Position numbers and translations under genes: made by a program
NCBI RefSeq assembly: GCF_036365525.1
Contig: NC_090371.1
Location: forward strand, 117,752,388-117,816,387
Direction of reading: 5' to 3'
Length of the DNA stretch: 64,000 nt
DNA from: Heterodontus francisci
Taxonomy: Eukaryota
The notes under the pieces: generated by a model
What the model saw: the letters and a program-made list of their open reading frames with translations, nothing else
Databases searched by the model: none
What the model was told of the DNA's origin: nothing
Shown: piece by piece, positions 1 through 64,000 of the stretch
How positions within the stretch are numbered: the stretch's first letter is position 1
How the letters are laid out: the number at the start of each line of letters is the position of its first letter

Positions 1-204
1 TTTAGATATATAATTTTTAAAAGCAGCCACAACATGTACCTCTGTGGAATATCCACCACCACACCTTTAAAGAAATTTATCCCAATCTATTATAACTGTC
101 CTTCAACTATCTCTCTATTCCAATGTTTCCTAGAATCATTATCTTTGTCATAAGTTTCATGTGAGCTTTTTGAACTACTTTTAAAGTTGATATAAACCAC
201 ATAC

Positions 205-2232
205 ACTAAATGCATTGGTCTTCACTATTGAGGATACAAGTAGCATCCCAGTATTAGCTGTAAGTCAGGAAATGGAAGGGAGGGAGGAACTCAAGAAAAT
301 TACAATCACCAGGGAAGTGGTACTGAACAAATTGTTGGAGCTGTGGGCTGACAAGTCCCCGGGTCCTGATGGACTTCATCCTTGTGTGTTAAAAGAAGTG
401 GTTAGTGAGATAGTTGATGCATTGGTTTTAATTTTCCAAAATTCCCTAGATTCGGGGAAGGTTTCTTTAGATTGGAAAATAGTGAATATAACTCCTTTAT
501 TCAAAAAGGGAGGGAGACAGAAAGCAGGAAACTACAGGCCAGTTAGCTTAATATCTGTCTTAGGGAAAATGTTAGAAGCTATTATTGAAGATGTTATAGC
601 AGGGCACTTAGAAAAATTGAAGGTAATCAGGCAGAGTCAACATGGTTTTGTGAAAAAGAAATCATGTTTAACCAATTTATTGGAGTTCTTTGAGGGAGTT
701 ACATGTGCTGTGGATGAAGGGGAACCGGTGGATGTATTGTACTTAGATTTCCAGAAGGCATTTGATAAGGTGCCACATCAAAGGTTATTGCACAAAATAA
801 AAGCTGATGGCATAGTGGGTAACATATTGGCATGGATAGAAGATTTGTTAACTAACAGGAAACAGAAAGTAGGCATAAATGGGTCATTTTCTGGTTGGCA
901 AGATGTAACGAGTGTGTGCCACAGGAATCTGTACTGGGGCCTCAACTTTTTACAATTTATATAAATAACTTAGAAGAAGGGACCAAAGGTATGGTTGCTA
1001 AATTTGCTGATGACACAAAGATAGGTAGGAAAGTAAGTTGTGCAGAGGACATAAGGAGGTTACAAAGGGATATAGATAGGTTAAGTGAGTGGGCAAAGAC
1101 TTGGCAAATGGAGTTTAATGCGGGAAAGTGTGAAATTGTCCACTTTGGCAGGAAGAATAAAAAGAAGCATATTATCTAAATGGTGAGAGATTGCAGAGCT
1201 CTGAGATGCAAAGGGATCTGGGTGTCCTTGTGCATGAATCGTAAAAGGTCAGTATGCAGGTACAGCACGTAATTAGGAAAGCTAATAAAATGTTATCGTT
1301 TATCGTGAGGGGAATTGAATAGAAAAGGTTATGCTTCAGTTATACAGGGCACTGGTGAGACCACATCTGGAGTACTATGTACAGTACTGGTCTCCTTATT
1401 TAAGGAAGGATGTAAATGCATTGGAGGCAGTACAGAGAAGGTTTACTAGACTAATAGAATGTTATTGTTTATCGTGAGGGGAATTGAACACAAAAGGTTA
1501 TGCTTCAGCTAGACAAGGCATTGTATAAAGGGATCAAAGGGTATGGGGTGAAAGCAGGAACAGGTTACTGAGTTGGATGATCAGCCATGATCATAATGAA
1601 TGGCGGAGGAGGCTTGAAGGGCTGAACGGCCTACTCCTCCTATTTTTCTATGTTCTATGTTTCTATGTGAGACCATATCTGGAGTACTGTGTGCAGTACT
1701 GGTCTCCTTATTTAAGGAAGGATGTAAATGCATTGGAGGCATTACAGAGAAGGTTTACTAGACTAATACCTGGAATGGGTGAGCTGTCTTATGAGGAAAG
1801 ATTAGACAGGCTAGGCATGTATCTGCTGGAATTTAGAAGAGTAAGAGGCAACTTGATTGAAACATATAAGATCCTGAGGGGTCTCGACAGCGTGAATGTG
1901 GAAAGGATGTTTCTCCTTGTGGGAGAATTTCGAACTAGGGCGTCACTGTTTAAAAATAAGGGGTCGCCCATTTAAAACAGAGATGAGGAGAATTTTTTTC
2001 TCAGAAGGTCATGAGTCTTTGGAATTGTCTTCCTCAAAAGGCAGTGGAAGCGGAGTCTTTGAATATTTTTAAGCCAGAGGTAGATAGATTCTTTATAAGC
2101 AAGGGGGTGAAAGGTTATCAGGGGTAGGTGGAAATGTGGAGTAATCAGTTCAACCATGAACTTATTGAATGGCGGAGCAGGCTCGAGGGATTGAGTGACC
2201 TACTCCTGCTCCTAATTCATATGTTTGTATGT
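205..2232 (+). mobile_element. 5'-truncated, decayed CR1 LINE (ORF2 reverse transcriptase and 3' end)
   Basis: ORFs 215-964, 895-1179 and 1577-1975 carry CR1 RT motifs (KSPGPDG, GNYRPVSL, QHGF, YLDFQKAFDKVPH, KFADDTK, LEYCVQYWSP). A CR1-type 3'UTR ends in a TATGTT-like tail. Frameshifts are present. Confidence 0.93.
1523..1667 (+). mobile_element. Short CR1 3'-end insertion nested in the CR1 above
   Basis: CR1 3'UTR (gatcagccatgatcataatgaatggcgg...gctgaacggcctactcct) with a ctatgtt-repeat tail interrupts the RT C-terminal coding sequence. Confidence 0.75.
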
Positions 2233-2321
2233 CCTTTACGTATTCTCTCTGTTATTTCTTTTCAGATTTTGATAAAGTTGATCAAGCATTGGCTGTATTT
2301 GAGAAAGCTGTGTGAACTGAG

Positions 2322-2790
2322 GTGTCAACTATGGCTCAGTGGTAGCATTTTTGCTTCTGTGTCAGAAGGTACTGGATTCAACTCCCACGCCAGAGACTTC
2401 AGCACGAAAGTCTAGGCTAACACTCCAGTACAGTACTGAGGAAGTGCTGCTCTGTTTGAGGTGCCTTTTGTCGGATAAGGCATTAAACCAAGGCCCCATC
2501 TGGCCTCTCAGGTAGATGTAAAAGATCACATGGCACGTTTCCTAAGCAGTGCAGTGCAGTTGTCCCCAGTGTCCTGGCCAATATTTATCCCTCAACCAAC
2601 ATTACTACAAGAGATCTTCTGGTCATTATCAGATTGCTGTTTATGGGATCTTGTTGCCTACATTTTTGGCAGCCACGTTTTCTACGTTACAACAGTGACT
2701 ACACTTCAAAAGTATTTCATTGACTGTGTAAAGCACTTTCAGGCATCCTGAGGTCATAAATGGTGCTACATAAAAGCAACTTTTTTATTT
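2322..2790 (+). mobile_element. tRNA-derived SINE (Deu-domain/SacSINE1-like) with L2-type tail
   Basis: A/B-box-like head (tggctcagtggtagc...ggattcaactccc), central ttaaaccaaggcccc...gatgtaaaagatc domain, and tail ggtgctacataaaagcaac. Related copies lie at 20870-22720 and 28145-28558. Confidence 0.75.
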
Positions 2791-3139
2791 TTATTACCAC
2801 AAGAATTATGATTATTTTGAATATTTTGCTCTCTATAATTAAAGACTCTTTTTCATTGAAGAAAATGACTTTGTTATTTATCTTTATTGTCATCTTGCTT
2901 TTGATAATTCTTCTAAATTTCTTTGGGGGTTCCCCCTTTGTTCTGTCATATGTTTGGAGGGAGAGCAGTGGATTCACGGGAGAAGTGGTGTGAAAACATA
3001 CACTTCATTTCTCTAGGGATTTCGCCAATCTTCCACTGAAGTTATGGGGGTGTTCAGCACAACCTCTGGAGTTTGGGGCCATAATCAGTAGCACTGCAAG
3101 TGTACTGTCAATAATTAAATAACAACTTTAAAAAATGTC

Positions 3140-3695
3140 TGATCAGCTGGAGTACTGCGTCCAATTCTGGGTGCCACACTTGAGGAACAATGTGAGGGTA
3201 TTGGAGAGAGTACAGAAAAGATTCACGAGAATGGTTCCAGGGATGAGGAATTTCAGTTATGAAGATAGAGTGGAGAAGTTAGGACTGTTTTCCTTGGAGA
3301 AGAGAAGGCTGAGAGGTGATCTGAAAGAGGTATTCAAAATCATGAGGGGTCTGAACAGAGTAGATAGAGAGAAACTGTTCCCAATCCTGAAAGGATCAAA
3401 AACGAGAGGGCACAGATTTAAAGTATTTGGTAAGAGAAGCAAAAGTGACATGAGGAAAAACTTTTTCATGCAGTGAGTGGTTGAGGTCTGGAATGTTCTG
3501 CCTGAGAATGTGGTGGAGGCAGGTTCAACTGAAGCATTCAAAAGGGAATTAGTTATATGAAAAGGAAGAATGTGCAGGATTACAGTGAGAAGGCAGGGGA
3601 ATGGAACTGAGGGAGTTGCTGTTTCAGAGAGCCAGTGCAGACACGATGGGCCGATTGGCCTCCTTCTGCACTGTAACAATTCTGTGATTCTGTGA
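3140..3695 (+). mobile_element. CR1 LINE 3' end
   Basis: ORF 3135-3476 (LEYCVQFW...LFSLEKRRLRGDL...TRGH), followed by a 3'UTR and an (attctgtg)n tail. Confidence 0.92.
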
Positions 3696-5539
3696 AGTTC
3701 TCCTGTTATGCCCGAAGGATTGGCTGAGTAAACACTGATCGTTCATCTATACCCAAATGCAGTGTACAGTATGATGAGAAGTGCAGTATAGCTACTTTAG
3801 CCTAACTTGGAATGAACCAATACTGACTGGATTAAGTAATTGATTCCTTAGATTTAAAACAAGTTTTTAAAAAATGTACATTTTGAATAGTTTTCTTAAA
3901 AAACTCAGTTCTTTTAATGTCCAGCTATGTGGAAATCTCTAAGTAGCTGAAATGAGAACAGTGCTTGGAAAAGTCTTGAAATCACAAGTGATTGTATAAA
4001 TACTCATGACCTTTTTAAATAATCCTTCACACTCTACTTTCATGTTTCTGTCCTAATTTTCTCCAATTGCTTCAACTTAATTTAGTTTCTTTACTGTTTG
4101 TGTCCTTTTCTACTTGTTTGACAAATCTGTTCAATGTCATAGACTATTTAATGTGATAAATCTGATTGACAAATTAGCTGGAATAACAAAAAAAAGAGTC
4201 CAGCCTGCCAGATTAAGATAGGCTTGATGCAGACGCTCTTATCTTCCAAGAAAAATCACATTTCATACCTGTAAGAATAAGAGAGTAAAAATTCCAGGGC
4301 TTTTGGATATGAAAATTCAGCACAGTGGGTGTAACAGCGCAGGTATTTCGGTCAGAACACATTTCTGCCAGGTTACTATCTTTCTATGACACTGATGACA
4401 AACTCCATTGAGGGTAGGTGTTCTTCTGTGTGTCATGTCAGTGCTGGGAGTGGGGGCTGCCAGCACTCTAGGCTTCCCTGGAAATTCCACCAGTTTTGCC
4501 TCTTACACAGCCTGTTTGAAACAGTCATTCTTACCATTCGTGTCTCTAAGTTGGCCCCACAACTTACTCTCCAAATGGTAATCGCTGGTGTTCAGCAGAA
4601 TAGTGAGGGAGAAGCATAGAGGAAGATCGGTAACGTTTTAACCTTCAGCCAAAGTTACCTGTGTGCCAACCTTCCCCGCCATTTGAAAATCTGAGTCCAT
4701 GGACAAGGTGCCATGACAGCACCAGTACTAGTGTGAGCATCTGGCTCTATGATCTCAATGATCATGCAGTGATGAGGCAGAGAAAACAGACTTTTGAGGC
4801 GGGGATGGTTGGATATGAACATGCCAGCCAAAGAACACAAATTCAACAGGTTTATCTTTCAAATAGGAATTACACAATAACGTTCAGAGAGAAACATTAC
4901 TTTCATTATTTTAACAATTCAAACAAAGCAAATGGAAAGAGGAAGAGTCTTGTCAGATAAAACCTCTAAAGCACAAAAACCAGGTGCATGTAATGTGTTA
5001 TGTGTCTATCAATATCTTCACTGCTATTGACTGCAATATCTCAGTGAACATTTGGAATTGAAAGCCCAATTCATCGGTTTTCACTGATCTGATTGCAGAA
5101 CTGTCTAGTTCTGAAGAATATCCATTGTTTCTATATTCCATCAAATGGTTTAAGGCACATCTTTCGAAATAAGGAGTGATCCTTTTAAAAACAAATCAAA
5201 TTTTAAGGCTGCTTGAACACAATCAACTCGACCCACCCCTCCTTACCTGTGGCATTGTGACCCTGTTTCCTGAATGTGGTTTGGGGTCAAGGTGAGGGCA
5301 GATGGGCATGCAGAAGTCTGATCCTGCCACACTTCAGATGGCACAACTCCAGGAGGGCAACGTCAAAATTTTACATTTTAATGCACCGAATCCCAGCTCA
5401 GGTCAGTTGACCAAATTTACATTGTAAATGATAGATCGATAGATTTAAAAAAATAGAATAATTAATATATGGAGAATGTTAATGTAATCAGAAGACACAT
5501 GCTATGAACTAATTCGAAAGGCTAATTTTTTGTTTTGAT

Positions 5540-6610
5540 GCAGAGGCGATTTGTGACCTGCTCACGCCAGTTCCGTTGGAGGTGGACTGCACCCAAACTT
5601 GGTGCTCCCATCTCATTTACCTAATTGTAATGTAGGGCTGAGCGGGTTTCTTGTTACTGTTGGCCACTTTGCTCAGCAGGGGGCCATGCAGCATTGTGAT
5701 GAGAGCATGCAGTGCAGTCAGTACTCGCTTCTAAAAGGTAGTCTATCCCTCTTAAAGGGAAGCTGTATTGAACAATGTTGCTGGAATTTAAAACATGGAA
5801 AATGGAATACCAAGGCAGAGAGAGAATGTTCCAGGGTGATGGATGTGACACGAGAGGTGGTGGGCAGGAGGAGAACAGTCATGTTCCACGAGGGACCAGG
5901 AGGCCTTCAAGGACCATCCTCAGAGGGAATGGGAGCAGGTGGTCAGGGAAGTCAACTCCAGAAGCAGGATTGGGGTGAGTACAGAGGTGGGTGCCACGAA
6001 AACATGCACTGCCAGCTGGCTTGCTGGTTTACTGGCACCATCCCATCTCTGGGCCATTTTCCAGGAGGCGGGATCAGTGGCAGGTAACAAATTAAAGGGA
6101 GTTAATGACCTGTTAAGGCCCATTGTCAGAGGCTGACTGGAATTTTCCAGTTGGCTTGCACCCAGCGCCGCCACCACCGCCCCCCACCCCCACTGCCCCT
6201 CCAAGGTGTCAGGAACTGGGCCAGCAGCCTGGAGGTGACCTCCCAACAGCAGACTGGGGGTGGGGCCATCACTCCAGGCAGGCTTTGAGGCCCTGCCTGC
6301 CTGCCTGGCTACAGCTGCAGCTGCAGACCGAACATTGTGGTTTCCCCCTCCACAAGGGGCCTGGCTGCTGAGACAATTTTTAATTTAAAACATTTAAAAG
6401 CTGTAGCAAGGGCACCGCTCTCTCTCTTACCTGAACTATGGTCTGCTGCTCTTTCTGTGCTGGAGGGCCTCATTGGAGCACCACACAGGCCATGCCGTAA
6501 GTGGCTAGTGGCACAGAGTGCCCAAGCAAAAGGGTGCTAGGCCTCTGCAGTGCGACCTCCCACAGCGCTATGGAGATGGAATTCACTCCTCCAGCCCCCC
6601 CCCATCTATT
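5540..6610 (+). mobile_element. Non-autonomous PIF/Harbinger derivative with a Myb/SANT ORF remnant
   Basis: 5800-5970 translates, across frameshifts, to EVVGRRRTVMF..RRPSRTILR.EWEQVVREVNSRS, resembling the Myb-like ORFs at 10060 and 32440. The GC-rich MITE-type body follows. Ends are approximate. Confidence 0.5.
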
Positions 6611-7074
6611 AACTTATTTGTGTTTTACCATCTAGAGAACAGTATGGATGTTTACTATTACAGTCATTTCTTTGCCCTTTTGCAGCTGACCTTTGTTGGA
6701 ACAGTTAAACACTGGCAAAGGAAACTTGCCAGTTATTGACTTCATATGACACACGATTGTATTATTTCACAGAGTGCAAAATTACAGAGTAGATATCCCA
6801 ACTGGCTATGAACAAGAAATAAATGAAATGTAATTTTTATTTTAGCATTTTCTGTTTCTCTTGCAATTTCTTGAGCTGCATTAAAGTTATGCCCAGGAGT
6901 CTCAATAAGAATAGTGATGCTAACGATGCTCTAATAAACTGTTATAAGTGTATATAAACCTGCTACTTTACGAGCTATAAGAGATACTTTAGTTGGAACT
7001 GTTCATGAAATAGCTGAAACTGACAGAACGTAGGAACTATCTAAACTGGTAATACATAACACAGCAGAACACAA

Positions 7075-7888
7075 TGTTACGACCAGGTGAGAAAGGTGCC
7101 TAGGGGTCTTTTTCTGCCTTCACCTGGTCTTATTGTGATGGCATTTAATTTTTAAACACACTGTGTTTTGAGCTCCCCCTTGGTGAATCCTTGTTCACAG
7201 CTTTCCAATTATAAGGCAAAGAAATGAGCACACCAGGTTTTCTTAGGTTTATAGAAAAAAAGAAAAATGTATTAAACTTGCTTAAACTCTAATTTGGTTA
7301 ATGCCTACGATATACGACGTGCCCATGCTAGCCTGCACACGTGATACACACGTGCAAATAGGGACAGAAAAGAGCAGAAGAAAAATAAAGGAGAGCGATT
7401 TGAGGCAGTCTCTGAAGGGGTTTTCTTGTTACTGTTTCTGTGTTTCCAGCTCACCATAGAGTCTTTGATTGTAGACAGCTCTTACTTTTCATTGGGGCCC
7501 AGTATTCTTCTTAAACCTAGTTCACATAGGACACTTTTCTCTCTTTGAGTTTACCTGTCTTAGGTGGTTTCCGAAGCTGGTGAGAAAGAGATGACAGCAG
7601 ATGGGAGAGAGGTGTTCTCAGTCCAGAAGCAAACAGCTTTTGGAGTTTCTTTCTTTGAGCAAGTTCAAATTCAAACAGCCAGTTAGTCAGGTGACTAAAC
7701 TGGCCTGACCAGGTCTTCTGTGTATTGGAGAAGCAGGGACTAGGTTCTTTGTTCCAACACTGTCTGTCAGCATGCAAATGTCTTTACAGTCAGGGGCTTG
7801 GCAATTCCCAGCCACAATTTTAAGTTTTAATGTTAATGTGGTGAAATAATGTGTGCCTCATTCTTGGCAGGTGGGGGCCTGCATGAAA
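7075..7888. mobile_element. Probable solo LTR
   Basis: Starts TGTTACGACC and ends GCATGAAA (degenerate ..CA). Flanks acaa/acag could be an imperfect 4-bp TSD. No coding capacity. Confidence 0.45.
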
Positions 7889-9521
7889 ACAGTGAAAAGT
7901 AACTTTGATCAAATTACTTTGTGATGTACTGTGTAAGCACCATTATATACTGCTCATTGGATGCACATGATGATATTACCTGCAGGATATTCAGTTAGTT
8001 TTCTGACGGGCAATAAATTACCAGTCCTTTGAATCGTTTGAAAAATCACATGGAAGACCAATTATCATGTATCTGTAGAAGACTTAAAGTGTTCATGAAT
8101 CACACACTAGCTCTGCCATTTTTTAAAGAAATACACTAATGAATGAGAAATGTAGGGTATGATTATTAAGCGTTTAAAGTTTGTTAACTCAATAGAAAGG
8201 AATGACAGAAACTTCATAAGGATATTGATTGGTTGTCTTCAGCAATGAGACAGATAGTTCTTCAATCTGGTGCTTGCAAGGAACACATCTTGGGGAATCA
8301 GGGACATGAAGAATTAATGAATGGAAAATCACAGGATGGGAGCCTGCAATATGCTCCCTGCAAGCACCACTCCATTCTGGGAATGCCAAATCATGATTCC
8401 TTAGAGATTGTATCTTTCTGAAATGTCTATCTTGTGTTGAAAAAACAAAAATAACATGGACATCCCGATCCCCTGGGCTCAGTTCATATTCTGGCTTCAC
8501 CTTTTTTTGATTGGTTTGATTAAACAGAACAACAAATCAGAACTCCCTAACCATGGCTAGTAGAGATCAGCAATAAATGCCAGGCTTGCCAGCAATGTCC
8601 ACTTTCCAAGAATGAAAAAAAGCTGAACCAACCAAATCACTCAAAATGCTTGTTTCAAACCCATTGTTCCTTTCAACCAATTGACTGCTACATTACATAA
8701 ATAACATATTGTAAAGATTTAAAAACAGATTATTTGCAACAAATATTTCAGTTTACAAGTTTCTTTTCCTCTGGGCCTCACCCTCTTCCCTACAACTCTC
8801 GTTTTCTTGGTATCACCCTTTTAGTTACTTTCTGACTCCATTCTCTCATGCAATTATCCATTGATGTCAAGTGTAATCTTCTAGTGAAATATGATTAGAG
8901 GACAAGGGAATAATTGGACCAGGATGCCCAGATATAACTCACGCCATATTTTAAAATTATACATTTTGTTCTCTACTTTTATATAATGTCTTGATGCATA
9001 GTTAAAAATAGAAAAACTTCCAGTAGTTTGGGAAGCAGAGAAACAGAATTAGCTGGAGCATAGGAGCTTCTATGTAACACAAGATGAGGAGCTGGGAGTT
9101 TCAAAATGATGATACTATAGTACTACTGCTGGCCGGATGGTATAATTACAGTGTGACACATTTACATAGGTACTTTTCATTATAAATTTGGACGTAGGAT
9201 TTGGAATGGAATTATGTGCAGATGCATTGCCCATTGTTATTGCACTGAGAAGGTGGTGCTGGGTCGTCTTCATTCTAGCAGTTTGATGCAACTGAGTGGC
9301 TTGCTAGGTCATTTCAGAGGGCAGTAAAATATGTGCATTGCACATAGAAGTGCAAATCAAATGTTGTCTTCCGATAAACTGGAGTTAGAGGGTGGAAGAT
9401 AATAGGATCAGGACATAATATCCAATTTGAAGTCATAAATTCTGTTTTTTTTTTTAATTTGATGTTTTATTATTTAAAATGAAATAGCAAGATTTACAAT
9501 GAGTTGAGAAGCAGGGATATA

Positions 9522-9606
9522 ATATAAAAGCAGAAAATGCTGGAAATACTCAGCAGGTCTGGCAGCATCTGTGGAGAGAGAAATAGAGTTAACATTTCAG
9601 ATTTGT
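9522..9606. mobile_element. Penelope-like retroelement terminal fragment
   Basis: gaaaatgctggaaatactcagcaggtctggcagcatctgtggagagagaaatagagttaac is shared with 38338-38478. Flanked by a 12-bp TSD AGCAGGGATATA (9510-9521 / 9607-9618). Confidence 0.65.
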
Positions 9607-9729
9607 AGCAGGGATATATAGTTGGCTGAAGTATAGGATACAGGCTAAGTAGCTGGGTGACACACTGAGACACTATATTGCCAGCACTGGAAGGAAGTTG
9701 TAATTACAATGACACAAGTTTACATATAC

Positions 9730-12380
9730 AGGGAGGGATTTCAATTCCAGGTTGGGACCCTGACTTTGTGTTTCTTTCCGGGTCCTGACCCTCCATTGCA
9801 TTGGCAATGTACACACATTGCTATTTTAATTGAAAATGAACTTAATTGGCCAGGCTCGTTGTCCAATTAGCGGTAGCAGGTTCGGGAATGAGGTGGCACA
9901 TAGGTGAGAAAGCAACGGGCCCGATTTAAAAGGCGAGCAACAGCCATTGATGGAAAGAGCAGCTGAGCAGGGCAGTGGGTAGGGATGCCCCCCCCCCTCA
10001 CCACCGCCCACCGTACAAGGGTACAAGGGTCCCCGTATAAAGGTACAAAAGTATAACCCTGTTATACTGATGCCTCACTTGAGGTGCTGTTGGAGGTGGT
10101 GACAGCATGGAGACATATCCTCTTCCCTGCCAGCTTCATGAGAAGGGGCAGCACAGTGGCGCAGTGGTTAGCACTGCAGCCTCACAGCTCCAGTGACCTG
10201 GGTTCAGTTCTGGGTACTGCCTGTGCGGAGTTTGCAAGTTCTCCCTGTGACCACGTGGATTTCCACCAGGCGCTCCGGTTTCCTCCCACAAGCCAAAGAC
10301 TTGTGGGTTGATAGGTAAATTGACCATTGTAAATTGCTCCTCGTGTAAGTAGATGGTAGGAGAATGGTGGGGATGTAGTAGGGAATATGGGATTAATGTA
10401 GGATTAATATATAAATGGGTGGTTGTTAGTCGGCACAGACTCAGTGGGCTGAAGGGCCTGTTTCAGTGCTGTATCTCTAAATAAAAATAAATAAATAAGC
10501 CCTGCAAGACTGACCAAGAAAGTATGGCTGGAGGTGGTTCATAAGGTCAACAGCAGAGGAGTGCCGAGGAGGAACTGGGTCCAGTGCAGGAAATGTTTCA
10601 GTGACCTGCTTAGGTCTGGCAAGGTGAATCCAAAGATAGACCCAGATGGTTTGCCTCAAGGTCAGCAGCCACCAGAATGCAAAAGAGAGGGGCATCCTGA
10701 CAGTGCATAGAGTTCTCCTGACCATAGGAGAGATGTGTGCACTGCAGCACTGATGACCCATAAGAATAGTTCATAACTTGAGCGCTATTGGACAGTAGGC
10801 TGCAGTGAATAAAAAGTTGTAATTGGTGAGGGAGAGAGGCATTGTCCTAACAGCATCTTCATTTTGCAGGCCAAGCGGGAGAACAGTGCCAGGGAGAGAG
10901 AGAGAGCATGCTTGGACAGTGGGGTTCCCCAAATCACGTCACTGACATATTTTGAGGAGCTGGCCCTTGACCTGGCCAGAATGGCAAGCCATTGGAAGAT
11001 GTTGGAGATGGAGAAACGGGAGTCCAACATAGACAGGGTGAAAAGATCTCAACATCTCCAGGTTCAGGGGATGGATGGCAATTCTCCCAGTGTAATGAGC
11101 TGTCAATGCATAAGCTGCCATCTCATTATTTTAAGCAGCAGAAGTATCTGTTGATTGTGCCGATTTCTCATGACTACCTCTTCTTATGGCTCCCACAGGG
11201 CCAGCTGCAGAACAGAGGAGTTGACACACGCTGCTAACAGGTTCCAGAGGAGTCAGAGGAGGAAGACACCTCGGAGCCTGCACTGCCACATCTTTCTTGC
11301 ACACACTCCACCAGTGCAGACACTCATACCTCAGTAGGTCCTCGCATAGCACTAGAAGCAGTGGCACAAGGTGAAGTCCACATCACTTCAGAGCAGGAGG
11401 ATTTGGGGGAGGTAGAGTCAGCTGCAGAGTACATCAGCACTCCTTGGAGGATGAAGGACAGCTGCAGCCCTGCTCAGCAAGGTAGAGATGCAGAGTCTAG
11501 GGAGTCATGAAACAGATAGCTGTACCTGGAGAATCAGCATAAGATATTTTCCCACATGTCGGAGTTACCGGAGGCTCATCGGAGTCATGAGAATGGATGA
11601 GTCCATTCATCTCATGTGCTCCACAATGACTTAGTGCTTTGAACGTGTGAGCTCCTCCATAGAGAGAGTGGCAAATCTCATGGAGAGCCATATGCGGCAT
11701 CACTGAGAGTGAATGCAGGAGCAACACATTGACATGCACAAAATGAATGCTGCAGTCAGTAGCATTGACTAGTCAGTGGCACAAATGTTGCAAAGAAGCA
11801 TGGAGTGGATGCTGGCTGTGCCCCATCTGGTGATTCCCTCTACCTATCAAGGGCACTGTGAAAGGGCTGAGGAGGCAACAGATGGCGATGAGGGGCCACC
11901 CCTCATGGGGCTCCATCATCATCTGTCTCCATTGCCCCTCCAATGGACGAAGCAAATGTAGAGTTATTCCCTGTGACAGAAGCTGCCCCTGCAGTGATGC
12001 CAGCACAGCAGCCTTTGGAGGTGTGACCACCCACCCGCTGGCACCTCCATGAGGATGCTGATACTCAAGGATCTCAGTCCCAGACAAGCACTAGTGAGCA
12101 CTCTGCCTCCACCTCATCCACAGCCACAAGGGGAGAAACTCATGGGAGTGGCCGTGAGCAGAGGCCACCATGTCACTTTGTGGGTCACTTGGGTGTTTCT
12201 GTTGTAAATGATATTAAACCGTGAGGTGATAAAGTGCTGGGCATGTTGTTGCACTAAAGCAGACTTGTAAGTGTCCATTTCATCATGGTGAAAGGCAATG
12301 GACTGACTGCCTCCATTCCTGCCCTTGCATTTAAATCGAAATCCATCCACTGTTTCCATTGTGACTATGGACATGGAAAT
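9730..12380 (+). mobile_element. Decayed Harbinger element carrying an intron-containing Myb/SANT (NAIF1-like) gene
   Basis: Translation DASLEVLLEVVTAWRHILFP..[SINE]..LTKKVWLEVVHKVNSRGVPRRNWVQCRKCFSDLLRSGK, donor gt at 10624, acceptor tttgcag at 10869, then AKRENSARERER..GVPQITSLTYFEELALDLA, then acceptor tcccacag at 11198. Element ends are approximate. Confidence 0.7.
10146..10498 (+). mobile_element. HE1-type V-SINE
   Basis: tRNA-like head (gtggcgcagtggttagcac...ggttcagttc), V-domain (gagtttgcaagttctccc...ctccggtttcctcccaca), CR1-like tail gaagggcctgtttcagtgctgtatctc, and (taaa)n. Confidence 0.88.
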
Positions 12381-12434
12381 TTATAATGTAACAGGTTTAC
12401 AGAGGAAGTGTGCACCGATGTAACCATCCTGTAG

Positions 12435-13130
12435 GGGTACAAACACAAATCTTTGAAGATGGCAGAGCAGGTTGTGAAGGCTGCTAAAAAAGCATATGGG
12501 ATCCTTGGCTTTATAAACAGAGGCATAAAGTGCAAAAGCAAGAGAATTGTGCTAAACCTTTATAAATCACTGGTTAGGCCTCAGAAAGAGGATTGTGTTC
12601 AGTTCTGGGCACCAGACTTTAGGAAGGATGACTATTCCTTAAAGAGGGTGCAGAGTAGATTTACTAGAATATTATCAGGGATCCGGGACTTCAGTTATGT
12701 GGAGTGACTAGGGAAGCTGGGGTTGTTCTCCTTAGAGTAGCAAAGGTTAAGGGGAAAATTTAATAGAGGTTATTAAATTCATAAAGGGATTTGATAGATT
12801 AAATAAGGAGAAACTGTTTCCAATGGCAGCAGGATTGCTAACCAGAGGACTCCGATTTAATAAAATAGGTCAGAACACTAGAAGCAACATGATTTTTTAA
12901 TGCTGTGAGTTGCTACGATCTGGAATGCACTGCCTTAAAGGGTAATGGAAGCAAATTCAATAGTAACTTTCAAAAAGGAATTGGATACATGCTTGGAGGA
13001 TAAAATTGGCAGAGCTATGGGGAAAGGACAGGGGAGTGGAACTAATTGGATAGTTCTTTCAAAGTGCTGGCATAGCCACGATGGGCTGAATGGCCTCCTT
13101 CTGTGCTGTATCATTCTATGATTTTATGAT
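12435..13130 (+). mobile_element. CR1 LINE 3' end
   Basis: ORF 12453-12707 (KKAYGILGFINRGI..LYKSLVRP..CVQFWAP), then 3'UTR gggctgaatggcctccttctgtgctg and an attctatg tail. Confidence 0.88.
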
Positions 13131-14116
13131 ATATCATTAATAATCTTATGCCTGCACAAATTTCCTAACTAGATAACCATACTTGCAATATTTTTATCAC
13201 ACTTTTGTGCTAACTTTTTCTAAAAGAAATTTCTATCTGCACATTTATAACTGAAAAAGGTCATTACCAACTTGGTGTGATTTTTACTAATACATTCTGG
13301 TCCCTGGATGGCTCTGTGCACTAAACTGGATTCTCCAAGCTCAGATGCCATTTTGATTTCTATACAGATAAGTTTGTAAAATTAGCTTTCTTCCCAATGT
13401 AAATTTTTATTTATTAATTTCTTAAACATCTGTTTAAATAGTTAAATAGTTAGCACTATTTCCCCCTTCCAAGCCTCCTGTTGGCATTGATCACTAACTC
13501 TGTTTGAAAGCAAACAAGATCTAAGGTCTGTACCTTTATACAACTCAGTGGGGAAAGAAGCATGTTGAGTTCCTACCTTATATGAGTTAGCACCTTATCA
13601 ATACTATCCTTTCATCACCAATAATATTTATCCTACTTTATATTTGGATTTCCTGTAGCATATGTAACTGTGCTCATAACTACCTGAAGTGGGGCTGGTG
13701 ACAGTTGATGCTCAAGAGTGTTGTGCTGTTTGTGTGTGGCTGCTGGTTCACTAGGTTCTTGCTTTCTGAAGACAGCTGACAGTACATTATGAGTACATAA
13801 ACAATGTGTATAGACATTTTGATATAACATATACAAATGGCAGAATATCTCATTAAAATGGTGCTTATTAATATTTCTATTCTCTCCTCCAATGTTAACA
13901 GGCCCAATGTCTCCCAAACTCTCCTTAGCAATCAAGTCCAACATTGTTTGTTCATGTATGTCAATATCTCAGAGCAAAGTGGTTATTACCTGTTACACAA
14001 TTTGCCTCTATTTTACATTAACATGTCCTGTTTCTCATACCTTGCTTCACGTATTACCTTCGTGCTCTTCTTTACAAGATGCACTTTTCCCAGCTCCTCT
14101 CAGCTGAAGAGGTAAT

Positions 14117-14850
14117 GGCCCAAAATTTGCTGAAAGAAAAATGGTGTGTTAATGTGCAAATCAGCCAGCAACTTGTAGCGATGAAGAGATACCCCGTGAA
14201 TCGCCACACATTGCTGGCTGATTTTCACCAATCTGCCATTAGCTTCGTGAAAATGGCATCTCGCAATAATTTATCTGTGATTTTCATGAAGTTGTTGCAT
14301 TTGCACATTAAATGCCCATTAAGCTAACCACAGAAAGTTAAAAGTAATATTTAATAGCATAAGCACGCTGTTAATAATTTGATAATTGTTAATGATTGCC
14401 AAACAACCTCTCTTGCACAGCAAATGAACAATTAAAAGTGTGATATCTTATTCCTTCAGGTTATAAGTGAATTGTCATTGAAGCTTTCAAAAACATCACA
14501 TTTTAAAATATTGATTTTTTTTAATACTGTCTCTTGTCTTTCTCTCTCTGCATTCACTCTTTCCTTCCTTCTCTTCATTTCCCATTCTGTATCTGATTTG
14601 ACATTGAATTCACCCACTCTAGTTTACTCTCCTTCTCAGCCATTCCTTTATTTGTTTGTGCTGTTGTTCACCGAAGTCCTACATATGCTCTTTTTTTCCG
14701 GCTGGCTCAGACATGGTGGGCCAAGTGGCCTCTTTCTGTGCTGTAAACTTGCTATGATTCTATGCTGTTGTCCTCTCATTTCCAGCAACTTTGTGGGAAA
14801 AAATTAACAGGGCATGCCATCAGCTGCCCCGCTCCAGAAAAAGTCTGAGC
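14117..14850. mobile_element. MITE-like non-autonomous DNA element containing a tiny CR1 tail (~14700-14765)
   Basis: Degenerate inverted ends ggcccaaaatttgctg / cagaaaaagtctgagcc; non-coding. Confidence 0.45.
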
Positions 14851-17179
14851 CAATATTAATGTTGGTTATTGTGCATTTCACATCTTTTCGTGATGGGGTT
14901 TGGTCTTCCCAAATATTTGCTCATTTCACTTAGATTTTTTTTTTATGTGTGTGGATATAGTCCATAACTATAACTGATGTCTCACTGCTGTCATTGAAAA
15001 GCTTTCGACCAATACAATGCACAACCATATTCTTACACTTTTTGAAATATCTAGGGGTCAAGAAGCTCATAAGCTGCTTCAGAAAAGATCATTTTCACAG
15101 GTGTGTTCTATTTGATTGCTACATTTTATTGCCATTAACCAAATCACAGTTCTCACAATTAGTGCTTAGAAATGCTGCTGCTCCTGTAATTTAATTAGCG
15201 TTTAATTAAGATGTTCAAAAACATATTTATTATTCATTTTCTTTGACGATAGGAATGTTGGCCCCCCAGATTTTGAATGCATAAACCCAGATGGCTATTT
15301 AGTTTTACCGTGTGGGTCTCCTTACTCTGACAATGAATGTCTACTGTAATTGCAGTCAGAAAAAAAACGGATTTTGTGTAACGATAATTAAACTTTTGCA
15401 TGGTAAAATCCTACTGAATTGCACCATTATTTATGCTGTCTGGAAACCATTTCTGGACTTTGATGTAACAGCAGCAAGAATAGAACGATTGTATTGGGCT
15501 GTGTTCAGGCTTTGTAAAAGTTACCAAGCTACTGTATTTGAGAGGTGGCTTAACATGCCATCAACCAAAGAAATTTCAGGATATATTACTCACTTTTGCT
15601 GCAAGGCAGCACATACCTGGAGTACATTTCATAAAACAGCGTGAGGAGGATCATGCATCTGTTATGCAGCCCGTCCAACTTTCCATCATTAAAATTAAAT
15701 TATCCATTATGAGTGTTTCCATTTGTAACAGTAGAATCCTGACTGGCATGGGACTGTACAACCATAGGCATTTATTGCACAGCAGGAGCCCTTTTGAATG
15801 CTTGGACCTGAGTCCGGTCCTTGCTAGAGCAATACAGAACCAATTCGCTCGCTTCACATACCCCATCGTGATCTCTATTGATGAATTTATGTTTCATTGT
15901 TAGCCGCAGTTTCAACAGCATGGCTGCTTCCAGAGGAGCAGAGATCCAACCAGAAGAGATGGTTTTCATTGGTGTCTCCAGTAGCAATAGTGCCAATGTA
16001 AATGCAGCCTCTGACTGTGGGCTGGGTGGTCAGGCCACTGATGCAGCATTGTCAGTCTGCATGTACCTTCCCCAGTTAGAAGAGAAAGGTGTGCAGCCTG
16101 GAGTAAAATTGCCTCTTTCAAACCACAGTGTGTGCAAAAGGTTGTTGGTCCATCATTTTTTGGCTATTGCTGCCAATGCTGTGGAATACATGCTGCATTG
16201 TAAATGGAAAGAATTCAACAGTAACGGCAGCCTATACTTAGATCAATTCTGTAACATAAACACAACATTGGTTTTTTGAAATTATGCTGTTAATATGATT
16301 TGTTCTTTTAGTAAGAAGTCTATATAACAAATGTTTGCAGGCCACTGACCACAAAATCCAAAAAATGATTTTCCGATGGCACTGTTTATTATTTTAAGCT
16401 GCCAAATTCACTCAAATATTAAGTTGAACTGAAGCACAAACCATTTCTCCATGGCCTGTTAGCCCGTTAAATTGTTTACTTAATTAAGTTGATCAGGAGC
16501 ATGAACTGCTTACGAAACTTGGAAATCTTTGAAATGATTTTTTCTCAGACTACAGGAGACTTAGAGAAATACAGAATTTTGAACAATTACTGGTTAGATC
16601 CTTCATAGTTTACAACCTGTGAGCTGAGATTAAGTTTTCCTTTTGGCACTCAGCCAACTTTGTACAATCGAATTGTTATTTCAGTGTACTCATTGCAAAA
16701 TAAATGATGAGTGACTGGAACATTTTATAAATCTCTCTTGACAATTTTCTGTTAAAGTCAAAAAGAAGTGTCCTTTGAGTTCTGATTAAGGAGATCGATA
16801 TAAATTCGTACGGCATATTTCATTACCAGACTGTGTTCTTAGATAATGAAATGTTTAAGCACAATTACAACATTTTTCTCAGCATAGTAAAGAGGAGAGA
16901 AACTGTAACCAATATTATCTGTGTCTCATTCATTCCTGCTACTATTAATCTGTTTAGATGTAAACAGCCTGAACGACCTTTATTTAACTGGAGGTGTATG
17001 AAACAAAATGCAGAAAGACATCATGGATAGATTTTCTGATTGGTACAACTCAATCTTTTCACATGAAGCAAGTATTAACAATCAGAGACTTGGTCAGAGA
17101 CTTGTCATGCTGAATCTCTTTACTTCCCATTTTTCCTCTTTTCCAATTTTGCACTAGAAATTGGAAGAAGTCAAGTTTT

Positions 17180-19385
17180 TATGTATACCTCAAAAGTAGT
17201 AATCTCCAGATTACTCCCAGTACCCCACACATAAGTGAATATAGAAATAGGAGGATAGTGCAGTTGAATGTGTGACTGGAAAGATGGTGCAGGAGGGAGG
17301 GCTTCAGATTGCTACGACATTGGGACCGATTCTGGAGAAGGTGGGACCTGTACAGGCTGGATGGTTGCACCTGAACAGAGCTGGGACAAATTTCCTTGCT
17401 GTGAGATTAGCTAGTGCTATTGGGGAGGGTTTAAACTAATTTGACAGTGGTGTGGGAACCAGGAGCAAGTATTAGGAATGCCAAGGTGCACAGAATACTG
17501 GGAGAGAGAGATAGTACTAGACTAGAGAATAGTAAGTTATTAGTTGGGGTCAGAGTAAGGGAGAAAGTAATAAAGTCTAAATCAGGGTTAATGTGCATTT
17601 ATGTGAATGCACGGAGTGTTGTTAAGAAGATTGTTGAGTTACAGGCAGAGATTGACAAGTGGAAATATGATGGTGTGGCTATTACAGAGACCTGGCTCAT
17701 AGAAGGTCAAGACTGGGTATTGAATATTCCTGGATACTAGGTGTTCAGGAAAGATAGGAATGGGAAAAAGGGGGAGGGGTGGCAGTATTGATTAAGGAGA
17801 GCATTGCAGTGCTGGAGAGAATGGATGTCCCGAGGGGTCGAGGACAGAATCAATTTGTATAGAGCTAAGGAGCAAAAAAGGTGCAGTTACATTGCTCGGT
17901 GTTGTCTACAGGCCACAAATGGAGGTGGAGGAACAAATTTGCAAAGAAATTACAGAGAGGTGCAAAGGTTATAGGGTAGTTATAATGGGGGAATTAATTA
18001 TCCAAACAGAGTCTGGGATAGTAGTAGTACAAAAGGCAGTGAGGGCCGAGAGTTTCTAGCATGTGTTCAGGAAAATTTGACAGCAGTATGTTTCTAGTCC
18101 AATGAGAACGGAGGTACTGCTAGACCTGGTTCTTGGGAATGAGGTGGACCAAGTGGATCAAGTATCAGTAGGAGATCATTTAGGGGATAGTGATGATTGT
18201 ATCATAAGGTTTAAGCTGATGATGAAAAAGGACAAAGAACAATCCAGAGTAAGAATAATTAACTGGGGGAAAGTTAACTTCAATTGGTTAAGAAAGGAGC
18301 TAGAGCAAACAAATTGGAGTCAAATGTTGGCAGGGAAAATGGTAGCTGAACAATGGGCTACCTTCAAAGAAGAGATAGTTCAGGCACAGTCAGGGTATGT
18401 TCCCTTGAAGGGGAAAGGTAGGATAAACAAATCCAGAGTACCCTGGATGAGAAAAGAGGTAGAGATTAAGATAAAGAAGAAAAAGTTTGCTTATGACAGA
18501 TGCCAGGTAGAAAATATTATTGAGAACCTGGTCCAGAGGGGAAGGGAAAAAACAAATAAGAGAAGCAAGAGAGAGCATGAAAAGAGACTGGCAACTAACA
18601 TTAAAGGGAATCCCAAAGTTTTTTACAGACATATAAATAGTAAAATGGTGCTAATAGGAGAGGTTGGGCCGATCAAGGACTATAAAGGGGATTTACACAT
18701 GCAGGCAGAGGGCATAGCTGAGATATTAAATGAATACGTTGCATCTGTCTTTATCAAGGAAGAAGATGAAATCCAGGCAATGCTAAAACAGGAGGTAATT
18801 CAGACAGTAGAAGGTTTTAAAATTGGTAAGGAGGATGTATTAGATAGACTGTCAGTTCTTAAAGTGATAAAACACCAGGACCGGATGAGATACATCCAAG
18901 GATAATGAGGGAAGTGAGGGTGAAAATCGCAGAGGAACTAGCCATAGTTTTTCAGTCTTCCTCAGACTTGGGGGTGGTACTAGAGGACTGGAGAATTGCA
19001 AACATAACACTGTTGTTCAAAAAGGGTGTAAAGATAAGCCTAGCAACTACAAGCCAGTCAGTTTAACTTCGGTGGTGGATGGGAAAATCATGTTTGACTA
19101 ACCTGCTGGAGTTTTTTGAGGAGGTAACAGAAGGGGTTGATGAGGACAATGCAGTTGATGTGGTGTACATGGACTTTCAAAAGGCGTTTGATACAGTGCC
19201 ACACAAGAGACTTGAGCAAAGTTATAGCTCATGGAATAAAAGAGATGGTCGCAACATGGATACAGAATTGGCTGAGTGACAGAAAACACAAAGTAGTGTT
19301 AAAAGGCTCTTTTTCGGGCTGGAGGTAGGTGTGTAGTGGAGTTCCCCAGAGGTCAGTGTTGGGACCCTTGCTTTACCTGATATAT
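17180..19385 (+). mobile_element. Decayed CR1 LINE: ORF1 esterase C-terminus, ORF2 endonuclease and partial RT; 3'-truncated
   Basis: KVVISRLLPVP..GFRLLRHWD (SGNH), YVNARSV..AITETWL (APE), LLDLVLGNE..GDSD, and VYMDFQKAFDTVPH. Confidence 0.9.
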
Positions 19386-19389
19386 ATGA

Positions 19390-20800
19390 CATCATGAGAT
19401 TTGCACACACTCTCCCATCATTTCCTCTGGTTTCGCCCTGTTTCCATTACCCACCTGTATTAACTGGGTGCACTGGGTTGCAAATGGCTGAGCTGTATAC
19501 TTGGAAATGTAGGAAGGTACAGTACCAGAAATGAGCATTGCAGTCCATTCAGCCCTCTCTGTGAATATCGAAGTAAATTTAAAGAGACCAGAGACCACTG
19601 CCAAATTTTCAGGCTATTTCTCACCTTTTTTGTCTTTTAGGTTTCAGGAATTTTTATGACAATTGCTGTGCTGCCTTCCCCACCCCCCACCCCCGTGCTT
19701 CAGTAGTGCTACTGTGGGTTTCCTGATGGAAATCCTCTATCGGAGGAAGAGGAGGACCAATGGAGAGATGTCAGGCTGGCCAGGCTGTACCAAAGATGAT
19801 CCCCATCAACCCATACATACCTTACACCAGAATCTATAGGCAGAAGTGCAAATATCTGCATTAGTCAGAGTGCCTGCAGATATTGTAATTTACAAGGGAT
19901 CATGCCTTGGGGCGGCGCAGTGGTTAGCACCGCAGCCTCACAGCTCCAGCGACCCAGGTTCAATTCTGGGTACTGCCTGTGTGGAGTTTGCAAGTTCTCC
20001 CTGTGTCTGCGTGGGTTTCCTCCGGGTGCTCCGGTTTCCTCCCACATGCCAAAGACTTGCAGGTTGATAGGTTAATTGGCCATTATAAATTGTCCCTAGT
20101 ATAGGTAGGTGGTAGGGAAATATAGGGACAGGTGGGGATGTGGTCGGAATATGGGATTAGTATAGGATTAGTATAAATGGGTGGTTGATGGTCGGCACAG
20201 ACTCGGTGGGCCGAAGGGCCTGTTTCAGTGCTGTATCTCTAAAAAAAAAAATGCCACATTTCCAATCAGACCTGCAGCCATACTCCTTTGCTACAATAGC
20301 ACTGCCAGTGGCTGTTAAGGTCACACCCATCCTTGGCCTTTATGTTTTGGGATCATTTCATGTTTGCACTGAAGACATCGCTGTGAGCCAATCAGCTGTG
20401 GACATGTATAAATCAAGTTACTGATGCTGTATTTGTCTGAACAAATAATTTCATCTCCCTCCCCATTGACAAATGACATAGGGTGAAAGGATTCTTGTAG
20501 ATCCAGCGGGTTATGTGACACTGCATACTCCCTTGCACAAATACCACTACCTACTGAAGAAAAGATTCTATTCCATCAATATTCAATTAGTTTTTGACCA
20601 TCAAAATCATGTTGGTCCCTGCTCACTTCCCAAACATCTATCGTTTTAAAGTAATGCATCATCCCACCAAGATTTGACCTACAAAGATATATTGAAGTGT
20701 GGCCTATGGGCAATCAAGACTCATGAAACCTCTGTGGAATCACAGGATTCTAGCTGAGCACAGGTATGAAGAGTTGGCAGCATCTATCAGAACAATCATT
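19390..20800 (+). mobile_element. Harbinger transposase (HARBI1-like) remnant
   Basis: 20250-20400 translates to QSDLQP..ALPVAVKVTPILGLYVLGSFH..EDIAVSQSAV, matching the N-terminal HTH region of Harbinger transposases. Boundaries are approximate. Confidence 0.6.
19908..20250 (+). mobile_element. HE1-type V-SINE
   Basis: Near-identical to the copies at 10146 and 35159; poly-A tail. Confidence 0.88.
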
Positions 20801-21074
20801 GGTACATTAAGGTAATGGTCCATGTGATTTCATATATCGTGGATAGTCTTGCAATGCAGCTCAGCTATTGTTTCAAGGATTGTCTTTCAGATGAAACCGA
20901 AGCCTGGTCTTCTCTATCAAGTGGATGTAAATGATCCCTTGGCACTGTTCGAAGAAGAGCAGGGGAATTCTCCCCAGTTTTTTGACCAATATTTATTGCT
21001 GAAATTATGTGGTCATTTATCTCATTGCTGTTTGTGGGACCTTATTGTGCATAAATTGGCTGCAGCTTTTCCCA

Positions 21075-22600
21075 ATTTTTCTTCCAATTAAATATTGGCT
21101 GAATCCATTGTTTTCCATCCCCACTGCAAACTCTATTCCCGACCTACTGACTCCATCCCTCTCCCTGGCAACAGTCTGAGATTAAGCCAGTCCATTTGTA
21201 ACCTCGGTGTCACATTTGACCCCGAGATGACCTTCTGAGCTCATATCACGCCATCACTAGGATTGCCTATCCTCAGCTCACCTGCTGCTGAAACCCTCAT
21301 TCCTGCCTTCGTTACCTCTAGACTTGACTATTCCAATGCACTCCTGGCTTGTCTCCCACATCCTACCCTTTTCAAGTTATCCAAAACTCTGCTGCCCAAC
21401 AAGTCCCGTTCACCTATCACTCCTGTGCTTACTGGCCTGTATTGGCTCTCGGTCAAGCAATGCCTTGATTTTAAAATTCTCATCTTTGTTTTCAAATCCC
21501 TTCATGGCCTCACCCCTCCCTATCTCTATAATCTCCTCCAGCCCCACAAACCTCCTGGATGTCTGCGCTTCTCTAATTCTGGCCTCTTGAGCATCTCTGA
21601 TTTTAAGTGCTCAACCATTGGTGGCCATGCCTTCAGTTGCCTAAGCCCTAAGCTCTGGAATTCCCTCCCTAAACCTTTCTGCCTCTCCACCACACTTTCC
21701 TCCTTTAAGGCACTCCTTAAAGCCTACCTCTTTGACCAAGCTTTTGATCATCTGACCTAATGAGCTGAATTTTATTAGCGCGCCACAAATCGCAGTGGTG
21801 CATTTTGAAGTTGGAGGCCTTCAGGCGTGGATGCGCCGCGGCTGAGCCCCCGCGATATTTCGCACAGGAGCTCATTTAGATGGAGAGAGCAGAATGCCCA
21901 CCCCCAATGACGTAGCGGCCGGCACCATTTTTAAAGGGCTTCAAGCCCTTTAGGAGCATTTGCATTTTTAAAGTGATAGAATGTTGGAAATTAAAGTACC
22001 ACATGTAATAACTCTCCTCACCCACCCCCCTAAGGAAGAATCAATTGATTAATTGGACATTTCCCCCCCCAAAAAAGAATCTTGCGCAGATCCAGAACTT
22101 CCCCCCCCGAACTTTAACAACTTTATGCCTTGATCCCTTCCCACCATCCCCCCCCCGACCAATCAAAAGAGTTTTCCCTGCTTTCCCCCCCACCCCTCAC
22201 TCCCACCCTGAAATTGTCACTCCTACCCCTTCCCCATGCCTCGGAACTCCGAATGGCATGGGACGGCCGCCAGGACAAGCTAAGTTGATCTGCATGTTTT
22301 AAAAATTAATTTTAATATTTAAATGAAGGCCCTGCCGCCAAGCGGTGGGGTGTCCGTACCGAGGCCTCACCACCGCCAGTAAAATGAAGTGGGGACTTCT
22401 CGGCTTCAGGGATCGTGGTGGGCCGCTCCCGTAAGTATTTTACGGGCCCCTCCCCTTCAACGTCTCGGGGCTGATAAAATTCAGCCCAATATCTCCTCAT
22501 GTGGCACAGTGTCAATTTTTGTTTTATAATACTACTGTGAAGCACCTTGGGACATTTTATTGCGATAAAGGCACTATACAAATATAAGTTGTTCTTCTGG
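21075..22600 (+). mobile_element. L2 LINE 3' end, interrupted by a MITE
   Basis: ORF 21263-21760 (AETLIPAFVTSRLDYSNALL..ITPVL..LYWL..DFKIL..GGHAFS..KLWNSLP). The L2 tail gtgaagcaccttgggacatttt..ggcactatacaaatataagttg follows the MITE. Confidence 0.88.
21762..22487. mobile_element. PIF/Harbinger-type MITE
   Basis: TIRs GAGCTGAATTTTAT / ATAAAATTCAGCCC; 3-bp TSD AAT. Confidence 0.85.
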
Positions 22601-23335
22601 TTGTTGTAACTTTTCCTATGTTACAACAGACCACACTTCAAAAGCACTTTATTGGCTGTAAAGCATTTTAGGATTTCTTGAGGTTGTTTAATGCGCTATA
22701 TAAATGCACATAGTTCTCTTTCCTTTGTTTGTTATTGTATGCTGAGTGCTCCACAATTTCACCTTGTCAAAGAGTCATCATCAGAGATTCCCTGAAGGAC
22801 AATAGCCCCTATGCACATCAAGGGAACCAATGAAGAGAAGCAGAAGAAGCTTGAAAAAGCTATGATGCAGAATCGGAAGGCTGTCACAAGAACTGTTGCA
22901 AGAGCACTCTCTGCACACAGCTTCAGCACAATCAGATTTTTCATGTCAAACCAAGCCAGATGTGAGCGCACTTCGTGTTTCTTATCACATAGGTTTTCCT
23001 TACTGACAATATGTGACACATGTACTTTTAGCCCTAGCTATGTGCTTCATCCAGATGCTATCCCAGTGATAGGAGTGCATGAATGAGTTGTCTGGCTGCT
23101 GGGATTGTTCTCCATAGAGTGGAGATGCTTGTGGGGGTGGGGGTGGAGGGGGGGGGGGGCTGGTGGCGGGAAGTACTCACAATTATGAAGGTTTTGATAG
23201 AACAAATAGGGAGAAACTAATTCCTCTGGCAATTGAGTAACCTTAGATCATAAATTTAAAATAATTAGAAAATGAGGGGAAATGAGGAGACATTTATTCA
23301 GCTAGAGGGTTGTTAAGATCTGGAGCACACTAAAA

Positions 23336-26106
23336 ATTGGGAGGGTGTTGCCCTGGGAGTCCTCAACATTGACTCCAGACCCCATGAAGTCTCATGGAAT
23401 CAGGTCAAACATGGGCAAGGAAACCTCTTGCTGATTACCACCGACCGCCCCCTCAGCTGATGAATCAGTACTCCTCCATGTTGAACAGCACTTGGAGGAA
23501 GCAAGGGCACAGAATGTACTCTGGGTGGGAGACTTCAATGTCCATCACCAAGAGTGGCTTAGTAGCATCACTACTGACTGAGCTGGCCGAGTCCTAAAGG
23601 AGATAGGATCTGCGGGAGGTGGTGAGGGAACCAACAAGAGAGAAAAATATACTTGACCTCATCCTCACCAGCATGCCTGCTGCAGATGCATCTGCGCATG
23701 ACAGTATTAGTAGGAGAGACCATCACACAGTCCTTGTGGAGACGAAGTCCTATACACTCCATTGTGTTGTGTGGCACTGCCACAGTGCTATATGGAATAG
23801 ATTTCAAACAGATCTAGCAACGCAAAACTGGGCATCCATGAGGCACTGTGGGCCATCAGCAGCAGCAGAATTGCACTCAACCACAACTTGTAATCTCATG
23901 GCCCATCATATCCCCCACTCTACCATTACCATCAGACCTGGGGACCAACCCTGGTTCAATGAAAAGTGCAGGAGGGCATGCCAGGAGCAGCACCAGGCAT
24001 ACCTCAAAATGAGGTATCAGCCTGGTGAAGCTACAACCCAGGAGTACTTGCATGCCAAACAGTGTAAGCAGCATGATCCCATAACCAATGGACCAGATCT
24101 AAGCTCTGCAGTCCTGCCACATCCAGTCGTGAATGATGGTGGACAATTAAACAACTAACTGGAGGAGGTGTCTCCACAAATATCCCCATCCTCAATGATG
24201 GGGGAGCCCAGCACATCAGGGCAAAAGATAAAGGTACCTGGACATGCACCTGAAGTGCTATAAGCTGCAAGGCTATGGACCAGGTGCCAGAAGGTGGGAT
24301 TAGATTGGCCAGCGAGTTTCTATTTTTCTTTTCTTCTTGGCCGGCATGGACATGACGGGCTGAATGACCTCCTTCTGTGCCGTAATTTTTATATGGTTCT
24401 ATAAGGCTGAAGCATTTGCAACAATCTTCAGACAGAATTGCCGACTGGATGATCCAACTCGGTCTTCTCCGGACATCCCCAGCATCACAGATGCCAGTCT
24501 TCAGCCAGTTCGATTCACTTCGCATGATATCAAGAAATGACTGAAGGCATTGGATACTGCAAAGTCTATGGGCCCTGACAACATTCCAGCAATAGTACTG
24601 AAGACCTGTGCTCCAGAACTTGCTGTGCTCCTATCCAAAGCTGTTCTAGTACACCCAAAACACTGGCATCTACCCGGCAATTTGGAAAATTGCCCAGGTA
24701 TGGCCTGTACACAAAAAGCAGGACAAGTCCAACCCGGCCAATTACCGCCCCATCAGTCTACTCTCGATCATCAGTAAAGTGATGGAAGGGGTCGTCAACA
24801 GTACTATCAAGCAGCACTTGCTCAGCAATAACCTGCTCACTGACGCTCAGTTTGGCTTCCGCCAGGGCCACTCAGCTCCTGACCTCATTACAGCCTTGGT
24901 TCAAACATGGATAAAAGAGCTGAACTCAAGAGGTGAGGTGAGTGTGACTGCCCTTGACATCAAGGCAGCATTTGACCAAGTATGGCACAAGGAGCCCTAG
25001 CAAAACTGGAGTCAATGGGAATCAGGGGGAAAACCCTCCGCTGGTTGGAGTCATACCTAGCACAAGAAAGATGGTTGTGGTTGTTGGACGTCAATCATCT
25101 CAGCTCCAGGACATCACTGCAGGAGTTCCTTGAGATAGTACCCTAAGCCCAACCATCTTCAGCTGTTTCAGCAATGATCTTCCTTCTATCATGAGGTCAG
25201 AAGTGGGGATGTTTGCTGATTGCACAATGTTCAGCACCATTCATGACTCCTCAAATACTGAAGCAGTCTGTGTAGAAATGCAGCAAGACCTGGATAATAT
25301 CCAGGCTTGGGCTGATAAGTGGCAAGCAACATTCGCACTACATAAGTGCCAGGCAATGACCATCTTCAACAAGTTAGAATCTAACCATCTCCCCTTGACA
25401 TTCAATGGCATTAGCATTGCTGAATCTCCCACTATCAACATCCTGGGGGTTACCATTGTCCGGAAACTGATTTGGACCAGCCATATAAATACTGTGGCTA
25501 CAAGAGCAGGTCAGAGGCTAGGAATCCTGTGGCGAGAAACTCACCTCCTGACTCCTCAAAGCATTTCCACCATCTACAAGGCACAAGTCAGGAGTGTCAT
25601 AGAATGCTTTCCACTTGCCTGGATGGGTGCAGCTCCAACAACACTCAAGAAGCTTGGCACGATCCAAGACAAGGCAGCCTGCTTGATTGGCACCCCTTTC
25701 ACAAACATTCACTCCCTCCACCATCAACGCACAGTGGCAGCAGTGTGCACCATCTACAAGATGCACTGCAGCAACGCACCAAGGCTCTTTAGACAACACT
25801 TTCCAAACCCATGACCTCTACCACCTAGAAGGACAAGGTCAGCAGATGCATGGGAACTCCATCACCTGCAAGTTCCTCTCCAAGCCACACACCATCCTGG
25901 CTTGGGAATTATATCGCCGTTCCTTCCCTGTTGCTGGGTCAAAATCCTAAAATTCCCTTCCTAACAGCACTGTGGGTGTACCTACCTCACATGAACTGGA
26001 GCAGTTCAAGAAGGCAGCTCACCACCACCTTCTCAAGGGCAATTAGGGATGGGCAATAAATGCTGGCCTAGCCAGCGATGCCCACATCCCATGAATGAAT
26101 TAAAAA
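23336..26106 (+). mobile_element. 5'-truncated CR1-clade LINE of a second family (APE + RT), inserted into an older CR1 3' fragment (~23170-23332 and ~26108-26280)
   Basis: PTREKNILDLILT, KSMGPDNIP, QFGFRQGHS, ALDIKAAFDQVWH and MFAD motifs. Tail gggcaataaatgctggcctagccagcgatgcccacatcccatgaatgaattaaaaaa. Confidence 0.88.
24231..24402 (+). mobile_element. Short CR1 3'-tail insertion nested in the LINE
   Basis: aggtacctggacatgcacctgaag...gggctgaatgacctccttctgtgccg...ggttct. The host LINE resumes at ataaggctgaagc. Confidence 0.7.
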
Positions 26107-26877
26107 ATGGTGGAATCAGATTCCACAGGAATTTTTAAAAAGTAATCTTAACTAATCTGTAGGTATATGGGGAAAAACAGGGGTGTGAGGCTAAGTTGGA
26201 CAGCTTTTTCAAAGTGCCAGCACAGGTGTGACAAGTCGAATGGCCTCCTTCTGTGCTTTCGGATTCCAGGATTTCTAATTGGTCAAATATTGTTACATAT
26301 TAAAGAATATTTCTTGATATATTTAGGAGTGGTAAACTGGTGCCGGTTTCTGAATACAACAAAAAATAAGTTAATTGCAAAAAAAAAAAATTTTTAATCA
26401 AAGTATCTCGTCCACCAGCTGTGATTAACTCAATTTTAAATAATTGAAAATTAATTTTTAAAATTATACAGGACCATGTATTTGTTTCATTGGTGTAAAG
26501 TAGTCAATTTCTGAATAAATTAAATATTTTTAATATTTAAAAGCTTTGCAAAGGTACCTATTAGTGTAAATGCACTTAAAAAAAGGCTTGATTTTAATAT
26601 CTTCCTCAAAGGCCCACAGATGGATGCAATTAGCATCAACCCGTCATGGTGAATAATTCAATCCAGGGATGTAGCCAGTTTTGTGGGTGAGTTGGGCTTC
26701 CAGTGTGATGTTTTTTAGACTAACTCAATTTCCGCTAGATGTAATTTACGCTTGAAATTCCTCGATACTTCTGCTGTGCTGATGAATTGCATTGAAACAA
26801 ACAGCCCAACCTAATGTAAACTCCAGGCCTATATTATGATAAGTATTATACATAATATTATAAAACAGTTATATGCA

Positions 26878-27139
26878 TGGTTGGCGGGCAGCCATAAAGG
26901 CGGGGCTAAAGTGTGGCAAGTCGAAGAGACTTAGCAATTGGCAGGAAAAAAGACAGAAGCGCAAGGGGAGAGCCAACTGTGTAACAGCCCCGACAAACAA
27001 ATTTTTCTGCAGCACCTGTGGAAGAGCCTGTCACTCTAGAATTGGCCTTTATAGCCACTCCAGGTGCTGCTCCACACAAGACTGACCACCTCCAGGCACT
27101 TACCCATTGTCTCTCGAGATAAGGAGGCCAAAGAAAAAA
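26878..27139 (+). mobile_element. RTE-clade LINE 3' end
   Basis: Translation WRAAIKAG..KRQKRK..FFCSTCGRACHSRIGLYSHSRCC is the RTE C-terminal C2H2 signature. A-rich end. 9-bp TSD TTATATGCA (26869-26877 / 27140-27148). Confidence 0.85.
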
Positions 27140-40560: not shown

Positions 40561-43274
40561 CGCCACTATTCTCCCATTTGTTGATTTTGGACAGTTAAAT
40601 TTGGGTCTTGATTTTTACTGTATATATCCCTTTACAATCATATATATTTCAGAATAAAAGTTAAGGTGATCCCTATAAAGGTAACTGTTATTTGCACACA
40701 AGCAGCATAATAATAACATGCAACCAGAAAGCCCTTGACCAAGTACAACTTCTCAGGAAACTGACCCTGGTAAATGCACTTGCGAAGAAATTATACTGGG
40801 CTGCCAACTAGGAAGCCTAATTTCCTGTTGTCTAATGCATGCTCCAGAAATTCTATTTCAGCAAGTGATGTTGATTCTTTATTTGAACGTCTGCCTACAG
40901 GGGGCAGGGTTTAAGGTTATGATATTGTCCATAAGAGTGATATCAATAAGAGAGTTATTGGTATTCTGTGTCGGCTTTTAGATTGACGCAGACTATCCAG
41001 CTGTATTGGATCTTGGGTTCCTATCATAAACATAAAGATAGACAGAGAACTAAAAAGCATTAGTGATTGGTAACAGGCAGCATGGCTGATTTTATTTTCA
41101 ACTCCCCAGAGGAACTGAAATCAATTCTAGCATCCCAATCACTGCCCAGGCTGAGATCAACTAACTCAGCAAAAGATGGGAATTTCAACTGGGGCCATCT
41201 GGTCTATATGACGGAGTGATATACAGTTAGTTCCTTTACGCACTAAGAAAGCACTTGCATTTATATATCTCAAGGGCATTTAGCAATAGGCAATAAATGC
41301 TGGCCTTGCCAGCCATGCTCAAAACCCATGAACAAATAAAAACACTTTCATGATCTCAGGACAAAGTGCTTCACAGGCAATGGAATATTTTTGAAAGGTA
41401 GTTAATCTTGTAATGTAGGGATCTATGGCAGACAACGTTTGAGCAGTAAGGTCCTAAAAACAGCAATAAGATAAATGATTAGGCTATGTAGGCCTTGAGG
41501 GGAGTTGATTTGGTTCTTAACACAGCATGAGAAGCAAAATAAAAGGGAAGCTTCTATATTCAATTCAGTACTTAATGTAATGTAGTGCAGTGGTGACTTC
41601 ACCTTTAAGAAACCATACCTTTAAGAGATCAGGCCACTGATGCAATTGATGACATCATCAGACGTATATAAGGAGGAAACGGCATTTTGACAGCTACGCT
41701 CAGCACATGGTTTTACAGAGAGCAGATATGCACCAGTGAGAAAAAGATCTGTACCTGAGATCATACTATGCAGATAGATAAGACAATACATGCTATTTGT
41801 GTTGAATCTGAATATAAAGTCTGCAGTTGTCATTTAATGAAGACTTAAGAACACAGCATAACACTGCACGTAGCAGTCTATCAGACAGCTTATTTACCTG
41901 TAAATAGCTGATTTTTTGGGCTTTGTGAATGTTCTATAGTTTCAGAAATAACCCGATTTCAAAAATTTCTTATAGTTGTGAGAGCAAGGTTTGGAGCTAT
42001 ATGGAGTTTAAGTGGGAAATGGAGCTACAACAGAAGAATTTTAAGTTTTACGAACATTTGAAAGAATGTGAAAAGGACATAAATCCCTTATCAAAAGAAG
42101 GAGAAATGTAGCAAGAATGAAAGCATAATCATGATGGCTGAATAAGGATCTTAAAAGTTAATTTGTAGTCTAAACAGAAAAATTGACCTGGCTTTCGCAG
42201 TCAGTGCTGCAGTGACAGTGCTTGCCGGTGACCTCTAAGAAAGCGACCTGCAAAGATTTAGCAATCTCTGTGGTATGGATTTCATCTTTCCTGATATTAA
42301 TTTGATTCTGGTACCAAGAATAGGGGATTTCCAGCATTCAGTGACTATGATGCCATCAAGCAGATGAAGCAGCCAATCTCATTGAAGAATACTTTCAGAC
42401 CGTAAACCAGGAAGTAAAATGCATTCATTATCTTTCACTTTTTAATAATTTTGCAGAGAGCAGAATAAAGATTGGGACATTCAAATGGGATTAAGCTTGG
42501 AGCTGAAATACCACAAACAAACTTTAAAAAAGTTAAAATTCAATGTGATTTTTTTGATCATAATGGAGAATTTTGACATTTCACAAATATATAGTTAGTT
42601 TTTTAGGGCCAAAGAGGTTGTTCAGCAGTAATTATGAACTTAGTACACTGGTTAAATCCAGTTACACCTCATTCAACAAGACATAACTTTTTCAAGGGTT
42701 TTTAGTCATACTAATAACATAAAAGTGCAAGTTCAGGTCAATTCAAGTGATTTCAAAAGAGTTCCAACTGTGGGGACTTCAACAGCACAGCTTGTGGAGC
42801 AGCCAGGAATCACTGAGTTCTGTGTTTAAGTCTGTATGTGTGGGCGCCAGAAGTTGCTGTCAGTTTCACAGTTGTAGGCTGAGACTGTATGGGCCCACCT
42901 AAGGTAGGGTTGGGGGAGGGGGGGGGGGTGTATGGAGTATCGTGACAGTGAGTGAAGGGCCTATCTCCTCCCCATTGTCAGGTCATCTTCCCAAGGGTGG
43001 GATAGGCTGATGACGGCCTTCCTTTCCAGAGGACAATTGAGTCCCTTAAGTTGCCTATTAACAACCATTTAAAAACATCTTGCTCCCGCTGGGACCTTGC
43101 CAGCAGTGGTCGGGGCCTCTGCCATGCGGGAGAGGTCACCTTGTAACATGAGGGGCACTCCCTGTGGGTTTGGGGGGGTGGCCCCCTCCAAGGGCAATCA
43201 GTAGCTCATGGAGGACCCTCACCAGGAAACACCACTCCCAGGTCGACCCTCCCCCTGGACTGCGTGACTGCCTC

Positions 43275-43520
43275 TGTTGTGTGATTGCCTTTAAAAGTAA
43301 TGTAACTTTAAGATCTTAGTATGCAAATAAGCCAAGTACCAGGATGTAGTCACGTGGCTCCATGCCAGTAACACCAAGAGGCAAGTTCTGTAATAGTTAG
43401 CTCCGTATTGTATATATTAGTTAGCTGTTTAATAAACCTGTTTGAGATCTTCAAACAATCTGAACTCCATGCATCTCATTTATGTTGCATCCGACAACAT
43501 AAAAGAAGCTTCTCATTGTA
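43275..43520 (+). repeat. 5' LTR
   Basis: Direct repeat of 45888-46145. Contains ATGCAAAT, CACGTG, a TATATA box and AATAAA. Confidence 0.95.
43351..43356. promoter_or_regulatory. E-box CACGTG in the 5' LTR (CATGTG at 45961-45966 in the 3' LTR)
   Basis: Motif seen directly, upstream of the TATA-like tract; function is inferred only. Confidence 0.4.
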
Positions 43521-43538
43521 TGGTGGCAGCAATGAATA
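43521..43538 (+). promoter_or_regulatory. Primer binding site, tRNA-Leu type
   Basis: TGGTGGCAGCaaTGaat immediately follows the LTR and is complementary to the ...GCTGCCACCA 3' end of vertebrate tRNA-Leu(AAG/TAG-type). Confidence 0.7.
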
Positions 43539-44284
43539 AAAAAAGCTTCTCATTGCATTGTGGGAACTGTGGTTAGAAGACCACAGGAAAACAGCTTTTA
43601 AAAACTACCTCCCTATGAAAGAAAGTTAAAGTAAAATACTGGCCCAAACAGGGAAAGAAGAAAACACTTACCTCAAGCTGTAGAAGACAGAGCTGAACGA
43701 CAGGCTGCAAGGAAATTGGGTGAGTCTTTTGCCGATGGGCAAGGGATACTGCTTTAAAGAAAAAGCTTTTAAGTTGTTAAGCAGATCGATTTTATTTTCA
43801 AAAGCTCTAAAGTGCTGACATATTGATCTTTTTCAAAGTCTCTGTTTAAAAAAAATGGAGAAAACCCGACTCCTCTCCCAGGCTAAAGGGTGGTCCGCGC
43901 CATTACAAGATGTGCCCGACAGTGAAAAGTGCGAGAATCCTTCATTCACACAGCTCACAGCAGAAGCTATAAAATCACTCAACCGTGAGGAGCTTGCGGT
44001 CACTCAACCTGAGTTTTCAAAAAACTCATAAAACCACTCAAGCATTAAGAATTGCCTCTTGAACAGCTGTACAAACAGACTAGCAGAAAAAAGGCACTTA
44101 AAATACCTATTGGACAGCTGTATAAACAACAGGCTTAGTGCTGGAAGCTGGACATACAGACAAGCTGCTGCTGCCAATCAAACCAGCCAAGAGAGTTTCT
44201 TAAAGGAGAAGCAGTACAGAGTCACTGAACCAGGTCTTAAAGCCAAATTCAGAGCAAAAGAACAGCAGCCAGGTGGATTCCAAC

Positions 44285-44765
44285 TTTCCCAGCATGAACT
44301 GAAAAACCTTGGATATCTAATCTGAGTTCCAACTGTTCAAACAGAGAATGCAGTTATACTTCACAGACTAAGTGATGGTAGAACCAGAGAAGCAAGCTCT
44401 AAACATAATGATAGCGATTGAAAATGAGGGATTGCACAGAATCAATACTTATGAATTATCTGAACAGGACCAGAAAAATCTTGCTAAGATATGGAAAGTG
44501 CTGGAAGATGAGCTCCGCTTAGAATTCACCACCTGGAATTGATCTCCTATAGGCAACAGCCACAGGAATCAATAGATCAGTTTGTCAGTAGATGTTGAAC
44601 TAAGGGCAACGAATGTGATTTCTTGAAACCTGAGCTGTCAGATTGAATAATGGAGTTGGTGATTATATCAACACCCATCGAAGTGTTTCAGAGGGACCTC
44701 TTGGGGGAAAAAAGAAAGGTCACAGCATTGGCGCACTTCTGGAAGATGGCAGGAAAGCACTAGAG
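44285..44765 (+). pseudogene. gag: Gypsy gag (capsid core), decayed
   Basis: FPSMN*K..SEFQLFKQRMQLYFTD..KIWKVLEDELRL/RIHHLELISYRQQPQESIDQFVSRC*TKGNECDF..LSD*IMELVI, with stops and frameshifts. An N-terminal extension may start near the ATG at 43855. Confidence 0.8.
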
Positions 44766-44909
44766 ACATACATAATTACAAACCGGTGCTTGAGGTCCAC
44801 AGCAAAACAGACCTGGGACAAGACCCAGAGAGAAGTAAGTCTCAATCAGAAGACGAGCAAGCATTCCACATTGTGAACCTGACACATTATGTTGATGAAG
44901 TCACGTAAC

Positions 44910-45245
44910 TGGAAGCTTTCACTGCCGTCAACATCACGTGCCCAAATAATGCTGGGATACACACACTCAAGGTGAGGAGTGACACTAGTGCTAGTGCAGA
45001 TATCTTACCAGTTCGAATCCTCAAAGATATGTACTGGAGTTGTTGGAGATTGATGATACAACCGACAATTGCCAAACTATTTGCATACAATGGGTCACCC
45101 ATCACTTGCAGTGGCACATTAACAATGCAATGCAGATACGACAGATCAGCATGGAAACCACAAACGTTCAACCTAGTAGGCACGAGCGGACCAGCAGTGG
45201 CAGGGCTACCAGCTTGTAGGGATCTCAACATCACCATTCACGAGA
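44910..45245 (+). pseudogene. Retropepsin-type aspartic protease
   Basis: ORF 44972-45391: DTSASADILP (degenerate DTGA), KLFAYNGSPITCSG, and AVAGLPACRDLNI (ILG..-like C-terminal motif). Confidence 0.88.
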
Positions 45246-45298
45246 GCATCGCCAAGGGGAAATCTCTAAGAACCGGAACCCGCTCACAGACTCCGACC

Positions 45299-45730
45299 AG
45301 CATCAAACGGTGGAGTCTGGAAACCCAGCAACAGCACAACTATGCTCTGCTTTCACTTCTGCTCTGTAGAGAACCGATAACACCACAATGAGCCAGAACG
45401 GACAGGTATCTCCATGAGACCAAGTACTCTACCCCTAGCAATTCCTCGACTTTAAGCCCCAAGCATTCAGATGTGGAGGATGAGGAGAGGCGAAGGATAT
45501 GCAATGTCCTGAAGAGGCGAAGGAGGAATGAGTTGAAGCATTGTCTATTGGCTGTTTGAGTTGAGATGCTGGAACTTTCCAAGAATGACGAGACCCCAAA
45601 AGTTGTCATCTTGAGAAAAGTAACAGAGTATATTAGCAGGCTGAAGGCAGAGCAACAGAAAATGAATTAAGTGTGGGAGAAACTGCAGAAAGAACAGCAA
45701 CAGATGAGATGCAAAGTCCCTGAGCAAGAG
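45299..45730 (+). pseudogene. myc: Captured Myc-family C-terminus (QHNYA motif, SP-S-D-E-D linker, bHLH-leucine zipper), in frame with the protease, with 3 premature stops
   Basis: SIKRWSLETQQQHNYA...LSPKHSDVEDEERRRICNVLKRRRRNELKHCLLAV*VEMLELSKNDETPKVVILRKVTEYISRLKAEQQKMN*VWEKLQKEQQQMRCKV, compared with Myc RRTHNVLERQRRNELK..LRD..PEL..NEKAPKVVILKKATEYI. Stops at 45389, 45557 and 45668. Confidence 0.93.
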
Positions 45731-45873
45731 TTGTCAGATCACCGAGATGTCCGATGGACCTTTGAGCCTCTATTCTTGTAAATTTCATAATCTCTAGTCA
45801 TGTATGAACAATTTTGATATTGAATTTTATGTACTTTTTACTTTTAACATACAAGACGTATCTACTTATCTTT

Positions 45874-45887
45874 GGAAAGAAGGGGGA
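45874..45887 (+). promoter_or_regulatory. Polypurine tract
   Basis: GGAAAGAAGGGGGA directly precedes the TG of the 3' LTR. Confidence 0.9.
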
Positions 45888-46145
45888 TGTTGTTTGATTG
45901 CCTTTAAGAGTAATGTACCTTTAAGATCTTATGCTAATGAGCTATGTGCCAAGACATAGTCATGTGACTACATGCCAGTCTTACTATGCTACTGTAACAC
46001 CAAGAGGCAAGTTCTATAATAGCTCTATAATGTATATATTAGTTAGTTGTTTAATAAACCTGTTTTCAGATCTTCAAACAACCTGAACTCCACGCATCTC
46101 ATTTATGTTGCATCAGACAACATAAAAAAAAAGCTTCTAATTGCA
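45888..46145 (+). repeat. 3' LTR
   Basis: TGTTG...TTGCA, followed by the TSD GCCTC. Confidence 0.95.
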
Positions 46146-46766
46146 GCCTCCTTGCCCCCCTACCATGCTGGGGCCTTCCGGACTGGCCCCGGCGACCCTG
46201 TCTCACCTACCTCTGGTCCAGGGTCCCAGTGCTGGGCCTGGGTCCGAGGCCTCTGCAGTACCAGCAGTGGCACTGCTCCCAGTGGCACTGCCGATACTGC
46301 TGAGCTGCTAGCCCTCTGATTGGCTGGCAGCTCATGGAGACGGGATCCCCATCCTTAAAACGACCTGGATCCCAGCTCATGAAAGTATGATGTAAAAAGA
46401 CAAGAGGATCGCGAGGTGGGGGGTGGAGGTATGGGGGAAACATGAAAAAGCAGAGGCGAGAATCTGCCCCCCAGCTTTTTGGCCCAGTGCCAGAAGCCCC
46501 ACCTCCTACACAAAATCCAGCCCGTAATGTCAGCAAACATTAACAGTTTTACTATCATTATAACTGGAAAATCCAGACCATTGAGTTAGAGCTATTCTAG
46601 AGGATCTCCCAGTGAATGCTTAGACTCAGCTTCATAAAAATGCAGATTGGATCTGATTTTGGGTGTGTCTGTGGTGACTTGAGGAAATTATCTATTTATT
46701 AGTGTGATAGACGTCTCTGTACTGTCTAGTTGCTTGATCTTGATTATTCAACTGAAATGTTAACAC

Positions 46767-46932
46767 CTCACAGAATCACAGAATTGTTACAGCATTCTGC
46801 CCATTGTGTCTGCACTGGCTCGCCTAAGGAGCAATTCACTTAGTGCCATTCCCCTGCCTTTTCCCTGTAACCCTGCACATTCTTCCTTTTCATATAACAG
46901 TCTAATTCCCTTTTGAATGCCTCAATTGAACC
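46767..46932 (-). mobile_element. CR1 3' end
   Basis: Reverse complement of the family at 3500-3695, with a (cacagaat)n tail. Confidence 0.8.
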
Positions 46933-47365
46933 TAGCACAAAGGTTGTGGTTGTAGGTGGTCAATCATCTCAGTTCCAGGGCATTACTGCAGGAGTTCCTC
47001 AGGGTAGTGTTCTCGGCTCAACCATATTTGGCTGCTTCATCAGTGAGCTTCTCTCCATCATAAGGTCAGAAGTGGGGATGTTTGCTGATGATTGTATAAT
47101 GTTTAGCACCATTTGCAACTCCTCAGATACTGAAGCATTCCGTGTCCAAATGCAACAAGATCTGGACAACATCCATGCTTAGTCTGATAAGTGGTAAGTA
47201 ACATTCGCACCACATAAGTGCCAGGCAATGATCATCTCAAACAAGAGAGAATCTAACCATCTCCCTTGACATTCAATGGCATTGCGATTGCTGAATCCCC
47301 CACTATCAACATTCTGGGGGTTACCATTGACCAGAAACTGAACTGGACCAGCCACATAAATGCTA
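46933..47365 (+). mobile_element. RT fragment of the 23336-26106 LINE family
   Basis: AGVPQGSVLG..MFADD..MQQDLDNI; collinear with 25060-25490. Confidence 0.85.
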
Positions 47366-47489
47366 TTAAACCTAATCAAATCTGGGTTTTTAGTTTTGTG
47401 AATGGAATCATATAGTTAGCTATCTACACCGTGCTTAAGGCAGTTCTACTTGATGTCCAATGGTTCAACAAATTAATCTAGTGAGATAC

Positions 47490-47815
47490 ATAGATCAGGA
47501 ATATCTTAGGTTCAATCCTGGGCCTGTGCTCAGTTAGCTGATCTCCACTGAGATGACAGTAGGAGTGTTACAATTGGACTCAAGTTATGGAGAGGAAAAA
47601 TCAGATGGTATCCTTACTCCTGATCAACTATCCAGCAAATCCTGTTTGTAAATGCATGTATGTGGGTGTGGGTTGAGCACGGAATTAGTCACAGCAGTGA
47701 GTACTGGCACTCACTGTTAAGCTCACACATGAATAATGGGTGAGGCATCCAAGAATAATTGGTACCGGACCCCATCAAGTCATCAATGTCTTAATGAGAG
47801 GCCAGAGTGGGAGAA
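47490..47815 (+). mobile_element. AmnSINE2-like SINE
   Basis: ggttcaatcctgggcctgtgctcagttagctgatctc...ttacaattgg...ctcctgatc...gctcacacatgaa matches the AmnSINE2 consensus as recalled. Further fragments at ~41120-41230 (-) and ~59640-59880 (-). Confidence 0.55.
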
Positions 47816-49561
47816 GCAAAACAAAGGTACTTCAACCATACACCCAAACCTTGGATCTGGTATTTATTTCATAATGCTACCAAAAGGAGGGTGAATTGGA
47901 GTGCAGATTGAAAGTGATCAATTGCAACAACTGTTCCTTTAGTGAGTGCTTGCAGGTAACTGTGAGATTACATACCAACGTTAGTTGAAAGTGTTGAGTG
48001 CTGCCAACACCTGTGTAAAAAATTAACTTCAGTCTTTTGTTTTACTGGGATAAAATTTTTGTTTACATCATATAGTAATTATTCAATAGAGTTGTAGATC
48101 CCAATGACAGTATGTAAAATTGTCGCCAGATAATTACAGTCTCCATTTACTGTATTACTGGAGTAGCAAATTCTTATAGGTCCATAATAGTTGATTTTCA
48201 TCTGTAATATCATATGATTTAAATACAGTTCAAATACATTGGTTGGCATGAAGAAGGACAGAATCACTTGTGATTAAGTTTAACAAATTCCATTGTAATT
48301 TTCTGATTTAATGCATCAAATAACACTGTTAGAATTTTTCCACTAGGACAAAAGATTAAATAACTACTGACATATTAATTAAAGTATATGTATTTTCACT
48401 ATGAACTGATTACATATCAGTAAACTGAAGTAATGCCAATGAAGAATAAACAAAAACATGATTTTATAGTTGACCAAATTCTCCAGTGTTTGCAATTTTG
48501 TAACTTAAATGCCTGGAATTTTTCTACCATATGTGCTTGGTCAGCATTTAGCTGATCAGACTAACGGTACCATGCTCAGTCTTCCTGTTTTGTCAACTGC
48601 ACTTGTGAAATGATATTCAAAATAAATTTTCTATTGGAGGAACTGGCTTTCTTCCAGCATCCTTTGATCCATTTGCACTTTGACACAGGTTGTGGTTATT
48701 TGATTTAGAAACATATTTTGCTATATACTGTGTTCAGTATCTGTCTTTTGGTATTCCTAAAGTCTCCGAACATGCACTTCCCTGTCCAAACTGTTTAATT
48801 TAACTGCTTATCCTTTGAAATCTCTAAGGAATATTAGCATGTCAACCCTCATAACCAAACTTCTGTTGCTACCTGTTTAGCCTGTTTGCTGAAGCTAACA
48901 AGGTTAACCATTGAAGAGTTCCAGTCTATGTTACCTTTTGGTACCCTTGGGAAGCTTCCTTTTCCAGCAGCAAATGGTCCAAACACATTGCTATTGGGCT
49001 TAAGTATTTAGGTTATATAGAATCTCCAACATAGAGATTAGTTTTCTCATAAGACTTTGAAAGGTCATCAATTTTCTGTGTTTCTAGAGTTTTTATGCAT
49101 GCACCAATATTTGTACGTAGTCACTGGAACCAACATTTTCAGAGAGGGGCTGGGAGTGTGAAACATCAACAACAACTTGCATTTATTCAGTACCATTAAT
49201 GCAGTAAAATGTCCGAAGGAGCTTCACAGGAGCATTGCCGAACAAAATTGATACTGAACCACAAAGGAGACAGGTAGGACAGATGATCAAAAGCTTAGTG
49301 ATTATCGTAATGGAGGATAGAGAAGCAGAGAAGCTTAGTGAGAGAATTTAAGAACTTAGGACTGAGACAAATGAAGGTACAGCCACCAATGGTAGAGTGA
49401 TTAAAATTGGAAATGTGCAAAAGGCCAGAATTGGAAGAGCACAGATATCTTGGAGGATTGCAGAACTGGAGGAGGCTACAGAGATGGGGAGAGGCAGGCC
49501 CATGGAGAACAAAGGATAAACATTTTAAAATCAAGGCATTACTGGAGCAGGAGCCAATTTA

Positions 49562-49940
49562 AAAAAAAATCTTTGATAGGATATGGACGTTGCTGGCAAT
49601 ACCAGCATTTGTTGCCCATCCTGAAATGTCTTTGAGTGGCTTGCTAGGCCATTTCAGAGGGCAGTTAAGAGTTAACCACATTGCTGTGGGTCTGGAGTCA
49701 CATGCAGGCCATACCAGGTGAGAACGGCATATTTCCTTTCCTAAAGGACATTAGTGAACCAGATGGGTTTTTACAACAGTCGATGATAGTTTCATAACAC
49801 CATTACTGAGATTTGCTTTCAATTCCAGGTTTTTAATTGATTAAATTTAAATTCCACCAACTAGCAGTTGAACTCATGTCCCCAGGGTATTACCCAGCAC
49901 CTCTGTATTACTAGCCTAGTGACATTACCACTATGCCACC
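49562..49940 (-). mobile_element. tRNA-derived SINE (same family as 36365-37465)
   Basis: Minus-strand head ggtggcatagtggtaatgtcac; tail gatgggcaacaaatgctggtattgccagcaacgtccatatcc. Confidence 0.78.
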
Positions 49941-50152
49941 ATGAGCACAGGGATGATGGGTGAACAGGTCTTGGTGCAAGTTAGGAAAGGCAGAAGAGTT
50001 TTGAATGAGCTCAAGTTTACGTAGGGTGGAATATGGGAGACTGGCCACAAGAGCATTGGAATTGTCAAGTCTAGAGTAACAAAAGCATGGATGAAGGTTT
50101 CAGCAACAGATGAGCTGAGGCGGGGCAAAGTCAGGTGATGTTACGGAGTTGG

Positions 50153-51228
50153 AATCACAGAATTGCTATAGTGCAGAAGGAGGCCTTTTGGACCATCTCA
50201 TCCACACCGGCTCTCTGAAAGAGAAATTTCCTTAGTTCCATTCCCCTGCCTTCTCCCCATAACCCTGCACATCCTTCCTTTTCATATAACAATTTAATTC
50301 CCTTTTGAATGCTTCAATTGAACCTGCTTCCATCATGTTGTCAGGCAGCGCATTCCAGATCTTAACCACTCGTTGAGTGAAAAAGTTTTTCCTCATGTCA
50401 CTTTTGCTTCTCTTACCAAATACTTTAAATCTGTCCCCTCTCATTCTTGATCTTTTCACGAGTGGGAACAGTTTCTCTCTCTCTACTCTGACCAGACCCC
50501 TCATGATTTTGAATACCTCTATCAAATCACCTCTCAGCCTTTTCTCCAAGGAAAACAGTCCTAACCTCTTCAATCAATCTTCATAACTGAAATTCCTCAT
50601 CCCTGGAACCATTCTCGTGACCCTTTTCTGTACTGTCTCCAATGGCCTCACATCTTTCCTAAAGTGCAGCATCCAGAACTGGATGCAATACTCCAAGAAC
50701 TACTGTCTTATACAAGTTCAACATAACTTCCTTGTTCTTGTACTCTATGCCCCTATTAATAAAGCCCTGGACACTGTATGCTTTATTAACTGCTCTCTCA
50801 ACCTGTCCTGCCACCTTCAATGACCTATGCACATATACACCTCTGGTCCCTCTGCTCTTGCACCCACTTGAGACAGGTACCCTTTATTTTGTTTTGTCTC
50901 TCCATGTTCTTCCTACCAAAATTAATCACTTCACATTTCTCTGCATTGAACTTCATCTGCCACCTGTCTGCCCATTCCACCAACATGTCTATGTCCTTTT
51001 GAAGTCCTATACTATCCTCCTCTCAGTTCACAATGCTTCCAAGTTTTGTATCAACTGCAAACTTTGAAATTGTGTCCTGTACACCAAGGTCTAGGTCATT
51101 AATATAAATCAGGAAAAGCAAGGGTCCCAACATTGATCCCTGGGGAACTCCACGACAAACTTTCCTCCAGCCTGAAAAACATCCATTAACCACTATTCTT
51201 TGTTTTGAATTAGGTGGTCTTGGTGGGG
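50153..51228 (-). mobile_element. CR1 LINE 3' portion
   Basis: GVPQGSMLGPLLFLIYINDL..SKFAVDTK and ORF 50232-50573; attctgtgattc tail. Confidence 0.9.
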
Positions 51229-51500
51229 AGCAAATATATAGTCGGAAGTTTGTCTCAGGATCCATTACAAGACAAAGGTTGTCAACAGTCTGGTTGAGCC
51301 TCAAACTGTTGCCAGACAGAGGGATGAAAATAATGGCTCCTCCACTGCCTTCATATTGTCAGGCTGCTTGTCAAAAATCCTGTCTTGGATGAGCTTTAAC
51401 TTCCTCCAGTTAAATATTAGGGAGACCTAAGCCATCAACTTCAGCCCCACCATAGTGCCCTTAATAGCAGGTTGATTATGGTGTCTAGTTTTGAGATTGT

Positions 51501-52223
51501 GGGCTGAATTTTATGGAGCTGGTGGGGGTCCCACCAGGCCCAAAAGGCAAGGGTAACTCTGCCTCGGTCCTTTGGAGACCACCCCCCAGCTTTATTTAAT
51601 GGAACATGGGCAATTAACTGCCCAGTGCTGGGATCCCCATTCCTTTGGGAGGTGGGATCGCTATCCTTAATCAGAGGACCGGTAGCTCAGTGGTATTGAC
51701 AGCGCCACTGGAAACAGAGGACACTGCCAGTACTACAAAGGTCCCGGGGCCAGAAACATTACTGGAGCCGACAATCCCAGGTAAATGTGGCAGGGTCATT
51801 GGGGGCCATGCCAGCAGGCCCCAGTGAGGGTGGGAGGGAGGCTGGTCATTGAGGCATGGGGAATATTAGTGGAGGGACGGCCTTTGCCACCAGCAGCCCT
51901 TTGTGGGCCACACACAGATTGCCCACAGAGGAGGCCCTTCCTACCCAAGCCCACAGGGAGGTCACCTGGTCTTACTTTGGTGACCTCCCTACATGACAGG
52001 GCTCCCACCAGTCGCTGGGGCTAAAATAGCAAAGGCAGGAAGAGGCCCTTAACTGGCCTTTGGGCGGGCAGGCCGTCTTTGGCCTTTCCCACCCCGGACA
52101 AAATTGCATGGCAGCAGGAAAGTGACAAGCACTCCGCTCGCCTCCTTCTGTTGCTATTTTATGGCCCCCCCCTTCCTCCCACACCTTCCATCCTGTTTCC
52201 CAGGGGTCCATAAAATTATACCC
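51501..52223. mobile_element. PIF/Harbinger-type MITE
   Basis: TIRs GGGCTGAATTTTATGG / CCATAAAATTATACCC; TSD TGT. Confidence 0.82.
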
Positions 52224-53726
52224 TGTAAATTTGACCACCCCTGTGCTTAATGAACTGCATTATGTCGATCTTGCCCGGAAAGGATGAGAAGCACCCACTT
52301 CCATGTTCCCACATGACCCTGGCTTGGTTTTGGTTCGGGCATTTGGTATGAATCAAGGGTTTTCAGTAGGATTCAGATGGCCCCAAAAATGAAGATGCAT
52401 AGTCATTGAAAGCCTTGGCTGAGTCCTTCACTAGTTAAATGGTTAGAGGAAGAGAAGGCCTCTAGTAAGCCTTCTCTCTTGATTTGCTGTGTGTAGTGCA
52501 AATCCCGGTTGCTACCCTTAGCCTATCTCCATTGTTTATTGCCAGTCCTGTGAGGTAATTGAAACAGGTGGGACGGAAATGGGCAGGTAACCCAGCTCCA
52601 ATTCAGGTGGAATAGTGGTGGAAAATCCATCCCAACTTGTCTTACAGGAGGAAGAAAACAAAGGTAAGCTGGAGCTCATGAAAACTAAGAAGTTGCAATC
52701 TTCCTGAATTTGGTACTTCACGTTTTAATATTGGCAAGATAACACATTATCATATTATTAGCCAATACAGTCTGACTTGCCTGTGCATTTCTTATACATC
52801 AACTTGCACAATTATGTACAATAGTTTCAAAAATAAATTCAAACCAAAGCCATGCCAAGCATCATGGTGTATTGTTGTTTTTTTAAACAAATGGTCCTTC
52901 TATGTTGCAGACTGAGGACTAATTCGGGGTAGGTAGCTAAACCACCTTCCCGAATCCTATCCTTGGTGCTTTTTGTAACTGAATTGAGAACTTCACTGAG
53001 TCACCATTTTAAATCAGATTACAGGTACTCCAAATCTGATAAACCAGATTTGTCCTTCCCCTGCAATACCAGCACTGCTCAGTCACTATAATTGCTATAT
53101 TTTCATGCTGCCTACATTGTAATGCTCAGAATATTGCAAATTTTCTACAGTCATTATATCCTATTTAACTGTTACAAAGTAATCTACATGCTTTGCATTG
53201 ATTTAAATTAAGTTGAACACGCAGTGCAGAATAGCAGAGAGCAAAATTGTCAACTCCCACAACTTGCAACCTCTATCGTTTTTCTTATGAATATGTCTCC
53301 AATAAAGTATTTTTAAAAATTGTCTGCATCTCATCCATTGGCGAACTTTCTGTATGGTTAGTCCTGAAATGACTGAGTTGCCTCAGTGTCAGATAAAGAA
53401 CAACTCTTATTGGGATACACACGATTCAGGAGCAAGTGCACATTGTAATAGAATATCTCTGTACTTTTCTCCCCTTAAGTCTGGCAGAGAGGCATCCAAG
53501 TAATTTAGACAGCTTTGATAGCTGAGATCAAAGCTGTTTTTATAAATGAAGTTGCATATCATGAATTTTAAAAATTTGGAATATTTCCAAAGATATCAAA
53601 GCACTGTCCCAATGTTCATACACTTGGTTGATTTCAGGTCCAATTGTCAGGTATCAAACTGAGGAAGTTCCAAGACTACAATTCAGTTGACTCGTTGATG
53701 TGCTGTCTTAAACTTCAGTGCTTTAA

Positions 53727-54251
53727 GGTTCAATTTTAACTTGGGGCAGGAGTATGCGGGCAGAGCCAGAGGCAGGTGGGAATTCCCTCATGACCTCCTT
53801 GGTGAGAGGTCCAGACAATTTTATCTCTTAGGCCTTATTTAGATGCCGAAAAACTGTCTCCCGTCCAAACCGGCAGGAATGACAAGGAGGTTGGTGAATG
53901 GGAGCAATCGGATGGGACCGCTGGGGAACTGAGGGAACAGTTCAACAGTAAGGCAAGTAGTAAACAAGGGCTCCAATAGGAATTATGCTCAATGAAGCAG
54001 GGAACCCAGGGTAGAGGAGGCCCAGTGTTTACTCCGAAGTTGGGAGGAACACTCCTCCTTTTCCTCCTCCTCCTCCTCTTCCCCAGCACCCCCTCCCCCC
54101 CCCCCCCACCCCACCCCGCCAAGAAGGAAGCCTTTAAACATTTTATCAAATTTATCTGGCCCCTTTTACCCACGATCCTACCTACCATCAATTGTGAATG
54201 GCAGTTCCTTTACTCGGCATCCCAACTGTGCCCCAGCGTAAAGATTGCTCC
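53727..54251. mobile_element. MITE-like element
   Basis: Degenerate TIRs ggttcaattttaacttgggg / ccccagcgtaaagattgctcc. Confidence 0.5.
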
Positions 54252-54399
54252 AAATTACATAACTGAGGCCCCCACTTGCCTGCAGTGGGCACTTTCCTGG
54301 TGAACTAAATCAGGAGATAGATCATGAACTTTCAGTGATCTGTGCCCAATGACATCTTAATCTTTTGTTCTCTCTCTGCCTCTTTCAGTATTGTTTACT

Positions 54400-55035
54400 G
54401 CAGGTGTGTTGTTTGTTGGCCCTACTAACATGCATGACAGTACATTTATCTAAGTTAAATGCCATTTGCTATTGCATGGCCCACTCCTCCTGCACATCTT
54501 AATATCTTTGTATTTGATTGCACCCCTCTGCTGTCTTAAGACTTGCATAGATATTGGAGTCATCTGCAAACTTATTAACCATACTCCCAAAGACAGTGAA
54601 GAGCAGTGGGCCTCAGACCGATCCCTGAGTGGCACTATTCGTAACATTTCTCCAGGCTAAGCCACATTTATTAACAACTTTTTGGCTGTGGGACTGGAGC
54701 AAGGTCCAAATCCAGCATATCAAATTCTTACTGATACCACAAGATACCATCCTACTGTTAAAGGCCATCTGAAAATCCAGGTAGGCAATGTCTACTGGAT
54801 TTTTCTCATCCACTACTGTCGTGACTTTCTCAAAAGCACTCAATCAAATTTGAGAGGCATGACCTACTTTTCCGGGACCCTTGTTTTGCATTTCAAATGG
54901 TTGCATCCCTTTTCCAGTGATCATAAAAGGGGTCTCTTATGATCCCTTCCAGCATCTTCCCAATAATGAATGCCAGGCTTGTAATTCCCTGGCTCTGATT
55001 TGTCCCCTTTTTTTTGAAAATAGGTATGAATAAAA
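54400..55035 (-). mobile_element. Old CR1 RT fragment
   Basis: KKGDKSEPGNYKP, VDIAYLDFQMAF and QGSV on the minus strand. Confidence 0.8.
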
Positions 55036-55039
55036 GATA

Positions 55040-58000
55040 TTATTGGTTTGCTCCTCTTGCTGCATGTAGGAATCCAAGAACATTTCCAGTCCCCGGGACC
55101 AGCATGTGTGCAGGAAGTGTATCCAGCTGCAGCTCCTGGAAGCTCGGGTTTCAGAGCTGGAATGGCGGCTGGAAACATTGTGGAGCATCCGCGAGTCTGA
55201 GAGCATCGTGGATAGCACGTTTAGAGAGGTGGTCACACCACAGCTGAAGGGATTTGAGGAAGGAAGGGAATGGGTGACCACCAGGCAGTCCAAGAGAAAC
55301 AGGCAGGTAGTTCAGGAGTCCCTTGGGGTCTCGCTTGCATATCGGTATTCCATTTTGGAGGCTGATTAGGCTGGTTCCTCCAGGGAGTGCGGACAGAACC
55401 AAGCTTCTGGCACCACAAGCAGCCTGTCTGCACAGGAAGGGGGGAAGAGAGGAAGAGCAATAGTACGAGGGGATTCTATAGTCAGGGGAACAGATAGGCG
55501 CTACTGTGGCCATCAACGTGACTCCAGGATGGTGTGTTGCCTCCCTGGTGCCAGGGTCCAGTATGTCACTGAATGGCTGCAGGACATCCTGAAGGGGGAG
55601 GGTGATAAGGCAGAGGTCATGGTACATGTTGGTACCAATGACAAAGGTAGAAAGAGGGTTGAGGTCTTGCATCAAGAATTCAGGGAGTTAGGCAGTAGAC
55701 TAAAAAGCAGGACCTCTCGGGTTGTAATCTCAGGATTACTCCCAGTGCCACATGCTAGCAAGTATAGAAATAGGAGAACAGCACAGATGAATGCGTGGCT
55801 TAAGAGTTGGTGCAGGAGGGAGGGTTTTAGATTCCTGGACCACTGGGACCATTTCTGGGGAAAGTGGGACCTGTACAAACGGGACGGTCTACATCTGAAC
55901 CAGAGGGGGACTAACATCCTTGCTGGAGGGTTTGCTAGTGCTGTTGGGAGGAGTTCAAACTAATTTGGCAGGGGGAGGGGACGCAAACTCCTAGCGGAAT
56001 AGGGACACAGCTAAACACAGGAAAGCGAACAAGTCAGAGGGAATACAGCGGAAGTAAGTTTCAAGGGAGTAAGACCAGGATGGATGGCCTCTACTTTAAT
56101 GCCAGGAGTATTACAGGTAAAACGGATGAGTTAAGGGCAAGGATTGACACGTGGAATTATGATATAGTAGCCATCACGGAGACATGGTTGAGGGAGGGGC
56201 AGGATTGGCAGCTCAATATCCCGGGATATAGAATCTTCAGGCGAGACAGAGGAGGGGGTAAAAGATAAGGGGGAATTGCAACATCAGTTAAAGAGTCAGT
56301 TACTGCAGTATGGAGAGATGATATCTTGGAGGGGGCATCAAATGAAGCTTTATGGGGAGAGTTTAGGAATAAAAAGGGGACAGCCACATTGCTAGGTGTT
56401 TATTATAGACCCCCAGATATTCAGTGGGAAATTGAGGAGCAAATATGTGTGCAATTCGCAGAGGTGTGTAAAAATAATAATAGGGTCATTATATTAGGTG
56501 ATTTCAACTTTTTCAACATTAATTGGGATAGTCATCGTGTTAAGGGCTTAGATGATGTGGAGTTCTTAAAATGTATACAGGAGAACTTTTTAGCTCAATA
56601 TGTAGAGGATCCAACAAGGGAGGGTGCAGTGCTGGACCTAATTCTGGGGAATGAAGCCGGACAGGTGGTTGATGTGTTGGTGAGAGAGCATTTTGATGAT
56701 AGCGACCACAACATGGTACAATTTAAGCTTGTTATGGAGAAAGAAATAGACAAGTTGCAAAAAAAGGTTTTGGATTGGGGGAGAGCAAATTTTAGTAAAA
56801 TAAGGCAGGATCTGGCCAAGATAGACTGGAAAGAGTTACTTGTGGGGAAATCTACAGAAGAGCAGTGGGGGGCATTCATAAAGGAAATGGGGAGGGTACA
56901 TGCCCAACATGTTCCCTCTAGAGTAATAGGTAGGAGCAACAAGCCCAGAGAACCATGGCTGACCAGAAACATTCAGGGTATGATGAGAAGGAAAAGAGAG
57001 GCTTTTAGCAAATACAAGGAGAGCAAATCAACAGAAGCATTAGTGGAGTACAGAAAGTGTAGGATGGAGCTTAAGAAAGCAATTAGGAGAGCAAAGAGGG
57101 GATAGGAGAAAGCTTTGGCTGGTAAAAGTAGGGAAAATCCCAAGATATTCTATAAGTATATCGATGGGAAGAGGATAACCAGGGAAAGAGTAGGACCCAT
57201 TAAGGACCAAGGGGGAAATCTGTGGGTGGAGCCAGAGGACATTGGTAGGGTGTTGAAAAAATACTTCACATTTGTCTTCACCCAAGAGAATGAGGATGTA
57301 GATATGGAACTCAGAGAGAGAGACTGTGAGGCTCTTGAGCAAATTGTCATAGGGATTGACAAGGTATCGGAGGTTTTAGCAGTCTTAAATGTGGACAAAT
57401 CTCCAGGTCCGGACGATTTGTATCCCAGGATGCTGTGGGAGGCGAGGGTGGAGATTGCAGGGGCTCTGACCCAAATTTTTAATTCCTTTCAGGCCACGGG
57501 GGAGGTACCAGAGGACTGGAGAACAGCTAATGTGGTCTCACTATATAAGAAAGGTTGTAGAGATAAGTCAGGAAACTACAGACCAGTGAGTCTCACGTCA
57601 GTGGTAAGGAAACTATTGGAGAAAATTCTGAAGGAGAGAATCTATCTCCACTTGGAGAGGCAAAATTTGATTAGGAATAGTCAGCATGGCTTTGTCAGAG
57701 GGAGGTCCTGCCTAACAAATTTGATTGCATTTTTGAGCATGTGACCAGGTGCGTAGATGAGGGTAGTGCAGTTGATGTAGTTTACATGGATTTCAGCAAA
57801 GCCTTTGACAAGGTCCCACATGGGAGACTTATCAAGAAAGCAAATGCACTTGGGATACAGGGTAACTTGATAAGGTGGATTCAAAATTGGCTTAGCTATA
57901 AGAGACAGAGAGTGATGACAGACGGCTGTTTTAGTGACTGGAAGCCAGTGTCCAGTGGCGTACCACAGGGATCTGTGCTGGGTCCCCTATTGTTTGTCAT

Positions 58001-58970
58001 TTATATAAACGACATAGATGACTATGTGGGGGGTAGGATCAGTAAGTTCGTGGATGACACAAAGATTGGCCGAGTGGTTAACAGTGAGGTTGAGTGTCTT
58101 GGGTTACAGGAAGATATAGGCGGGATGGTCAAATGGGCAGAAAAGTGGCAGATGGAATTTAACCCTGAAAAGTGTGAGATGATACACTTTGGAAGGAGTA
58201 ATGTGACATGGAAGTATTCAATGAATGGCCTGACACTGGGAAGTTCTGAGGAACAAAGGGACCTTGGTGTGTTTGTCCATAGATCTCAGAAGGCAGAAGG
58301 GCAGGTTAATAGGGTGGTGAAAAAGGCATATGGGACACTTGCCTTTATCAATCGAGGCATAGATTACAAAGGTATGGAGGTCATGTTGGAGTTGGATAGA
58401 ACTTTGATAAGGCCACAGCTGGAGTACTGTATGCAATTCTGGTCGCCACATTATAGGAAGGATGTGATTGCACTGGAGGGGGTGCAGAGGCGATTCACCA
58501 GGATGTTGCCTGGGATGGAACATTTAAGCTATGAAGAGAGTTTGGATAGGCTTGGGTTGTTTTCGCTTGACCAGAGAAATCTGAGCGGTGACCTGATCAA
58601 GGTGTACAAGATTATGAGGGGCATGGACAGGGTGGATAGGGATCAGCTGTTCCCCTTAGTTGAAGGGTCAGTTATGAGGGGACACAGGTTTAAGGTGAGG
58701 GGCGGGAGGTTTAAGGGGGAGTTGAGGAAGAACTTTTTTTACCCAGAGTGTGGTGACGGTCTGGAATGCACTGCCTGGGAGGGTGGTAGAGGTGGGTTGC
58801 CTCACATCCTTTAAAAAGTACCTGGATGAGCACTTGGCCCATCATAACATTCAAGGCTATGGGCCAAGTGCTGGCAAATGGGATTAGGTAGACAGGTCAG
58901 GTGTCTTAAATGCATCGGTGCAGACTCGATGGGCCGAAGGGCCTCTTCTGCACTGTATTATTCTGTGATA
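55040..58970 (+). mobile_element. Near full-length CR1 LINE: ORF1 (Zn-finger/leucine zipper + SGNH esterase), ORF2 (APE + RT) and 3'UTR
   Basis: ORF1: VCRKCIQLQLLEARVSELE, GDSIVRG, CLPGARV, HVGTND, DGLHLN. ORF2 (~56080-58890): YFNARS, AITETWL, GDFN, SDH, KSPGPD, MDFSKAFDKVPH, FVDDTK. Few stops/frameshifts; attctgtgat tail. Confidence 0.95.
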
Positions 58971-59889
58971 TAACAAATGATAGATTTAAATCATAAAGTC
59001 TTATTCCCACATCAGCCAATGTCATTTTGTTATATAAATAGAATTGCAAAACATAAATAAACTTGTTATGCGGCTTGGAGCACTTTGTATATTTCCCATA
59101 TAATCCATTGCATTTTGATTTGTATTGTCTATATAATCTAACCAATATTTTTATATGTTGCAGGATCCATAAAACTCAAAACAACAAGTTTTGACAAAAC
59201 CGTTGAATAATATTACTGTTGACAATGAGCTGTGACTTATTTTTCAGTTTACTCATGACATAAATTCAATCTCCAGCTTTTATTTATTTTCCAGTCCTGA
59301 GTAATTATATAACACTCCTAAACCATTCTATCTGACCACCAGTTTGAACTTAAGATATGTAGTGCACGTTGGTATCAGTTCAACGGCCATAAAGAAAATA
59401 GATATGGTAGAGTAATCTTTCAGTTGTAGTTTAATTTCTGGGGAACAAGTGTTTTTTTATGATATATCTATATTATGTTATCCTCTTGAGGAGATTTAAC
59501 AGTCCAAAATATTTTTTATTCTGTACAATTTTGGCATGTACAAGCATTCTGTACTTTAACCGAGTGACCATTATCCATGTATGAGCTGGTCAGAGTGCTG
59601 ATTAACTGTTCAGCTGTTAAGGTGTCGGTGGGAGAGGAGTGGTGGGGGTGCTGGTTTGTAATGGGGGACAGCACCACAGAAGATCCCAATCCTGTCCTCA
59701 CCTGATGACCACAGTTCCTAGGTAGTGATCAGGAACCGGGGTAGTCAATAGTCCTTCCCTAACCTGGTGTAGGGGGTTTGGGAGGAGCACTCCTGCTCCC
59801 ACAATTGCCCAATATGAGATAACTAAATTTACACAGAGCAGGGATCAAAACTGTGACCTCCCTGGCTCAGTATCAGATCAGATGGTGAA

Positions 59890-62800
59890 TTTCTCTATTG
59901 AGTCATCAGTATTAGTTCTGAATACTGATGAGAGTGATGGTTGCTTTGTGGCATGCAGCCATAGCCAAGTCCATGGCACAACAATTGGCTCAGTTGTATG
60001 GGGACAGGGTGGGGTGGGGGAGGGGGTGTGGGCTGGTGGTGGAGTGCAAGAGGAAGATTGGAAAAGTAATAGTGATATGGGGATTTGATAGTTAGGGGAA
60101 CGGGCAGATGTTTCTGCGGCTGCAGACGTAAATCCAGGATGGTATATTGCCTTCCTGGTGCTAGGATCATGGATGTCACTGAACGGCTGTCGAGCACTCC
60201 GAGGCAGGAGGGTGAGCAGCCAGTGGCCCTGGTTCATATCGGTATCAACGACATAGGTAGGAAGAGGGATGGGGTTCTGAAAGCACATTTTAGAGAGCTA
60301 GGAAAGAAACTAGAAAGCAGCACCTCAAAGGTAGTAATCTCCGGATTACTCCCAGTACCATGTGCATGTGAGAATGAAAATAGGAGGATAGACCAAATGA
60401 ATGTGTGGCTGGAGAGACGGTGTTGGAGGGAAGACTTTAGATTCCTGGGGCATTGGGACTGGTTCTCGGAGAGATGGGACCTGTGCAGGTCAGACAGGTT
60501 GCACCTGAACAGAGCCTGGACCAATGTCCTTGCGGGACAATTGGCTGGTGCTATTGGGAAGGGTTTAAACTAACTTGGCAAATGATGGGAATCAGGAGGT
60601 AATATTAGAGAGGAAAACCAAGGTGTACAGAGAATTGGGAGAGACAGATTGTCCTAGAGTAGGAAATAGAAAGATATTATGTGGGATCTGAGTAAGAAGG
60701 AATGTAATAAGTCTAAATTAGGTTTACTGTACACGGATGTGAATGTGCAGTGTGTGTTGAATAAGGTTGGTAAGCTACAGGCGCAGCTAGCAATGTGGAA
60801 ATACAATGTTATGGCGATACGAAGATCTGGCTCAAAAAATGGCAGAACTGGTTGCTAAATATTCCAGCATACAAGGTGTTCCGGAAGGATAGAGAAGGAA
60901 AGAAAGGTGGAGGGGAAGCAGTATTGATTCAGGAAAGAATGACAGTGCTGGAGAGAGAGGACATTCTCGAGAGGTCAAGGACAGAATCTACTTGATTTGA
61001 AGTAAGAAACAATAGTGGTATCATTACCTTTCTGGGTGTACTCTGTAGGCCATCAACTAGTGGGAAAGATGTAGAATTTGCAAGGAAATTACAGAGAGGT
61101 GCAAGAATTAGAGGGTAGTTTTAATGGGGGACATTAATTATCCAAATATATGTGCTGAGATAATAATAGTGTAAAGGGAAGAAAGGGGCAAGAGTTTCTA
61201 GAGTGTGTTCATGAGAATTTTTCCAGTCCAATAATGAAGGAGGCATTAGAACCATAAAAAAATTACAACACAGAAGAAGGCCATTCAGCCCATCATTTCT
61301 GCATGGCCGATAAAAATAGCCGCCCTATCTAATCCCACCTTCCAGTTCCTGGTCCATAGCTTTGCAGGTTACAGCACTTCAGGTGCATGTCCAGGTACCA
61401 ATTAAATGAGTTGAGGGTTTCTGCCTCCACCACCATTCCTGGCAGTGAATTCCAGACACCCACTACCCTCTGGGTGAAAAAGTATTTCCTCATGTCCCCC
61501 CTAATTCTTCTACTAATCACCTTAAATCTGTGCCCCCTGGTAATTGACCTCTCCACTAGGGGAAGCAGATTCTTCCTGTCTACTGTATCTAGGCCCCTCA
61601 TAAGTTTGTACACCTCAATTAAGTCACCCCTCAGCCTCCTCTTCTAAGGAAAACAACCCTAGCCGATCTAATCTTTCCTCATAGCTGCAACTTTTAAGCC
61701 CTGGCAACATTCTTGTGAATCTCCTCTGTACTCTCTCCAGAGCAATTATGTCCTTCCTGTAATGTAGTGACCAGAACTGTAAGCAATACTCCAGCTGTGG
61801 CCTAACCAGCATTTTATACAGTTCCAGCATTACATCCCTGCTTTTGAATTTTGTACCTCGGCCAATAAAGGAAAGCATTCCATATGCCTTCTTCACCACT
61901 CTATCTACCTGTCCTGCCACCTTCAGGGACTTGTGAACATGCACTCTAAGGTCTCTCACTTGTTCCACGCCTCTCAATATACTCCTGTTTATTGTGTGTT
62001 CTCTCGCTTTGTTTGCCCTTCCCAAATGCATTACCTCACACCTCTCTGGATTGAATTCCATTTGCCAGTTTTCCGTCCACTCAACCAAACCATTGATATC
62101 ATTGTGGAGTCTGCTGGATCTGGTTCTGGGAAGTGAAGTGGGTCAAGTGAATCAAGTGTCAGTAGGGGTACATTTAGGGGACAGTGATCATAGTATCATA
62201 AGATTTAGATTGGCTATGAGAAAAGACAAGGAGCAATCTGGAGTAAAAATAATTAATTGGGGAAGGGCCAACTTCAATGGGGTGAAACAGATCTGGCCCA
62301 GGTAAATTGAAATTAAAGATTGGCAGGCAAAACTGTGACAGAGCAATATGCTGCCTTTTAAAGAGGAGATAGCTCGGGTAGAGTCAAGGAACAGTTACAC
62401 GAAGGGGAAAGGTAGGCAAATAAATCCAGAGCTCCCTGGAGGAGAAAAAGATAGAAAGTAAGATGAAGCAGAAAAAGGTTGCCATCATCCAAAACATGGC
62501 AGGTCAGTTCTCAATCACGCGCTGAACAAACCCAACCCTAACGATTTTTCACTCATCTACTCGACTATCTCATTAACATCAAGGCATGGATTGTGGAATC
62601 AGAGAATCTTACAGTATGGAAGGAGGCCATTCAGCCCATTGTGTGTGCTGATGTCAAATGGAAAATACAATTGAGAATCAGGCTGAATATAGAAGGTTCA
62701 GAGGGGAAGTGAAAAACCAAGTAAGAGAAGCAAAGAGAAAGTATGAGAAAAGACTGACAGGTAACATAAAATGGAATCCGAAAGTCTTCCATAGTCATAT

Positions 62801-63483
62801 AAATAGTAAAAAATTGGTAAAAGGCAGAGTGAGACCAATTAGGGACCTAAAAGGGGATTTAAACATGGAGGCAGGGGCATGGCTGAGGTATGAAATGAGT
62901 ACTTTGCATCTGTCTTTACCAAGGAAGAAGATGTTGTCCAAGTCCTGAGGAGATAAGGATGGAAATTGTGGAGGCACTGGCCATAATCTTCCAATCCTTC
63001 TTCGATACAGGGGTGGTGCTGGAGGCCTGGAGAATTGCTAATGTTGCACCCTTGTTCAAAAAAAAGCATAAGTATAAGCCCAGCAACGACAGTTTAACCT
63101 TGATGATGGGAAAGCTTTTCGAAACAATAATTCGGGACAAAATTAATAGTCACTTGGATGAATGTGGATTAATTAAGGAATGTGAGCATGGATTTGTTAA
63201 GGGAAAACAATGTTTAACTAACTTGTTTGAGTTTTTTGATGAGTTGATGATGGTAATGCGGTTGACGTGGTGCACATGGGCTTCTAAAAGGCATTTGATA
63301 AAGTGCCACATAACAGACTTGTCAGCAAAATTTGAGCCCATGGAATAAAAGGGGCAATAGCAGCATGGACATGAAATTGGCTGAGTGACAGGAAACAGAA
63401 GTGGTGAAAATTTGTTTATTGGACTGGAGGAAGGTATATAGTGAAGTTTCACAGGGGTTGGTGTTGGGACCCCTGCTTTTTTT
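59890..63483 (+). mobile_element. Decayed CR1 LINE (ORF1 esterase, ORF2 APE/RT part) with nested insertions
   Basis: ORF 60085-60573 is SGNH-like (CLPGARI, HIGIND, DRLHLN). Also LLDLVLGSE..GDSDH and EHGFVKGKQCLTNLFEFFDE. Same family as 17180-19385. Confidence 0.88.
61247..62103 (-). mobile_element. CR1 3' end nested in the preceding CR1
   Basis: ORFs 61624-62088 and 61329-61613 encode a CR1 RT C-terminus; tail ttatggttcta. Confidence 0.9.
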
Positions 63484-64000
63484 ATAGAACATAGAACATT
63501 ACAGCGCAGTACAGGCCCTTCAGCCCTCGATGTTGCGCCGACCTGTGAAACCATCTGACCTACACTATTCCATTTTCATCCATATGTCTATCCAATGACC
63601 ACTTAAATGCCCTTAAAGTTGGCGAGTCTACTACGGTTGCAGGCAGGGCGTTCCACGCCCCTACTACTCTCTGAGTAAAGAAACTACCTCTGACATCTGT
63701 CCGATATCTATCACCCCTCAACTTAAAGCTATGTCCTCTCGTGTTTGCCATCACCATCCGAGGAAAAAGGCTCTCACTATCCACCCTGTCCAACCCTCTG
63801 ATTATCTTATATGTCTCTATTAAGTCACCTCTTCTCCTCCTTCTCTCTAACGAAAACAACCTCAAGTCCCTCAGCCTTTCCTCGTAAGACCTTCCCTCCA
63901 TACCAGGCAACATCCTAGTAAATCCCCTCTGCACCTTTTCCAAAGCTTCCACATCCTTCCTGTAATGCGGTGACCAGAACTGCACGCAATACTCCAGGTG
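63484..64000 (-). mobile_element. Young CR1 3' end (continues beyond the window)
   Basis: Uninterrupted ORF 63560-63985 (QFWSPHYRKD..LFSLERRR.RGDLIETYKI..TRGHS), CpGs retained, (tgttcta)n tail. Confidence 0.92.

Follow-up and report, generated by a model that had tools for sequence, protein, structure and literature searches.

The question raised by this locus is how part of a Myc-family gene came to lie between the two ends of a retrotransposon in a shark genome. The window, that is, the whole stretch of 64,000 nucleotides that was analysed, contains a decayed 2.9-kb LTR element in which, as is now confirmed, Myc sequence replaces the RT-RNase H-integrase core. The account favored here, with a probability of about 0.9, is that of a non-autonomous Ty3/Gypsy (Mag-like) family born by LTR-mediated capture of a host mRNA.

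The element is bounded by the TSD GCCTC (43270–43274), with the identical five bases at 46146–46150, and its parts are all read on the forward strand. The 5′ LTR (43275–43520, 246 bp) starts with TGTTG and ends with TGTA, the 3′ LTR (45888–46145, 258 bp) starts with TGTTG and ends with TGCA, and the pair shows 83% column identity (K2P 0.119 over 239 aligned bases). The PBS (43521–43538) is complementary to the 3′ end of tRNA-Leu(TAG); compared with the host tRNA-Leu(TAG) gene plus CCA, it is exact over the first 10 bases and matches at 12 of 18 overall. The last 20 bases of the LTR are duplicated locally 37 bp downstream (43538–43557; repeat families D5 and D7). A broken gag with a capsid-like part (44253–44756) lacks about 300 bp at 44751–44756, where other copies have gag zinc knuckles, and is followed by a linker and an aspartic protease (44757–45244), 78% identical to those of L066, a copy of the helper family described below. 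The protease catalytic triad (44981–44989) reads DTS in the window copy and DTG in 20 of the 45 copies examined. Fused in frame to the protease is a segment of mych exon 3 (45245–45715; host residues ∼201–357) with box IV (QHNY), an NLS-like stretch, the bHLH and most of the zipper, interrupted in the Myc frame by stops at three positions (45389, 45557 and 45668). A remnant of the helper integrase tail follows (45716–45781), in a frame shifted by a 169-bp deletion common to the subtype, and then the PPT (45874–45887). The LTRs, GCCTC TSD, PBS, PPT, gag and protease announced in the earlier note were thus all located, and the loss of RT, RNase H and integrase holds as well, since no such core was found on searching the window element. 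The same note was right about the identity of the Myc C-terminus and slightly off in placing it at 45299–45730.

Fragments of the window copy itself are weak in Pfam (HLH, E 0.0034), while a less decayed copy exceeds the HLH cut-off. Against solved structures this less decayed copy matches Myc best, with E values from 4e-20 to 8e-14, and Max trails by a wide margin at 1e-5 or weaker, which answers the proposed check that the best match be Myc rather than another bHLH protein. At the DNA level, the Myc stretch of the window is 86% identical to exon 3 of the host gene on C16, and the copies are 86–92% identical to that gene versus 68% to the gene on C5. In a phylogenetic tree, which contained no L-Myc row, 12 copies and the host C16 protein (P0004, labelled myelocytomatosis oncogene homolog) are grouped at 98/96 within a mych clade supported at 100/99; the copies fall among the mych sequences of sharks and fishes, and c-Myc and N-Myc lie elsewhere in the tree. 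Judged from these identities and groupings, the donor is the host mych, a fish/shark Myc paralog, and not c-myc or N-myc. L-myc, the initial guess, was abandoned after the protein matches and the tree. A Myc_N search was also made, in which 119 of 1,624 candidates were scored.

The route of capture is read from the long subtypes, in which mych exon 2 is joined to exon 3: the 1,706-bp GT-AG intron is missing in all 15 long loci, and the exon-2 and exon-3 matches abut in 13 of them. The window type is by itself uninformative on intron loss because it holds exon 3 only. At the 5′ junction, the 7-nt microhomology GGATGCA is common to the host gene and helper L067, and at the 3′ junction microhomologies of 6 and 8 nt are found (CAAATT and AGATGCAG); of some 1.0 million pairs of positions compared, 90 share a 7-mer. 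The host piece replaces the pol ORFs and does not interrupt them, as the helper runs into RT past the 5′ junction and has its integrase core before the 3′ junction, and both capture junctions are in frame with the helper reading frame. The absence of the intron, together with microhomology at both ends, points to capture from mRNA by template switching, as had been proposed. Reverse transcriptase left the element RNA near the integrase end and re-entered it near the RT start, with a short microhomology each time, so that mych residues 121 to ∼358 took the place of RT, RNase H and the integrase core and were joined at either end, in frame, to the one gag-pol ORF. The anatomy shows that spliced mych mRNA was captured into the element.

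The spread of the chimera was estimated by pattern searches of the genome, whose counts are lower bounds. A 19-mer of mych exon 3, a pattern that 43 of the 45 examined copies fit, gave 2,370 matches versus 48 for the reversed control, so that the family comprises at least 2,300 copies. The window-type protease-myc junction gave 1,219 matches (2 for the control) and the original 5′ capture junction 208 (0 for the control), and the protease-myc junction is spanned by 40 of 40 scored DNA matches. Sequence analyses covered 45 myc-bearing stretches (30 short, 15 long) and 7 helper stretches, the 45 being the best matches out of thousands and the 15 long ones having been picked by protein score. The 3′ LTR end is readable in 19 of the 30 short copies, and all 19 flanks are different; perfect and mutually different 5-bp TSDs occur in three of the four elements readable at both ends (the window element, L058 and L055, but not L054). 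The claim of a multi-copy family mobilised as a unit is borne out by these counts, with at least 1,219 copies carrying the exact window junction, and by the distinct TSDs. LTR pairs of the copies differ by 0.12–0.16. The chimera retained its LTRs, PBS and PPT along with gag and protease, and copies of it reached thousands of sites, smaller subtypes arising through nested deletions. The largest subtype counted is the window type, which has lost box IIIb, mych exon 2 and the RT stub; the window copy belongs to this later deletion derivative and is not the primary capture product.

An assembly chimera, or an ordinary processed pseudogene of mych that landed in an existing LTR element, is refuted as an explanation and has a probability close to nil, since identical junctions occur at independent sites: the myc part is intronless like any retrocopy, but no poly(A), 3′ UTR or TSD of its own was found around it, it substitutes for pol with microhomology at both ends, one junction is common to 1,219 places, and that junction is bridged, with more than 31 letters on each side, by one contig of DNA run X1 and one of run X5, which bears another organism label. 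In organism C (run X10), all bins are covered and contigs of the myc part are present, but in the listed pieces the short side of the junction amounts to only ∼21 and ∼16 letters, too few to count as bridging. Among the 120 listed of 682 protein matches, which were inspected for fusions in other species, coverage of both the protease side and myc was found under one shark species label only, and among 8 longer protein matches the sole retroelement-myc fusion was the avian gag-myc. The absence of fusions elsewhere is weak evidence, because decayed repeats are seldom annotated.

A search with the integrase tail led to the helper family: 5 of 5 non-self loci have an integrase core or RNase H upstream, with a related LTR in 4 of 5. 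The Pfam domains follow the order RVT_1, RT_RNaseH, Integrase_H2C2 and rve, and the pol order in L066 and L063, protease-RT-RNase H-integrase, is that of Ty3/Gypsy elements. LTR, gag, protease and integrase tail are common to the helper and myc families. The predicted full-pol helper with the same ends was thereby located as a family of about 1,450 copies (1,457 pattern matches versus 3 for the control), fewer than counted for the myc family; every helper copy read is decayed and interrupted. As the shared ends and the missing enzymes suggest, RT and integrase would have been supplied in trans by this sister family. Net divergence between short and long types reaches dS 0.10–0.15 in gag/protease and 0.03 in myc, and helper L067 is placed inside the long-type protease clade; the myc family probably exchanged gag/protease backbones with its full-pol sister. 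Helper loci L061–L063 have no env-sized space between the integrase tail and the 3′ LTR, and a search with the RT start returned one unnamed polyprotein. Within the traits tabulated in a Culex survey, the Mag lineage has a tRNA-Leu or tRNA-Ser PBS, short LTRs and mostly 5-bp TSDs (PMC3286476). The shark family displays this trait set, with LTRs of ∼250 bp, a tRNA-Leu PBS, a 5-bp TSD and gag and pol in one frame, and the helper domain order is also that of Mag (PMC3286476), an assignment by likeness in described traits and not by placement in an RT tree.

The mechanism, LTR-mediated retroposition, is already known. In the portions of Tan et al. 2016 drawn on here, LTR-mediated retrocopies hold part of an mRNA in place of internal ORFs, in sense orientation and without poly(A), flanked at each switch point by microhomology (median 6 bp) and later retroposed non-autonomously (PMC5131818). 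The shark family bears the same hallmarks, being spliced, replacing ORFs, showing microhomology at both ends and undergoing further retroposition as a unit. The cases described there are young or single retrocopies, whereas here one capture multiplied into several subtypes with over 2,300 copies in all, above the helper count, and the cargo, unlike theirs, is the domain of a Myc-family transcription factor (PMC5131818). Maize Bs1 and human HERV-K/FAM8A1, as presented in the same source, are likewise LTR elements with spliced host sequence, and neither carries myc: Bs1, present in one to five copies, combines parts of three genes and has switch points common to all copies, and FAM8A1 is described as a single case (PMC5131818). 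An orchid Gypsy lineage has similarly fixed a host-like protein domain, AlkB, but, according to the sections consulted, as an extra ORF with demonstrated enzyme activity, whereas the shark myc replaces pol and its function is only putative (PMC9289625).

Retroviruses of the MC29 type are defective and acutely transforming. The closest layout is that of the avian myelocytomatosis virus gag-myc protein (P0126), in which gag is retained and intronless myc stands in place of pol, in frame and dependent on a helper, an arrangement also found in the shark family. In contrast to the virus, the latter is a germ-line inherited Ty3/Gypsy element with no env seen, and its donor is mych rather than c-myc. 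P0126 moreover keeps box II and the basic motif, whereas the shark family has neither box I nor box II and an altered basic region. The host mych protein has 366 residues, with box I at residue 42 and box II at 101; the captured part begins after both, at residue 121 in the long types and at 201 in the window type. Box II recruits activation machinery, according to the part of the source seen (PMC7226237). The glutamate of the basic region, which corresponds to an E-box contact (Glu363) in the c-Myc account consulted (PMC10437117), is replaced by lysine in 682 of 725 matched copies (94%). Because neither box I nor box II was ever taken up and most matched copies have lysine in place of the E-box-reading glutamate, the family carries no transforming gene, and the label 'v-myc-like' stands for layout and fails for function. 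That the element is nevertheless an oncogene giving itself or host cells a proliferative advantage, for which its layout and its copy number above that of the helper could speak, is very improbable and, for the main subtypes, largely refuted by the missing boxes and the change in the basic region. Hydra Myc3 is described, in the text available, as box-deficient yet with oncogenic potential (PMC10177328), a precedent that leaves the earliest Glu-bearing subtype a remote candidate for an oncogene.

After insertion, the copies decayed neutrally: in the 45 copies, 437 nonsynonymous and 218 synonymous substitutions were observed versus 438 and 205 expected, and the myc part is broken by a stop or a frameshift in 41 of 45. 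The myc piece would have been a passenger in an open frame, unable to activate genes because it lacks boxes I and II, and the most-spread lineages would already have lost DNA-reading residues. In-frame junctions and deletions (7 of 8) and fixed changes at key residues of Myc exceed the needs of a pure passenger.

A rival account accepts the same origin and holds that the Myc fragment mattered as a protein, namely as a dominant negative that was later disarmed or became a Max sink; it is possible, though clearly less probable than a passenger role. A single frame would yield Gag-protease-(RT stub)-Myc at Gag levels, from which the protease could free a C-terminal fragment predicted to pair with Max without an activation domain. 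Selection would have held the frame open and then removed, one after another, the residues that read the E-box or serve nuclear import, as detoxification or as a Max sink useful to the element. Both capture junctions preserve the frame, and so do 5 of the 6 distinct deletions that fall within myc or upstream of it (binomial P 0.003 for 7/8 events, 0.018 for 5/6), and the shared 169-bp deletion downstream of myc does shift it; however, deletions at repeated codon words are biased toward staying in frame. An open frame spares RNA from nonsense-mediated decay, and such protection could be its only service. At the basic-region glutamate position, lysine occurs at 682 places and glutamate at 44 (one being the host gene); the E-box histidine contact is altered in 21 of 30 short copies, and a lysine of the NLS-like stretch is changed to glutamine in 28 of 30 short versus 2 of 15 long copies. 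These three key-residue changes among ∼10 amino-acid changes of the element lineage give a post-hoc P of 0.006, for a set (7 named residues of 151) picked after the data had been seen. Purifying selection on the myc part was not shown between subtypes, the net dN/dS (0.021/0.032) being indistinguishable from neutral (bootstrap P 0.23), and no deficit of stops exceeds that of control frames (19 versus 25, P 0.13). The in-frame junctions and the stepwise loss of key residues hint that a Gag-protease-Myc polyprotein may once have been made. That transduced Myc was long expressed within the Gag polyprotein of the retrotransposon, whether in the early embryo or in the germ line, and that an effect on the Myc/Max network drove selection on frame and residues, shaping which subtypes amplified, is a tentative proposal with odds well below even. 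If true, it would provide a heritable natural counterpart of oncogene transduction, ending in a dominant-negative or disarmed Myc.

Several other signals were set aside. A stop-codon deficit over all 45 copies (25 versus 36.6, P 0.028) was rejected because the antisense control frame is equally short of stops (21 versus 37) and the long copies were picked by protein score. A synonymous excess among shared variants (28 N/27 S) disappears against the type-specific expectation (29/22.5), and purifying selection on gag/protease between subtypes is not attributed to the myc element, given the admixture of helper backbones. Among the listed runs carrying the element, none is on record as RNA; runs X7 and X5, guessed to be RNA, reach all 30 bins and are deeper over myc, which is no evidence of expression because host mych mRNA and DNA carry-over contribute.

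Within the literature searched, outside subscription journals, Repbase and Dfam, no published description of a myc-carrying retrotransposon family was found, and it is the cargo and the scale that were not found in print. The family represents oncogene-style transduction, with gag kept, myc in place of pol, a helper and backbone recombination, in a non-infectious vertebrate LTR retrotransposon. Capture was no evolutionary dead end, as the chimera count exceeds that of the helper, and the nested subtypes in thousands of copies make the order of post-capture events readable, allowing one to ask directly what part a captured regulator plays: passenger, burden or tool. At least five element copies are annotated as 'N-myc/myc proto-oncogene protein-like' genes, and such entries would raise the apparent number of Myc genes in work on shark genomes and on cancer genes.

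The existence of a retrotransposon family carrying a captured myc segment is well supported, beginning with the element of the window itself. The LTR element placed by the earlier note at window 43275-46145 is borne out by its LTRs (43275-43520 and 45888-46145; 83% of alignment columns identical, K2P 0.119), GCCTC on both flanks, a primer-binding site (PBS) and a purine tract (45874-45887). The first 10 bases of the PBS, and 12 of its 18 in all, agree with the 3′ end of a host tRNA-Leu(TAG) gene. The interior holds a broken gag and a protease frame (44909-45391) that continues without interruption into Myc-like residues; the Myc stretch (45245-45715) contains three stops. No RT, RNase H or integrase core was found inside the element, as had been stated. 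Myc identity withstands the Pfam check: in a less decayed copy HLH scores above cut-off, and solved Myc structures (E 4e-20 to 8e-14) outscore those of Max (1e-5 or weaker). The closing part of the 5′ LTR recurs 37 bp downstream, behind the PBS (window 43499-43572), possibly through a slip in strand transfer. Elsewhere in the host genome, at G000:C34:18727276-19004144, some 90 tRNA-Leu-like ends are arrayed in tandem at intervals of about 3,050 bp.

The family is large, as the earlier note had supposed. When the 6.0-Gb genome was searched with DNA of the junction region, all 40 scored places, out of 4,282 candidates, matched at 84-87% (self 100%), nearly all of them along the entire query. Across the whole genome, the window-type junction pattern occurs at at least 1,219 places (control 2), the original 5′ junction pattern at 208 (control 0) and a mych exon-3 19-mer, passed by 43 of the 45 examined copies, at 2,370 (reversed control 48). 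Because length and degeneracy vary from pattern to pattern, these numbers are minima and allow no more than a rough comparison. The 3′ LTR end is readable in 19 of the 30 copies of the window (short) type, and their flanks all differ from each other. Both ends can be read in four elements of a set made up of the window element plus six fuller loci, and three of these four show perfect, mutually different 5-bp target-site duplications. An assembly chimera is excluded by the genome-wide junction copies and by contigs bridging the protease-myc junction, one from DNA run X1 and one from run X5, the latter filed under another organism label. Some copies are tandem or recombined elements: L019 has a PBS after the LTR at its 3′ end, beyond the 3′ LTR, and extra LTRs lie inside or just upstream of copies in L013 (3472-3803), L026 (270-548) and L056 (3535-3738).

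The donor is traced to mych. A Myc_N search of the host genome (119 scored of 1,624 candidates) revealed three two-exon genes, on C5, C3 and C16, and 15 further loci that represent longer subtypes. No L-myc-like gene was among the scored candidates, which may reflect crowding by element copies. At the DNA level, exon 3 of the C16 gene shares 86-92% identity with the element copies and 68% with the C5 gene; the C16 protein is identical to P0004, labelled myelocytomatosis oncogene homolog (mych) of Heterodontus francisci. In a protein tree of 30 rows, none of them L-Myc, 12 element copies cluster with the C16 protein (98/96) within the mych clade (100/99), separate from c-Myc and N-Myc. This group excludes mych of Carcharodon, Mustelus, Scyliorhinus, Stegostoma and Heptranchias, and capture therefore postdates the split of the host lineage from these sharks; it predates the split of organisms A and B, if the labels denote distinct species. 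Zebrafish mych is broadly switched on just after the mid-blastula transition, according to passages of PMC3958507; by analogy with that species, early expression would open a germ-line window for capture.

Capture from mRNA by template switching, as the earlier note had suggested, is supported by the junctions. The host 1,706-bp GT-AG intron is missing from all 15 long loci, and exon-2 and exon-3 matches abut in 13 of them. Host mych and the helper share GGATGCA at the 5′ junction and CAAATT and AGATGCAG at the 3′ junction, and the reading frame is kept across both. Since shared 7-mers are scarce (90 among roughly a million position pairs), randomly placed junctions would rarely show such microhomology. 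Intron loss and microhomology are among the template-switch hallmarks described in Tan et al. 2016 (PMC5131818).

A full-pol partner that would have supplied the enzymes was also found. A search with the integrase-like tail that follows myc in one long locus matched all 150 scored places (7,354 candidates), and all five non-self loci carry an integrase core or RNase H at the position occupied by myc in the chimera. Pfam places RT, RNase H, and zinc-binding and core integrase domains in Gypsy order, and a helper-specific 20-mer has 1,457 matches genome-wide (control 3). In two stretches upstream of helper loci the chimera's protease leads into RT, and one of the two also has the same LTR and gag; in the third, L068 (G000:C3:70371200-70375200), another element adjoins the helper copy, a decayed Gypsy-like pol of a different kind with a protease end and RT (2620-3970, reverse strand). 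In L065 (G000:C3:70368072-70371383; ~120-700, reverse strand), a helper copy has a myc-bearing copy within it or abutting it, head to tail and in opposite orientation. Two further repeats, a LINE-like RT tail and a short one of ~350 bp, have copies at window 25246-26106 and 47117-47361, and at 10151-10498, 19914-20251 and 35165-35483; these repeats also interrupt helper loci L066 and L063.

The subtypes arose by nested deletions, as compared in 12 of the 30 short and 15 long copies. Where unbroken, long copies hold zinc knuckles, protease, RT stub, myc and integrase tail in one frame. A loss of 378 bp has removed the RT stub, mych exon 2 and box IIIb from the window type. This type and six of the long loci also have in common a 169-bp deletion behind myc, which puts the tail into another frame. 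Net synonymous divergence between the types is 0.10-0.15 in gag and protease versus 0.03 in myc, and helper L067 groups within the long-type protease clade; the myc cassette has therefore probably moved between helper backbones. Two RNAs packaged in one particle could have permitted this exchange. Once inserted, copies decay neutrally (437 non-synonymous and 218 synonymous events versus 438 and 205 expected); 4 of the 45 retain a myc part free of stops and frameshifts, and four LTR pairs have diverged by 0.119-0.155.

The likeness to v-myc proposed in the earlier note holds for layout and fails for content, with boxes I and II missing and the E-box glutamate mostly lysine; an oncogene reading is not supported. 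Host mych has boxes I and II at residues 42 and 101, the capture begins at 121, and the window type begins at 201 of 366. The avian gag-myc protein P0126 retains box II and the basic motif, whereas the family starts after both boxes; box II brings in activation machinery, according to passages of PMC7226237. c-Myc reads the E-box via His359, Glu363 and Arg367 (PMC10437117, in part). The counterpart of Glu363 is lysine in 682 exact pattern matches and glutamate in 44, the host gene included; that of the histidine is altered in 21 of the 30 short copies and in 7 of the 14 long copies that can be read, and that of the arginine is mostly retained. In an NLS-like stretch that resembles the c-Myc signal, a lysine, present in six other cartilaginous-fish mych proteins, is glutamine in 28 of the 30 short copies and in 2 of the 15 long ones.

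That the captured fragment had a real protein-level effect is doubtful. Both capture junctions are in frame, and so are five of six distinct deletions that lie within myc or upstream of it (P 0.003 for 7/8), the sole exception being private to L040, with an extra 5-bp loss in L007 at the 378-bp site scored as the same event; repeated codon words, or evasion of nonsense-mediated decay, can however produce such a bias. Likewise, of the roughly 10 amino-acid changes assigned to the element lineage, three hit residues for DNA reading or import (post-hoc P 0.006), but net dN/dS in myc (0.021/0.032) is indistinct from neutral (P 0.23), and no real deficit of stops was found.

LTR-mediated capture is already known from flies, mosquito, zebrafish, chicken, mouse, human HERV-K/FAM8A1 and maize Bs1, the last with one to five copies, as far as passages of PMC5131818 relate. 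The mechanism is thus familiar; the family itself is well supported, and it is unusual in cargo and scale. The literature listings yielded no description of this family; subscription journals, repeat databases or supplements may hold one. In PBS, target-site duplication and LTR size the helper resembles the Mag lineage as portrayed in PMC3286476; a term for these features had no match in the available passages of PMC2582038 and PMC11046912. Public protein sets list five element copies (P0001, P0002, P0003, P0005 and P0010) under the names ‘N-myc’ or ‘myc proto-oncogene protein-like’; all lack boxes I and II, and four begin or end in retrotransposon residues.

Follow-up and report, generated by a model that had tools for sequence, protein, structure and literature searches.

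A decayed LTR element with a mych fragment in place of its pol core

The window, i.e. the whole stretch of 64,000 bases analysed here, contains a single, decayed copy of a non-autonomous LTR element of the Ty3/Gypsy type, 2,871 bases long (positions 43275-46145). The genome of Heterodontus francisci, in which it lies, measures 6.0 Gb. The copy consists of LTRs, a 5-bp target duplication, gag and a protease, and the core for reverse transcriptase (RT), RNase H and integrase is replaced by a piece of mych. Its features, all on the + strand, are the following.

43270..43274, +, target-site duplication GCCTC, left (identical five bases at 46146-46150)
43275..43520, +, 5' LTR (aligned to the 3' LTR, 25 differences in 236 bases)
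43521..43530, +, primer-binding site starting with TGG immediately 3' of the LTR (from the sequence); we take it to match the 3' end of tRNA-Leu
43531..44293, +, leader, without coding capacity in the family (97 copies, each of the three frames with about 8 stops per 149 codons)
44294..44724, +, gag, capsid-like part, frameshifted in the window copy (tblastn with a full Gypsy-type polyprotein, residues 1-148, two frames)
44725..44911, +, gag end and spacer (other copies align here as two separate pieces, with a gap between them)
44912..45244, +, aspartic protease (motif at 44981, altered in the window copy)
45244..45715, +, captured mych piece, host residues 201-357 (86% DNA and 72% protein identity to host mych), with box IV (QHNY), nuclear-signal region, basic region, HLH and zipper; stops at 45389, 45557 and 45668
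45716..45781, +, C-terminal tail of integrase, a remnant whose frame is shifted following a shared deletion (shifted in 107 of 108 copies with this joint)
45874..45887, +, polypurine tract (from the sequence)
45888..46145, +, 3' LTR, TG...CA (LTR alignment)
46146..46150, +, target-site duplication GCCTC, right (from the sequence)

In the window copy the 5' LTR ends in TA, not CA, and some 270-290 bases near 44752, including the zinc knuckles, are missing. The protease part of its frame matched a Gypsy-type polyprotein with an E value of 2e-26. Target-site duplications were found automatically in 14 of 28 copies of the short form, to which the window copy belongs, and in 3 of 22 others.

Several minor features were seen in and around the leader. 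The final bases of the 5' LTR recur just 3' of the primer site (43506-43575), and inspection by eye detected splice-donor-like motifs at 43667-43680 and 43719-43726, one per strand, as well as two imperfect tandem copies of about 57 bases each (44047-44140). At 43855-44330 the window copy has a frame of some 155 codons, interrupted by one stop, which other copies have not kept. Outside the element, the window (1-64000) holds numerous scattered repeats, both direct and inverted, as well as frames without a stop that reach up to 377 codons (55151-58814); these are probably remnants of LINEs and SINEs. No tRNA gene was found in the 64,000 bases.

The fragment was captured from spliced mych RNA

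Protease and bHLH-ZIP are joined in a single frame that extends from 44909 over the protease motif (44981), SIKRW (45299) and QQHNYA (45329) into the bHLH-ZIP and terminates at 45779. The preliminary description of this locus had reported a continuous frame interrupted only by stops at 45389, 45557 and 45668, and exactly this was seen. Read with X at the stops, the frame matched human Myc bHLH-ZIP chains with an E value of 4e-15, and Pfam HLH matched at the cut-off. As the piece is also 72% identical (114/158) to the host Mych protein, its identification as Myc is sound. The limits first given for it (45299-45781) had to be revised, and the gene, at first named simply Myc, had to be specified. 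The piece begins at 45244 (SIAKGKS...), 18 codons before the joint proposed earlier, and ends at 45715; the last 22 codons of the frame are integrase-tail DNA in another frame. It is nearest to mych (86% DNA identity, whereas mych and the two other myc loci fetched share only 66-68%), and c-myc and N-myc were therefore rejected as sources. The host mych locus has two coding exons, and its translation is identical to the 'myelocytomatosis oncogene homolog' (mych) of Heterodontus francisci. Among the 119 scored candidates of a Myc_N search, only three listed loci had the N-terminal Myc exon (C5, C3 and C16); an L-myc locus was not among these candidates, probably because it was crowded out by element copies.

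The stops at 45389 and 45557 had been ascribed to CpG decay. This explanation holds, since the corresponding host codons carry CpG and since 43 and 36, respectively, of 152 other copies also have a stop at these positions. The stop at 45668 is private to the window copy (0/147 other copies).

Members of the family were compared in a sample of 155 distinct myc-bearing copies, chosen by likeness to the window or by Pfam Myc_N and not by protease frame. Ten loci were left out (the host gene twice, other myc genes three times and five duplicates). The sample leans toward well-kept copies, and rare joints may be missed. The longest form, seen in 29 copies, extends from host residue 120, in exon 2, to about residue 357. 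Alignment to host mych showed that long forms span the border of exons 2 and 3 ungapped, without the 1.7-kb intron. Since exon 2 sequence is joined to exon 3 without the intron in the longer members, the piece was captured from spliced RNA. Exon-2 starts are found in 50 of the 155 copies, so the earlier statement that the piece corresponds to the last coding exon is right for the short form only. Myc boxes I and II, also described as absent, are missing from every form, given that even the longest starts at residue 120.

Two other explanations of the piece, chance resemblance and a processed pseudogene that landed in an intact element, were rejected because the piece replaces pol, has neither a poly(A) nor a duplication of its own, and recurs at fixed joints.

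At least seven public entries named 'myc-like' or 'N-myc-like' (P0004, P0007, P0010, P0263-P0266) seem to be copies of the element that were annotated as genes. P0004, P0007 and P0010 were judged from their sequences, in which a protease tail or linker is fused to mych, P0263-P0266 from name and identity. Such annotations would inflate Myc family counts in Heterodontus francisci.

The parent family is a single-ORF Gypsy-type element

Gag and protease belong to a group of Gypsy-type elements with a single ORF, which we take to be the Mag/SURL clade. Elements of this kind from sea urchins and other sources (P0100, P0104, P0129 and P0149) share Gag, protease, linker and C-terminal tail motifs with the shark element and are 34-43% identical to it over protease and linker but, unlike it, carry no myc. 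The order of pol domains in the relatives is PR-RT-RH-IN according to Pfam, which did not recognise the protease; likewise, a homologue search with the protease only gave no match.

Thirty RT loci were fetched from the same genome. About 20 of them match the gag-protease-linker of the myc element at about 74-85% and continue into RT after the joint, i.e. these RT-bearing parents diverge from the myc element exactly at the joint. All 15 RT loci fetched at greater length match the LTR of the myc element, and a polyprotein of 1,374 amino acids is colinear with RT-bearing copies carrying this LTR. In the RT-bearing parents only about 150 bases separate the end of the integrase tail from the LTR, which leaves no room for env. 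Some RT-bearing relatives shorten the integrase tail near the site at which long myc forms do, and two (L195, L201) have internal deletions in pol and integrase.

One lineage-specific capture and mass spread of its product

RT, RNase H and the integrase core are absent from the myc element, and matches to the parent stop and resume at the joints. At the 5' capture joint of the long form, parent and host share seven bases, in frame. At the 3' capture joint both have Lys-Phe codons, and the frame continues into the integrase tail. The commonest 3' joint leaves the integrase frame in 107 of 108 copies; the frame was thus kept into myc and not beyond. The insert displays the features of an LTR-mediated retrocopy, namely a spliced mRNA source, replacement of an internal ORF, microsimilarity and re-copying as a non-autonomous element.

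In a comparison among seven cartilaginous fishes, the copies were 80% identical to host Mych and 55-72% identical to that of the six other species. Because they keep seven of the nine residues private to the host's Mych, the capture is lineage-specific, and an old capture shared by all sharks is not supported. Extra myc-like entries came from Heterodontus francisci only, which is weak evidence as it depends on annotation. Synonymous divergence between host and family (dS 0.059) is about half of that among long copies (0.145), suggesting that spreading began soon after capture. Zebrafish mych is described as being switched on broadly after the mid-blastula transition (PMC3958507, in the part cited); by analogy, this is a plausible time for capture in the shark.

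A search of the genome with a 20-base myc motif (up to two mismatches) yielded 2,286 matches (control, 7), as compared with 1,434 for an RT motif of the parent family and 2,606 for a protease motif; myc-bearing matches thus outnumber RT-bearing ones. Capture-recapture on one contig gave about 3,400 myc copies (2,300-5,600). On one contig, examined for myc-less deletion derivatives, 18 of 46 protease matches were accompanied by the myc motif, six by the RT motif and 22 by neither, with the caveat that exact motifs miss most copies. The LTRs differ by 10.6% in the window copy and by 9-11% on average in each class (50 pairs), which indicates an old burst. Contigs of a second organism, from runs presumed rather than known to be RNA, are spread over all 30 bins, one of them crossing the short joint; the family therefore predates the split between the two organisms.

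The reading frame is kept at all five shared protease-myc joints

Five shared 5' joints between protease and myc were seen, and all five are in frame. This applies to 18 of 26 scored copies with the capture joint, to 15 of 16 with the joint of the middle form, to 83 of 84 with the joint of the short form, and to all four copies of two rare forms (two copies each). As no frameshift shared between the gag start and the protease tail was found, and two copies checked have a single frame over this distance, the Gag-PR-Myc polyprotein suggested earlier is borne out as a reading frame. A shared frameshift inside the protease was considered, because 34 of 81 short copies are shifted one way, and rejected, because the deletions are scattered and private, the largest cluster comprising nine copies across classes. 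In the gag spacer of short-form copies, a 12-base deletion is common to 31 copies and a 30-base deletion to three, both in frame.

Private events served as a yardstick. Short-type copies with a private indel beside the joint were out of frame in seven cases and in frame in one; the frame was kept by 31 of 99 private indels within the myc piece and by 41 of 146 large private events in gag-protease. Matches between protease linker and mych were in frame in 7 of 9 cases when at least seven bases long and in 42 of 111 when at least five bases long, and the three later joints have little or no microhomology. Taking about 0.7 for each of the two long-match joints and 0.33-0.38 for each of the remaining three, a hand calculation puts the probability that all five are in frame by chance at about 0.02.

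Early loss of DNA-reading residues

In Myc, the His, Glu and Arg residues of the basic region read the E-box. Across the three main classes, the Glu was kept in 7 of 27, 0 of 17 and 2 of 87 copies, its replacement being nearly always Lys, and the His in 20 of 26, 10 of 21 and 23 of 88. All three residues were kept together in 9 of 147 scored copies. Genome-wide, the Lys codon was found 554 times and the Glu codon 33 times, plus the host gene, so that Lys is present in about 94% of copies. The His and Glu losses of the window copy are thus not private to it, and the data do not support a family with an intact basic region, for which the preliminary description had proposed a test. Two of three named DNA-contact residues were hit among 11-14 shared changes in 155 codons (P = 0.013-0.022).

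The piece has a bHLH-ZIP and no transactivation domain. A Lys in a motif that we take to be a Myc-type nuclear signal was kept in 23 of 29 long and in 0 of 85 short copies, and the motif EEIDVV, presumably Myc box IIIb, is absent from the short form. The Glu-to-Lys exchange lies at a position that we assume to be equivalent to p.E555K of E47. The latter abolishes E-box binding, keeps dimerisation and, among the substitutions described in the part of the report cited, is the strongest dominant negative tested at that position (PMC11286708). For Myc, an excerpt of PMC7226237 describes a role of box IIIb with WDR5 and a secondary nuclear signal beside the basic region. Two functions considered earlier lose ground accordingly: with Glu lost, a dominant negative occupying E-boxes or a chromatin tether is unlikely for about 94% of copies, and a nuclear-import module is weakened by the missing nuclear-signal Lys of the short form.

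Selection on the stem of the short form, and present decay

Selection on the stem of the short form was estimated from pairwise distances with CpG swaps masked; codons 113-146 were dropped as the frame-reference copy has three private deletions. For the myc piece, dN/dS was 1.1-1.5 (about 1.3; dN 0.021-0.022, dS 0.015-0.019) with very wide limits, those of dS reaching from 0.001 to about 0.045; the stem holds about two synonymous changes and provides low power. For the HLH-ZIP, dN was 0.021 and dS 0.014, with uninformative limits. No sign of purifying selection on the myc piece was thus seen on this stem, which is a weak test. The preliminary description had named a dN/dS near 1 as an argument against a functional fusion; such a value was found on the subfamily stem, with wide limits. 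Among long copies, dN/dS was 0.74-0.96. A ratio of 0.23 between host and family was not accepted as evidence, because this branch includes the host gene's own evolution.

On the same stem, gag-protease had a dN/dS of 0.24-0.31 (about 0.27; limits 0.15-0.47; dN 0.028, dS 0.103). The ratio for myc exceeds that for gag-protease (bootstrap P about 0.013), and its dS is far lower (P = 0.0005 or less). Divergence amounted to 0.104 for the LTR, 0.077 for the integrase tail, 0.059 for the leader, 0.04-0.05 for gag-protease and 0.019 for myc, i.e. divergence of the backbone is 2-5 times that of the myc piece. The backbones of RT-bearing copies cover the same range, three of 15 falling near or between the short type. 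This is most simply read as a renewal of backbones from the parent family through recombination. The gag-protease of L204, L205 and L202, which are RT-bearing copies, lies near or between the short myc type, pointing to a possible exchange of backbones between parent and myc elements. Since backbones were likely renewed in this way, the selection signal in gag-protease cannot be credited to the myc element; it may reflect the parent lineage and was not accepted as proof that the myc element used its own Gag-PR. All copies that were examined now decay as non-coding DNA does.

Origin and possible role of the myc piece

A Gypsy-type element that read gag-PR-RT-RH-IN as a single frame exchanged its RT-RH-IN core for part of a spliced mych mRNA. 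The exchange took place at short in-frame matches on both sides, with the template probably switching twice during reverse transcription. The resulting non-autonomous element was copied thousands of times, RT and integrase presumably being supplied in trans by the parent family, and the active element would have made a Gag-PR-Mych polyprotein. Later forms shortened the myc piece from its 5' side, staying in frame each time, and also shortened the integrase tail. A frame left open almost to the 3' end may have been favoured, for RNA stability or polyprotein processing, and Myc activity may have been stripped stepwise, with boxes I and II lost at capture, Glu and His early, and box IIIb and the nuclear-signal Lys thereafter.

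Because Glu, His and the nuclear-signal Lys were lost while the joints stayed in frame, the most likely role of the piece, which we favour tentatively, is that of a translated but disarmed cargo. A frameshift or stop before myc would disarm it more easily, yet none is shared. Moreover, the stem test is of little power (myc dS limits 0.001-0.044), the hits at contact residues lie above chance (P = 0.013-0.022), and the Glu-to-Lys exchange fits a selected function equally well.

One such function, possible although rather improbable, would be the sequestration of Max. A released or displayed HLH-zipper might bind Max without reading E-boxes and lower Myc/Mxd/Mga-Max activity in germ-line or early embryo cells, thereby aiding copying of the element. 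All five joints are in frame, trimming never removed the bHLH-ZIP among the copies seen, the Lys lineage makes up about 94% of copies, and two of the three DNA-contact residues were hit. The finding that myc-bearing motif matches outnumber RT-bearing ones (2,286 versus 1,434) points in the same direction. Copies were found via myc, so that its retention is partly a matter of ascertainment. E47 p.E555K retains the ability to dimerise and is the strongest dominant-negative change at its position (PMC11286708). Mouse Max is reported to act in germ-line gene control (PMC10909893); PRC1.6 reportedly represses genome-defence genes too (PMC8639735), and a reduction of Max could hence hurt the element. 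Further, purifying selection on the HLH-ZIP was not seen (dN 0.021, dS 0.014, uninformative limits), dN/dS of myc lies above that of gag-PR (bootstrap P about 0.013), and a benefit acting in trans would go to all elements in the cell. We consider it doubtful that the element represents a natural transposon-made anti-Myc, i.e. a Max-sequestering accessory protein derived from a captured Myc paralogue, without its transactivation half and the DNA-reading Glu, that would aid germ-line spread in the shark.

Pure chance is likewise an unlikely explanation. The piece would be neutral filler, its frame favoured by microhomologies, and Lys would have hitch-hiked with a successful master copy. In-frame matches of at least seven bases between linker and mych (7/9) do cover the capture and second joints, and two of the five joint classes consist of two copies each, whereas the three later joints, with little or no microhomology and a prior of about 1 in 3 each, lower the joint chance to about 0.02. 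Neutrality is in line with equal dN and dS of myc on the stem and with the 2-5 times greater divergence of the backbone, as if the piece rode along during backbone swaps. Finally, it is most improbable that the piece served the particle or the integration complex as a module for nuclear import or chromatin tethering: the piece replaces the integrase core and adjoins the integrase tail, its basic region gained positive charge, and Myc is described in part of PMC7226237 as having a secondary nuclear signal beside that region, but none of 85 short copies retains the main nuclear-signal Lys, the E-box Glu is lost, box IIIb (the WDR5 tether) is deleted in the short form, and the piece is fused to the protease, not to a working integrase.

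Comparison with known systems

Whether as disarmed cargo or otherwise, the long, middle and short forms and the Glu and Lys lineages constitute a graded record of the fate of a captured proto-oncogene. This record allows a test of whether captured host domains serve a transposon or are merely tolerated. If Max were sequestered, a vertebrate retrotransposon would have gained an accessory gene from its host, and a transposon-made anti-Myc would be the mirror image of myc-transducing tumour viruses. No report of the shark mych-carrying family was found in the full text of the articles searched, which cover few subscription journals.

MC29 is an acutely transforming retrovirus with a gag-myc fusion. 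Viruses of this type resemble the shark element in being helper-dependent LTR elements in which an in-frame gag-side myc fusion replaces pol. Unlike MC29, the shark carrier is of the env-less Gypsy type and fixed in the germ line, and its cargo is mych without boxes I and II and, in about 94% of copies, without Glu, hence not a transforming Myc. The element is thus structurally like a myc-transducing defective retrovirus but does not belong to this group, as it has neither env nor transactivation boxes.

As far as described in the parts of the reports cited, a bHLH-ZIP without transactivation domain and the Glu-to-Lys exchange are shared with Omomyc (PMC7780693) and E47 p.E555K (PMC11286708), respectively. 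Omomyc needs its DNA-binding residues for full effect (PMC7780693, in the same part), whereas the shark piece has lost them.

The shark element is a member of the LTR-mediated retrocopies, of which Tan et al. (2016, PMC5131818), in the part cited, describe a small number of cases per animal species (3 to 15). The mechanism is therefore known; scale and cargo are unusual, in that one capture of a Myc-family gene led to thousands of germ-line copies, more than there are of the parent element. Maize Bs1 and HERV-K/FAM8A1, both cited in PMC5131818, are LTR elements with transduced cellular coding sequence as well; Bs1 is a low-copy element with pieces of three genes, FAM8A1 a single processed pseudogene, and, in the account given there, neither carries a transcription-factor dimerisation domain as the shark element does. 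In common with the retrocopies described in that part of PMC5131818, a stretch of the internal ORF has given way to a stretch of an mRNA, both LTRs are kept, microsimilarity is seen at the joints, and the product was re-copied. The shark element differs from the cases described there in that a single capture gave rise to over 2,000 copies, in its cargo from a proto-oncogene family, and in a frame maintained through five joints.
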